A DNA stretch of 63,137 nucleotides, filler included, from Collodictyon triciliatum (taxonomy: Eukaryota): the NCBI GenBank assembly GCA_043381765.1. It is 14 parts of 14 records of this genome, joined end to end, with 100 filler letters (N's around TTAATTAATTAA, not from the genome) between each part and the next. Parts side by side here need not be neighbours in the genome. Positions count along the whole stretch, not along the records: positions 4,652 to 9,193 come from JBHJMP010005975.1; 13 more parts are not named here. One strand, given 5' to 3'. Numbering within the stretch: the first letter of the stretch is position 1; the number at the start of each line of letters is the position of its first letter. The notes below the pieces were generated by a model that saw nothing but the letters and a program-made list of their open reading frames with translations, was not told where the DNA came from and made no database searches. The position numbers were made by a program, and so were the translations under genes. Shown here one piece after another: positions 1 to 63,137 of this stretch.

Positions 1-792
1 AATGATTTGTAAATACTGTTTATATTTCGAAAAAAATGAAGCGAAAATGAAACATGTACCCACCAAAATAATGAACTGGACGTGGACTATTGAACTTATT
101 TCATTATGAAATCATAATCAAAACTCGCCTCGCAAAGCGGCAATTGGGCACAAGGGTCTGTGTCTTTCGCCAAAAGTTCTTTGTAAATCACATGTAATCT
201 TTTACGCTATCAGAAACATAGGATATGCAACTTATGCACTAACTGCTTACACCCACTATACCTCTTTCTTTGCTCCTCCTTCTCTTCAGCCGCAAGATTT
301 ATGCTCCCACCTTCTGCCAAGAGCGATTGCTGTCGGTGGAGCATAAAGTAGGTCGTACAACCACGGTATTATTATACATATCTGGATATTATAATTTTGA
401 TTATTTTCTACATTAAATGATGGACAAACTATTTCAATTGTACATAAAATATCGCACGTTATCATTATATGGTTTATCTATCTAATAATTCCACCCCTAT
501 CCTTTTCCCCTTTGATTATTTACTGCCAACGCAACATAGATTCTTAATCCGAGAAGGCATCTCCAACGAAGCATCGAACCTTTGGGCCAGTCTCTGTGGA
601 TGGCGCTTTTCCAAAAAGTCTGCAGCCGAGAATGTCCGTCTCCTTCTTGCGCTTCTTAGAAGAACGGCGTGGCCTTCTGACACTCATATATTCATATATT
701 CATATACATTCGCTCGATCCTATGTTTCCTTTTGCCTCTTCGCAGCCGCAGACTAAGAGTTTCCCACCCCCCAAAGCACAAAACAGAGCTGA

Positions 793-3180
793 ATGGCCTC
801 CAACATCCAAGAATTCTGCGAGATCACAAGCGCTTCTGTCGAGGAAGCTACCTTCTATCTCCAGCAAACGAACGGCGATCTTGAGGTTTGAACGTCCGCT
901 TCTTGACTGCCTTTTTGGCTCAAATGGTATTTGGTTATAGCTTTTCTTTCTTTTTTTCTTTTTTCTTTTTTTTCTTTTTCTTCTTTTTTCTCTATTTCTT
1001 TCTTTCTCTATTTCATTGTTTGTTTGTTTTGTTTTTTTGTTTGTTTGTTTGTTTGTTTTTTTCTTTGTTTGTTTGTTTCTTTTTTTTCTTTGTTTGTTTG
1101 TTTGTTTGTTTGTTTGTTTGTTTGTTTGTTTGTTTGTTTGCTTGTTTGCTTGTTTCTTTTTTTCTTTTTCTTTTTTTCTTTCTTTCTCTATTTCTTTGTC
1201 TCTTTGTTTCTCTATTTCTTTCTCTATTTCTCTATTTCTTTCTTCTTGTTTCTTTTTTGTTTCTTTGTCTTTTCGTTTTTCTTTTGTGTCCGGTGTTCTT
1301 TAAGATTTCCCCTTCCCTCGACAAACGCCTGTCCATATGCCAGCTCTACAGTGTAGTTTAACCCTCGTCTTCCTTGGTTTTTTTCAAACGTAGGGTGCCA
1401 TCCTCCGTTTTTTCGAGGACCATGGAGAAGGCGATGAAGAGGAGCCGCCAGTGCAACCTGTTCGACACGTTAGTAACTAATATATCGAAAATCCAAGCTC
1501 ATGCTTCCTGCTTGTTTTTATTTCTGTGTCTTTTCTTTTGTTCATTCAACTCTAAGGTGTTGGTTTTGTGGATGTTGATATGTGAAAAAAAATTATACTC
1601 CACTGCGGTAACGTAAAGCTTGGATATCAACATGATTTAACGGACTCGTAAAAATCTCTCAACAGGCCCAAGTAGAGCCACCACGGTCTACAATTCTGCC
1701 TGTAGCTCCGGTTCAGCCTGAGCCCGTGGCTTCAAATCCATCCTCATCAGCCCAAGCGAAGAAGAAGCCAACTAACAGGTTTGATACACGTCTGTGTTTG
1801 CTTCTGTATGACCAAGGCATTCACGAGAATATTGACCATTGTGATAACTGTATCGATGTGACTGTCGTGTAGTGCCGGACCACGCATTGGAACATTCTCT
1901 GACCTGNNNNNNNNNNNNNNNNNNNNNNNNNNNNNNNNNNNNNNNNNNNNNNNNNNNNNNNNNNNNNNNNNNNNNNNNNNNNNNNNNNNNNNNNNNNNNN
2001 NNNNNNNNNNNNNNNNNNNNNNNNNNNNNNNNNNNNNNNNNNNNNNNNNNNNNNNNNNNNNNNNNNNNNNNNNNNNNNNNNNNNNNNNNNNNNNNNNNNN
2101 NNNNNNNNNNNNNNNNNNNNNNNNNNNNNNNNNNNNNNNNNNNNNNNNNNNNNNNNNNNNNNNNNNNNNNNNNNNNNNNNNNNNNNNNNNNNNNNNNNNN
2201 NNNNNNNNNNNNNNNNNNNNNNNNNNNNNNNNNNNNNNNNNNNNNNNNNNNNNNNNNNNNNNNNNNNNNNNNNNNNNNNNNNNNNNNNNNNNNNNNNNNN
2301 NNNNNNNNNNNNNNNNNNNNNNNNNNNNNNNNNNNNNNNNNNNNNNNNNNNNNNNNNNNNNNNNNNNNNNNNNNNNNNNNNNNNNNNNNNNNNNNNNNNN
2401 NNNNNNNNNNNNNNNNNNNNNNNNAGAAGGTGACGACGAGTACCAGGACTTGACCCAAAAGAAAAAGTCATGGTTTACTGGCCAGGGTAAAAATTCCCAA
2501 TTGAATGCCCTCGCTGTTTTTGTTTGCCATTCCACTCAAAAAAAAAACCTCCATATCATGATATTTTTGATCTTCCTAATTTGCGATAAATATTCGCTCA
2601 CAATCGGATATATTGTATTTCTAAACTATATGCTTTGGGTATATAGGACAGTCATTGGGAAACAGCGCCGCCAGTGGGCAGAAAGTTGCCGGAGCAACTG
2701 CTCCTCCGACCGTCGTACGTGTCGATTCTTGAAAGCTGCCTATTTTAGCCTCTACATGGTCCTCATAAACTGCCTATTTGGAGGATAGCTAACCCTTCAA
2801 GCGAATTTGATAACCAGGTGAAGAAAGTCATCTACTTCTGGGCTAATGGATTTTCAGTTAATGATGGTCCTCTCCGCGGTCTTGATGACCCAGCAAATAT
2901 TGCTTTTATTCGTGATATACAGCAGGGGTATGTTAGAACCGAATTATTTCCCCCTTTATTCGATTCAAAGATGCTGCAACTGAATCTTGAAGTTTCAGTA
3001 TGAACAATCAGCTATGCTCGCTTCGGGGATATACAAACCATATCAGTGTTTCTAACAGTTGTGACATGCAGTTTTATCCCCAAGGAACTCACATCCGAAG
3101 CTGTGAACGAGAAGATTGCGTGAGTTGATAATGTTATTTCATGACAGCACGATTATTATTACTATTATTATTATTATTAC

Positions 3181-3247
<67 letters not shown>

Positions 3248-4179
3248 TTAAAAAAGGAAAATGAAAATATGGAATTATACGCTTCCACGCGCTATATTCG
3301 ACTCATATACCAACTATATGTTTTCTTTCTACATATCTATAAGGGCTCAGAGGGTGCGATTGAACCATAGTTTATTCTATTAACCAATCTAAAATACTTA
3401 ACTCCAATCAAGAGTCGATGTCGAGGACAGAAGAACTGAACAATACGTGCCACCACCGAAGCCAAAAGCAGCAGCGTTTGCTGGAAGCGGACAAAAGCTA
3501 TCATCTACGTAATAATCATTTTTGGTTTTAAATTTTGCATTGGTACACCAACAACAACAACAACAACAACCTTTTTTTAGTTCCTTTAATCATCCGAACA
3601 TAACTACATCCTCTTTCAGACCTGCTCCTACAGTCGCAGCTCCAGTTGTCTCTCACAGCGGTAGTAGCAAGATTGTTCTGAATGAATCGGAGCCTACCAC
3701 AACGGTTTGTCTTACATTTTTTTTCCAGGTGATGCGCTCAATTACCATGCCATGGGAATATCTCTTTCGCTTGGCAAATAAGCGCATATATTCTACTCTG
3801 TTGAAATCATACATGTCTGCTTATCTATATATTTTTGCTTTTGGATAGGTTCAAATTCGTTTACACGACGGGTCAAGAATTGTCGTCAAGTTAAACCACA
3901 CGCACACAGTGGGCGACTTGTACAAGCATGTTGATGCGTAAGATGAAATACATATCAATCAGAGGGGCATCTATTATTACGTATTTGCGTTAGAGTCAAA
4001 TGAAACACACCAATATTGCGGTCTGAAATATATGCCGTCATGTGGTTTACAGGACAACAACACCCGGAAAAAAGTTTGTCCTATCAAACACATACCCCCG
4101 GAAAGCTCTGACCGACATGGCGCAGACGGTCGCAGAAGCAGGCATTTTGAATGCGTCCCTCCAGCACTCTGTCAGCTAG
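793..4179 (+). CDS. NSFL1C: p47/NSFL1C (Shp1) p97 cofactor, UBA-like + SEP + UBX, multi-exon, interrupted by an N gap
   Basis: Spliced exons: MASNIQEFCEITSASVEEATFYLQQTNGDLE (793-885) | GAILRFFEDH (UBA-like); VIYFWANGFSVNDGPLRGLDDPANIAFIRDIQQG | FIPKEL (SEP); VDVEDRRTEQYVPPPKPKAAAFAGSGQKL; TTT | VQIRLHDGSRIVVKLNHTHTVGDLY; FVLSNTYPRKALTDMAQTVAEAGILNASLQHSVS* (UBX; TAG 4177-4179). GT-AG boundaries keep frame. Confidence 0.93.
915..1290. repeat. Intronic T-rich low-complexity tract with (GTTT)n microsatellite
   Basis: Visible tandem GTTT and TTTC runs inside p47 intron 1; source of spurious F/L/V/C ORFs. Confidence 0.9.
3152..3247. repeat. (ATT)n microsatellite; similar tracts at ~15139-15232 and ~46205-46298
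   Basis: Direct reading. Confidence 0.9.
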
Positions 4180-4478
4180 ATATACCAAGACATAACCCCT
4201 GATATTTCGAATAAACAAGAGACTGGGCACCAGGATACAAAATCGAGTTAGAATCATAGAAAAGCGACGGAAGGGATATGCGAGAAGCAGAACTAGAAGG
4301 AAAAAGAGAGAAGAGAAGAATTGGACATAAGTGGTTCATTCCTTTCGTGTAGTCTGTCCAGAGGGGCTTCTAAAGACCATGTTGTTCTTTTCGCGATTTT
4401 TTTTTGAAGGTGGCGGCTGTTTTTATTTGAAAGTGGTGACTTCAATCTAGCAGGTATTTGGTTGCAAAGATAGAAGAG

Positions 4479-4481
<3 letters not shown>

Positions 4482-4543
<62 letters not shown>

Positions 4544-4551
4544 ACACACAC
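4482..4551. repeat. (CA)n microsatellite at contig end; another at ~16158-16238
   Basis: Direct reading. Confidence 0.9.
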
Positions 4552-4651
4552 NNNNNNNNNNNNNNNNNNNNNNNNNNNNNNNNNNNNNNNNNNNNTTAAT
4601 TAATTAANNNNNNNNNNNNNNNNNNNNNNNNNNNNNNNNNNNNNNNNNNNN
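4552..4651. other. Artificial contig-joining spacer (44N + TTAATTAATTAA + 44N), first of 13
   Basis: Linker starts at 4596, 9238, 13880, 18521, 23159, 27798, 32439, 37075, 41710, 46343, 50975, 55606 and 60237; it carries stop codons in all six frames. Confidence 0.97.
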
Positions 4652-5992
4652 TGGGATTGGGATTGGGATTGGGATTGGGATTGGGATTGGGATTGGGAAT
4701 GGTATTTGGAGTGGGAGTGGGAGTGGGAGTGGGAGTGGGAGTGGGAGTGGGAGTGGGAGTGGGAGTGGGATTGGGATTGGGATTGGGATTGGGATTTTGA
4801 ACGGGATTTCGATTTGGTTTTTGAGCGAGATTTTGAACGGGATTTTGAACGGGATTTTGAACGGGATTTTGAACGGGATTTTGAACGGGATTTCGATTTG
4901 GTTTTTGAGCGAGATTTAGAGCGGGATTGGGATTGGGATTGAAGAGTTAAATCAGATATGCCCCATATTTTAATTGTTTTGTCATCACTTCCGGAAACAA
5001 TTTTTAAACCATCAAGAGTAACAGCAACACTACGAACACTACTAGTATGACCTGTTAATGTGCGAATCAAAGCTCCATCAGAAAGATTCCATATTTTGAT
5101 TTTTTGGTCACCACTTCCAGAAACAATTTTTGAACCGTCAGGAGTAACTGCAACACCACTAATCCAAGTAGTATGACCAGTCCATGTGCGCACTAATACC
5201 CCATCAGAAATATTCCAAATTTTAAGTGTCATATCATGACTTCCAGAAACAATTTTTGAACCGTCAGGAGTAACAGAAACACTGTAAACATTGCCAGTAT
5301 GACCTGTTAATGTGCGAATCAAAGCTCCATCAGAAAGATTCCAGATTTTGATTGTTCTATCGCCACTTCCAGAAACAATTTTTGAGCCGTCAGGGGTAAC
5401 AGCAAGTCTGTATACTTTATTAGTATGGCCACTGATTGTGCGAATCAAAGCTCCATCAGAAAGATTCCAGATTCTAAGTGTTCTATCCCAACTTCCGGAA
5501 ACAATTTTTGAGCCATCAGGAGTAACAGCAACAGCCTCAATCCAATTTGTATGACCTGTCAATGTTCGAATAATGACTCCATCAACAAGATTCCAAATTT
5601 TGATTTCTTGATAACTCCCAGAGACAATTTTTGAGCCATCAGGTGTAACAGTAACAATCCAAACTTGATTAGTGTGGCCAGTCAGTGTGCGAATCAAAGC
5701 TCCATCAGAAAGGTTCCAGATTTTAACTGTTTTATCATGGCTTCCAGAAACAATTTTTGAACTATCAGGGACAGTAGCAACACTCCAGACATTATTGGTA
5801 TGACCTGTCAACGTGCGAATCAAATCAGCTCGTCCTTCAACTGGACAAAATTGGCAGTGTTATATCAATCCTAAAAATGTGTTTATTAATACTCTACATA
5901 ATTTGAAGTGTAATAAAATAAAACAATATAAATTCAATTAACAACGCACCCAATAGCAACAAAGCTGCAAAAAACTTTGAATTCGATCTCAT
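4652..5992 (-). CDS. Predicted signal peptide + 7 near-identical WD40 repeats + Ser-X dipeptide stalk; 3' end lost in gap
   Basis: Exon 1 5992-5950 (ATG AGA TCG AAT TCA AAG TTT TTT GCA GCT TTG TTG CTA TTG G), intron 5949-5841 (GTGCGT...TTTTGTCCAG), exon 2 in frame with ORF 4600..5823. Gives MRSNSKFFAALLLLVEGRADLIRTLTGH..., seven ~42-aa GH...W repeats, then (SQ)n(SRSK)n(SH)n(SQ)n. Confidence 0.85.
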
Positions 5993-8017
5993 TCTAAATT
6001 AAAGTGATGTATGTTTAAATACCGGAATAAAATTTTATGATATGGTTTACACTTAATTTATATATTTTTAAGTATATAATATTGAATAACTACACTAAAT
6101 TTTAATTGATTGATTCAGAAATAGATATCTATAAACCGATTTCATAACTATAGTAAATTATATGAAAATAAATCTTTCAAAATATAGACACTCCTATTCA
6201 TATCGATTGATAACTTTTACTATTTTATTTCATAATCTAGCGACTGACTCGGATTGATTCGTAAAAATTAATCATAAAAGTGAAAAATTCTCTCCAATTT
6301 AAAATAAATCGAAGGTATCAAATTTTTATGATTTTTATGATTAACAAACATTTAAATTAATATTCAATCGTATGATATAATCTTTTTGACAAAGTAATTG
6401 TTTTTACAATTGTATGTGTAGAGTCTGATGTGCGAATACTGTGGAAAAATCATTAATTAATATTTGATAAATGATGTTTTATATAAATGCAATGCATTTT
6501 TGACATAGTGAAAAATTGAGCATGAAACTCATGCACAGTAGCCTTATTATGAATAAATATATGAGTATAAATCATAGGAAGTAACTTAAAATTAGGTTTA
6601 AGTAATAAGAGAATAAAATAATTCAAGTTGAGACTAATAATTCTGGTTTCTCTAAGTTACGAATGAAAAAAACTATACTATTCATCATAATTTATAATTC
6701 AACAGAAGCCATCATCGATGAATTATGAACAATTTTAAATCAAAAGATTATATCATGCCCATGAGTAAATTTAAAAAATAAATAGATTGGATTATCATCC
6801 AATCAATTTACGAGAATTTGACATTATTAAATATAAAAAATATTAATAATTATGGATGTATGTCAAAAACTAAGTATGTATCCAGTTTATGAATAATATA
6901 TCTTATCAAGAAGAAAATTTTCCGATTATTTGATTTGATTTTGCTCGTATATTACGTATATAGAATATGATTAGATAAAGAGATATTTAATATATTGGTT
7001 ATTTAATCATGCGTTCAAAAATAGCAGCTTCATAATTCACATTTTCCATTTTTTCATTTAAATTTATCTATAAATAATAATAATAAAAATCAAATATTTA
7101 ACTCATCTCTTCTTTTCCCAGTCTTTCAAATTTGGGCGAGCAGATTATACCATAATTTAATCATAAGAAGTGATTAATGACGTGTATAATTGAATATTTA
7201 TCGACTCGTATATTCATAAATCATGAGAATTCTAATGAGATAAATTTGTTAATTGAAATGATATATTAATATAATCAATTTAAGTGTATGAGGGAATGTA
7301 CTTTTATAATGTGAATATTATAAATAATTAATATTGAAAGGCAATATCATAAAAAAACTCAATACCAGAATGATTGGCGTCGATTGAAAAATCACTTCAT
7401 TAATTAAAACATATTATATATAAATATTCCTTTGAATATCGAAATATAAATTTCTCAATGAATTTCAATAGAAAACTTAATCAACATGCTACTGATGATT
7501 AATTATCAAAATTCATGTTTACATAAAACAAGAAACATCATTAATTTGAATCGTTTTATTGTTTACCATATATTTACACACAATATATCAAAAAAAAATC
7601 ATATATTTAAATTATTGCATCATTAGATAAAGTTTACTATATCGATTATAAAAGAAACCCTGTTTGCCAGACTTCATTGGTGATTATCTTGGAGAAACAA
7701 GCATAACGATATTGCTCTATAACATGGATTTTGAAAACCTCTTTCGAATTATGAATATGTTTTATGCAAATGAATTTTTATTTTAGTTAACTGAATTATC
7801 AATTTTTTTTATAGGTATGCTTACTCTTGAAGTATATATCACTCATTGGCAGAATAGGGGCCCACATGATGAATCAAAACCTAGTGTTGTGTGATATTTT
7901 ATTATAAACTGATTCAAATACCAAAAGATATTATGTGAGTATTGGATATCATCGCTAACAGGTTTAATAATGCACAATAAGTTTCAGTATTATTATACGC
8001 GTGTAAATCTGATTCAT

Positions 8018-8442
8018 TTTTTATTCTTCCTTTCAAATTTTTGGAAGATGGTGGGGATTTGGCTATCGAAACTAGTCATTGTTTGCATGGACGCTACTTG
8101 GTGGCCGGGTGGCGGAGAAGTAGTCAGTAATCAGGAATTGCATCGTGCGATTTGGCGTGTAGCCTGGGTCTTGGGCTTGAGTGTGAGACAAGGCGAGGTT
8201 TAATCTCTTTATCGGCTTCTTTCCACATGTCTCTTCTCACAGGGATTGAGTAATAGAGAGCATCCTGGTGGCAAATGAAGCCGTTGAGGGGAGAGAGACT
8301 TGTATGACGTCATTCAGCCTATTGCCAGGAATGGTGATTGATTGTTAAATCCTGCTTTGCGTGAGTATATGGGTGCTATCCACATAGTCCATAGCATATT
8401 GCCTCGCGTCATTGTCCAGAAAGTTTTTTTGCCTCTGGGCTA
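8018..8442 (-). mobile_element. 5'-truncated, degraded non-LTR retrotransposon copy with 13-bp TSD
   Basis: Reverse complement aligns by eye to ~28128-28560. A-rich tail lies at the low-coordinate end. Identical direct repeats AAATCTGATTCAT at 8005-8017 and 8443-8455. Confidence 0.88.
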
Positions 8443-9057
8443 AAATCTGATTCATAGCTATTATTATCTCATTCTAGATAATGATACTCCAAAATAGTAA
8501 TTTTTAATCAACCTCTCTTTAAATGACGTATGTGTTGGAAACTGTATTAATATTTTTTCATTAAACTCAGAACCAAAGCTTGCTGATATAAAATATGATT
8601 AATTATTTTGACTATTAATCGTGATATGTCTCATATATATCCACATTTGATTGATTACTGCTATGAATATGATACACAGTTTCTTTGGAACCAATATAAG
8701 CCAAATATTTATAAGATGCCAATACTATGAAATATGATATAAAATGATTCATGGATACATAAAGCAGCAAACGTCCTTATATCAATTAAATTACAATTAT
8801 TTCATGATATAATTTACAAGTGAAATTATGGTTATTCAAGGATTTTACATGTGCATCTAAACAGACAGAATGAATCCTCCTTGTTGAATGTTTAGTAAAA
8901 ATTGATGAATAATATTAATGAGTTAATTAAGATGTATACATGTTTAAAATTTATACTAGGCCATATTTTTTCAGATAGAAAAATAAATCGGACAATATCA
9001 TAGATTTAATGCCATGGTAGAATCATCAAATACGAAACGATGATAGAGGCCATACTG

Positions 9058-9193
9058 TATGTATGTATGTATGTATGTATGTATGTATGTATGTATGTAT
9101 GTATGTATGTATGTATGTATGTATGTATGTATGTATGTATGTATGTATGTATGTATGTATGTATGTATGTATGAATGTATGTATGTATGTATG
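9058..9193. repeat. (TATG)n microsatellite at contig end; (CATA)n at 9294-9389 on the next contig
   Basis: Direct reading. Confidence 0.92.
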
Positions 9194-9425
9194 NNNNNNN
9201 NNNNNNNNNNNNNNNNNNNNNNNNNNNNNNNNNNNNNTTAATTAATTAANNNNNNNNNNNNNNNNNNNNNNNNNNNNNNNNNNNNNNNNNNNNATACATA
9301 CATACATACATACATACATACATACATACATACATACATACATACATACATACATACATACATACATACATACATACATACATACATACAGAGTAAAACA
9401 AGGCCAAAATAAAGGTTCTGAATAC

Positions 9426-12400
9426 CGTGCTGTAAGCAGGAACTTCCAATCGAATGACAGGCCCACCGAACCACATCATTTGCAAAAGAAATTGTATAGT
9501 CATCTTTGATGACCTTTAATAATAACACCACTCCAGATTGCTGGTGGCACATGTCTCTACTTATTCCTGAACAAACGTACATAAACCACTAAACATGAAA
9601 GCAGTGCCAAATTTTCCTAAAGGAAAGGATAGAAAAAAATTCTCTTAACTTACTGTCTTCAGTGAAGCATCGGTCGATTAACTTTAATGCGATAACTGTA
9701 AGTCTAACCAAGCTGATGAGGGTCGGATCTATATTGATTAATCCAAGTAGATTGGTATCAAGCTCACCAACTTGACTTAACTCCAAGGAATCAGAACTGA
9801 ATGGTTTCTCGGAATCTGATAATTTGCGTACTACGCCCAGCAACAGTTCGATTCCTTTCGCATTTCTTAGTGAAATACTTGCCTCAATGGCTACAAGAGT
9901 GTTATTGGTATTTTATTGCCTGAATATGCAACACACTGTAAATCAGACATGTATTGTTTTATCATAGTTGCATTTACGCTCTATCAGCTGAATCCCCCAC
10001 AAACACGTTGCTACTTTCCATTGTAATGTAATATCTTCATTCGATAGCAGAACCACTAGAGTAGGAATCGGGTCTGCTCGTCTAATAAAATCTCCAGCAT
10101 GTTCTAAAAAAAATTATAATAATAAACTCATAAGCTTCCCTGATTACCCACTGATATGGTCTACTTCAAGAAAGAAAAATTTCAAGTACCATTATCGTTA
10201 ATGCATAGCGTGAATAGGGTAATGACAGCGCCTTGAATGTGTGGGTCTTCATCAGTAAGATAATTTCTTAAGTTTGTGAGAATTCCACCCCGACATAAAT
10301 CATGCGATACGTTTTCTGTGATACATCGAACAAAAAAAAAGTTAAGAATTTTGAAAAAAAAAACAGATAAGTGAAAGAATGAGGTAATATGTATTCGATG
10401 TTTTAAATCACATTTTCATATATATATCTTTATTTATCAAATATTAACTAAGGTCGCAACAGGAAATCAAGCAGGACAAAACTTGCAACATAATTGTTGG
10501 ATAATTACAGATTGCTGCTAATTTTGTGGACAGCTTCACTATGCACCCATTACCTTGTAGATGAGAAACTACCTTGACTGAAGAGAGAGAAAATAGTGTA
10601 AATGGGATCGTTCCGGTCCTTAAAAACACAAATAAGCTTGAAGGTAAATAACTTTCAGCGGTGATTTTAACAAGAAAATACCATCATGATAAGCCATATT
10701 GTATATTATTTTTGAAATGAGATAAATGTGGTCAGGGTCGCTATCATCCAAGATGACATTAATTTTTGATAGAACATTGGTTTGAAGTAACACTTCGATA
10801 TGCATACCTATATAGAAAAAGAATAGGAATGGGTACATGTAGGAGATTAACAGAAAAGAAAAAATTGATTATTACAAACTGAATGAACCTATTGGTGTGA
10901 TAACATAGATGTCAAATAATAAACATGTATTCGTGTTCTTACTATTAGCCACGAGGGAATCACAAATTAACTGAAGAGAGCTGGAGCATGAGATATCATT
11001 TGACGTGAGAAAATCCTCAATTATTGAATACGTTTTACGAGGCTGAAATAATGGATTTTTGCACGCTGTTGGATAAAATTGATTTTAATATACAAAACTA
11101 CACGATCAAATGGAAAAATATCGAACCTTCAACAGATTCAAGACAACACATAAATGCTTCAATCCCGGCTCTTTGTTGCTTTTGATCCGTAGAATGAATA
11201 GACTTTAATATCAAACTCAGTCCAGAATGCGACTGGACTATTTTCTTGCTCAGCTCTTCAAAATAGACATGTTCATAATTTTATCATTTCCAAGGTGTAT
11301 GTTACGATGAATTCAAGATACTTTTAAATTATTTTTCATACAAACCACATTTCCTTTCTGGTTTACTTACTATGTACAAATATATATATATATATATATC
11401 AATGTTCATAATCATTCAATTCATGATATTTTCGATGTTTATGTGGAGGAGGAACACCCGTTTTGGTATTCGAAGCAGTAATTACCATTATTTCGGACGA
11501 CATGCACCAGACTTTCCAGAATTACTGGAATGTCGATTTCTTTGGAAAATCTTGTAAGGTTCATGATTTCATCAATTCCTCCGAGCTGACATAAGACTAC
11601 TTGGTTTGGGTCTGTGAAATTTAGTAACGTAATCAGTGCTCAATTTTTACAATAAAGATTATAAACAGGGCAGCAGTTTCGTTCATTCGATCTTCTTCAT
11701 GAGTTTTAAATGTTAATTCTAGGTTTTTTTTTTTTTTGCATCTTTGTTTTCGGTTCGGTTTGTATGTGTATCAAATCGATATGATAAGAACCATTGTTAA
11801 GACATAACGCCCCTAATGTCCGTGCAACATTTGCATGTATGATTCGATATTCTTCATCCCGCAGCATACCCAGCAAGTATTTGACTGCCCCTAGCCCACT
11901 TAATATATCCTGGTTTTTTTCTTCAAATACAACAGAACTTATGAGTGTCGCTTATGAGAATAGAGGTGCAATGTGGTGAATTATTTGTGTTTACAATAAG
12001 CCAGGTGCAATCAAAGGATATTCTCTATAGCTGCCAATCATACCATCATAAATCAGAGCCACGTAAAGGACTTCTAAGGCGTGGATAGTGAGTTCCTTCT
12101 CACCCTTCTCTTTCAATAACTGATAAACTGTAGTAACAACTTTGGAGGCTCGAAGCATACTTTGAGTTGCCTCTAACAAGATAACGTTTGAATTAACATA
12201 TAAGTCCTAGAAAATTCTGCTTGTAATATTTCCTTTACTATATTTTTATCGCAATATAGGCAATCATTCTTCAAAAATAAATCATTCAATATAAACTCAC
12301 CATGGTCTCTGCAGCAACTAGCAATGGCACGAAGCGATCCTATTCTGATTTCAATATTAGGTGATGAAAGCAGCCTACTGAGGTATGGCAATGCAGAAGC

Positions 12401-13661
12401 AGCAATAAGTCGTCGGTTTGTTTCTACATCGAGATCGGCAAAAACGTGAGCTTAGACATCCAGTGATTCATTTATTTTCCTTTTTCTCGTTTAAACATAA
12501 ATATGTGAAAAGAGAGGTTATAAAAGAAACCAAGAGGAAAAGAACGAGAAAGAGAAACAAAAGAAATAATAATGAAAACGAAGAGGGGAATACAGCTTTG
12601 AACGCACCACTTCCTTCAGAACAATTTGCTATCGCTTCTACAGCTGCTTGGTGAATATCTGTGTGAGGAGACCTCAACAAGGCTACCAGGGTAGCCAACG
12701 CGCCACATTCTCTGATTATGGAGCATGCATCAACTAGTTGGTAAATGAGTATGTTTGATAATTGTGGACTGCACAGTCAGCTCATTCATTTATATCTGAA
12801 CATATCGAGTGTTTACCTGATGAGGAGGCACAATCAGCCAATAGTTGAGCTACCTGTGCCTGAATGTTTGGGTTTTTGTGCCATAAAAGAGAGGCCATGT
12901 CGCGGAACGCTACTTGGATTAGCTTTGGAGCCCGAACAAGAACCGAGTCCGGCGTGAGCTCAGGCGAGGCAGGAGAAACGGCCTTCTCTGGCGTTTCCAG
13001 TACAGCAGATGATTCTTCGTTTGCAGAGAGGTTATTGCCCAACGACGGTTCAATTTGGAGGGATGCATATGCTCCGATTGACCCAGCTTTGGGGCTGTTT
13101 GACGAATGTTGCTCGACTAGTCGGCTGTGATGCAGCGATGAAGAACGTGACTGTCTGACGACAGGGCTGGATGGAATGTCGATATGGTTGGATCGAACAT
13201 TGAAGGCGCCATCGTGATTGATGGAGTTATGGAATGATTGCAGGGACTGTGTTGAGCTTCCCTGCACAGAACTCAGACTAGTTGATTTTTCTCGCGTAAA
13301 GATGGGCAAACCGAAGCGGCTGAAGAGCGATTCCTTTGCAGGTTGGTCTAGTGAAAGCAACAAAACGATTAACCTTTTTTTCAGTAGCTTTAAAGCGGTA
13401 CTTTTTTTCCTAGCCTGTTATTTTTTGGATTATCTTTCTCTCTAGTTTTCCAATTGAAGAGGGTATAAAGCAAGTTGGAATTGAGTTTGGCGAGATGAAG
13501 GATTTTGTTTCGATTAAATCACGGGAAAAAGCACCTGTAATACTGCCTGTGGATGCCACTGTTTGCAAGCGGCGAAAGGATTTGTATTGGGAGTCTGTGA
13601 TGTGCTGGGATATATCAAATGAATCGTCCTGGCGCAAAGACAAAAACATTCTCCAAAACAC
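9426..13661 (-). CDS. Armadillo-repeat protein, partial at both ends, with a Ser-rich disordered N-terminal region
   Basis: Spliced exons include VDACSIIRECGALATLVALLRSPHTDIHQAAVEAIANCSEGS, ETNRRLIAASALPYLSRLLSSPNIEIRIGSLRAIASCCRDH, EKNQDILSGLGAVKYLLGMLRDEEYRIIHANVARTLGALCLNN and DPNQVVLCQLGGIDEIMNL; these fit the ARM consensus GxLxxLVxLL...A..AL.NL. No stops from 12733 to 9426. Confidence 0.85.
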
Positions 13662-14050
13662 TACTAAGGGTTTTATATTGAGTATTTATTGACATAATTT
13701 TTTGCTTTTTTTTTGTTCCTTCATGTTTATTATCTTTTTATATTTTCAATTTTTTTGTTTTTTTGTTTTTTGTTTTTTGTTTTTTGTTTTTTGTTTTTTG
13801 TTTTTTGTTTTTTGTTTTTGTTTTTTGTTTTTGTTNNNNNNNNNNNNNNNNNNNNNNNNNNNNNNNNNNNNNNNNNNNNTTAATTAATTAANNNNNNNNN
13901 NNNNNNNNNNNNNNNNNNNNNNNNNNNNNNNNNNNCGTTTATTCTTTTATTCTTTTATTCTTTTATTCTTTTATTCTTTTATTCTTTTATTCTTTTATTC
14001 TTTTATTCTTTTATTCTTTTATTCTTTTATTCTTTTATCATTAACTTTAG

Positions 14051-15138
14051 ATATAAAGCCGGAGAACTTGCTTATCAGCTCCAATTATGTTTTGAAGCTC
14101 TGCGATTTTGGTTTGTTTTACTCCATCCGTCTCTAATTTTTAAAATCGGAAATGAATAAAGCCGTCCGCTTGAAATATGTATACACGTGAAAATTAAAGA
14201 ACCTTACATGGAAAAAATACCGGCTGCAGGGTTTGCAAGAGCTATGCAAAGAATTGGTGCAGAATATACCGAATATGTCGCAACTCGGTGGTACAGAGCT
14301 CCAGAAATACTTCTTGGGTACAATAAAACTTATGTATATATGATTAAAATATGTAGTATTTTCTTTTTATATCCAAAATTGACTTTCTTTCACAATTCAG
14401 TATCAAGTCTTATAACCAAAGTGCTGATATTTGGTCAGTCGCATGTATTTTATGGGAAATGATTGATGGAAAGCCCCTTTTTCCTGGAGAGACCGATGTT
14501 GATCAGTTGTAAGCTTTCAATCATTCATGATATTACATCACTAGCATCGATGCTGGTTGTGCCGTTTTCTTTTTTGTTCTTCAGTTTTTGTTGTAATGGC
14601 TCTTTTTTTTTTTTTTAATTCCCAAATTATACATGCTCTCCATGTGCCTATCGTGTACGTAGGTTCCTGATTCAAAGGCTTGCAGGTCCTCTGATAGGAC
14701 CGCATCTTGATTTATTTTCGAAAAATCCGAAGTTCTATGGATTTCGCTTTTACTCTGAATCCCAAACAGAGAATATTGAAAATAAACAGAAATCAAATAG
14801 TCACGCAGAAGCACTCAGATTCATAAAGGTATAGTAATAGTCACATCCATTTTTTTTATAGTCTTAAAGAGATTATGTGTTGTTGTTATTGTTGTTGTTT
14901 TTCCGTCATGTGTTCGTTTTATTTCGATTACTGTTTCCTGGCTTATAATTCGGTGAATGTTCGTATATTCTGTCAAAAAAAAATTGCTTATTACAGTTCG
15001 TTTTACAAATGGACCCCTCCAAGCGTCCCACAGGAAGGCAGTGCATTTCCAACAGGTTTCTATTGGGTATTTAACACTGGCCATAATTCTGAATTTGAAC
15101 TGTATAAATACTGGTCATGTTCTTTTCATTTTTGGATG

Positions 15139-15231
<93 letters not shown>

Positions 15232-16155
15232 TAGTTGCTTTATGGTTTTGTGCCCACGTCTAATTCAGTTACATTTCAGCTATTTCAGCAAAATTCATCA
15301 ATTTGACCTCAGTAAAATTAAGACACCGTTTTCCCACATTGAAAGGAAACTAAAAACATACAATGAGGTCATCATCTATCTCAAATTACAAATTACCTTG
15401 TTTTGCTTAATTAAATATGTGCTGATTATTTTGAGCAGCAGAAGCCATAGAAGAAACCTCAAAAAATTACAAGATCAATCACTGCAATAATTAGGAAAGC
15501 GAATCAGCTGCATCCGATCCTTTAATGCAACCAAAAGTTCGTCCTTTTATGCGCGGTTCGTCATTCGAGGATGACGATTCGCCCATTTTAAATCCCATCC
15601 GATTTTTAATTCCAATACCAGATTCAAACATATCTGCGCCAATCATTCCTGCAATCCCACGAAAAATGCATATGAATTTTCACAATATGAGTGGGATAAT
15701 TGGACACGAGAACATAGAAGACGTTTCTGCACTTCCCGAAGTGGATGTAGAGCCCAAGTCTGTTCAAGAAACACAAAGACAAAAAGGGAAGCCCGCCATC
15801 ACAAACATCGAACTGCCAATTATCCCTGCACACGAAAAATGTTTCCACCGAGACAGCCTCCGAACTAGGGAAATGAATCACCAAAACTACAATCATAGCC
15901 AAAATTATCCCACTCAATTGCATCGTACTCACCATTCTCGAGATGGAACTCCTGATTCCCAATCAAACGCGAACAACCCGCTAAACGCCGTTGCAGATGA
16001 GAATTCCTCTGAAACCACACACCAGGTGTTTTTTAAGGAAAAAAATTACAATATATGTGCGATTAGTTGGCTTCTCTTTTTCTTTTTTCTTTTTCTCGGA
16101 TATAGTTATCTGATTCATACGTTTGGTTAATCAATTTGCCATCCCGACCTTTTCT

Positions 16156-16239
<84 letters not shown>

Positions 16240-17009
16240 GGGATATTCCAGCGACGAAGCAGTAACTGGACGAGATAGCAAATCAAATTGGAAGGCAGAC
16301 GAGCGAAGCAAGACGAGAAGTAATCGCAGCTCCATATGCTGCCCAGTAATATCCCCAACGATTGCATACTCGCAAGCATCCATTCCAGCACACACGAACA
16401 CGGCTGGCTCTAACTTATCCCATCCGAGCCGATCCCCGTTATCTCTCTACCAAACATACTCACAAGATAGCCCCACGAGGGCGATGCGCGTGAAGCCAGT
16501 TGCACAGCTTCCAAGACACAAGAGCTCCTTTTCACGTGTGTTTCCCGAGTCTGTGCCGAATGAGAGCCTGACCATCGGCGACATTAAGGAGCTTCGGAAT
16601 CACAAGACTCATCAACTCATCCACGGACACCCAACCAACCTGGCCAGTGTGCTGCGCAAAAAAAAGGTAGCCACGCCCTTTCGCAACCAAGTATAGACAA
16701 ACATATCATTCTATTTGCAAGCCTCCGTGCATGTGCTAATGCGGTCTTTGAATTGGACAGCATCCAACCCACGCAGAGCCCTTTGAACCCGTGGGAGGAT
16801 TCCGCCCACTGCCGAGAAACAAGGTCATGTTGAAGGTTGAAGGCTGGTCAGGCTCTAGCCTGGTGCTTTCTGGACTTTCTGCGGCAGGCGTGAGCACACC
16901 CGCCGTGCCTCGGCCATCCTCACGCTCAGACTTTCTGATGGAGCAGCGTCCTGGTTTCCCAAGTGCAGATGAAACGACGAGTTCGGTTGCTCTGCTGGGT
17001 GGCCAGTGA
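14051..17009 (+). CDS. CDKL5: CDKL-family (CDKL5-like) CMGC kinase with long disordered C-tail, 5' partial
   Basis: DIKPENLLI...LKLCDFG|FARAM...[53 protein letters not shown]...[22 protein letters not shown]. Tail exons 15495-16025, 16241-16666 and 16761-17009 (TGA). Orthology within the CDKL family is tentative. Confidence 0.85.
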
Positions 17010-17733
17010 TAGCTCGTGCTCTTAATCACTGGTCAGTGTTTTGGTGGCGCAGAGTCGATGTGATGTGTTGTGGATGCCTTCGTTGCCTTCCTTCGTCAGT
17101 GCTCCCTATTTCTTTCTTCTTTCTCTATTATATTTTGTTGTTGTTTTTCGTTTTCTTGGGGTGGGGTGGTTTGTCTCTTATTTTGTCTACTTGATTGGCC
17201 TATGGTAATTGTAATTGATATGGCTGTATAGTAAGCTTTGTGCTGCGCGTTGTCAAGTTACTCGCAGCCGACACCCACCGATTATTCTTTATACACATAA
17301 TTATGTTCGCTCGTATCTTTGTGTGGAGTATGAATAAAAGAATATGGGTCTCTATATATATTTTTTCTTAATCATATGGGCATCCGGGGTTCTTAATGTA
17401 TAATATGATGCTGAGCTTGACATACCCCAAGATATGTGTGTGTTTGTTCAAAAGTGAGAACAAATCATGCTATGTATGTCGCATTCGAGTCTTGCATTAA
17501 AAATAAATGAAAATTATTGTTTTTCCTTTATTTTCTCATCAACGGTTGTTATATCGGTATGTGTCATCGTTTATGTCATTTACTTAATGAGACGTCACCA
17601 GTGCTCTGGTAAAAAGAGAATGTCCCACGGAGTGAAAACCTAAAATGCTCACGAAAGATTTTCTTATGCTTTTGTTTCGATGCTCCTTCATGTCAAAGTC
17701 TGAACTGGGACGGGAATTGTAACTGATATTATA

Positions 17734-18269
17734 TCAAGCTTCATTATTTCCAAGACGATCCAACATGGACTGTTGCTCGCGAGATATCTTTTCCAGGTAT
17801 TCGTATTGTGCAACAAGTCTGTCATAAATATCGATTTTGTGAGATATGGTTTGTGTTAATATGAATCCGATCGAAAATACTGAAGCCATCGGACAATAGA
17901 ACACAGAGATCAAATGAAGAAGGTGAAGAGAGAAGAATGAATAAATAAAATAAAAATAGAAACGCACCTGTCGAGGTAAACCTGCTTCTCATACATTTGA
18001 GCCTTTAGTTCCTCCTCCTTCCTTTTCCTCATCTCAACTTCGGTCTCCACTCGGATGCGCTGTCCTATGGCCTGTCATTGCGATATATAAATCATTCATC
18101 GAAACAAACCATACACACTTTGCAGTAGAAGATGTTTTCACAGAGACCAGTCAGCAGATACATTTTAAAAAGAATAAACATACCCGGAGCTTCATCTTTT
18201 CTATTGCTTGTGCTTGTTGGTCCACTGTGGAAACGAATTGCTTCACCAATTCATTGAAGTGCTGGATCG
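17734..18269 (-). CDS. IFT20: Intraflagellar transport protein 20 (IFT-B), last three exons
   Basis: IQHFNELVKQFVSTVDQQAQAIEKMKLR|AIGQRIRVETEVEMRKRKEEELKAQMYEKQVYLDR|LVAQYEYLEKISREQQSMLDRLGNNEA* fits the IFT20 pattern (E.KL[KR]AIG.R...EK...L[DE]RL..[EQ]Y..L.K...EQ). Confidence 0.85.
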
Positions 18270-21200
18270 CTACATGAGGAATAATCCACATGAAGGAAAA
18301 TGCTTTCAAAATAGACAGCACACGATGTTTGTATCAACACACTTCATTGTTGGTTAAGGTTTTTGTTTTGGTGCTTCTTATTTTCTTTTTCTTTTTCTTT
18401 TTCTTTTTCTTTTTCTTTTTCTTTTTCTTTTTCTTTTTCTTTTTCTTTTTCTTTTTCTTTTTCTTTTTCTTTTTCTNNNNNNNNNNNNNNNNNNNNNNNN
18501 NNNNNNNNNNNNNNNNNNNNTTAATTAATTAANNNNNNNNNNNNNNNNNNNNNNNNNNNNNNNNNNNNNNNNNNNNTGTTGTGCAAATGGATGCTCTGCA
18601 GGAAGACGAGGTGCTCAAAGCAACAGAAGAGTACTTTAAGATCCGAAATAAAGAATTGTCCTCTGAATATGCAGAACCTATTCAACAGCGCTCTCCTGCC
18701 ACTTGTAAACTGTATAGCACAGGAAAGCTAAGGGAAAGCCATTTTGCATAAATATCGCTGTCAAAAACAAGTGTGCGGAAAAGTTCGAAAGAAAGTAGAG
18801 CGGAGCGGAACATACGCCAGACTTGAAAAGAGAGACATAGGTCAAACGATAAATTACCCGAACCCCAGAAGAACTGACAAAAAGTAAGAGTTATTTTTTT
18901 TGGTTTTAGTTCATTCATCCCAAGGGACTGTTTCATATGATTAGATGCCATGGGTAATATTGTGTGCGATATGTTAGAAGAAAAAGGGCGAAAGCACAAT
19001 GAGGTGGAGAGATAGCGTTGTTGGGGGTGAACGGCGGGGTGCTTGGACCTCTTGTAAACACGTTATGAACTTGAAAGGCCACCTGATAGTAAAATAAAGC
19101 TGATTCATCTTTCGAGCCAAGTCAAGCTATTTTAGCTACAGTGCGCTATGGATAGCGTATCACAAGGGGTGTATGCAATCATATGTGTTGGTAAGTTGTA
19201 TTTTGGTTCTATAGATTCAAGGATAACTGAGAATGCACCCCAGCACAGGAATTTTTATAGTAAACAGTCCATCTCATTAAAGACAGCGTTGAAATAATAC
19301 CAAAGAACTAGCCGATTCCACTTCGTTATCAATAAATTCCACATTTATCGAAAAGCAGCTTGCCGTGTGATGGCTCTCCATCCCTTCCAAACAACCAGCA
19401 GAGGAAAATGAACTGCTGAGCAAGCGAAGAGCAGAAAGAACAGCACCCAATCCGCTCATGCGAGAGGAAAGACCACAAACAGAGCATAAAAACTGCTGCT
19501 TGAGGCGTTGGCTTTGCGCCGGTTGTCGGTTGTTTTGAAGAAGGATTTTCTTCCTTTATTCATTTCATAGTGTAGCGAGGTTATGCCATAGAAAGGGGCG
19601 GGCTGGAAGCGCATGGGAGAGAGCAAACGCGAGTAAGAGAAGACACTACCGTGGAGAGGCTAGCACTGGAAAGAAATCAGTGATAGCGAGTTGGTCAGGT
19701 GGGCGACCCAACTGGTTGATTGGCTGCGTGGGTAGCAGGGGTTGGGTGTGCTGTGGGAGATATCGCACGACACATTCCCACATCTCTCTTCGCTTGCGGT
19801 CAGAGTAGCGAGCGAAGGATGCGGGCGTGTTTCAGAAGGATTTTTGTTAAAAAATGGCCTAAAAGCGGAAAAAAGTACTCCTTTGCGGCGGCAAAAGGAA
19901 AAAAAAAGATTGAGGGCGCGAGAATTAGGGCACCAAGCCAGCCATATTTTCATGACTGGGTGTCTGATGCTTCCTTTTACCATCTTTCTCGCTGCTGTTG
20001 CGCACAACCATACCTCCTGCCGAGCCAGCTTTGTGCTAACTCCAAATTTATCATGCCATGGCAAATCTGTACGGGCTCATAGTTGCCTGACCAACCAAAG
20101 GGCTTCTTTCAGCTCTAAAACATTCCAAGAAAATGTCAATTTGGGGGTAATGGAAGGGCGGGTTTATATATTTTCCATATTTTTGAATTTGAAGAGAAAA
20201 CATTTATTCAATGAAAAAAACTTTAAAGGGTAAATCATACTGAATTCTCTATGAAAACGCACCCTTTCTCTCAAGTTCTAAATATATAGCGAGCGATTTT
20301 TTCAAAAAATCAATGGGAGGAAAACTGAATCAAAAGAAATACATTATCAAGTTCATTTGCTCCCATACATCCTGAGACGCTATTCCTATTACCCACTAGA
20401 CCATTTTTTTCTATTCACATCCCTCATATATAAGACGAACCCACAGCAAATGAGCGATTTTGTTGTGCGCAAATCAAAAGTCCTCACCGACGGAGGAACG
20501 GCGCTGCGACAACACTAGAGCACCAGTCACTGCCCACAAGCCAGAAAGCCTTCGAAGGCGCGACCAGGCCGGTAGAATATTGCGTTGGTAAGCTTGCCAG
20601 GATATATGGCTTCATTCAGCTCCTGCACATACCCCTGGAAGACATAATATACTGCTTCTATTTTATGGGCTTAGTTCGTTTATTCTCATCCAATAGATTC
20701 CTGTGTGCCCAAGTTTCGTTTGGACAAGAAAGTCTACAACAAAGACGCCTCAATTCTGAGATATTGTCGCCAATAACCATCATGAGCCCTTTGTTGGCAT
20801 TCTTTGTGCTGTTCAACGAGCCTCTTCTTCCTCATCTTAATATACTTACCACTAACATACACGAGTAATCCCATATAAGGAGATATATACTGAGTATAAT
20901 ATGACCTACCCAGGAACTTTAGGGAGTGCAGATGAACGGCGCATGAGTCGAGAAAGGCATCAGGCACCAATGCAACCCTGCTGCAACTCCCCCGACACTT
21001 CACTGCAATGATTCCCGGGGCTACTGGGAGGGCTTTCAATTCATTGTTAGGATGGTCATGTTATTTTATTATTTTACTTGTGTCCTTTCCTTTTTTACTT
21101 TTCCATTTTTCCATTTCCTCTTTTTCCATTTTCCATCTCCATTTCCTTTTCTTTCCAATTTCCTTTTTCTTATACCATTGCCCACAACACATTTTTTTGG

Positions 21201-21526
21201 GTTTAAAATTAAATCAACTAGTAGGTGAAGCGAGGTTTGGACGTTTTAAGCGAGGAGACCTTATTTTACCCTTGGACTCACCCTTGGTAGCTCGCTATTA
21301 GCACCTACCCAACGTGACTGTTAGAAAAGAGCGCGTTTCATTTTCGGACTGAGGGACCCACCTCGGGCTAATCCATGGACGCCAGAAACCCAGATGGTAG
21401 AGTCATACGAAGCACACAGATGCATTACTCGTACCATAATTCCTTATGAATCATGTTGAATTTTCAATCTAGATGAATATGAGCATATTTTCCTCAATTT
21501 TACGACTCTATTTAGTATACAAAACT

Positions 21527-21796
21527 CTACTCATTATTCATAGGAAAACACGACTCGCATATCCAGAGACCAGCGGGAGACTTATCACTACAATTATCAC
21601 TGTGATTTTTATTTAGCACATTTTTGGCATCTAATAATCTTCCACTTTGATACATTGGATATGTTTGCAACGTGAACAGTGGCTTGATATTTCTCACGCT
21701 GGTTGAACAAGTTATGTAGCATAGTAACGGCGTTTGACTGGATTGTTTATTTACACACCGTCGCAACATGTGACATTTTTGTTGTGTAAGCTCCAT
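21527..21796 (-). pseudogene. Frameshifted Cys/His-rich (PHD-finger-like) remnant
   Basis: Across frames: HCSRCK...; IRCQKC; HSDNCSDKSPAGLWICESC. Resembles C4-H-C3 fingers ending W.C..C; no continuous ORF. Confidence 0.35.
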
Positions 21797-23213
21797 ACAT
21801 TTATATCATAGAACTACAATGCCATTCCATAATGCAGTCTCACGGCATATACCTTCAGTGGGCACTCATACATGAGTTGTGTGGAGACACCCATAGCTCC
21901 CTTACCCTTTTTTTTTCTGCGGGACTTAATCGCTGTGTTGTAATCCTTCACTTTTTCCCTCACATACATTCTGTGCGGCGCTACTCAGCTGTACTTGAAT
22001 TATTTCTGGTGATACCATGAAGATTTTTGATTCTCTTTTTCATCCAGAAATGCATACGACTATTTGTATTTCTCTTTGGCGACTTTCGTTCGGTGGCAAA
22101 TGCATGAATTCTTTTAATAGCGCTTTTTTTTGTTTGTCTATCTGAGACGTTTCAATTGTTTCATTTCCGCCTGTGATATTACCAAATACTATTATTCGTT
22201 GAATAGTCCTCGGTTTATTACTCAACCTCAACTCCTATAATCCTCTCATTTACTAAGACACACACTACGAGTGTGCCACCACACACTGGTGATGGAAAAA
22301 AAAATGAAAAAAAAAGGAGTAATGGGGCGTGTTTGATAACCCTCAAAACGACATTAACCGTATCGTCCATTATGTCCCTGATGGAGGTGAGCTTTTTGCG
22401 CAAACCACTTGTAATGCTGAGTTTGATTCCACTTTGGATTTACACAAAAACCACACGGATGGTAACCAAGCCCAACTCAGGTGTGACAAGCGTGAGAAAT
22501 GCACACAATCCCCATTTCATGTATTGACGAAGAGATAGTGGTCTACTAGCACATCTGCACGCGACCGTTGAAATGATTGGCGGGGTTGCAGCAAGAGGGA
22601 CTCTACCCGGCTAGCTGCGTGTTGCGCCTTGTGGACGGTTGCCCTGAGACAATGACGCACGCCACACGCATGCGTCTTCTGGAGCAGCAGTGTGAAGTCC
22701 ACCGTACCCGGGAGTGAACCACGGAGGGTGTTGTACTGCTGATGTCCGTCCTGTCGAGCGGCCTGCACCTTACCCACCCCCGAAGGCAAGCAATATATTT
22801 TTTTTGGGCGGTTTTTTTTTTACACCTAGATGGCCACCCTCCCAATCCTTTAACTAAGTACCACACCCGCACCGTCACCGCCATTGACTTCCTGCCCGCC
22901 GGCTGCATGCGCAATCCCATCGTGTCTGCCTGCCATCTCAACTTGGCTGCCCTGCGCGCTCGCTCCACAAAGTCCCATGGCCTGTCTATATACAAAGCCC
23001 TCGTCTCCTTCTATTGTGACGATGTGCAATTTTGTCCCCGTTCTCTCCCCATTCATCTGTTCATCCTCCCAGTAGGACACCCCACCCACCCCAACCTCAC
23101 ATGCTAGCCTCGTTNNNNNNNNNNNNNNNNNNNNNNNNNNNNNNNNNNNNNNNNNNNNTTAATTAATTAANNNNNNNNNNNNNNNNNNNNNNNNNNNNNN
23201 NNNNNNNNNNNNN

Positions 23214-23450
23214 NCATCTGGACGCAGCTGTTGCAGAGGCCCAAATATCGCCTGGATTGGGCCAACAGCCGCAGCCGTCTTGAGTGTCAGTCGAAGAATC
23301 TCACCGGCTGTTTTGCGCAGGTTTTGAGCGAACGGACATTGCACAAATGTGTGCTCAATGGATTTATCACTGTTGCTGCTCATATGCATTGTCGGGAGAC
23401 ATTGCCAGCTTTTGCCGCGCGTGTGCCTATCCATAGCTCCCTATTGATGA
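23214..23450 (-). mobile_element. 5'-truncated non-LTR retrotransposon copy (zinc-knuckle region), running into the gap
   Basis: Close reverse-complement match to ~27900-28136: ELWIGTRAAKAG...SIEHTFVQCPFAQNLRKTAGEILRLTLK, with a frameshift in the CxxC part. Confidence 0.85.
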
Positions 23451-26400
23451 GATGACATAAAGCAGCCGAAAACATTACCAAAGCAAAATAAATACAAACC
23501 AAACCAGAACATAAAAAATATAAAAAAAGCAAATGATTCACTCTGTGTGATATCGACCATATAATATTTTGTTTTCTCTTATGACTGCGGCATGTGAAAA
23601 AAGAGTGAACGAGCATGGGTCGTATGTTTTGCCATCCCGCCTAGTAGTGTATATCCAAAACAACAATATGTCTTTTGGTGTATGTCCAGTGATAGGTAGC
23701 ATTCAGTGGCGTCCATTCAGTCGTGTGCTCCATCAAGACAGCTTGAACACAGTTCTGGTATATTCATAAATCTAAAGCTTCTGGAAACACATACCATTTT
23801 TTTTTTTACTTTCTACTTTTTTGTATCATAAATCTTTGTGTGCAAAGCGACTGGGCAAATAAAAATAAAGCAAAAATAAGAATATTTGACTCTGCCTTTG
23901 CTTTGCAATCCCCAAAAAACACGTCTGATATGCTTCGCTTCTTCGCTAATCACTTGTATTTCTTTTTTACTCTTGTTTTTAGGTCATAGAGCTCATATTT
24001 GTTTGACGCTATAATCCGCCCATTTGTCTACCAATATATATTAATGCGCGATTTTATTTGATGTTTTTCTACAGTGTTATATCGAGAAAGTAAATCCATA
24101 GAAAACGTTTTTACCTGCGGGCATAAATTTACACAGGCTAATTTTGAAGGATTTTTTTAGTTTTTTTCTTGATTAATGCAGATGTTGAAGTTTATAATGA
24201 TGAATAGGTTAATAACTAAATATTGTTTCAATATGTATAGACACAGTCACATGAAAATTTTTAATAGGAAGCCAACTTATATGACTTTTGGAGGGTGCTT
24301 ACTGTATGGATAGGTTGGTTTCTTTGTATCGAGGATTTTATAGATGTATAACCTGATTTACCTTTTTAATACCCATTCGGACTTGAATACCGTATATAAG
24401 CATCATGTTACAACCAACATATCGATATACTTTTTCATGACTAAAATTAATCAAATACAATCAAAAATTAAAAAATTATCGGAATAAATCAATTTTAACA
24501 TGATATTGCCAATACTGTCAGTAACTCTTTTGTAATTATGAAATAAATATTTGATTGGTTTCATTAGCATGCTTACGATAAAGAATGCAAACAGTGCAAG
24601 ACTATCTTACATCTATGAGATATTAGTTGTAAATTGATCATTCAGGTTATGGAGCAAGATTAATACATAATGAAACAAATAAACACAGCATACAATTTTA
24701 ATATATTCATACAAAATATTTTTGATTATATGCCATGGCTAGTGCATTGTTGGCTTTGTATATGTAATCATTGTACGTTGAATAATCAAAATACAGTCCC
24801 TATAAGACTGCAATATCGATACTGTTGTTCACTTAAAAATTATTAATAAATCAATACTCCATGATGCACGGTAGCTGTGACGTCGACCATGAAGTCCAGA
24901 CCACGGCGTAAAGGCTTGACTTTGTAAATTATTATTTTCTCTCTTTTTAAATTTGTGTAACCCTCGATTGTTTGACCTGACATAGTAATGTATTTTTTAG
25001 ATGCATTAAAAAAATAATACACATAATCGATACGATTATTTTGATACCAGAAAACTAATATAAATCAGCAAAAGAACGTTGGTAGTTATGAGACCCTGAA
25101 GAGAAACCAAGCCGACATAAAAACCCGAGAGAGCTGTGTTACTGTCATATGATATTTCTTGGGACGCTAATCTTACAAATAAATCGAAGAAATCAAAAGC
25201 ATATGAAACCCATCTCATAAAGTACAAGCGTATAAATAAAAAATAGAATGATAAAACTTTAGATATAGTTATCCAAACAAATAACAACTGTAAACAAAAC
25301 AAATAAAAAAATGGGAATCCACCAAAACATCATCGCAAATGAAATACCTTGCACACGACAAAAAACCATAAACAAATTAATCCTTAAACTTCCAGATATT
25401 TTTCTGGTATAATTGCTAATAATTGTAAGATTGCACCAACCACAACATAACCAAATATAAGAAAAATCCCTGTGTTTTTGTTTTACCTTTCAATCACTTG
25501 CTCAACCGCACCATTTATTGTTGTTATATATCATAGTCTTTACTTAAATGACACTTGCGTTGAAGAATATAATAACCGTCTGACATACACAGGTTATGAA
25601 ACTCCTTGAAATCGTTTTTAAGGTAACTGATTTGTGAGTATTTTTATCGACCCGACAATTTTTTTAGCCCTTCTTTCAGTCTCGAACACAATTTGAACCC
25701 GCGTTGGATTTTTTTTATTAACAACAGAATAAGATGTTGGCGCCGTGCCTACAACTTTTTTCCATGCTGGATTTAACTCACTTCAGGAAGAAAAGTCTGT
25801 GTGTAAAAACACTTTGCTATCTTCCTATTTCACCACCCAGTTTATCTTTTCTTACATTCCTATTCATATCTTTCTATCTATCTTTTACTTTTTACGAACA
25901 AAAAATCCAACTACATAAAGTTCAAGTTTTCCACTGTCTCATCCGTATCTCATGTTTGTCCTAGAGGCGAAGGCAGCACCTCGACTTTGTTTTCTATTAG
26001 TGACTAGTTGAAATAATATCAAGAAAAATAAAAAACTGCTACCTTGAATCAATTGAAAGCAACATAACTTATATATAAAAAACCATCGTCATCTAAATTA
26101 TTGTATCTATTATAGAAGATGTTTGGCAAATTATAAAAAACCTTCAACGCATCACCACAAGCTTATAGATTTGATTGCACATTTGTAAGGAATATATTGA
26201 AAAAACTTGCTAGTTTTTTCGCTGTAATACCCTAAAAAAATTGTGTTTCTAAGGGAGCAGAGAGCAATTACTGATGTTTGCAATATTGCCGCCTTGCTTG
26301 AGTGTGTATTTCTGTTTCTTAAAAACATAGAATCTGAAACTGTTCCTTTCAATGCCTTTCTTATTCGAACATTTGTTTTTAAAAAACTATTCTTTAAATT

Positions 26401-27853
26401 ATTCGTGTTTGATACGACCATAAATACTTTTCTTGACCAGTTTTACTTCTCTTTGTGTTTATGCGAATCCAGTAAGTTTAAGTTAAGTTTGAATTATTCA
26501 CTTTTTTTTTTATTATTTGTGCAATATGATTTTATACATATTTTTTGTTTGTTTTCACTTCAGTAGCTAACAAGTATGCGAACAGATGGAAGAGCCGCAT
26601 GTGGAGTCACATCCCTCACAAATGTGCCAGTGATGTGGATAAATAGAGACCTCACATACATAATAAGGACAGTGTCATGCGAAATTACTTAACATTCTCT
26701 ACTGCAACAACAGGTAGAAATATCGCCTATGCTTACACGCTCTGAAGCTTTATGAACACGTTTGCTAAAAATTTCAAATACATACATATAACTACAACTT
26801 AATATTTTACAAAAAATATTACATTAATAGTTGAACAACACTGCCGGTGCCTTACAGGCTCAAAGAAAGTAGTAAAGTTGAAAAGGCCACGCAAATCCTA
26901 AATCTTGAAGAAATTACAATAACATATATTTCATAAAAAAAATATAATAAAACTATCATATTGAGAGCAAGTGACACACGCGCAAGAGTAGAATACTCTC
27001 CACACAGGTTGTGTAAATTATGATTTCTTACATATAATTTAATAATAAAAAATAGCAAAATTTTCCAGGAACACAATATATGCAAACAAAATCAACATAC
27101 CTTACAATATTTTTGCATAGGATGAAATGTATGCCTTTCGCCCATAAAACACAGAACAATGTACTGCAAATAATAATACTTTTAATAATTTTATATCCTT
27201 CGTTCAATTCAAAGAAAGGGTTTTTTTTTGCATTTTTCTACAGTCCGCCGTTGTTTTTGCACCTTGTTTGAACGCATGAACACGTCGGATTCGGGTCAAG
27301 GTCAGCTTGGTACGGGAGCTGGATTCTTGCTTCATCACTATGCATCCGAGTGTGTTGAGAAATATTGCAACTCTAAACGGCTGCACCTAACAGGGCCCTG
27401 ACACGGATTCGATCCGAGGCCAAACTTTCCCCCGGAGGCATCCTATTGTCTTATTTATTAATTCAAAATATATCGTAGCACCCTGGAGATAATCTGAAGC
27501 GCGGATATTTCAATGATGTGTCATTTTTTTGGAATGAAAGATAAATACATATATTTTCTTAATCAAGTGAATTACGTTCCCGTTTGAAACTATGAATGCT
27601 ATTTTTCAGACTATTTCATAAGCATGCATAGAGCTTTATCGGCGATGCAAGTTAAGTGCATGTCACAGACTAGCTCGTCTTTTGGCTTTTCGAGTGGGTC
27701 AAAGGCACAGTGCTTCAAGGATTCCAGATGTTGAGTTATATGATTTAATATTANNNNNNNNNNNNNNNNNNNNNNNNNNNNNNNNNNNNNNNNNNNNTTA
27801 ATTAATTAANNNNNNNNNNNNNNNNNNNNNNNNNNNNNNNNNNNNNNNNNNNN

Positions 27854-28561
27854 AACCCCGCAAGTCCTTCCAAATCACCGCTCTCTAATGCTTAATATCA
27901 CCAATAGGGAGCTATGGATAGGCACACGCGCGGCAAAAGCTGGCAAAGTCTCCCAACAATGCACACTTTGCAGCGACGGTGATGAATCCATTGAGCACAC
28001 ATTTTTTACAATGTCCCTTCGCTCAAAACCTGCGCGAAACAGCCGGTGAGATTCTTCAGCTGACACTCAAGACAGCTGCGGCTGTTGGGCCAATCCAGGC
28101 GATGTTTGGGCCTCTGCAACAGCTGCGTCCAGATGCAAAAACATTCTGGGCAGTAACGCGAGGCCATTTTCTATGGACTATGTGGATAGCACGCATATAC
28201 TCACGCAAAGTAAGGGTCAACAACCAGCCACACATTCCTGATAATAGGCTGGATGACATCATACAAATCTCTTTTCTCACCAGCTTTCTTCGCCACCTGC
28301 ACGTTCTCTATTACTCAGACCCTGTGAGAAGAGATATGTGGAAAGAAGCTGAGAAAGATGTTAAACCTCGCCTTGTGTCTCTCATGCAAGCACAAGACCC
28401 AGGCTACAGGCCAAACCGCAGGATGCAATTCCTGATTACCGACTATTTCTCCACCACCCGGCCAACAAGTAGCGTCCATGCAAACGATGGCTAGCGAACC
28501 AAAGCCAGAATCCCTCAATATTCTGCACAAAATTGAAAAAAAGAAGAAAAAGGAAAAAAAA
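27854..28561 (+). mobile_element. 3' end of L1/Tx1-type non-LTR retrotransposon ORF2 (zf-RVT-like CCHC) with short 3' UTR and A-rich tail
   Basis: CTLCSDGDESIEHTF(+1 frameshift in T run)LQCPFAQNL...FLWTMWIAR; C-x2-C-x8-H-x4-C knuckle; stop at 28494; A-rich tail ~28535-28561; two more copies in the window. Confidence 0.85.
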
Positions 28562-28657
28562 ATGAACCCCTGGAATAGCCATACGCCGCATCGCGCATAT
28601 TACAAAGTCTCACCTTCAAAAAAAAAAAGGGAGAAGCAAGATACCCACCCACGCAGA

Positions 28658-29790
28658 ATGCTGAGCAGCGAGTACCAAGACAATGACGGCAGCGACGACG
28701 ACCAGCAAGCGAACAAAGACACAGAGCACCGCGACACAGAATGGGGCCTGGGTAGGAGACTCGGGTCGAGCTGAAGCAACTGCTCCACCTCGGAATCCCC
28801 ACAGTATTGACAAATCTGCTGCTGTTCCTACTGCATACTACGGACCAGATGATGGTGGGGCACCAAGGCAAGAATGAGCTGGCAGCAACAGCGCTGGGCA
28901 ACACATGGTTCAAACTGTCGTGGTTCTTTTGCGTCGGTGTGAGCACCTATCTCGACACATGCTGGGGACATGATGCTGCCATTGCGCGGCTGACGGGAGA
29001 CTACTGCCTCTGGCTGATTCCCGGGGTGTCGTTTCTCGCTGTGACCACGGTCCTGCAGGAGCACCAGCAGGCGCAAGGCTGTATGGCTCCGTGTCTGGCC
29101 TGGGCCTTGCTGCCAACCTCTTCAACATCCTAGCAAACTATGCGCTCATCTGCACTGCGGAACTCGGGCTCACAGGCACAGCCATGGCGACGTCTCTGAT
29201 GCGCGCGATGCTCAGAGCGGGCTTTGCCTGGTGGGTATGACAGACGGATGTATGTGACGAGGCAGCAGCCGGAGTCATGGCTGCGCTGGAGGTCTCGAGC
29301 TTCCAAGGAGCCGCGATTCTGGCCGAGGCAGCGGGTGACATTGTTGCGCTGGATGCCCACGTCATCCTCCTGACCGTCTGCATCCTGCTCTACGTGGCGC
29401 TGGACATCTGCGGGGCTGTCCTTGTCGGGCTTATGCTGCTGTCCTTCGTTGCGACCCCAATTCATCTCGCACGTGCCTATGTGCCTGCGGCCTTCACCAG
29501 CGACATGCGGCCGCCCTCGTCCCAGTCGGCGCCCTCTTCTACATTGCCGACAGGCTGCAAGGCATCGCGGTCTGGGCCGTCACCGTCTGGTTGCTGTCAG
29601 GTATCTTCTCGGCTACTCGCTCGTCACCATGCCTCTGGCGGCACTCCTGGCTTTACGCCTCCCTTTCCTGCCCGACCTCTGCATCGGCCTCGTCGGCATC
29701 TTGTGGGCACTCTTTACCGTCGCATTAGCCCCCACGGACAGGCACGCTTGCGCCCACGGCGCTCCTACTTATCTCCTTCAGGACGTCTGC
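28658..29790 (+). pseudogene. Intronless, GC-rich MATE (SLC47/DTX-like) transporter pseudogene
   Basis: Fragments in shifting frames: ELKQLLHLGIPTVLTNLL...DQMMVGHQGKNELAATALGN...GVSTYLDT; YCLWLIPG...LQEHQQAQG; ANLFNILANYALI...LGLTGTAMATS; MAALEVSSFQGAAILA...VALDAH. Frameshifts plus an internal deletion after LDT. Confidence 0.82.
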
Positions 29791-30075
29791 AGCAGTGCAC
29801 AGCTATCCGTCCCAATCAATTATTCTTTGCTAGGCCTAAAGTCGCAAAAATGGTGAGGTCTTCTATTCTCTTCTTCCTCCTCCTGCTCTGTTATCGATAC
29901 CAATACAAATATATGTTCCGGTCTGTGCTCTCTGGGGTCGATTATGGCTGAAAGGAGACAAAGTGCTCTGTGGGTGTAGGATTAAGTGGATGTGATGATT
30001 TCTTAACAAATTAAGGTCTGGTATTCACCCTCAGCCCTGTATGGCTCGGGTAGGGAAGGAAATAAAAATAAAAAT

Positions 30076-30204
30076 GATATTGATATTGATATTGATATTG
30101 ATATTGATATTGATATTGATATTGATATTGATATTGATATTGATATTGATATTGATATTGATATTGATATTGATATTGATATTGATATTGATATTGATAT
30201 TGAT
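30076..30204. repeat. (GATATT)n hexanucleotide microsatellite
   Basis: Direct reading. Confidence 0.92.
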
Positions 30205-30905
30205 ACTAGCTTCGGTACCTGTGCTTCGCCTCGGAATGGGTGAAAACAAAAAAGAAAACATATAAACGGATGAACGAAGCATAACAATTAATACTGAGCA
30301 CTATATTCATAATTATTTTGCTCTCTGTGAGTTGATGGCTAGAACATGAAGCCTACTAACCCTTTCATCAGGCCTTTCTTGTTCTCTTCGATTCATTGCG
30401 CGGATTGCTTGGTCATGAAGCCATTCTTCTATTTGCTGCAGTGTCTCCTTTTGCTTTCTTTGCCTGTCGTACACCTGCATATTTGCTAGTTCGGTTTCCC
30501 TTTTTTTTTCAGGCGACTCATTATGCTTATCATATTGCAGCTGCTTTTTTCTTATGTCCTTCTCAAATTATGGGAATTTACTTGGTCGTCGCTCATGCAG
30601 ATAGGACGCGATGAAATGACCTTTCTGCTTATCTTATTGCTCAATCAAATCGAACTAATTGGTTTTATATGTATGCCATTCGATATTCAAACTTCTTAAC
30701 ACAATATCAGCATGAAAAGCCGTCAATTATATATCTCAATCTCTTCTAATGACATAAAACTTACACTGTTTTTACGGAGCTGTTTTAACCCACTTTATTA
30801 AGGTGAATATACTTGCATTGACTATTATTTCTAGGGGCAAAGAAGGGTATAAACTTGTCGCGCCTAATTAATAGTAATATGGATGGGCTCTATATGGGAG
30901 TAGGA

Positions 30906-31535
30906 CGGCTTTGGAAGGACGCTGAGAACTCCGGCAGCCACCATGGAGCGATGATACGCAGCATCGGGTACAGCACTTATATGGAGCTTGAAGTGTACCA
31001 GGCGCCACGCAATCACCAGCCGCGCCAGCAACGTCTCCAACAAGTACCAGCGCTCGCACATACATTTCGCCTGGATGACCCGGAAGATGTTATCCTTGAT
31101 AAACTTTTTCAAAAGGTCCTTCTTAAACACCTGCCGCGCTCCGATCTTGAGTGCCTTGTCGTGCACTGCACTTCGAAAGTCATTATTTTCAGAGTGGGTT
31201 TTGTTAGTCGTGTGTCTTAAGCCTTTCTTTTTCTTTTTTCTTTTTTCTTTTTTCTTTTTTCTTTTTTCTTTTTTCTTTTTTCTTTTTTCTTTTTTCTTTT
31301 TTCTTTTTTCTTTTTTCTTTTTTCTTTTTCTGGAATGGTTTAAAATAGGTTGAAGCGGTGGAAGGCAAGCGCGCAGAAGCAAAACAGGTGGCAATAGACC
31401 CACTCCTGCCTCGCCTTGGCCGTCGATGATAATACAGCAGTAGATCTAGTAGTCCTGTCTAAAAGCCACTTGAGGATGCAGGATGTGTTGAGGCCGCCCG
31501 AGTAGGCCAGTTCAACCTTCTCCTCGGCGAATGTT
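30906..31535 (-). pseudogene. ASS1: Argininosuccinate synthase pseudogene (N-terminal part)
   Basis: KVELAYSGGLNTSCILKWLLD (canonical LAYSGGLDTS); DFRSAVHDKALKIGARQVFKKDL...YLLETLLARLVIA (canonical KALKLGAKKVF...YLLGTSLARP); after a deletion and frameshift, LRIIAPWWLPEF (canonical IAPWR.PEF). The HGATGKGNDQ motif is missing. Confidence 0.85.
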
Positions 31536-32831
31536 TTGGCAGTGATTCTGATATTATTTTTTTTTTTTCCTTTATTCGATTCAAAGTGTAGCGAGGTGGC
31601 AGTGATTCTGATGTTAATGCTGATGCTGATGCTGATGCTGATGCTGATGCTGATGGGTTGAGCATAACCTTCGTTCCTATGTGCCAACAAAAAGGTGTGC
31701 CTTACTCAGCCGCTGAGAGACAATTCTCAAAGAGGCACCTTGTCCAGAGAGGCATTTGTTGGGCTCAGCGCGGAAGGAAAGAACGTCCGCCAAGCGTGGC
31801 TTTATGCGTTCTGTTTGCTATTGAGGCAGCACCCGTTTCTCGCCTCTTCATGTTTCTTAATTCCTGTTGATACGCCCACCATCACCCCACCAACGCCGCT
31901 GAGGAATGTGATGTGATAGTGTGTCTGAAGGGATTAAGGATTTGTTCAGCAACCACAGCTTCATGACTTTATCACTGTAGATGCATGTGCGTCTTTGGTT
32001 GGCTGAACTCTGCAACGATGTAGGGAAAGAATTCGTGACGTCGGGTACATGGTTCGTTTGTGTCATGTGCGTTTTGCTTGGGTGGCTAGCATGTGGCTTG
32101 CTGTGGCAATTCTTTCTGGCATGGAGACTCAGCACATTAAGCAAAAACTATGCAAATAGAATATGGCCAACTTTTTTTCATCATTGGAGATACATGTGTC
32201 ATTCTTGTGCTTACATACATGACTCTGCTCATTGTTTTATTGTTTTTGATTGTTTTTGATTGATTGGTTTTTATTGGTTTTTATTGGTTTTTATTGGTTT
32301 TTATTGGTTTTTTATTGGTTTTTTATTGGTTTTTTATTGGTTTTTTATTGGTTTTTTATTGGTTTTTTATTGGTTTTTTATTGGTTTTTTATTGNNNNNN
32401 NNNNNNNNNNNNNNNNNNNNNNNNNNNNNNNNNNNNNNTTAATTAATTAANNNNNNNNNNNNNNNNNNNNNNNNNNNNNNNNNNNNNNNNNNNNTTTTTC
32501 TTTTCTCTTTTTTCTTTTTTCTTTTTTCTTTTTTCTTTTTTCTTTTTTCTTTTTTCTTTTTTCTTTTTTCTTTTTTCTTTTTTCTTTTTTCTTTTTTCTT
32601 TTTTCTTTTCTTTTCCTTTTTTCTTTTCCTTTTTGCTTTTTCTTACTTTTTTTACTTTTTCTTTTTCTTTTTCTTTTCTATTTTTTCTTTTTCTTTTCTA
32701 TTTTTCTTTTTCTTTTTCTTTTTCTTTTCCTTTTTACTTTTTCTTACTTTTTTTTACTTTTTCTTTTTTCTTTTTTCTTTTTTCTTTTTTCTTTTCTTTT
32801 CTCTTTCTTTTTTTTTTTCTTTTTCTTTTTC

Positions 32832-32863
<32 letters not shown>

Positions 32864-33229
32864 TTTCTTTTTCTTTTTCTTTTTCTTACTTTTCTTGCGC
32901 AAAGATCACCTTAGATCATAAAAACCCAGACGCAAACAAACGGAGAAGACAACCCACAGATAAACCTAATGTGGATTTTACACTTCAGTTTCGTTTCATC
33001 GAATTTTCTACATGCCAAAAAATAGTAATCAAACCCCAACTTTTTTTTGTCCTATTGTTATTATCCTTTTTTTCTTTTTGCCATAGTTTCCCACGGCGCC
33101 GATTCGATAGCAAAGCACCAAAGCCATTTCCTCGACTTCCTTCATTCTATACGGAGAACTGCACTTAACAAAAGACTACAAAACGCCAGAAAAGTCCGAA
33201 AAACACAGAGTAAGAGACAAAGCGCCATC

Positions 33230-36200
33230 ATGTCCGGATCCAAAGCAGGTCGGCAATCCTCCGTCAACTTGGAGCTCGTCAAGTCGTATGTGCCGCCCGT
33301 CTTTACGTGCTCTTACAATCGCCGTGACTTGATTATCTACGCCATCGGAGTTGGCGCACGCGAGCTGCCCTTCGTCTACGAGAACGGTGAGTTTTTTTTT
33401 TTAATCCTTTGTTTTTCTTGGCGCTGTGTATTGTCGATAACAGATCCTGAGGTATTGCATCCAACTAGCTTGCTAAAAACAATCTGCTATTGGTTTTTTT
33501 TTGTATTTTTTTTTATCTATTTCTTCTTTTTTTACATAGTATTATTTATTAAATTAGAGCATTCTTCTGCTTCATAATATTTACCTATTATAAAACCGCA
33601 GATGAAAACTTCTCTGCCCTCCCGACCTATCCTGTTGTTTTAACGATGAAAAGAGACAGCTTTGATATTGTCCCATTCACTGGAGGGATGAGTGAGTAAT
33701 TGTACATTCACAACTTTGTGATTTATTTTAATTTTTGTTCACAAGAGGAAGACCCATGATTGAAAGATCTCTTCGTGTTTTTTTTTTTTTTATTTATTTA
33801 TGATTTTTCAGACATCCCAGGGCTTTCGATCGATCCAAACATGGTAACCTTCTTTCGAACACACACGCATAAATAAGAAATTGAAAAATCATAGAACTTT
33901 AGTGGTCACAGATCGAATATGCTGCGATGGCATATTTGGTTGTGCAACCAGAAAGAATACTGTTTGATTATCTTGTGTTAAAGATTGACTATACTCTCAA
34001 TAAAAGGTCTCTTTTTTCTTCTTTTTTTTTTTTTTGGATTTGTTGATTTTTGTGGCTTTGATAGATTCTTCATGGAGAGCAAGAGTTACAAATTCTCAAG
34101 AATCTTCCCCTCGAAGGACAATTTGAGCAACACACCAGAGTGATTGGCTTGTATGATAAGGTAAGCATGAGATGAAAATGTCCACTATTGCATATACCAA
34201 ATGCGCCACGGAATCACATTTCATCTATTCTACTTTTCCATCGGCATTCGTCTGTACCGAAGGGAAAAGGAGCTCTTCTAGTCACTGAAACATCCATGAA
34301 ATGTCCAAAGACCGGAGATGTCTATGCAAAATCTATCTCAAGTGCATTCATTCGCGGCCTAACCAATTTCGGGGTTTTTTCCATAAATTTTTTATCAACG
34401 ACTTTTAAAGCCAATCGTACGATTCTGAAACATGTGAAGAGAAAATAGCAATTGAGTCATCAAAACATGGCCTGTGTTAACAAATGAAACCATTTGTCAT
34501 TTTCGTTTTACTTGGGCATAATACGCTCACTGACTGAATAGGGTGAGAGAGGACCGACACCAGCAGCCTACAATCCTCCCAGTCGAGTCCCTGACGCTGT
34601 CCACGAGTTTAAGACATCCGAAGACCAAGCTTCAATCTATCGCTTGTCAGGGTAAGCTTGAACCCTCTGAAGAAAACACTTAATTTTGCTGAATTTTGCA
34701 AATGAGTTAGGTGTATTATGTTCAAAGAAATGTAATTTGGGTATTTTCTCGCAATAGTGACTACAACTCGCTTCATATTGACCCCAAGGTAGCTCAAGCT
34801 GTGGGTTTCCCGAAACCTATTCTACATGGGTTATGTAGCTTTGGAGTGGCTGGTGGGTTGACATCTTGATATTTTTCTTGAATTTTTTTCATAATATAAT
34901 TGCTCTGTTCAATTAATAGATAAACGCTCACACTAAAGAAATATTTTTTTATTTCCCTCAATGACACATTTTATCAAAACCAATTATGTCATTGAAAGCT
35001 CGCGCTATCCTCGGTGCTTTTTGTCAAAACGATACATCAAAGTTTAAGGGAATTAAGGTTTCGTATACATTTACATAAGTTAATTAGAATGCCACAATTT
35101 CTATGTGCTATTTCGTCGTATTTATTGACCTTTTTTCTAATTGTGTGTGTGTCATCTACCTTTACACTTTGAAACAGGCCAGATTTGCAAGCCCCGTTTT
35201 CCCCGGTGAAACGCTGGTCACAGAAATGTGGAAGGAAAAGAATGAAGTCATCTTCCAAGTGAAGGTTTTTGCGCGTTTTGAAATGATTCTTCTTTAAAAC
35301 ACTGTGATTCAATGTATTTGCGGTGTGATAAAGTTTCTACCTAAATTAAATAGGTGAAGGAACGAAATGTTATTGTCATCAACAACTCTGTAGTGACGCT
35401 TGCTGAATCAGAGCCTGAAGAACCCAAATCAAAGATGCTATTTGACGGTAATATACAAAAGCATATTCAAGTCTAACTGTCATCTTTTTGCTACTGGATA
35501 AGGAATTCTTGTGACAATATTAATCACATTGAAAATATATCAAAGCGATGCCTGTGGTTATTGAAGAAAATAAGTGGCTTTTGAAACGCATCGACTCAAT
35601 TTATGAAGTAACTTCTTTTCTTTTCTTTTTCCATCCAAATTCATTATCTTTCATTAACTCCCCTTTTACTATTCATATTTCACATTATTATCTCGCTTAA
35701 CAAATTCATAATATTGCAAAAAGTTCCGCATCACTGGTCCACACAAATTACAATATACTGTTGATTTGAAGCGTGGAAAGGTCGTTGCAGTGAGTTTTCC
35801 CTTTCTGAATGGTCATCCTTAAACGATTATAATATGCAATAATAAATCAATTAAAAATGAGTTCTCCAGGGCGTGACCTCGGCTAAACCAGACTGCATTT
35901 TCACAATCAGGTGATAAAAAAAAAAAAAAAAAAGAAGGTTTTAATCAATTGAGTACACAAATTTTGCCCCACTAAACTAGTTACCCATCATTGAAGTGAC
36001 GATGATTACTATGCCATGAGTCTCGGTGAGCTGAATTCACAAAAAGTAAGCTACTCGCTTTATATTTTCTTGCATTCCGTGAAGTTTATCCTTGCTTTTA
36101 TATTGCTTACATGTAACCAAGGCAATTTAATTGACTGGGATATTAATCGGCTGTGGGATTTTGGAATGAAGGCTTATGAGAGCGGACGTCTTACTATTGA

Positions 36201-36655
36201 AGGAGACAAAGTTAAAGCACAGAAACTAGCTCTTCTTCAGCAGGTTGACATCACGATTATCTCTTTTCCTTACGCAATCCATTAAAGGAATGTAATATGT
36301 ACAAATCTCTAACATCGATAAGAAAAAACATACTTGATTAAAATGCTTGAGGCTAAACCTCCATATGTTGATCCAATGATTCTGATTACGACTGTGACAA
36401 TAGGCTGCGCTTAATGGAGAAAATTTTCTCAAATCTGCTGTGCTTTTTGAAGGTTTTATTTACTTCAATTATAAGTTATTAATAAATTAATCGAACAAAG
36501 TAGAATGATGTATTCGTCTTTAAGATTTTTATATCTCATCAACTTAGAATATGGAATAAGGTTCAAATTGTAATCAAGCATATGTTTGCACAGGAATGGA
36601 GTTTGTCATGAAACAAAGACCTGACCTTGTGAAGAAAATCAACGGAGTTTTCCAG
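33230..36655 (+). CDS. Peroxisomal-type 2-enoyl-CoA hydratase 2 (double hotdog/MaoC) fused to at least two SCP2 domains; 17 exons seen, 3' partial
   Basis: [14 protein letters not shown]...[50 protein letters not shown]...[29 protein letters not shown]2 #1: YTVDLKRG...[40 protein letters not shown]2 #2 start: [29 protein letters not shown]. Confidence 0.9.
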
Positions 36656-38822
36656 GTTACCCATTCATGCGTATGCTATTGTATGTTGGTTTCTTTTCTT
36701 TTTTTTACTCTTTCCTCTTTCCTCTTTCCTCTTTCCTCTTTCCTCTTTCCTCTTTCCTCTTTCCTCTTTCCTCTTTCCTCTTTCCTCTTTCCTCTTTCCT
36801 CTTTCCTCTTTCCCTTTTTTCTTTTTTTCTTTTTTTCTTTTTCCGTTTTCCTTTCTCCCTTTTCTTTTTTCCTTTTTTTTCCTTTTTTTTCCTTTTTTTC
36901 CTTTTTTTCCTTTTTTTTCCTTTTTTTTCTTTTTTTTTCCTTTTTTTTTCCCTTTTTTCCATATTCCATTTTACTTTTTACTTTTTCTTTTCTCTTTTTC
37001 TTTTCTCTTTTTCTTTTCTCTTTTTCTTTTNNNNNNNNNNNNNNNNNNNNNNNNNNNNNNNNNNNNNNNNNNNNTTAATTAATTAANNNNNNNNNNNNNN
37101 NNNNNNNNNNNNNNNNNNNNNNNNNNNNNNTATGTTTGTTTTATGTTTGTTTTATGTTTGTTTTATGTTTGTTTTATGTTTGTTTTATGTTTGTTTTATG
37201 TTTGTTTTATGTTTGTTTTATGTTTGTTTTATGTTTGTTTTTTGTTTGACAGGAGTACCTCTATAGTATCAAACTTGCGGTAGAGGGCGTGTCTTCAGCA
37301 CAGAAACGGTCTCGATCCACTTATAGAAAATCACTGATGCGGCTGCAAAGTCGAACGGGTTTTTCAGCCGGGAGTGAGCCTACGAAGAAAACGTGTCGAA
37401 TTGGAAAATATGGTTGAAAAATTTTATTGAACCCTATCTGTTATTTTAAGCCACGTAAAAATCGATTTTTCTACCTAAATATATATATATTAGCAGACCA
37501 TATATCGTACCACTCGAAGATTTATACTCTGCACGGCTTCCTGAAAGTTTTTTCTCAACTGTTTCAAGATTTCTGCGAAGGCCCTCTTATGATGGAATAG
37601 ACAAGGGTGATGGAACAAACCCGTAGCAATCCACCACTAGTGATTCACACTAGGATTGCTTCTCCCATCGGGCATTATGGTGTTAATGACAGAACTGCTT
37701 TATGACATTTCTTTCCAGCCATTATGTCATTGTAGAGTTATTCGTGTTTTGGACTGGGCTTTGAATGAACCGTGCATCGCCGCGATGCATGTCACTTGGC
37801 TTTTTTTACTTATTAATATCTCTTCCTCATCTTTTTCTTTGGTTTTTTTTTTTTTTTTACTTCTACACATCAAAAAACACGATCGACTACTGCAAGAAGC
37901 TCCGGGGTTGTTATGGTGAACGCTCCTGCACGCTTCGATGCTGCACAAGAGCTTTGAGCCGCTTCCATCTTTTTGCTACTCATCTGGCCTTTCTATTCTG
38001 CATTATGCTTCTGTTCTGACATGTCCAAACCAAGTATTTGCCCGCCAAAAAGAAAATGAAGAAAATAGAAATCAGTCGAAGCGCTGTGGGGTTGACAGAG
38101 ACAAACTCGAAAGACCGATTGGAGCCAAGCAAAGGACAAGCGAAAGTTGACAATATGTAGATGTTGCGCTCGGTCAGTCTTCCGTGAATAATTTAAGGGA
38201 CAAAGAAAGAAGAAAAAGACACAACCACGGACGGCGGAGGAGAAAATGATACTACCAAATCCCCACTGATACGAGGGGCTGTGGATTTGAATATGATTTA
38301 TCTGAAGTTCAAGGTATGTGGTGCCTGTGAAGCGCCTCGTGGGCTGATTGTTCTAGAGAGTGTGTCAGGCAAAGTTTGTGGATTTTGCCCGTAGAATTTG
38401 AATAAAAAGGAGCATTTGGAAAGGATATAAGGCTGCTTAACAAAACAAATGCCTGTTTGCTGTGCGGTAGGATAGGCTGTTTGCATAGCACGTTTGGCCA
38501 ACGTAATTGCTACATAACAAATTTGTGATTACCCAACCAAGAAAACTATGCCTAGGAATTAATCAGAGCCAATTATGTATATTTCATGCCATAAGTTTGC
38601 GGCTACATATGAAGGAGAAAATGAGAATAAGAAAAGAGTTTTCACTAAGGGGTTTCGAAAAATCTCTGGTATACTAGATATGATAAATGTGTATGCAATA
38701 CGCATCCGCAAATTGGTAGTAATCATATTTGAAGAAAATGGTGTGGTATTCTTACATTTTGGATTGAAAACATATGCACATATCCATCTGCACCTTAATA
38801 AATATTATTGTGCGTATGGAAC

Positions 38823-41010
38823 GTTAGGTAGAAGCGATGCTGTTTTGCGAGGCAATTTGCGGAGTAAGAACAACATCAGGCACGCCGGTACTTGTTCCAA
38901 AAGGAAGTAGAAAACTATTTGTGATATGTTGTGCGCCAATCGATCTTAGTTCGTCAATAAATTCGTGCATGATATTTTTATTTAAAAAATAAACATGCAG
39001 ATAAATGAATGTGCGCAGAGAGGTAAAAGAAGACTTTACAGACCAAAAATCACTGCCCAGTTGCTTGTTAAAGGGTCTATGAGAGCTGACCAGATAATAA
39101 TCAGCGCACGGACAGAGAAGCATGTTGTGCAAATAATGGTGACCCAAAGAACCTTATTTTAACTAAGTTAATGGTTCAGCCTCGGCTTCTGAAAAGTTTC
39201 AATAGTTTTGTGTAGCACAAGATGTTAAAAAATAAATATGGCATATTTTTGTTTGTTTGGTTGTTTTAGAAAAAAATTAAGAAATTAAAAAAATTCAATA
39301 GATTTTGCAAGTATGTCAATATATCCACTTTTTTTAATTGATATTTTTTTTATTCCTTTCGTAATTATAAAAAGCTGAACCCCGCTTTATTTACCAAGTT
39401 TATACCTTGTGCAGCTGGGTGGATCGAAATCCAGATTTTACTGGGAGCTGTCCCAACATCTCATATTGGCGGTGGCCATAAACAAGAAATCCGACTGCGG
39501 TGAGCAGACATACGGATGCAGAGAAGGTGAGAACGATATCCCAGAGAACGTCCTGAAATTTATAATGTGCTTAGAGACCATAAAATCCACATCAATTATA
39601 AAAATTGGGCGATTAAATCATTTTAATGCTAAGGATATCACTAACCCTTGATTCAGGGGAGGCTGCGAAAATAATGAAGATGAGAAAAAATGGGAAATAG
39701 ACGATGGCGTTCACTGCAAAAAGTTAAAAAAATTAGCCGTATAATTTCACTGAAAGCAGACAGCTAAATTGTGGTACATATAATAGTGAAAAGGCTCATT
39801 CAACACTATTAGCAAATAACACATTCGAATTTCAGTAAGCATATATTGTTACCTCTGATAAATATCTCTGTGCTTTTAAATCGACCCTCTCCGATGCTGG
39901 CGAAGCCAAAGCAGGAGGAGGACTTTGAGTTTATCGATAATCTAGATGTATCATATTCTGAGGAGTATGATTGGACAGTGTTGTAATATATCTCCGCCCT
40001 ATATGAGAGTTTGAAATTTCAATTAATATTATCCGTATTATGTGCTAGAAAGTGAAGGGAAAATATGTGAAGGTAAATATTGCTTGAATCTTTACCAATA
40101 AAGAATCAGTATGGTGTACGCTGAGTAGTATAAGAAAGCTGGGAGCATATTTAAGAAAAATAGTGCTACTTCAGGAACTTCAATGTCCCCTTCTTCATCT
40201 GATGGGACAATTGCAAAGAATGCAGCGCGAACTAAGGAATATGTTTTCGAGTTAAAATGATTATTTCCTTCTTTATCCTTGTTGTTTGATACTCTGACTT
40301 CAACCATTTGTTTGCATAGTTTATGTTTTGTTGTCGTCATTTTTTCCTTTGTTCGATTAAAAGTGCTTTGTTGTCTTGGTGTATTTTTATTTGATATATC
40401 AAGTACTTTCGAATGAACGATGACTAAATTGAAAGCTACATACTCAAAAAGCATAAAAGGAGCAGTCCATGAAAGACTTTCTGGGACGCAGCATCCTGTG
40501 AAAATAGCGAGCCAACATTTGACCTATAAGAGATGAGATACAATGATAGTTTTTTTTTTGTTTGGATACATGGAAATATGTGAGTTCGAATCAATCCTCA
40601 CAAAGAAACCAAACAATATTTTGAGATGAAAAAGTAAATAGGTCGGTCGTGATTTAAAATAATATACTATGTAAATTTTTGAAATCAGTAAAGGACGAAT
40701 TTTAGCATCATAAACAAGAACAAGTAAACTTCAATTATCAGACATTGACTTCTTTTTGTAAGTGCATATATTTTTTTCTTCCATTCGTTTCGGATAACAG
40801 ATTTTGTCTAGTGGTTGATTGGCAAAGAGATGAGAGTAAAACAATAAAATCGAATTAAAAGACATACGTGATTCGGTACAGTTGGAAGGCTGCGATATTA
40901 AACAGGCACATAAATAAAACAGCATGAAGCCAATGAACTATTCTGTACTCGACGTCAGTTTCATCAGAATCCTCAACTTCTTCGATCTCCACGAAGATTT
41001 TGTCATGGAA
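38823..41010 (-). CDS. Tobamovirus multiplication TOM1/THH1/TOM3-family (DUF1084, GPR137-related) multipass membrane protein; terminal exons uncertain
   Basis: AAFQLYRI; QKVFHGLL; LPAFLYYSAYTILILYW|AEIY; AVGFLVYGHRQYEMLGQLPVKSGFRSTQLHK|VLWVTIICTTCFSVRA; FYFLLEQVPACLMLFLLRKLP. These follow the plant TOM1 motifs QKVFH, YTLLVLFWAEIY, GFLLYGGRL and LRKLPP. Confidence 0.88.
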
Positions 41011-43075
41011 AGAAAAAAAAGGCGTCCAAGTTAGATTTTTCACGTTTTAAAAAAATAGGCAGGAATGAAGGATAATGAGTGACAGGAAATATTGTTCATG
41101 TATAATTTTAATAAGGATGCTTGTGAATTATAAGATTGGGATAATAGGATAACTATTGGTCGAATTAGTATGAGCGCATACCCGAGCGAAAGGAAGGGAA
41201 ATGAGCGAATCGTTGAAGCTTCTCATCGAGCCTGATACCTTTCGAAACAACCACAAAATGACATGTTTAAGGAAACTAATCGGCAGCAATGGTATTTATC
41301 AACTTGGTGGGATGGTCAATTCATGTTCTTGAAAGCTTTGAAAGATTTTATCTTTTCTATATTTTTTTATAACTGAATTATGAGGAACAAATTAATGTTC
41401 ATACAGTCCTTTATTAGCTTTGTTTTAATAGTAGACTATGCTGCGGCATTTAGAGGCTGTGTCAGAAAGATGCAGGCATAATTTAAGCCTCATAACAGAC
41501 TTGAATGCACAGCAACACAAGGGGCTGAATCCCTCCCAGAGTAGGCAGTATATTCGCTTCTTTTTCTCTCTTTTTCTCTCTTTTTCTCTCTTTTTCTCTC
41601 TTTTTCTCTCTTTTTCTCTCTTTTTCTCTCTTTTTCTCTCTTTTTCTCTCTTTTTCTCTCTTTTTNNNNNNNNNNNNNNNNNNNNNNNNNNNNNNNNNNN
41701 NNNNNNNNNTTAATTAATTAANNNNNNNNNNNNNNNNNNNNNNNNNNNNNNNNNNNNNNNNNNNNAGCTTTGCTCGCACAGTGTTGTTTTCATTGTTGTT
41801 TTGCCGGCTCGGTCATTGATTCGTTGGTATGTCTCGGTTTATTGTGTCGGGCGTTACTGTTCATTCTGTCGCGGTGCAGGTGTGTAGAGTCGGTGTCGTT
41901 GAAGACAGTTCGGCTCTGGACAGAAAGCGCTGTGCCTGGGGTAATATAGCGTATAAGTTGTCTGCTGAGGTGGAAGGGGAGAGTGGGAAGAGTGATTTGG
42001 TGTGGGGAGATCTTGCACGCTCTTAGATCGCTACGGAATTGGTTTTTCCAATACGAGTGGATGGCGTGCTTGTGCATGTCGGAAGGGTCACACTTCCCAG
42101 GTATTTGTGGGTGGGCAGAAGTTTTTTCCATACCGTGGCCTTTGTTCGGGGGCAGTCGATGTGGTGGCTGAGCAGCTCTGTGTGGTTCCTCTCCTCTGTG
42201 CTGTGCTGTGCTGTGTCTGTGCGGCCTTCCCCATTTGATCTATCAATTAATTTTAAAATTATGCTAGAGGTACCAAGTGGGAAATATATACATACGATGA
42301 TGCAGACCACATGAAGAAATTCATAGAATGTTAAGATAGACCACATTATCTGTACTATTTATTTATTATGCGATTTAGTTTAATTTTTTGAATATAAATG
42401 GCTGGCGAATGTACAAAATAGTTATTATAAATGATATATAATATATTCCAGAATTGTTAGAGATTAAGGGTGTTTGACGTCCGCCAGATTTATGATAATT
42501 TTCGGTCGTGTTGTGGTATTATCACCTATATATTATAGAGATAATAATACCACACGTGTTGCTGCATTTTTTTTTACTTCAAACGGACTCAGCGTGTCTG
42601 ACATCCTGTTTGGCTCACAATACCAAATGACCTACGACTCTAGAATCACTCTGAAATAGAGGCCCTCACAAAATTTGAAGGCAACTTCGAAGGAGGGATA
42701 CTAACTATTGAAATCGTTTGGCCTGCTCAGATGGGCTATGTTTTGTTGTTTGCTTCAAACAGCAAATTCGAAATAACTCGACAAAGGGTTTAGGCTCATG
42801 TTATCATCCACACTCTCCACAGAGGTCAGCGCATCATTCTGCATCTCGCACTTATTCGTAAATTTGCGGGTCAAGAAATTGTTTATATTTCGAGCTCAAC
42901 ATGATATTGTATAATTTTTTGATTTACGATTTTTTGATATGAACGCCGTGAAAGATTGAAAAAAAGGTGAAGTGTATGAACTTTTTTTTGTGTGTGCATT
43001 GTGTGCGTAGGAGAAATGAAAAGAAGGAAGGGTGGTATGGGTTGTGGCCACCGTTTTAAATGACCAAGTATCATC

Positions 43076-45057
43076 TCATAGCGAAAGACTGACGATTTTG
43101 TCAAAGAATACATATTTGATGGCCTCGGCAAGGTCTTGTGGGGGGCACGATTGGGTCAGGAATGGATGCTGGATTGATTCAAAAAAAATAGTGTTACATC
43201 GCTATATTCAAGAGTCTATGCACAAGAATACAATTGATTCAAAAAAACAGAAGAAAAGAATATATGTATATATAAGTAATAAATACTTCAAGGAGCTGAG
43301 AGGCAGAGCTTCGCTTAGACGGGTCGGACTGCATTGACCCTTCTATAAATGAAAAGAAGTCGCGACTCCATTTGGAGGGGTCTGCAAATATGGGCGGAAA
43401 AATTGACTGATTAAACACCACCATGACCAAGGATTCATGAATCTGATACACACAATTTGAAAATCAGCTAACCCTTGAACTTTGGAGCCCCAACAGTAGC
43501 AACTTTGAACATAGCCTGGTGAATAATTGCAGTAATTAGATGGGCCTCAGGACAGATTGTTGTCAGGTAAAATAGTCGCAGTCAGAAACGAACGAGGGAT
43601 GGATTAGAAAATTGACTATAGTGACCAACCAACAACAACAACAAAAAAAACCTTGAGAGATTTGTAGTTGCTGTAAGGCGGCTTTCCTTCGGCCATTTCT
43701 ATTGCCACAGAGCCTAGGCTCCAAATATCAGCCTTCATGTCGTACGGCCGGTTCTGTATCATTTCAGGGGCCATCCAGTAAGGTGACCCTGCCATGGAAG
43801 TTTTTGAAGACCCAGAGCCTGATTCATCCAGCTGTGCGCACAAACCCAAATCGGCTGTATAAATGTATCATGCGAGGAAATACAGCAGTATGTATGAGAA
43901 TTTTATGAATGAAAATCTGCTCTGTTGTGAGAGGATATCTGATATTTTTTATGTATAGAAAATAGTTTGCCGCTTGACAATTAATTAAAAATGGATAAGT
44001 GATAAGTATATTGGTAGGATTACACAAAGTTAATACATATTCAAGAAATGCTACTCACCAACTTTGACCTCTCCGTTGGAGCCAAGAAGGATATTGTCAC
44101 TCTTTATATCACGATGGATTCGATGCTGGGAATGCAAGTAATGAAGGCCCTTTAAAACCTGTGACAAAGCTGTTATTATTTTCAAAGGAGACAGAAAAAA
44201 GTGCGTATTCTTTATAAGCATGTCGCTACGGTGCATCATAATTAATTATGCTGAAGATGCATCACACATCGTAAGAAAACTGATTTGACCTGTTTGCAGA
44301 CAGCGGCAATGTGAGTCTCGCCAAGTTGGAAATGAGTCAATAGCTCAGTCAGCGCTCCGCCATCTAGATACTCCATTGCGACCTTGCAGGGTATAATTTC
44401 ATCAAGATTTGTCAATACTTGAAATTGTAATCGACATGCATAAATATGGCACTACCAACTAGTGAACACGTGATTGGCCATTATATGATGGGGCAATATT
44501 TACCATTATAGCGGTATTGATAGAAGAGGCGGTGCTAATATATCATATTACACAAAATATGGCGATTCTTTTGAGTGAAAATTTACCCAGACTTGTTCTT
44601 TGTACATGAAACTCCTTAGATAGTTCACAATATTTTCGTGGCGGCAAGTTTGAAGCATTAAAATTTCGTTCGTGAGTGACCGCAAATCGAGTGACTCGTC
44701 CTTTTTCTTGTGAGAAACTTTGATAGCAACCTGTCAGGCAGAAAAAAAAATCAACAAAGTTATGACCGAATTTTCTTGGAAATAATACGAAGAGAAATGA
44801 TTCAATCCATGATGTGTCTCAACGTAATTATTCACTATATATACCGATAAATTGACATAGAAAAGCGATAGCAAATTTCATTTCGGTTTCTTTTTTGACT
44901 AAATTAAAAGAAAACCCTGTTCTTGGTTTTTGTTTCCTCAGCAATATAGACATCCCCAAATCCGCTGGAATAGATACATAATGGAAATTGAGGTATTAAA
45001 ATGAACATCTCACTTCCCAAGCTCTTCAGTAAGAAAAATGAAATGTGCTTCAAATTA

Positions 45058-45123
<66 letters not shown>

Positions 45124-46073
45124 GATTATGAATTACCCTTCTCCGATTTTCTTCCACCCGGAATAAAACTTTTTGGGGCTTTCAAATATGAAGACGTCCT
45201 CTGGAATAATAAAAGAACATTAATCAATCCTAGCCATAAATATAATGATATTTTTCCTTTATTCGATTCAAAGATGAATAAAACAATATTGAAAAGGTTT
45301 GCAAATATAATAAATTGGAAAGAAAGAAAAAAATCCGCACGAAACAGATACATGACTACCGAAAATCTTCAAATTCAACACAAATGTGCAATTTCAAATA
45401 ATAAAGAAAAGAATTCATGCATCCAAAATGATAAAAATGAGGAAATCAGGAAAGGAAATGAAGAGATATATGAATATGGTACACACGATTTCTGAAAAAA
45501 ACTCTCACTTGGATCAGCATATAACTTCCCACTCTTTTTCACTGGACCGCTCTCCACTTTTTTTTGTGTGGCGCTCTGAGTTCCCGAATGCGATGCAATT
45601 TCCTCTTCCTTTCCTGAAAGAACAGAGACCTTTGAGCTCGCTGGCTTTTCTGCTTCCACTTGCTCGACACTCTTTGGATTTACGTCTCCCTGATTTGCCG
45701 CATCAGCGTGTTGATTATCACTTATGCTCACATTCAAGGATATGGCTGCATCAAATGCCTTTCCATCAGCGATCAAAACATCAGGAGCTACCACATCTGA
45801 TTTGTTTGCGACAGTTTCTGGCGAATGCAAAATTGGCTCTTCCGTGTTGAGCGATACGATGCTTGTGTCAAGGTTGACTGCCTGCTCTTTTCCTTCTGGA
45901 ATCGGCTCTATCTTTTGCGGTGGGTCTGCTGATTCGGTAATAGAATCTAGGATAGGATGTAACCTGGCAGTATTGATCACTTCTGAGAGTGGGCGGTCCG
46001 AACGTGGGGCAGAATGATTGGCGCTAGAGACTCCGGATAAATCTGAGCTTGAGCGCGTTTTGCGGGAACCAAT
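43076..46073 (-). CDS. PAK/STE20-family Ser/Thr kinase, 5' partial
   Basis: [105 protein letters not shown] at 43078-43076. A low-complexity linker exon lies upstream. Confidence 0.92.
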
Positions 46074-46202
46074 CTAATATATAGATGTTGATTATTTCAT
46101 ATAAGGTAAAATGAAATAAAAAGATTCACCGTAAAGATGTTCATATAGGTCAATAATTAAATTGTCATTTTTAAAAGATATGATGGCATCATTAGGTTAT
46201 TC

Positions 46203-46298
<96 letters not shown>

Positions 46299-46398
46299 NN
46301 NNNNNNNNNNNNNNNNNNNNNNNNNNNNNNNNNNNNNNNNNNTTAATTAATTAANNNNNNNNNNNNNNNNNNNNNNNNNNNNNNNNNNNNNNNNNNNN

Positions 46399-47446
46399 CG
46401 CAACAAGCTTCACGGCGAAGAGGCCTGCCTTCAGCTGCACCTTGAAGACCAGCCCGAAGCCGCCCTTGCCCAGGAAGTTCTCCCGTTTCTCAAAGTCCAT
46501 CGTCAGGAGATCTGCGTAGTTGCCGCGGGCTAGGCGGCCGGTTGGGGCTGCGTAGATGCCCGACTGGATGTTGGGACTGGCTGCAACCTGTGAAAGTGGA
46601 AGGTTTGTGTCAGGTAAGTCTGTTAGCTTTTCTAGCTTCTGCGGTGGTGTCGACCTAGGGTTATGTTAGTTGTGTCCTGTGTTGTGTATGTGGGGGTTGG
46701 AGGTGGATGTGTGCTTACGGGGTCGTAGAGCTGCAGAGCGCGGATGTGTTGGTAGTCTCTGTGTCCTGTGTTATTCCAGCAGGGGAGATTTGAGATGCCA
46801 CGCGGGGCTCTCTTTATGGTTTGTGTGCATCCGTTGTTTATATACAGACTTTTCAGATTTGTGAGTGCTGTGATCTGTGCTGGAAGCTCCTCCATCTGCG
46901 TGTGTCGTTGTCAGTCATTTTCTTTTAAACATAAATAGTAATATAATATGAATAAAAACATACCGGATTTGCATGAACAGAAAGTTCTATGAGACCAGTC
47001 AGACACGATATTTGTGCAGGTAGTGATGACAACATATTGCCACGAACATAAAGATATATGAGACCAGTCAAACACGATATTTGTGCAGGTAGTGACGACA
47101 GGTTATTATCACCAACATCAAGTTTTATGAGACCAGTCAAACACGATATTTGTGCAGGTAGTGATGACAGCTTATTGTCATAAACATGAAGTACACTGAG
47201 ACCAGTCAAACACGATATTTGCGCAGGTAGTGATGGCAGCTGATTGCGATAAAGATACAATCCTTTCAGACCAGTCAACAGAAAAACACCAGGCGGCACA
47301 GATGACAGATTCTTGTAACGGAAATTCAGGAATGTGGAGCTTTTCAGAGTGGCAATATCAGCAAATGATCTCCCATAGTCATCTGCAGAGAGTTTCCGGA
47401 CTTCTTCCATCAGTGCAGCATCTTCAGCAGACAAAGTGTTTCCCAT
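46399..47446 (-). CDS. LRR + protein kinase (RLK/Pelle/IRAK-like or other TKL N-lobe) with N-myristoylation motif, 3' partial
   Basis: Exon 1 47446-46964 MGNTLS... with 23-aa LRRs (LSSLPAQISCLTGLxxLxVxxN; 69-bp period at 46991/47060/47129/47198); exon 2 46895-46719; exon 3 46587 to gap, ending FEKRENFLGKGGFGLVFKVQLKAGLFAVKLV. Both introns are phase-0 GT-AG. Confidence 0.85.
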
Positions 47447-47739
47447 GATCTGGACAGATTCCGGCTGTATATATGGGTAGACTGGCTGGGTGTCAATACA
47501 ATACACATCATTTATTTGTTTTATGAGTGGACTTGACAATCACACAGTACAATATTACTCGAGTCAGGACGGTGGGGTTGTGCACACAGAGATCAGAAAG
47601 TACTTTGTGAAAAAAAAAAAGAGGAAGGATTTCGACAAGACGAGTTTAAATATCCCGCAAAGGCCGGCGGATTTTTCCGAGAAGATGACTTGTGCAGAAC
47701 TTGTGTGCTTGTGCTTCCTTGTAAATTCACCGGTTCGGG

Positions 47740-47990
47740 GTTGGCCACAGCCAAGGTTGACCTCTTGCATCGAAAGTCTTGGGAATAGCCGGGTGTTTGT
47801 CGCGTGCGTCACCGGGCGTCACCAAAGACCTGGGAATTGCCATATAGTTGGGAATACTGGGGGTGGCCACATGAGTCGCGTTGGTGCGGAGGAGTTGCTG
47901 CATGTTCGTGGGTTTCATGAATCACCTGCACGGATGCGTCTCTTTGTGCTAAGTCTGGCGTCGCTGCGGTTGGAGAGTGGCCGAAATTCT
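47740..47990 (-). pseudogene. Possible papain/cathepsin-B-like propeptide/mature-junction fragment
   Basis: AIPKTFDAR resembles the C1A mature N-terminus [LI]PxxFDAR; no catalytic region present; frames broken. Confidence 0.4.
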
Positions 47991-48213
47991 GCAATCAGAA
48001 ACTGGAGAATGCACATTGGAAAATGGATTGTCGAGACTTTATTATGGGTTCTTTGATTATCGAAAAGCTGAAAAAATGCTCAAGTGTTTTCTATTGTTGT
48101 AATTGTAAATGGAGAAAATAAGAGATTCTCTTAATGATAAAAAATGTTTGTGTTAGGATACTCACCTGAAGTCCTTCGCGTCTGCACATGGACGGGAATG
48201 TGTTGAGTCTCGT

Positions 48214-49040
48214 GTCCGCGATTCGACTTTGTTGCTCAATAATCAGGGAATTGGGCTTCGAATGTTCCCCACAACTAACACATATTGCACTATTTTGACA
48301 AGGAAAATTCAATTTTTGTGCTCTATGCATGAATAAACCTTCTATATGAATTATAATAAAGTTCATCGACTAAGTTTGTGCAAGTACAAAACAAAGTGCT
48401 CAAAATACGAAGTAAGAGCAAAATAGAATATCTGATTGCTTAAGACTTACGGTTTTCGTATTCCGGCATAGTGGAGACCCTTTGTGTATTGTCCGCGATT
48501 CGACTTTGTTGCTCAATAATCAGGGAATTGGGCTTCGAATGATCCCCACAACTAACACATAATGCTATATTATGACAAAGAAAATTCAATTTCTGTGCTC
48601 TATGCATGAATAAACCTTCTATATGAATTATAATAAAAAAAAACATCGACTAATGTATGCACTTGCTCAAAGCAAAGTGGTCGAACTGAAGATAAAAAAA
48701 CATCTGATTGCTTAAGACTTACAGTTTTCCTATCCGACATAGTGGAGAGCCTTGCTGACTTTGCGTGTGTGAAGCATACTCCATTGCTCAATAATCAGCT
48801 AATTGGGCTTCGAATATTCCACATATCTGACACATATAGCATTATTTACACAAGAAAAATTCGATTTTTGTGCTCTATGCGTGAATAAACTTCTATATGA
48901 ATTATAAAAAAAACATCGACTAGGTTTATGCAAGTACAAAACAAAGTGCTCGAATTGAAGAGCAAAATAAAATAAAGTATCTAATTGCACAAGACTTACG
49001 GTTATCGTATTCGGCATAGTGGAGAGCCTTTGCGGGTCTT
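48214..49040. repeat. Three tandem copies of a ~276-bp unit
   Basis: TTGCTCAATAATCAG...AATTGGGCTTCGAAT recurs at ~48232, 48509 and 48784; GTCCGCGATTCGAC at 48214 and 48491. Confidence 0.88.
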
Positions 49041-50930
49041 GTGTGAAGCAGACTGCGTCGTATTCCGGCATAGTGGAGAGCCTTTGAGGGTCTTGCGTGT
49101 GTGAAGCAGACTGCGTCGTATTCCGGCATAGTGGAGAGCCTTTGCGGGTCTTGTGTGAGGCAGACTTCGTCACATTCCGGCATAGTGGAGATCCTTTGTG
49201 TGTCTTGTATGAGGCAGACTTCGTCGTCTTCGGGCATAGTGGAGAGCCTTTGCGGGTCTTGTGTGAGGCAGACTTCGTCACATTCCGGCATAGTGGAGAG
49301 GCTTCGAAGTTGCGTGTGGAGCAGACATCGTCGTATTCCGGAGAATGGAGAGCCTCTGTGTGTCTTGTGAAGCAGACATCGTCGTATTCCGGCATAGTGG
49401 AGAGCCTTCGAAGTTGTGTGTGAAAAGCAGACTTCGTCGACGTTCGGCATAGTGCACAGCCTTCGAGTCTTGTGTGAGGCAGACTGCGTCGTATTCCGGC
49501 ATATTGGAGAGCCTTTGCGGGTCTTGCGTGTGAAGCAGACTTCGTCACATTCCGGCATAGTGGAGAGCCTTTGCGGGTCTTGTGTGAGGCAGACTGCGTC
49601 GTATTCCGGCATAACGCATATCCTTTGCGGGTCTTGTGTGAAGCAGACTTCGTCGACGTTCGGCATAGTGCAGAGGGTTGTGTGTGTGTGAAGCAGACTT
49701 CGTCACATCCCGGCGTAGTGGAGAGCCTTCGAGTTGCGTATGTGAAGCAGACTTCGTCGTATTCCGGCATAATGGAGAGCCTTTGCGGGTTGTGTGTCTT
49801 GTGAAGCAGACTGCGTCGTATTCCGGCATAACGCACAGCCTTTGCGGGTTGTGTGTGTGAAGCAGACTTCGACGTTCGGCATAGTGGAGAGCCTTTGCGG
49901 GTTTTGTGTGGAGCAGATTGCGTCGTATTCCGGCATAGTGGAGAGCCTCTGTGTATCTTTTGTGAAGCAGACTTCGTCGACGTTCGGCATAGTGCAGAGA
50001 TACTTTGCGGGTCTTGTGTGAAGCAGACTTCGACGTTCGGCATAGTGGAGAGCCTTCGAAGTTGCGTGTGAAGCAGACTTCGTCGACGTTCGGCATAGTG
50101 GAGAGCCTTAGCGGGTTGTGTGTGTGAAGCAGACTGCGTCGTATTCCGGCATAGTGGAGAGCCTTCGTGAGTCTTGTGTGGAGCAGACTTTGTCGTATTC
50201 GGCATAACGCACAGCCTTCGCGGGTATTGTGTGAAGCAGACTTCGTCGACGTTCGGCATAGTGCAAAGCCTTCGTGGGTCTTGTGTGGAGCAGACTTCGT
50301 CGACGTTCGGCATAGTGGAGAGCCTTTGCGGGTCTTGTGTGTGAAGCAGACTGCGTCGTATTCCGGCATAACGCACAGCCTTTGCGGGTTGTGTGTGTGA
50401 AGCAGACTTCGACGTTCGGCATAGTGGAGATCCTTTGCGGGTCTTGTGTGAAGCAGACTTCGTCGACGTTCGGCATAGTGCAGAGATCCTTTGCGGGTCT
50501 TGTGTGAAGCAGACTTCGACGTTCGGCATAGTGGAGAGCCTTTGCGGGTTTTGTGTGGAGCAGATTGCGTCGTAGTTCGGCATAGTGGAGAGCCTTTGCG
50601 GGTTTTGTGTGGAGCAGACTGCGTCGTAGTTCCGCATAGTGGAGCCTTTGCGGGTCTTGTGTGAGGCAGACTTCGACGTTCGGCATAATGGAGCCTTTGC
50701 GGGTCTTGTGTGAAGCAGACTTCGTCGACGTTCGGCATAGTGCAGAGATCCTTTGCGTGTCTTGTGAAGCAGACTGCGTCGTAATCCGGCATAACGCATA
50801 TCCTTTGCGGGTCTTGTGTGAGGCAGACTTCGTCGTATTCCGGCGTAGTGGAGCCTTTGTGTGTCTTGTGAAGCAGACTGCGTCGTATTCCGGCATAGTG
50901 GAGAGCCTCTGTGTATCTTTTGTGCGAAGC
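49005..50930. repeat. ~55-62-bp minisatellite array, about 33 variant units, truncated by gap
   Basis: Consensus TCGGCATAGTGGAGAGCCTTTGCGGGTCTTGTGTGAAGCAGACT(GCGTCGTAT/TCGTCGACG)T repeated head to tail. Confidence 0.95.
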
Positions 50931-51080
50931 NNNNNNNNNNNNNNNNNNNNNNNNNNNNNNNNNNNNNNNNNNNNTTAATTAATTAANNNNNNNNNNNNNN
51001 NNNNNNNNNNNNNNNNNNNNNNNNNNNNNNCGGGACATAGGACGTTCTACGAGTATGCAAATATATAATGATATGAAAAC

Positions 51081-54000
51081 CTATGTATGGGGCGAGCATG
51101 TGCACCACGTATTTTCCGTGCTACCGATTTTATGACCTTATCGAATACGGTGAGACTCTTATCTGATGATGAACAAATAACAATATCTTGACGTAGAAAA
51201 AAAAACAATCGATTAGTTAAAAAAAATATGAATGTATAAATAATATGATTAATCATGTCATACAATGCCATACAAGTACAGGGAATAATAAATAAGTTCT
51301 TTTTTTCAGCGAAAGTGACCTAAATGGAAATTTCCTTACGTGATAAAAAGGTATTTATGCATGCAAAGTCTGTGATACTTTGGGCCTCTGGTGATAATTT
51401 CACAGCTGATATATACTTATTGTTATTCTGGAACCTGTTTTTATATTTTTTATTAATTTATTTCATCGATTTGAGAGTGTGTTATACATACAAGGATATT
51501 AGAGCAAAAACATCCTCTGAAAGGTCTCATTTAAGATTGCAAGGCTTTCTTTCGCCATTACCGAAGGAGGTCGTCTTTAGGGGTTTCCTCAATCACGTAT
51601 TTGCACCCAATCAACTGATTGCCGCAACTAAGAATACATTTATCCATATAATAGAACTTTGATTGCCGAATTGGGCCTGAAAACTCTGTATTCTCCTTCA
51701 TTTAATTTTTTTAAAGAGTGTAAAAAATATTGATAATTAAAAATTACAAATAGCTATATTTTTGGCCGTACTTGGAGAGTCAGTTTATGTATATGAAAAT
51801 GATCATTGTGTTTTTAAAAGAAAAGACAGAGAATTCCAATATCCTTGCATCATCTTTTGTGTTTTTGGCAACGTATCGAAAAATGACAAATGTGGTAGGA
51901 TTTCCACTGCCCCAGAGCCGAACCGTTCTATAAGCAGAAAAAGTCAACAAATAACACTCTTGAGACTATACGCAACTAAAAGAACCGGGGCGCTGTGTCC
52001 TATCCATCAAGTTAACAGGTTGATTATGGGCAAGTGGTATAATGAGTAACTTACTTCGTCCACAATCTAGTGCCACTATATAGTGTTGGATACACAAGCA
52101 AAAACTGATGAGCTGAATGTCACTTTATAAAATACCTCGATAATCTGTTTCTTCTCCTTTAAACTTTGTTAAAGGGAGCTTTATTTCACGAGTGACTTTA
52201 TCATACCCACAGCTGGTTATTCTCTCAATTGCCTTGATTGATACAAATCGATAGTATTAAGATTCGCTTTCTCTTCCTTTTCTTTTAAAAACCATCATCA
52301 CACAAAAACATCCAAGTGATAGGATAAAAACAAGAAGGCAGTGATATTGGAAAAATATTCACATGAATGAATCAGGCGTAGAACGGCGCCGGATTGTGGC
52401 AGAATAAAAGATGCCCGAGGTTGAGGGACATGATGAGGCTCACAATTTATGAGGTACTATTTTCCAGTAAGTTCCTAGAATGTCAGATGAAAGAATGCAA
52501 TATCAAAACATATCTCAAAATTCTCATCTTTCCCAATAAATACGATTTTTTTTCAATTTGAAAATCAGCTATTATTCATTCAGTCATAGGCTTTCCTTTA
52601 AAAACAATTTAAAGAAAAAAGAAAAGATGATTATTATGTATATAAACCAGGTGTAAGTATGTGTGATTCACTCTTTCTTTAAATTTTTTTATTTACTATA
52701 TATGATTAAGTGCTGGTTATAAATGCGAAGCCCTGATGAGACTAATCTCTTTAAAGTTGTCTTTGGTTTTGTTGAGTTGACTGGAGCAGCTCCGTATTCT
52801 GACGACTTTATCCTTGAGTGAAATGTGACCAGGTCTTAACAATCTTTGGAACTTTTTCCTTCAAAGTTGAGGAGGCTGAAGCCATACATGCAAAAAGAAG
52901 GGAAAAAAACGGTTGAGATTGCGTTATAACACATGTGACTTCTTTGTGTCAATCAGCCAACATGTAAAGAAATATTGCACAATACCCTTATGAATTTACC
53001 TCCATTTTAATTGTCTTGTAAACGAAATAGATGATGAGAAATGGGATGAAGAAAAACATAATAATAAGGTGACATTGAATAAAGTATACAAGAGCTCCTC
53101 TCAATGTTACGAAGGGGATTTTCTTCCGCCTTGGGCTCTAATTTGACAACAAAATCCGTCATAAGGTAAGAATTGGCCTGCAGTGGCTTTGAAGGAAACA
53201 CTGAAATGACTTCGTCACTTTGCTAGGTATTACACAGAGTGTTGAAGTTTTTGTTACAATATAGATACAACTAATTTTTTTATTCACACAGATGCGAGCT
53301 TAATGACTATTTATGATAATATATTTGCTTTAATCATAAGAAAGGGTAAAGATATGAATATACAATTTGAATAGGATTTGTAGTCAAGAGGAAGCTAAAT
53401 ACTGGAAGAAAAGGATTGACCACGCAGCAAACGCACTTTATTTTAAAAAGAAAATAACGGGTTAATTTTCTTACCACTTTCGAATGCCAGTCATTAATAT
53501 TAGTAAACCAGAAAAATGAGATCCTATCAATATTATCATGACAAACCGAGGCGTCAGTGAAGGGACAAACGGCATAATGCAATGCAGTAAACCCGACACT
53601 GGGAGGTGCTAAAGATGCCGATGATGGTGCTACTGGTGATTAAGTGGACGCTTCAAGAAAGGCAAGAAACAAAAAAAACAAAAAAAAACAAAAAAAACAA
53701 AAAAAACAAAAAAACACAAAAAAAAACACAAAAAAAACACAAAAAACAAACAAAAACAAAAAAGAAAAGGAAAATTAGAAGCTTCATGGTCACCTTGTAA
53801 ACAACCAATAAAATTCGAGGAGGTCCGTCCTTCCTTCCTTTACCTTTTATTTAAAGAAAAAGTAAAATATACTATGGAGATATAAAGCATATGTTCCCAA
53901 AGAAACGAAAAAATTCAGTACACATACTGGCTCATGTGTTTGGGATTCAACTCGAACAAGACCATCGGTTTTTCCAACCAGTTTTTTGGTTTCTAAGTTT

Positions 54001-55503
54001 GGTTAAGTCTCGTTATCTGAAAATAAAAGATAAATACATTAGAGGGAAGATGAAGTAAACTCCATTAAAAAAGAGACGAGAAAGATCGTGGCATTTTGAT
54101 GGAATAAACAACACAACATTTATGTATAGTGAATTTGTGACCAGTTCAAATGTGAATATGAACACACATATATGAATACATGAAAATTACAAAGTCTGGT
54201 CAACAGCGAAAATACTTTCGTCTTCGCCGTTATGGTGTGGTGTGTGGTCTGCAGAGACAGGAAGGAAATGAAGGGAAAGAATGGGACAGTCCACCTCGAG
54301 GTTTGGGGAAAAATATGTCTTTCTCTGCAGGAATTGATTCTGCCATTTGTTTCCAAGGAGGAACGCTCGATATCACGACAGGCCCGGAGTCCACTTGGCC
54401 ATCCGTTTATTTGGAAAGCTTGGCTGAAAACCATGCATGTAAGTTCAATTCACAGAGACAGCGACCTCCATGACCGTTGCTGGGGTCTAGCTTGTAGAAT
54501 CTGAGCTATATGCACAAAACAAAAGTCCTTCATTATGAATTCTCCATACCAACTACTTGAATATTGCTAAATTGTATTCTATAGCATAATTGTGGTTAAG
54601 TTGATTGGTATTTCCTCCAAAGAGCAGTAAGAATCATGAAAGCATGAAAGCATGAAAGAGTTATGAATGGATATTGAAATGGGATTATTATTATTATTAT
54701 TAATCAAGTCTGAAAGAAGCATAACAGAACAAACAGAAGAACTCAGTGTATATATGAAACCTTTCCGTCAACTGAGCTCACCACGAATCGCTCATTGTCT
54801 GGGTCAATAGCCAAGGACAACAACGGCGATGTGGACAGAATACCACTTTGGTAAACAAGCTGTTTTTGAAGGAGATTCCATACTTTGAAGCTTCTATCTT
54901 CGCTGCAGGTCACTAGAAACTCGTCCTTTTTGGCGCCAAACGCAGCGCATTTGATTCTTAGTTCATGACCTTCGAGAAGGATAACATGCTTGTTTGTCTA
55001 AAAATATGAATCAGATTGATTTGTAACAAAATATATAGACATATAAAGACTTTTCACTCTCTGAGTTTTTAATTAAGAAACATATAGCAAGGAATTCAAT
55101 ACCAATAAAAAAGAATTTTCTGAGAGATAAATAAACCAATTTTTTTTTTAAAAAAATTTACAAGAAAGGTGTACCGAAAATTGAAAGATGTCAAACGTAT
55201 TATCAGCGGCCAGACCGACCAAGGTTCCGGTTGGGTCGCATGTTATGAAGGATGCATCACCATAATCCCGTGAAATGGGATGCAATTGTGTATCAACTTT
55301 GTAAACAATAACAATAAAAATGATAGAAAAGACATCAAAAATTTGGATGATACTGTGTTCTCTATGAAAAAAAACTCTAAATGAACATAAGAAAATGGGA
55401 AAATGTTCATAAGATAACATAACATAATTAACCATAACAAACGTGTATCTGGGGTTCGGAGAATATCCCAAAGCAGAATTACGTCCTTTGAAACAGTACA
55501 CAT
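51081..55503 (-). pseudogene. WDR27: WDR27-like WD40 gene, partial, with apparent inactivating lesions
   Basis: LEGHELRIKCAAF...SEDRSFKVWNL...VYQSGILSTSPLLSLAIDP; VTFHSRIKSSEYG; KFYYMDK...KDDLLR; INTFLS; SSDKSLTVFD...AHARPIH. In-frame TAA at 54409-54407 inside an otherwise open exon; frame break near 52835. Confidence 0.7.
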
Positions 55504-55892
55504 TTGAAACGACTAATTATAATCAAAAAAAAGAAAACTTCTATGAATAAACGTTTGAATTNNNNNNNNNNNNNNNNNNNNNNNNNNNNNNNNNNNNNNN
55601 NNNNNTTAATTAATTAANNNNNNNNNNNNNNNNNNNNNNNNNNNNNNNNNNNNNNNNNNNNTTAATTATTAATATTTGTATATATAAGTTCACTGTCTCT
55701 TATTTCTTTTAAAAATTTTCTCTACAACATATCTATAGCTGATTTTCTCTTTTATTTTAACCTTTTTTTTCATTTTAATTAGTACTATGCATAATATTGA
55801 CTGAAACATGTCTCAAATTACTCTTTACCTCGCTTATATTCTTGTATCCTTTTTATTTTTATTTTATTTTATTTTATTTTATTTTGTTGCAG

Positions 55893-57606
55893 GCGAGGGC
55901 TGTAACATCATTACCTTTGAATGAGGATGAAAGAATGCGAAAGTGGCAGGTGTATAAAGATACTAATTAAAATTAATACATGAATATTATGTTTGAGTCA
56001 GGCACGTTCCGTTTCCATCTTAAATGAAAATCAAGAAAACATATGTGCAATGTCGTTTTAGTGATGCTTTTAATTTCATAGAAAGAGTGCGTTCACACAA
56101 CAACAGAACTGGCGGTGAAAGCTATATTTGCGATGGGAAAATCAAAGAAGGAATGCGAAATGTATTTAAATGAGCTCCAGGCTCTCAGCCCAGACCCTGA
56201 GGTCTGTGCCAGGAAAAGTGGCTATGAAAATTCATTTTTCTTTTTTAAAAGTAAATAAATTAGGCCAGCAAAATACTTTCCCCTTTTATTAAATTCAAAA
56301 CGTCAGCAAAATATGTTTATTGCCCATTAAAAATACGTTTCAATCGCCCAAAAAGGTCGAAGCGCGTGTAACGTCTCAAATGGAAATCATCGAGCTAACA
56401 AAACAAGCCGAGGAAGCTGTTAAGGTATGACAAAGATTCATATTTTTAATTTGATAGAAGATGGAATATATCTCCATAGAAAATCCATCTGATTTATTCA
56501 TTTGACTTATTTATTGAACACAGACAGAACCGAAGAATTTCCTCAAGGGTCAGAAACTGTATTCCCGCTTGTGTGAGTTGAAACCAAATGACTTCAAAGC
56601 ACATTTCATGGCTGCCATATGCTACACCTACTCAGTCAATAACAACCGTACGTATTACTTCAAAAAACTTTCCACCGGTACCAACGTCTAGGGTGCTATT
56701 TTAGTTTGTTTTGATTTCGGTTTTTTTTTTGTTTTTGTTTTTGTTTTTGTTTTTGTTTTTGTTTTTGTTTTTGTTTTTGTTTTTGTTTTTGTTTTTGTTT
56801 TTGTTTTTGTTTTTGTTTTTGTTTTTACCAACTCAATTAGTCATGTATGCATATTCAGCTGCTCTCGCTGAAGAATACCTTCGGAAAGGACTGAAAATTT
56901 CTCCAGCTGAACCCCGAGCTCATGCACTTATGTGTCGAATTCTAGTAAATAAGAAAGAATACACAAAGGCCATCGAAGGTTCGCCTTTCTACGTGATATT
57001 CTGTATAGAATTAGACATCTCGCTTTGAATATCACATTCATTTCGTAATAATTGATACTCCTGAAGCTTTTACAAATCCTACTTATTTTTTAATTGCAGA
57101 GATGAATATCGTGTTTGACATGGTCACACCAGAGAAGGGATATGGTGCGGGTTTCTCTTTTACATCGGTATATTCCGTTGTTTGTTTGTTGTTGTTTTCG
57201 GTGTTATTTACTTATTCAATTCTTTCAAGCTCTTGCGCAAGCACATCAGAACATATTTATCGATATGATGCGCTCCATAAAGTAGGATTTACATCTTAAG
57301 TCTTATATCAATAATAGTATCCGACGTATCGGTAGTCAATATTAAAATGTTCATTATAAAAAATCGCATTTTATGCAGTAAAGGGTACCTTATTTTAGCA
57401 ATTTATTTTTATACTAGCATTCAAAACCCTACCATTTTACATTATTGATTCTCCTCATAAATATCAAAAGAGAGGCACACGAGTCGTTGTACGGCCCAGA
57501 ATCAAGTGCATATGAACAGAACGTCGAGCGGTTCAAGAGAATATTCCCTCCTCTGCGCTTTAAGGTTGATACCTTAAAGCATGAAAAATCATGCTCTCTA
57601 ATGTGA
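55893..57606 (+). CDS. TPR-like repeat protein ending in CaaX box (CSLM), 5' partial, 8 exons seen
   Basis: NFLKGQKLYSRLCELKPNDFKAHFMAAICY; AEEYLRKGLKISPAEPRAHALMCRILVNKKEYTKAIE (TPR-like); last exon ...KHEKSCSLM* with TGA at 57604-57606; splice phases consistent. Confidence 0.8.
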
Positions 57607-58467
57607 AGCCTGAGTCGCAAGCCCCAAAACACAAATTATATGCATATATACAAACTACTCTAAGCATCTCCCAAAATACGATATATATCATGGTTCAAAA
57701 ATTATTAAAAAGAATTAAAAAGGAAAAAAAAAGAAAAAAATAATATATACCATGGCTGAATGTTTACTTTGCAAAAATAAATCAACAGAGAAATTTTGCA
57801 GACATTATTGAAAACTCTCGCAATTCACAATCACACACTGATTAATCGACAAGATGCATTCTTTTTTTATTTTATTTTTTTTAAAAAAACAAACGAATAT
57901 AATAGCGCATATTCTGGGTCTTGATTCATGGTTTGAAAAGCCATATACATATAAACTCACGCATAGATGTAACAACAGAAAACTAAAACAGACAAGCAGT
58001 CTGCGCCGCTGAATCTTCAAACTGGTTTACCTTGGTTGCGTGTGTGAGTTGGTATACAGAACACATTCCGGCTTTGGTAGGAGGATTGAGAAAATATGAT
58101 ATAAAGAAAATGTAAGAGTTCAATAGAACTACTTTGGTAATTTGTTTGCGTAACACAAACTCACATATCATTATGCTTCAACCATCAGGACATACCACCA
58201 GACAAAGCAAAATGAATTTTAAGCGAAAAATGCGTATATGGAGAGACTGCAGGATGTTTGTTTATTTTTCATCTTTTGTTTAAAGAACACTCTAGGACAT
58301 GCTAATAAGAAACTGAGTATGCATGATACAGAAAACAGAGAATAGAATAATTGGAATCTTGTTTTTCAGCTCGATTTTGGTAGAAGATGGGTTGTACTGT
58401 ATAATTTCGTATTGAATATCATACACCAGACATATTATATCACCTGACATCATGAAGGCCAATTGGA

Positions 58468-60072
58468 TTAAAATCTGAAAAAAAAACATTCCTTGGTATT
58501 TGATACCGTGCTAAAAGATGCATCGGGATAAATAGGATACAGAAAATACATCAAAAGTGGCGCGATTATAGCGACAATGATTTCCACACTATACTCATAA
58601 TTCATGAGTACAGCTTTGATTTTGAGAGACTTTCCCAAATACTTGTCCTCGGTTATATCTATATCCTCAGAGTAAGAGTTTGAGTTGCAATTTCTGTCTT
58701 GGTGGGGCTGTAAGACCACTTGATTTTTTGTGATTTTTGGAAACATTTTCCTCTGAAACCATTTTCCAAGACGATGAGAAGCTAAAACCCTTTGTTTGAA
58801 TGTCACCGTCGTTACAACCTCTACCAACATGATAAGGGAGTTAACCAAAGCGTATTGAAAATAATTTGACCCGTTTGCGGATAGATTGGATAACGTGATT
58901 CTGCCCAAAAACTTAATATGTGTCAAAGATATTTCATTTACGATTAATCTGGTTTCAGTTAACTCGTCTGATAAATCAAATATCACATATGTTTGGTACG
59001 ATTTGACTGCAAAGAAAATCAAGGGGAACATCACCAACCGACATAAAGCCTGAAGGAAAAACGAAAGAGAAATCAGAATTGGAAGGAAGTAGCGAAAGAA
59101 TATTCCCATCGTTACGAATAAAACCATCAGCCCTTTCATTAAAGCAAATGGTGTTCCATCCTTTGTGAGAGTATAGTATATTTGTTGCTCTGAAAGCATA
59201 TTCGGAGGCTCTGGACTTTTTTTGACAAAGTAAAATCCAAAACAGCAAGCAGCAAATTGAATAACATTTCTCAAAGCGGCAGCCCATGATGTTTCGCGCT
59301 GGGGAATTGAATAGAGGAGAACGTCAAGTATGAAACAGGGAATAATTATGTAACATATGGCTTTCCTTGAAAAATGGGTCGAGTATATATTTCTGATAAT
59401 TAAACACAGAGCTATGTAGTAACATAATGCTCTGATGTAAGCTCGAATCAGGTCATAAAGTACAAAATAAATTTCATCAAACGTTTTAGGTGCGAGAACT
59501 CGGGCTGGGATGTAGTATACCCACATAAACAGAATAATAGGGATCAGTATGGGTATCGTCTTCATCAATATGCGAAGCCACAAAATGAGTGCAAGTTTTA
59601 GCGAAGAAAAAAGGTTTCGCCTATGATAGGTTACTTTTGTATTTGTATTTTCCTGATTCAAACAGGATATTTTTTTCTCTATTCGGAGCTTCTCTCCAAC
59701 TTTACAGCTGCTTCTTATTTCAGTCTCATGATGAACATCGGGAACCTGGTTGACGTTTGGAATACGATTGCCTATAGAAACTGTATCATCCAGCTCATCT
59801 TGACCCTGCGATTCCATCAATTCCAAGACGATATCTTGACCATTTGTTGCAATATTGTTTATGTAAGGAGAATCTTTGCCAGAACAAGAAAGAAAGGCTG
59901 GGGTACGCTCGGTCCAGGTATTGATTCGTACAGAAATGTAGGAATCGTGTCCTCTTTCTCCTAGTTCCATCCCTTGCTCTACTTCTGGTCCTATGTTATC
60001 ACGAGTTATCTCCACGACCAAATCCCGACTCGTTTCTGAATGAAAGTTGGCTATTTTGCTGTCTCCCTCCAT
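58468..60072 (-). CDS. Intronless 534-aa multipass membrane protein of unknown family; probably continues to ~58292 after a homopolymer frameshift
   Basis: Long ATG-initiated ORF with a hydrophilic N-terminus and many hydrophobic segments. A T9 run near 58478-58486 shifts into a further hydrophobic ORF (58292..58489). Confidence 0.7.
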   Translation of the reverse strand: MEGDSKIANFHSETSRDLVVEITRDNIGPEVEQGMELGERGHDSYISVRINTWTERTPAFLSCSGKDSPYINNIATNGQDIVLELMESQGQDELDDTVSIGNRIPNVNQVPDVHHETEIRSSCKVGEKLRIEKKISCLNQENTNTKVTYHRRNLFSSLKLALILWLRILMKTIPILIPIILFMWVYYIPARVLAPKTFDEIYFVLYDLIRAYIRALCYYIALCLIIRNIYSTHFSRKAICYIIIPCFILDVLLYSIPQRETSWAAALRNVIQFAACCFGFYFVKKSPEPPNMLSEQQIYYTLTKDGTPFALMKGLMVLFVTMGIFFRYFLPILISLSFFLQALCRLVMFPLIFFAVKSYQTYVIFDLSDELTETRLIVNEISLTHIKFLGRITLSNLSANGSNYFQYALVNSLIMLVEVVTTVTFKQRVLASHRLGKWFQRKMFPKITKNQVVLQPHQDRNCNSNSYSEDIDITEDKYLGKSLKIKAVLMNYEYSVEIIVAIIAPLLMYFLYPIYPDASFSTVSNTKECFFFRF

Positions 60073-60319
60073 ATGGTAAGGTAATTAAAGAAATTCCAAT
60101 GAGTTTTTCTCGAGCTTGTCTGGACACACAATGGAAGCGCCTAAGTGGAGAGGGTGGGGCAGGAGTTTCTATAAAAAAAAAAAAAAAAAAAANNNNNNNN
60201 NNNNNNNNNNNNNNNNNNNNNNNNNNNNNNNNNNNNTTAATTAATTAANNNNNNNNNNNNNNNNNNNNNNNNNNNNNNNNNNNNNNNNNNNNAAAAAAAA
60301 AGAAAAAAAAAAAAAAAAC

Positions 60320-60376
<57 letters not shown>

Positions 60377-60405
60377 AGAGAGAGACTAAAGAGAGCCGAG
60401 TTTAC

Positions 60406-60501
60406 CTGGCATCCTTCGTCTCCAAAGCGAAGGTTAGCGAGGTTCAGCTCAGGGCCAGAAGTCGCTTGTTTTATCAAATCCACAAGTCGCCCAGAAGACA
60501 T
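60406..60501 (-). CDS. First exon of a ribonuclease-inhibitor-type LRR protein
   Basis: MSSGRLVDLIKQATSGPELNLANLRFGDEGCQ followed by a GTAAAC donor; fits the LxLxxxx[IF]GDEG motif; remainder lost in gap. Confidence 0.55.
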
Positions 60502-61943
60502 TGGCCTCAAGATCTGAATGGCGTCGATGAAGTGAGTAGAGGGCTATTAGATCCGTAGATGTTCGCACGGATTGGGTCTTCTGACACGCGGCTTACGGTG
60601 GTTCTACTTTGGTCGCCCTGGACTTCAAGTTGTTTGTTTGCACGTCAAAGAGTGTGTCTTCAATTCTTGAGTAATGGTTGAGGACTATACTTTTTAAATG
60701 GTGCCTAAATAACTTTTGCCATATTTTCCCTTCTTTTCTTTTATTTTATTTCTGGCGGGCGTTGAGGGTAGGCGCTGGGTGGTTGGGTGGTAATAATGAG
60801 CGTAAGAGGAGAGGGAAGAAGGAAGGAGAACGGATGTGGTGGCAAGAGAGGGTGCGAGGGTTTGTGGGGGTAAAGATGGAGGAAAATAGGGTAGATTGAA
60901 AGTTAGCGCGCATGAGTTTATTCCTTCCCTGTGTGGCAGATTTGGTGGCGGGCGAGTAGACATGGGTCATTTCTGCTGAAAGATCTATTTTTTGAAGAGC
61001 AGACAGGTACCGGGGTCCAACATTGAGGAGAGGATAAAGAGGGAAGACAATCGGGCAAGTTTTTTTGAGAAGTCCAGAGATGTGGGTCAAGCCAGGCCAG
61101 AGCAAGTGGGTGAATGAGGCAGACCACAAACAAGCGATTTGACAAAGTAAAAAAGATTGAAAAGGAGAAAAATAAGAGTACATCATTAGTGACATAGAAA
61201 GCCAAAAAAAAAAAATAATAATCATCATCATGGTGAATCATTTGGGTACAGGGGGATATGGCTTTTTGCAGTACTTTTGTATATATATCTTTATGTCTAA
61301 AGCAAAGAATAATCATAAAGAAAGAGAGTGACAATAAAGTAAGACAGCTACACCCAACTCACATATCCCTTGGCTATCACTTTTCACAACGATTGTATTC
61401 ATNNNNNNNNNNNNNNNNNNNNNNNNNNNNNNNNNNNNNNNNNNNNNNNNNNNNNNNNNNNNNNNNNNNNNNNNNNNNNNNNNNNNNNNNNNNNNNNNNN
61501 NNNNNNNNNNNNNNNNNNNNNNNNNNNNNNNNNNNNNNNNNNNNNNNNNNNNNNNNNNNNNNNNNNNNNNNNNNNNNNNNNNNNNNNNNNNNNNNNNNNN
61601 NNNNNNNNNNNNNNNNNNNNNNNNNNNNNNNNNNNNNNNNNNNNNNNNNNNNNNNNNNNNNNNNNNNNNNNNNNNNNNNNNNNNNNNNNNNNNNNNNNNN
61701 NNNNNNNNNNNNNNNNNNNNNNNNNNNNNNNNNNNNNNNNNNNNNNNNNNNNNNNNNNNNNNNNNNNNNNNNNNNNNNNNNNNNNNNNNNNNNNNNNNNN
61801 NNNNNNNNNNNNNNNNNNNNNNNNNNNNNNNNNNNNNNNNNNNNNNNNNNNNNNNNNNNNNNNNNNNNNNNNNNNNNNNNNNNNNNNNNNNNNNNNNNNN
61901 NNNNNNNNNNNNNNNNNNNNNNNNNNNNNNNNNNNNNNNNNNN

Positions 61944-62913
61944 GGAACGGGTGGCCCCCGCGTGGGACGCCTCCAGCTCGTTGAGTCTGCGCTGGGCGTC
62001 GTCGGCGCGCTGGCGGGCAGCCTCGGCCTCTGCACGCAGGCGGGCGGTCTCCTCCTCGGCGCGCAGGCGGGCAGCCTCGGCGTTCTTGAGCTGCGTGCGC
62101 ACGTCGTCCTCCTGGCGCCGGCGGGCGGCCTCGGCCTCGGCCTCCTTGCGCTTGCGGGCAGCGTCCTCGTCGGCGCGCTTGCGGGCGGCCTCCGCCTCCG
62201 CCTCCGCCTGCCGGCGCGTCGCAGCCTCCTCCTCCTTCTGCGAGCGCAGCGCCTGCACGTACGAGCTGAGCGGCGCGCGTGTGGCGGGGGCGCCGGTGCC
62301 GCCCGCCTGGTTGAGCGAGCGCGTCGTGGCGCGCGTAAAGAACTGGTACGGCTCCTCCGGCGCGTAGGCGGTCGGCGTTGTCGCCACGCTCGGCACAGAC
62401 ACGGCCGACGGCGGCAGCGGCAGCGCAAACGATCGCGTCGCACCCGCCGTTGTTGCAGACGGCACGCTCACCGTGCCCGGCGCAAAGGCCGACGGCGGCA
62501 GCGCAAACGACCGCGTCGCACCCGCCGTCACCACCCCCGGCACACTCACGCTGCTCGGGAAGTACGCTCCCGCGTGGCTGCCCGGCGGAGACACGATCAC
62601 CGGCGACGCCGCAGCCACACCCACGGGCACTCCCGGTGGGGCGGGCGATCCGGCCACAGGGCTGAGTCCCGTGGCGCTGCTGGGCAGCGTGAAGGCCCGG
62701 GTGCTGCCGTAGTAGCTGCAGGGCGGCAGAGTCCGTGAGAAGGTGGTTGGACAGAAGAGAAGGGAAGGGAAGGGAAGGGAAGGGAAGTGGTGCGGTATGT
62801 TTGGTCTCATACCCGGCGGGGTAGCTGACGGGGAAGGAGCTGCCGAAGGAGGTGTAGCCGTAAGGCACAGGGGCGACAAGTGGGGCGGCGGTGGCAGAGG
62901 GACCGGTGGACAT
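61944..62913 (-). CDS. GC-rich gene: Pro/Ala/Ser-rich N-terminus with internal repeats + Ala/Glu/Arg coiled coil; 3' partial
   Basis: Exon 1 62913-62813 (MSTGPSATAAPLVAPVPYGYTSFGSSFPVSYPAG), 97-nt intron GTATGA...CTGCAG, exon 2 from 62715 in the frame of ORF 61377..63008 (YYGSTRAFTLP...EEEAATRRQAEAEAEAARKRADEDAARK). Confidence 0.72.
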
Positions 62914-63052
62914 GGGGTGTGCGGTGTGGTTGCTCGGTTGGCTGGTTGGGTGCAGGGATTAGTCTGGTCGAGGGACAGGTTATAGGGAGAGGCCTGATCT
63001 GGCCCCAATTTTTTAGAGTTTTCTTTTTTTTCTTTTTTTGTTTTTGTTTCTT

Positions 63053-63056
<4 letters not shown>

Positions 63057-63122
<66 letters not shown>
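63057..63122. repeat. (CT)n microsatellite
   Basis: Direct reading. Confidence 0.92.
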
Positions 63123-63126
<4 letters not shown>

Positions 63127-63137
63127 GTTTTTGTTTT

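Follow-up and report, generated by a model that had tools for sequence, protein, structure and literature searches.

An unusually symmetric, stand-alone WD40 propeller in Collodictyon triciliatum with a possible signal peptide

Does a WD40 reading frame on a short scaffold of the flagellate Collodictyon triciliatum encode a complete propeller, and could that propeller act outside the cytoplasm? In eukaryotes, almost all canonical WD40 proteins are found in the cytosol or the nucleus. A sequence-only reading of the locus had described an apparently secreted seven-blade propeller on a Ser-rich stalk, with hypervariable residues on its top face, as a candidate recognition receptor. In our analysis the gene is a real, small, stand-alone and unusually symmetric seven-blade WD40 propeller. 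Among the earlier observations, the repeats, the lists of variable residues and the in-frame join of an upstream exon stood, and the nearly invariant scaffold, the start at 4652 and the stalk did not; of the interpretation, the stand-alone propeller, the lack of an upstream NACHT domain and the HET-E-like positions were retained, and the hypervariable, diversifying surface on a Ser-rich stalk found no support.

Scaffold context of the locus

The window is the whole stretch of DNA that was analyzed (63,137 nt, assembly GCA_043381765.1). It consists of 14 unplaced scaffolds joined by 13 identical linkers, one about every 4.64 kb. The WD40 locus lies on a 4.5-kb unplaced scaffold with microsatellites at its bounds; microsatellites also close many other scaffold ends in the window. 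Because a linker lies directly below the locus (Table 1), the sequence beyond it belongs to another scaffold, and position 4652, formerly taken as the start of the feature, is the scaffold end adjoining the 100-bp linker.

The 3.2 kb upstream of the locus is apparently non-coding, with 23–33% GC. None of its 8 ORFs of at least 50 aa contained a Pfam family, and tblastn of 240 WD40 relatives against 5993–9193 gave a best E of 0.073, with no coding similarity detected. NACHT, NB-ARC and kinase coding was undetected in these 3.2 kb, in line with the earlier statement that no NACHT domain precedes the repeats. Bacterial contamination was ruled out, since the WD40 frame has no start codon, needs an acceptor site and sits in this non-coding, GC-poor DNA.

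Table 1. Features of the WD40 locus and its surroundings in window coordinates
Feature	Position	Strand	Basis or content
Assembly linker	4552..4651	.	44 N + TTAATTAATTAA + 44 N
Open low-complexity tail, 98 codons, runs off scaffold end	4652..4947	(-)	TRF, composition
Exon 2, propeller part	4948..5840	(-)	2 nt + 4 codons (c-region EGRA), then seven WD40 units
WD40 units 1-4	5826-5701, 5700-5578, 5577-5452, 5451-5326	(-)	
WD40 units 5-7	5325-5200, 5199-5074, 5073-4948	(-)	
Putative phase-1 intron, 109 nt	5841..5949	(-)	GTGCGT...TTTTGTCCAG; GT..AG; splicing predicted
Putative exon 1, 43 nt, ATG + n-region and h-region	5950..5992	(-)	Read from sequence, in-frame join
Upstream remainder of scaffold	5993..9193	(-)	AT-rich, GC 0.23 at 6001-8000

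A complete seven-blade propeller

TRF found a 126-bp period from 4963 to 5824 in 6.9 copies, and Pfam PF00400 matched seven stretches (E 8.5e-79; score 257 bits, cut-off 27), which together confirm the earlier count of exactly seven repeats of about 126 bp. Each WD40 unit has 42 aa except unit 2, which has 41 and has lost one codon and a conserved Asp. The propeller runs through 293 open codons in AT-rich DNA, and its exon is 1.19 kb long and intron-free. There is no cysteine in the propeller, and the protein carries five N-x-S sites.

An AF2 model, built from the single sequence in a run where four of the five models scored poorly, reached a pLDDT of 92.7 and a pTM of 0.87, with 28 strands (7 × 4) that fall into one N-terminal strand, six sets of four and three strands in the last blade. 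According to this model, exon 2 encodes one closed propeller exactly, in which the first strand to follow the acceptor is predicted to act as the "velcro" strand of blade 7, and the exon boundary coincides with the start of a complete, closable propeller. Among solved structures, 2ymu (E 3.4e-155), the WRAP-T designs, PkwA and WDR5 come closest; the strong PDB matches also include RACK1 and G-beta along with WDR5. Pfam and the AF2 model thus support the earlier description of a stand-alone, complete seven-blade WD40 propeller. We regard it as highly probable that the propeller is real, complete and ligand-binding, the binding being a prediction.

Blade divergence and the top face

Pairwise identity between the blades is 62–76% for protein (median 71%) and 71–81% for DNA. 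According to Pereira and Lupas (2022; PMC9218822), a median blade-to-blade identity above 60% defines highly repetitive beta-propellers, and the median found here lies above that threshold. Only 15 of the 42 columns are invariant, so that, at this level of protein identity, the repeat scaffold was overstated as "nearly invariant". In 11 of those 15 columns there are synonymous differences, with more than one codon in use. The dS between blades is 0.56; dN/dS is 0.25 on the 36 scaffold columns and 0.95 in the patches, values that compare blades within one gene only and, for the patches, involve a saturated dS. The fold-forming positions are held by purifying selection. The DNA identity, the dS and the synonymous changes in invariant columns argue against recent amplification, repeat exchange and concerted evolution: the blades are old and bear no mark of concerted evolution, and positive selection is undemonstrated.

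Both lists of variable residues given earlier (NNVWS...SSVRS and HDK...DDK) match the sequence exactly, and the concentration of variation in these two patches is non-random. Columns 12, 14, 30 and 32, which are among the five most variable, account for 32% of the nonsynonymous differences and 8% of the synonymous ones, and only 3 of 111,930 four-column subsets reach that nonsynonymous share. In the AF2 model all four sit on the top face, some in the B-C turn and the others in the D-A loop or where strand A begins. The blade-specific top-face residues, often W, Y, R, H or K, form in the model one fixed, asymmetric, predicted binding surface. "Hypervariable" and "diversifying" are not supported by this pattern, since the differences are those among the old blades of a single gene, with the dS given above and a patch dN/dS that is not >1.

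Upstream exon and putative leader

The stop-to-stop WD40 frame opens at 5859 and has no ATG until unit 5; without a usable ATG, it needs an upstream exon. Under a sequence model of splicing, the 43-nt exon 1 (5992–5950) joins exon 2 (from 5840) in frame to give MRSNSK-FFAALLLLV-EGRA, the same leader as in the sequence-only reading. The ATG at 5992 is preceded, at a distance of 9 nt, by an in-frame TAA. When the intron (5949–5841) is read through, an in-frame stop is met, and the unspliced reading ends after 32 codons. The sole complete gene model that the sequence offers appears to be one that starts at this ATG and removes the 109-nt phase-1 intron. Fragments of an argininosuccinate synthase gene on another scaffold were dropped as a source of an intron consensus, as the gene appears degenerate, with a microsatellite breaking it up.

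Exon 1 is the nearest of 33 ATG..GT phase-1 candidates upstream, and the most hydrophobic of the 6 that were long enough to be scored among the 12 nearest. The leader, judged by inspection and a crude hydropathy rule, has 19 residues, with a basic n-region, a nine-residue hydrophobic core and E-G-R-A at its end, which places G at -3 and A at -1. By the crude rule the leader of the spliced model counts as leader-like, as do the peptides of 11 of the 1176 open ATG frames in the window; among frames simulated with the local composition, 1.5% were leader-like and 5.9% merely hydrophobic. Hydrophobic peptides arise by chance in the T-rich DNA of this region, and reading through without splicing gives a hydrophobic peptide as well. 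The phase-1 intron is close to the putative cleavage site, and according to PMC1626468 introns of this phase are enriched around the cleavage sites of signal peptides. Taken by its sequence features, the leader is plausible as a signal peptide.

Four public runs contained small shares (0.06–0.08) of the stretch; positions 5538–5997, with exon 1, the intron and the junction, were uncovered in all four, which speaks neither for nor against the junction. One 151-nt contig from a poly(A) metatranscriptome matches 4962–5105 with one mismatch and is a weak sign of expression.

C-terminal tail

Beyond the propeller, the frame continues into a tail with the composition S45 Q14 K14 H11 R9 over its 98 codons. 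Its DNA is a microsatellite (TRF: period 6 with 24 copies, period 12 with 11.5 copies) and is open in two of three frames. Since the tail runs off the scaffold end, the true C-terminus is missing; since no GT donor precedes the first 12-mer unit, at least the first ~20 tail codons must be translated. What had been called a Ser-rich stalk is encoded by a microsatellite, with basic SQ/SR/SK/SH repeats, where the assembly breaks off; for that reason the tail was rejected as a glycosylated spacer. Basic and rich in SR/SK, it is closer to nuclear RS-type regions than to a glycosylated stalk. A metagenome scan with a 25-mer at the propeller/tail junction gave 0 matches.

Relatives and origin

A paralog family had been proposed; in a search that covers the window, no second copy was found in the other 13 scaffolds. 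Protein database searches and a metagenome scan yielded no orthologue, the best identity being 57%. In the metagenome protein scan, relatives are encoded by 479 of the 589 stretches that matched. The best of the 80 kept (L001, 57%) is a bacterial protein of 1353 aa that combines an N-terminal membrane or signal segment with a WD40 array and Ig-like/FlgD_ig domains. The ESM Atlas returned generic bacterial and fungal WD40 clusters only.

The relatives are overwhelmingly multi-domain proteins: fungal NACHT-WD40, cyanobacterial NB-ARC/nSTAND/kinase/TIR-WD40 and Reticulomyxa NB-ARC-WD40. Judged by blade profile, the nearest stand-alone relatives are P0012, P0063 and P0005, all of which lack a hydrophobic leader. 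Among the 210 relatives that start with M, 24 have a hydrophobic N-terminus, which in 9 cases is followed directly by the first strand and the GH motif. Bacteria, archaea and probable eukaryotes are all represented among the nearest blades, and trees are unreliable for a gene-transfer origin because consensus-like repeats amplify independently.

Export and alternative explanations

The reading that we put first is that of an exported propeller. Translation would start at ATG 5992, and splicing out of the phase-1 intron would place the 19-residue leader before the propeller; as a cleavable signal peptide, this leader would direct the propeller into the secretory pathway, where its top face would bind an extracellular or luminal ligand, and the product would be free, or else anchored through its basic low-complexity tail. 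Export is favored by the WD40 frame without an ATG, by the nearest candidate exon, by a leader that is rare by chance and by bacterial precedent. It is doubted because the nine-residue core is short, the DNA is T-rich, the nearest stand-alone relatives are leaderless, the propeller has no cysteine and the tail is basic and RS-like, and because 32 other ATG exon candidates and a possible internal exon remain. We therefore hold the export step only tentatively, as possible at somewhat less than an even chance, and place it only slightly ahead of an intracellular product.

That intracellular product, which we rank next as a serious contender, would be a cytosolic or nuclear WD40 scaffold, made either from another 5' exon or from the 43-nt exon without a working signal peptide. 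Its top face would bind a partner peptide or protein, as that of WDR5 does, and its tail would be a disordered RS-like, nucleic-acid-binding or nuclear-targeting region. The general intracellular location of eukaryotic WD40 proteins and the strong matches to WDR5, RACK1 and G-beta point this way, as do the leaderless stand-alone relatives, the propeller without cysteine and the rate at which T-rich DNA yields hydrophobic or leader-like ATG frames by chance; no RNA in the low-share public runs covers the junction. The tail agrees with it by its S, K, R and H content, but being a microsatellite it may have a meaningless amino-acid make-up. Against an intracellular adaptor, no alternative exon with coding similarity was detected in the 3.2 kb upstream, the nearest in-phase exon gives a full n-h-c leader with small residues at -3/-1 directly before the first strand, which is rare by chance, and a nine-residue hydrophobic run is odd at a cytosolic N-terminus. 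The locus might instead be a relic, the sensor end of a STAND/NLR- or kinase-type WD40 gene whose N-terminal domains are elsewhere or lost, with no functional product and a leader that is a chance frame. Multi-domain relatives, a short unplaced scaffold bounded by microsatellites, the codon and Asp missing from unit 2 and the failure to find an orthologue or paralogue in the protein searches, metagenome scan and window are in keeping with this. We nevertheless consider it unlikely: the propeller codons are all open in AT-rich DNA, dN/dS on the fold positions is low, the exon boundary falls, in the model, exactly at the start of a closable propeller, the 3.2 kb upstream contains no trace of other domains, and there is a near-identical poly(A) metatranscriptome contig.

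Least probable in our view is a diversifying family of secreted WD40 receptors, an extracellular counterpart of HET-E whose top face would be hypervariable between copies or alleles and would serve prey, pathogen or self/non-self recognition. It gains from the plausible leader, from a blade identity above the "highly repetitive" threshold (PMC9218822) and from variable columns that coincide with those of HET-E/HET-D. It loses by the lack of any sign that the repeats were recently amplified, exchanged or evolved in concert, by a patch dN/dS that is not beyond neutrality, by the single copy among the window's scaffolds and by the protein and metagenome searches, in which nothing exceeded 57% identity; moreover, between-blade differences are expected of every asymmetric WD40 binding face. 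Returning to the exported propeller, its fullest version would have a eukaryote exporting a canonical GH-WD propeller whose top face is an extracellular recognition or adhesion module, one of a receptor family in a predatory flagellate, and possibly descended from an exported bacterial gene that gained an intron in the signal-peptide region; this we judge improbable, somewhat more so than the relic.

Significance and comparison with known systems

Most known WD40 propellers of high symmetry belong to cyanobacterial and fungal STAND/NLR proteins, and 84% of the eukaryotic examples are fungal according to PMC9218822. A stand-alone case in a deep-branching freshwater protist widens their known range and displays an older stage, in which the fold positions are under selection and the binding face is differentiated. 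If the leader is real, the gene would be a rare canonical WD40 domain outside the eukaryotic cytoplasm, in a layout documented mostly in bacteria, and an easy, stable scaffold for ligand-binding tests; if it is not, the gene would be a WD40 adaptor of the usual kind, on a scaffold that is poorly assembled.

Among extracellular eukaryotic proteins, the CRINKLY4 ectodomain, LGI1 EPTP and GEX3 are seven-bladed, ligand-binding propellers that have been described as WD40-like; in the literature searched, these non-canonical propellers were the only candidates found for exported eukaryotic WD40. The locus described here has canonical blades and high symmetry. To our knowledge, the propellers of CRINKLY4, LGI1 and GEX3 are neither canonical PF00400 GH-WD nor highly symmetric. 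WDR5 binds through its top face. WDR5-type intracellular adaptors share the size and fold of this gene, one closed propeller with short extensions (match E about 1e-70), but their blades are strongly diverged, compared with a median identity of 71% here, and they have no hydrophobic leader.

Exported bacterial WD40 proteins (the L001 ORF; P0035, P0010/P0029/P0102, P0212, P0216 and P0234) resemble the gene in having a signal or membrane segment directly before the first strand and GH motif. Several consist solely of a seven- or eight-blade propeller of ~350 aa, and their blades, 38–57% identical to those found here, have a similar ending "...W.ISDL". Unlike this gene, some carry cysteine-pair loops or caspase-like or Ig-like domains, and they are no closer to it than the cytoplasmic kinase-, TIR- and BTB-WD40 relatives.

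The NACHT-WD40 NLRs of Podospora (HNWD/HET-E, HET-D) share with this gene a high internal conservation of the WD40 units. According to PMC1805685, HET-E and HET-D have four positively selected codons on the top face, in the D-A loop and the B-C turn, at (7,9) and (25,27) in HET-E numbering. These correspond to columns 12, 14, 30 and 32, so that the equivalence of the patches to the HET-E/HET-D recognition positions was upheld. An N-terminal NACHT domain, an intracellular setting, repeat exchange, concerted evolution and demonstrated positive selection belong to the fungal proteins, and none was seen here.

WRAP propellers of cyanobacterial STAND proteins have 14 blades fused to a STAND ATPase (Npun_R6612, PDB 2ymu), whereas here there are 7 blades, and the visible 3.2 kb upstream shows no ATPase. 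Their blades are near-identical, without synonymous differences, according to PMC9218822; those of this gene, at 71–81% DNA identity and a dS of 0.56, are clearly less alike than WRAP blades. The likeness lies in the design: WRAP propellers and the WRAP-T designs are built, as here, from consensus-like 42-residue blades with the pattern GH...SPDG...SGS.D.T.K.W, and their blades differ from one another mostly at the same few top-face positions.

Repeat structure and predicted fold

Tandem Repeats Finder detected a 126-bp period from 4963 to 5824 (6.9 copies), and Pfam matched seven WD40 stretches, with an E of 8.5e-79. With the repeats divided at the GH motif, each unit spans 42 residues except unit 2, where loss of one codon and of the conserved Asp leaves 41. 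A single-sequence AlphaFold2 model of the propeller reached pLDDT 92.7 and pTM 0.87 (the other four models, 37–57) and contains 28 strands: one N-terminal, four in each of six blades and three in the last. In this model the propeller is closed and seven-bladed, with the initial strand, just past the acceptor site, completing the final blade; exon 2 thus codes for exactly one complete propeller. The seven-repeat WD40 propeller proposed in the sequence-only reading thus agrees with the period, the Pfam stretches and the model. An N-x-S sequon recurs at one position of the C-D loop (W-N-L/I-S-D-G) in five of the seven blades (units 1, 3, 4, 5 and 6; 5701–5074, minus strand), and the propeller has 0 cysteines; both observations would matter only for a protein that passes into the secretory pathway.

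Selection on the blades and top-face variation

Pairwise blade identity was 62–76% for protein (median 71%) and 71–81% for DNA, so the earlier description of the repeat scaffold as nearly invariant was overstated. Fifteen of the 42 columns are invariant, 11 of them using more than one codon. Nei-Gojobori counting across all 21 pairs of blades gave, for the 36 scaffold columns, a dS of 0.56 and a dN/dS of 0.25. This dS, the DNA identity and the codon differences show that the blades are old and that purifying selection at the protein level, rather than recent amplification or gene conversion, maintains the fold positions. In the six columns that vary most (11, 12, 14, 15, 30 and 32), dN/dS was 0.95 with saturated dS; positive selection in the variable patches was not evident in this between-blade comparison of one gene.

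In fungal HET-E/HET-D, according to PMC1805685, four codons are positively selected, all on the propeller top: the pair (7,9) in the d-to-a loop and the pair (25,27) in the b-c turn. They correspond to columns 12, 14, 30 and 32 of our units, which were taken as an a-priori set and compared with 111,930 four-column subsets. They account for 122.9 of the 385.2 nonsynonymous differences (32%) but for 8% of the synonymous ones, and only 3 of the 111,930 subsets have an equal or larger share. In the model, strand A comes immediately after columns 11–12 and has 14–15 among its first residues, and the B-C turn contains 30 and 32. Both lists of variable residues in the sequence-only reading were exact, and their placement on one (top) face was borne out by this mapping. 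The term hypervariable was not: top-face residues differ from blade to blade in any asymmetric WD40 binding surface. In its immune sense the term needs alleles or paralogues.

Gene model, leader and tail

The stop-to-stop WD40 frame begins at 5859 and its first in-frame ATG lies in unit 5, so the gene needs an upstream exon. A pyrimidine run precedes just one AG, that at 5842–5841; another AG, 6 nt further downstream, would keep the phase too. In 5841–9193, the minus strand offers 33 first-exon candidates (ATG to GT, right phase), 12 with the ATG at or below 7000. The nearest, 5992–5950, carries the donor GTGCGT, with a TAA in frame 9 nt upstream of its ATG, and is the most hydrophobic of the six of these 12 long enough to be scored. 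The spliced product would start with a basic n-region, a nine-residue hydrophobic core and E-G-R-A, leading directly into the first propeller strand. The upstream exon of the sequence-only reading joins in frame and yields the leader proposed for it; its splicing is a prediction, and the RNA pieces do not cover 5538–5997. The putative intron is in phase 1, five codons before the putative cleavage site, and phase 1 introns are over-represented around cleavage sites of signal peptides (PMC1626468).

Of the window's 1176 ATG frames that stay open for 15 codons or more, 47 contain an 8-residue stretch as hydrophobic as that of the leader, and 11, including putative exon 1, combine this with K/R and an absence of D/E close to the start. 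Frames simulated from the base composition of the locality (T 0.42, A 0.35) were hydrophobic in 5.9% and leader-like in 1.5% of cases. Read through unspliced, exon 1 is hydrophobic too, with a stop after 32 codons. As an explanation of the leader, chance is poor though not negligible, and the only full gene model that the sequence offers carries a putative signal peptide.

Past unit 7, a further 98 codons are open (S45 Q14 K14 H11 R9). The tail DNA consists of a hexamer microsatellite (24 copies, 94% matches) and a 12-mer (11.5 copies); a second of the three frames is open as well, and the scaffold ends inside the repeat. Its composition is basic and RS-like, unlike the Ser/Thr/Pro type of glycosylated stalks, and the Ser-rich stalk claimed earlier is better described as microsatellite DNA at a scaffold end. 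The tail has no GT ahead of its first 12-mer unit, and its initial ~20 codons would therefore have to be translated if the mRNA continues.

Genomic setting and public runs

Thirteen identical 100-bp linkers, spaced ~4.64 kb apart, mark the window as a string of 14 small unplaced scaffolds (~4.54 kb each), not one chromosome stretch, so adjacency across linkers carries no meaning. Microsatellites stand at many scaffold ends. The WD40 gene lies on the minus strand of scaffold 4652–9193, whose first base is 4652, and the other 13 scaffolds contain no WD40 paralogue. The 3.2 kb upstream is AT-rich (GC 0.23 at 6001–8000), with no recognisable coding. None of its eight ORFs of at least 50 residues matched a Pfam family (E up to 1), and tblastn with 240 fetched relatives, including NACHT, NB-ARC, kinase, TIR and BTB parts, gave a best E of only 0.073; the earlier statement that a NACHT domain is absent is borne out for this DNA, in which NB-ARC coding was likewise not detected. 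Elsewhere, the two argininosuccinate synthase fragments are split by an (AAAAAG)n-type microsatellite and look degenerate, possibly a pseudogene, and the overlapping 140–236 aa frames on both strands of the GC-rich block matched no Pfam family.

Coordinates of features in the window and in the metagenome relative L001
Feature	Coordinates	Strand	Details
Linkers	4552-4651, 9194-9293, ... 60193-60292		44N+TTAATTAATTAA+44N
GC-rich block	28001-30000		GC 0.54 vs 0.23-0.44 elsewhere
Short frame, Pfam STPRs	30316-30567	-	E 5.7e-6, 27.1 bits vs cut-off 27
Argininosuccinate synthase N-terminal domain, two fragments	30867-31705	-	E 9.9e-9 and 6.7e-5
Leucine-rich repeat open frame, 204 aa	46928-47539	-	LRR_8, E 3.7e-16
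Long open frame, 709 aa	48802-50928	-	no Pfam family, E up to 0.001
Long open frame, 538 aa	58471-60084	-	no Pfam family, E up to 0.001
Exported WD40 array (L001)	953-5014	+	Ig-like and FlgD_ig domains at C-terminal end

Sampled words of the region occurred in four public runs (shares 0.06–0.08), three lake/freshwater metagenomes and one poly(A) metatranscriptome. Their pieces on 4940–6300 were near-identical short matches to upstream non-coding DNA and one 151-nt RNA-library contig on 4962–5105 with one mismatch. Because of the lake pieces and this contig, there are hints that the organism lives in lakes, and the last WD40 repeat may be transcribed.

Relatives and the question of export

Among proteins of 157–503 residues, the best relative was a Tolypothrix kinase-WD40 protein (55% identical); longer relatives (up to 53%) were fungal NACHT-WD40, cyanobacterial NB-ARC/nSTAND and Reticulomyxa NB-ARC proteins. 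Neither length class nor the metagenome scan (best relative 57% identical) contained an orthologue or same-species paralogue. Ranking by a seven-blade profile mixed kinase-, TIR- and BTB-linked, stand-alone and exported proteins, and sequence does not assign the gene to any single architecture.

A hydrophobic N-terminus was present in 24 of 210 M-start relatives, in nine directly before the first strand and GH motif; several of these nine are propeller-only proteins of ~350 residues. The closest stand-alone relatives (P0012, P0063 and P0005) have no leader. Three small propeller-only proteins with a hydrophobic N-terminus (P0010, P0029 and P0102; 353–355 aa) have a two-cysteine loop inserted in the B-C turn of several blades, at our second variable patch site. 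The best metagenome relative, L001, is a bacterial ORF of 1353 residues with an N-terminal membrane/signal segment and a long array of highly similar WD40 blades. For eukaryotes, the literature searched on exported WD40 proteins named only extracellular propellers of non-canonical type (CRINKLY4, LGI1 and GEX3).

In summary, the gene very probably encodes a real, complete, stand-alone WD40 propeller of high symmetry that is under purifying selection and whose top face forms a differentiated binding surface. That the propeller is exported is a tentative reading, short of an even chance. An intracellular protein, ranked only just behind it and likewise possible but doubtful, is favoured by the very low prior that, to our knowledge, attaches to exported eukaryotic WD40 proteins, and by the RNA pieces, none of which, in four runs of small share, fell on 5538–5997 with the exon junction; against it, the sole full gene model has the putative signal peptide, which chance explains poorly. 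It is unlikely that the gene is a relic, and a diversifying receptor family, whose one support is the position of the variable residues, is more improbable still.

The gene belongs to the known class of highly repetitive WD40 propellers, for which PMC9218822 sets blade identity above 60%, a threshold that this propeller exceeds. Among solved structures, the Nostoc WRAP propeller 2ymu is closest (E 3.4e-155), followed by WRAP-T designs, PkwA and WDR5. WRAP propellers are defined in PMC9218822 by having no synonymous differences, whereas our blades carry them and fall outside that definition. If export is confirmed, the gene would count as a novel variant of highly repetitive WD40 propellers.
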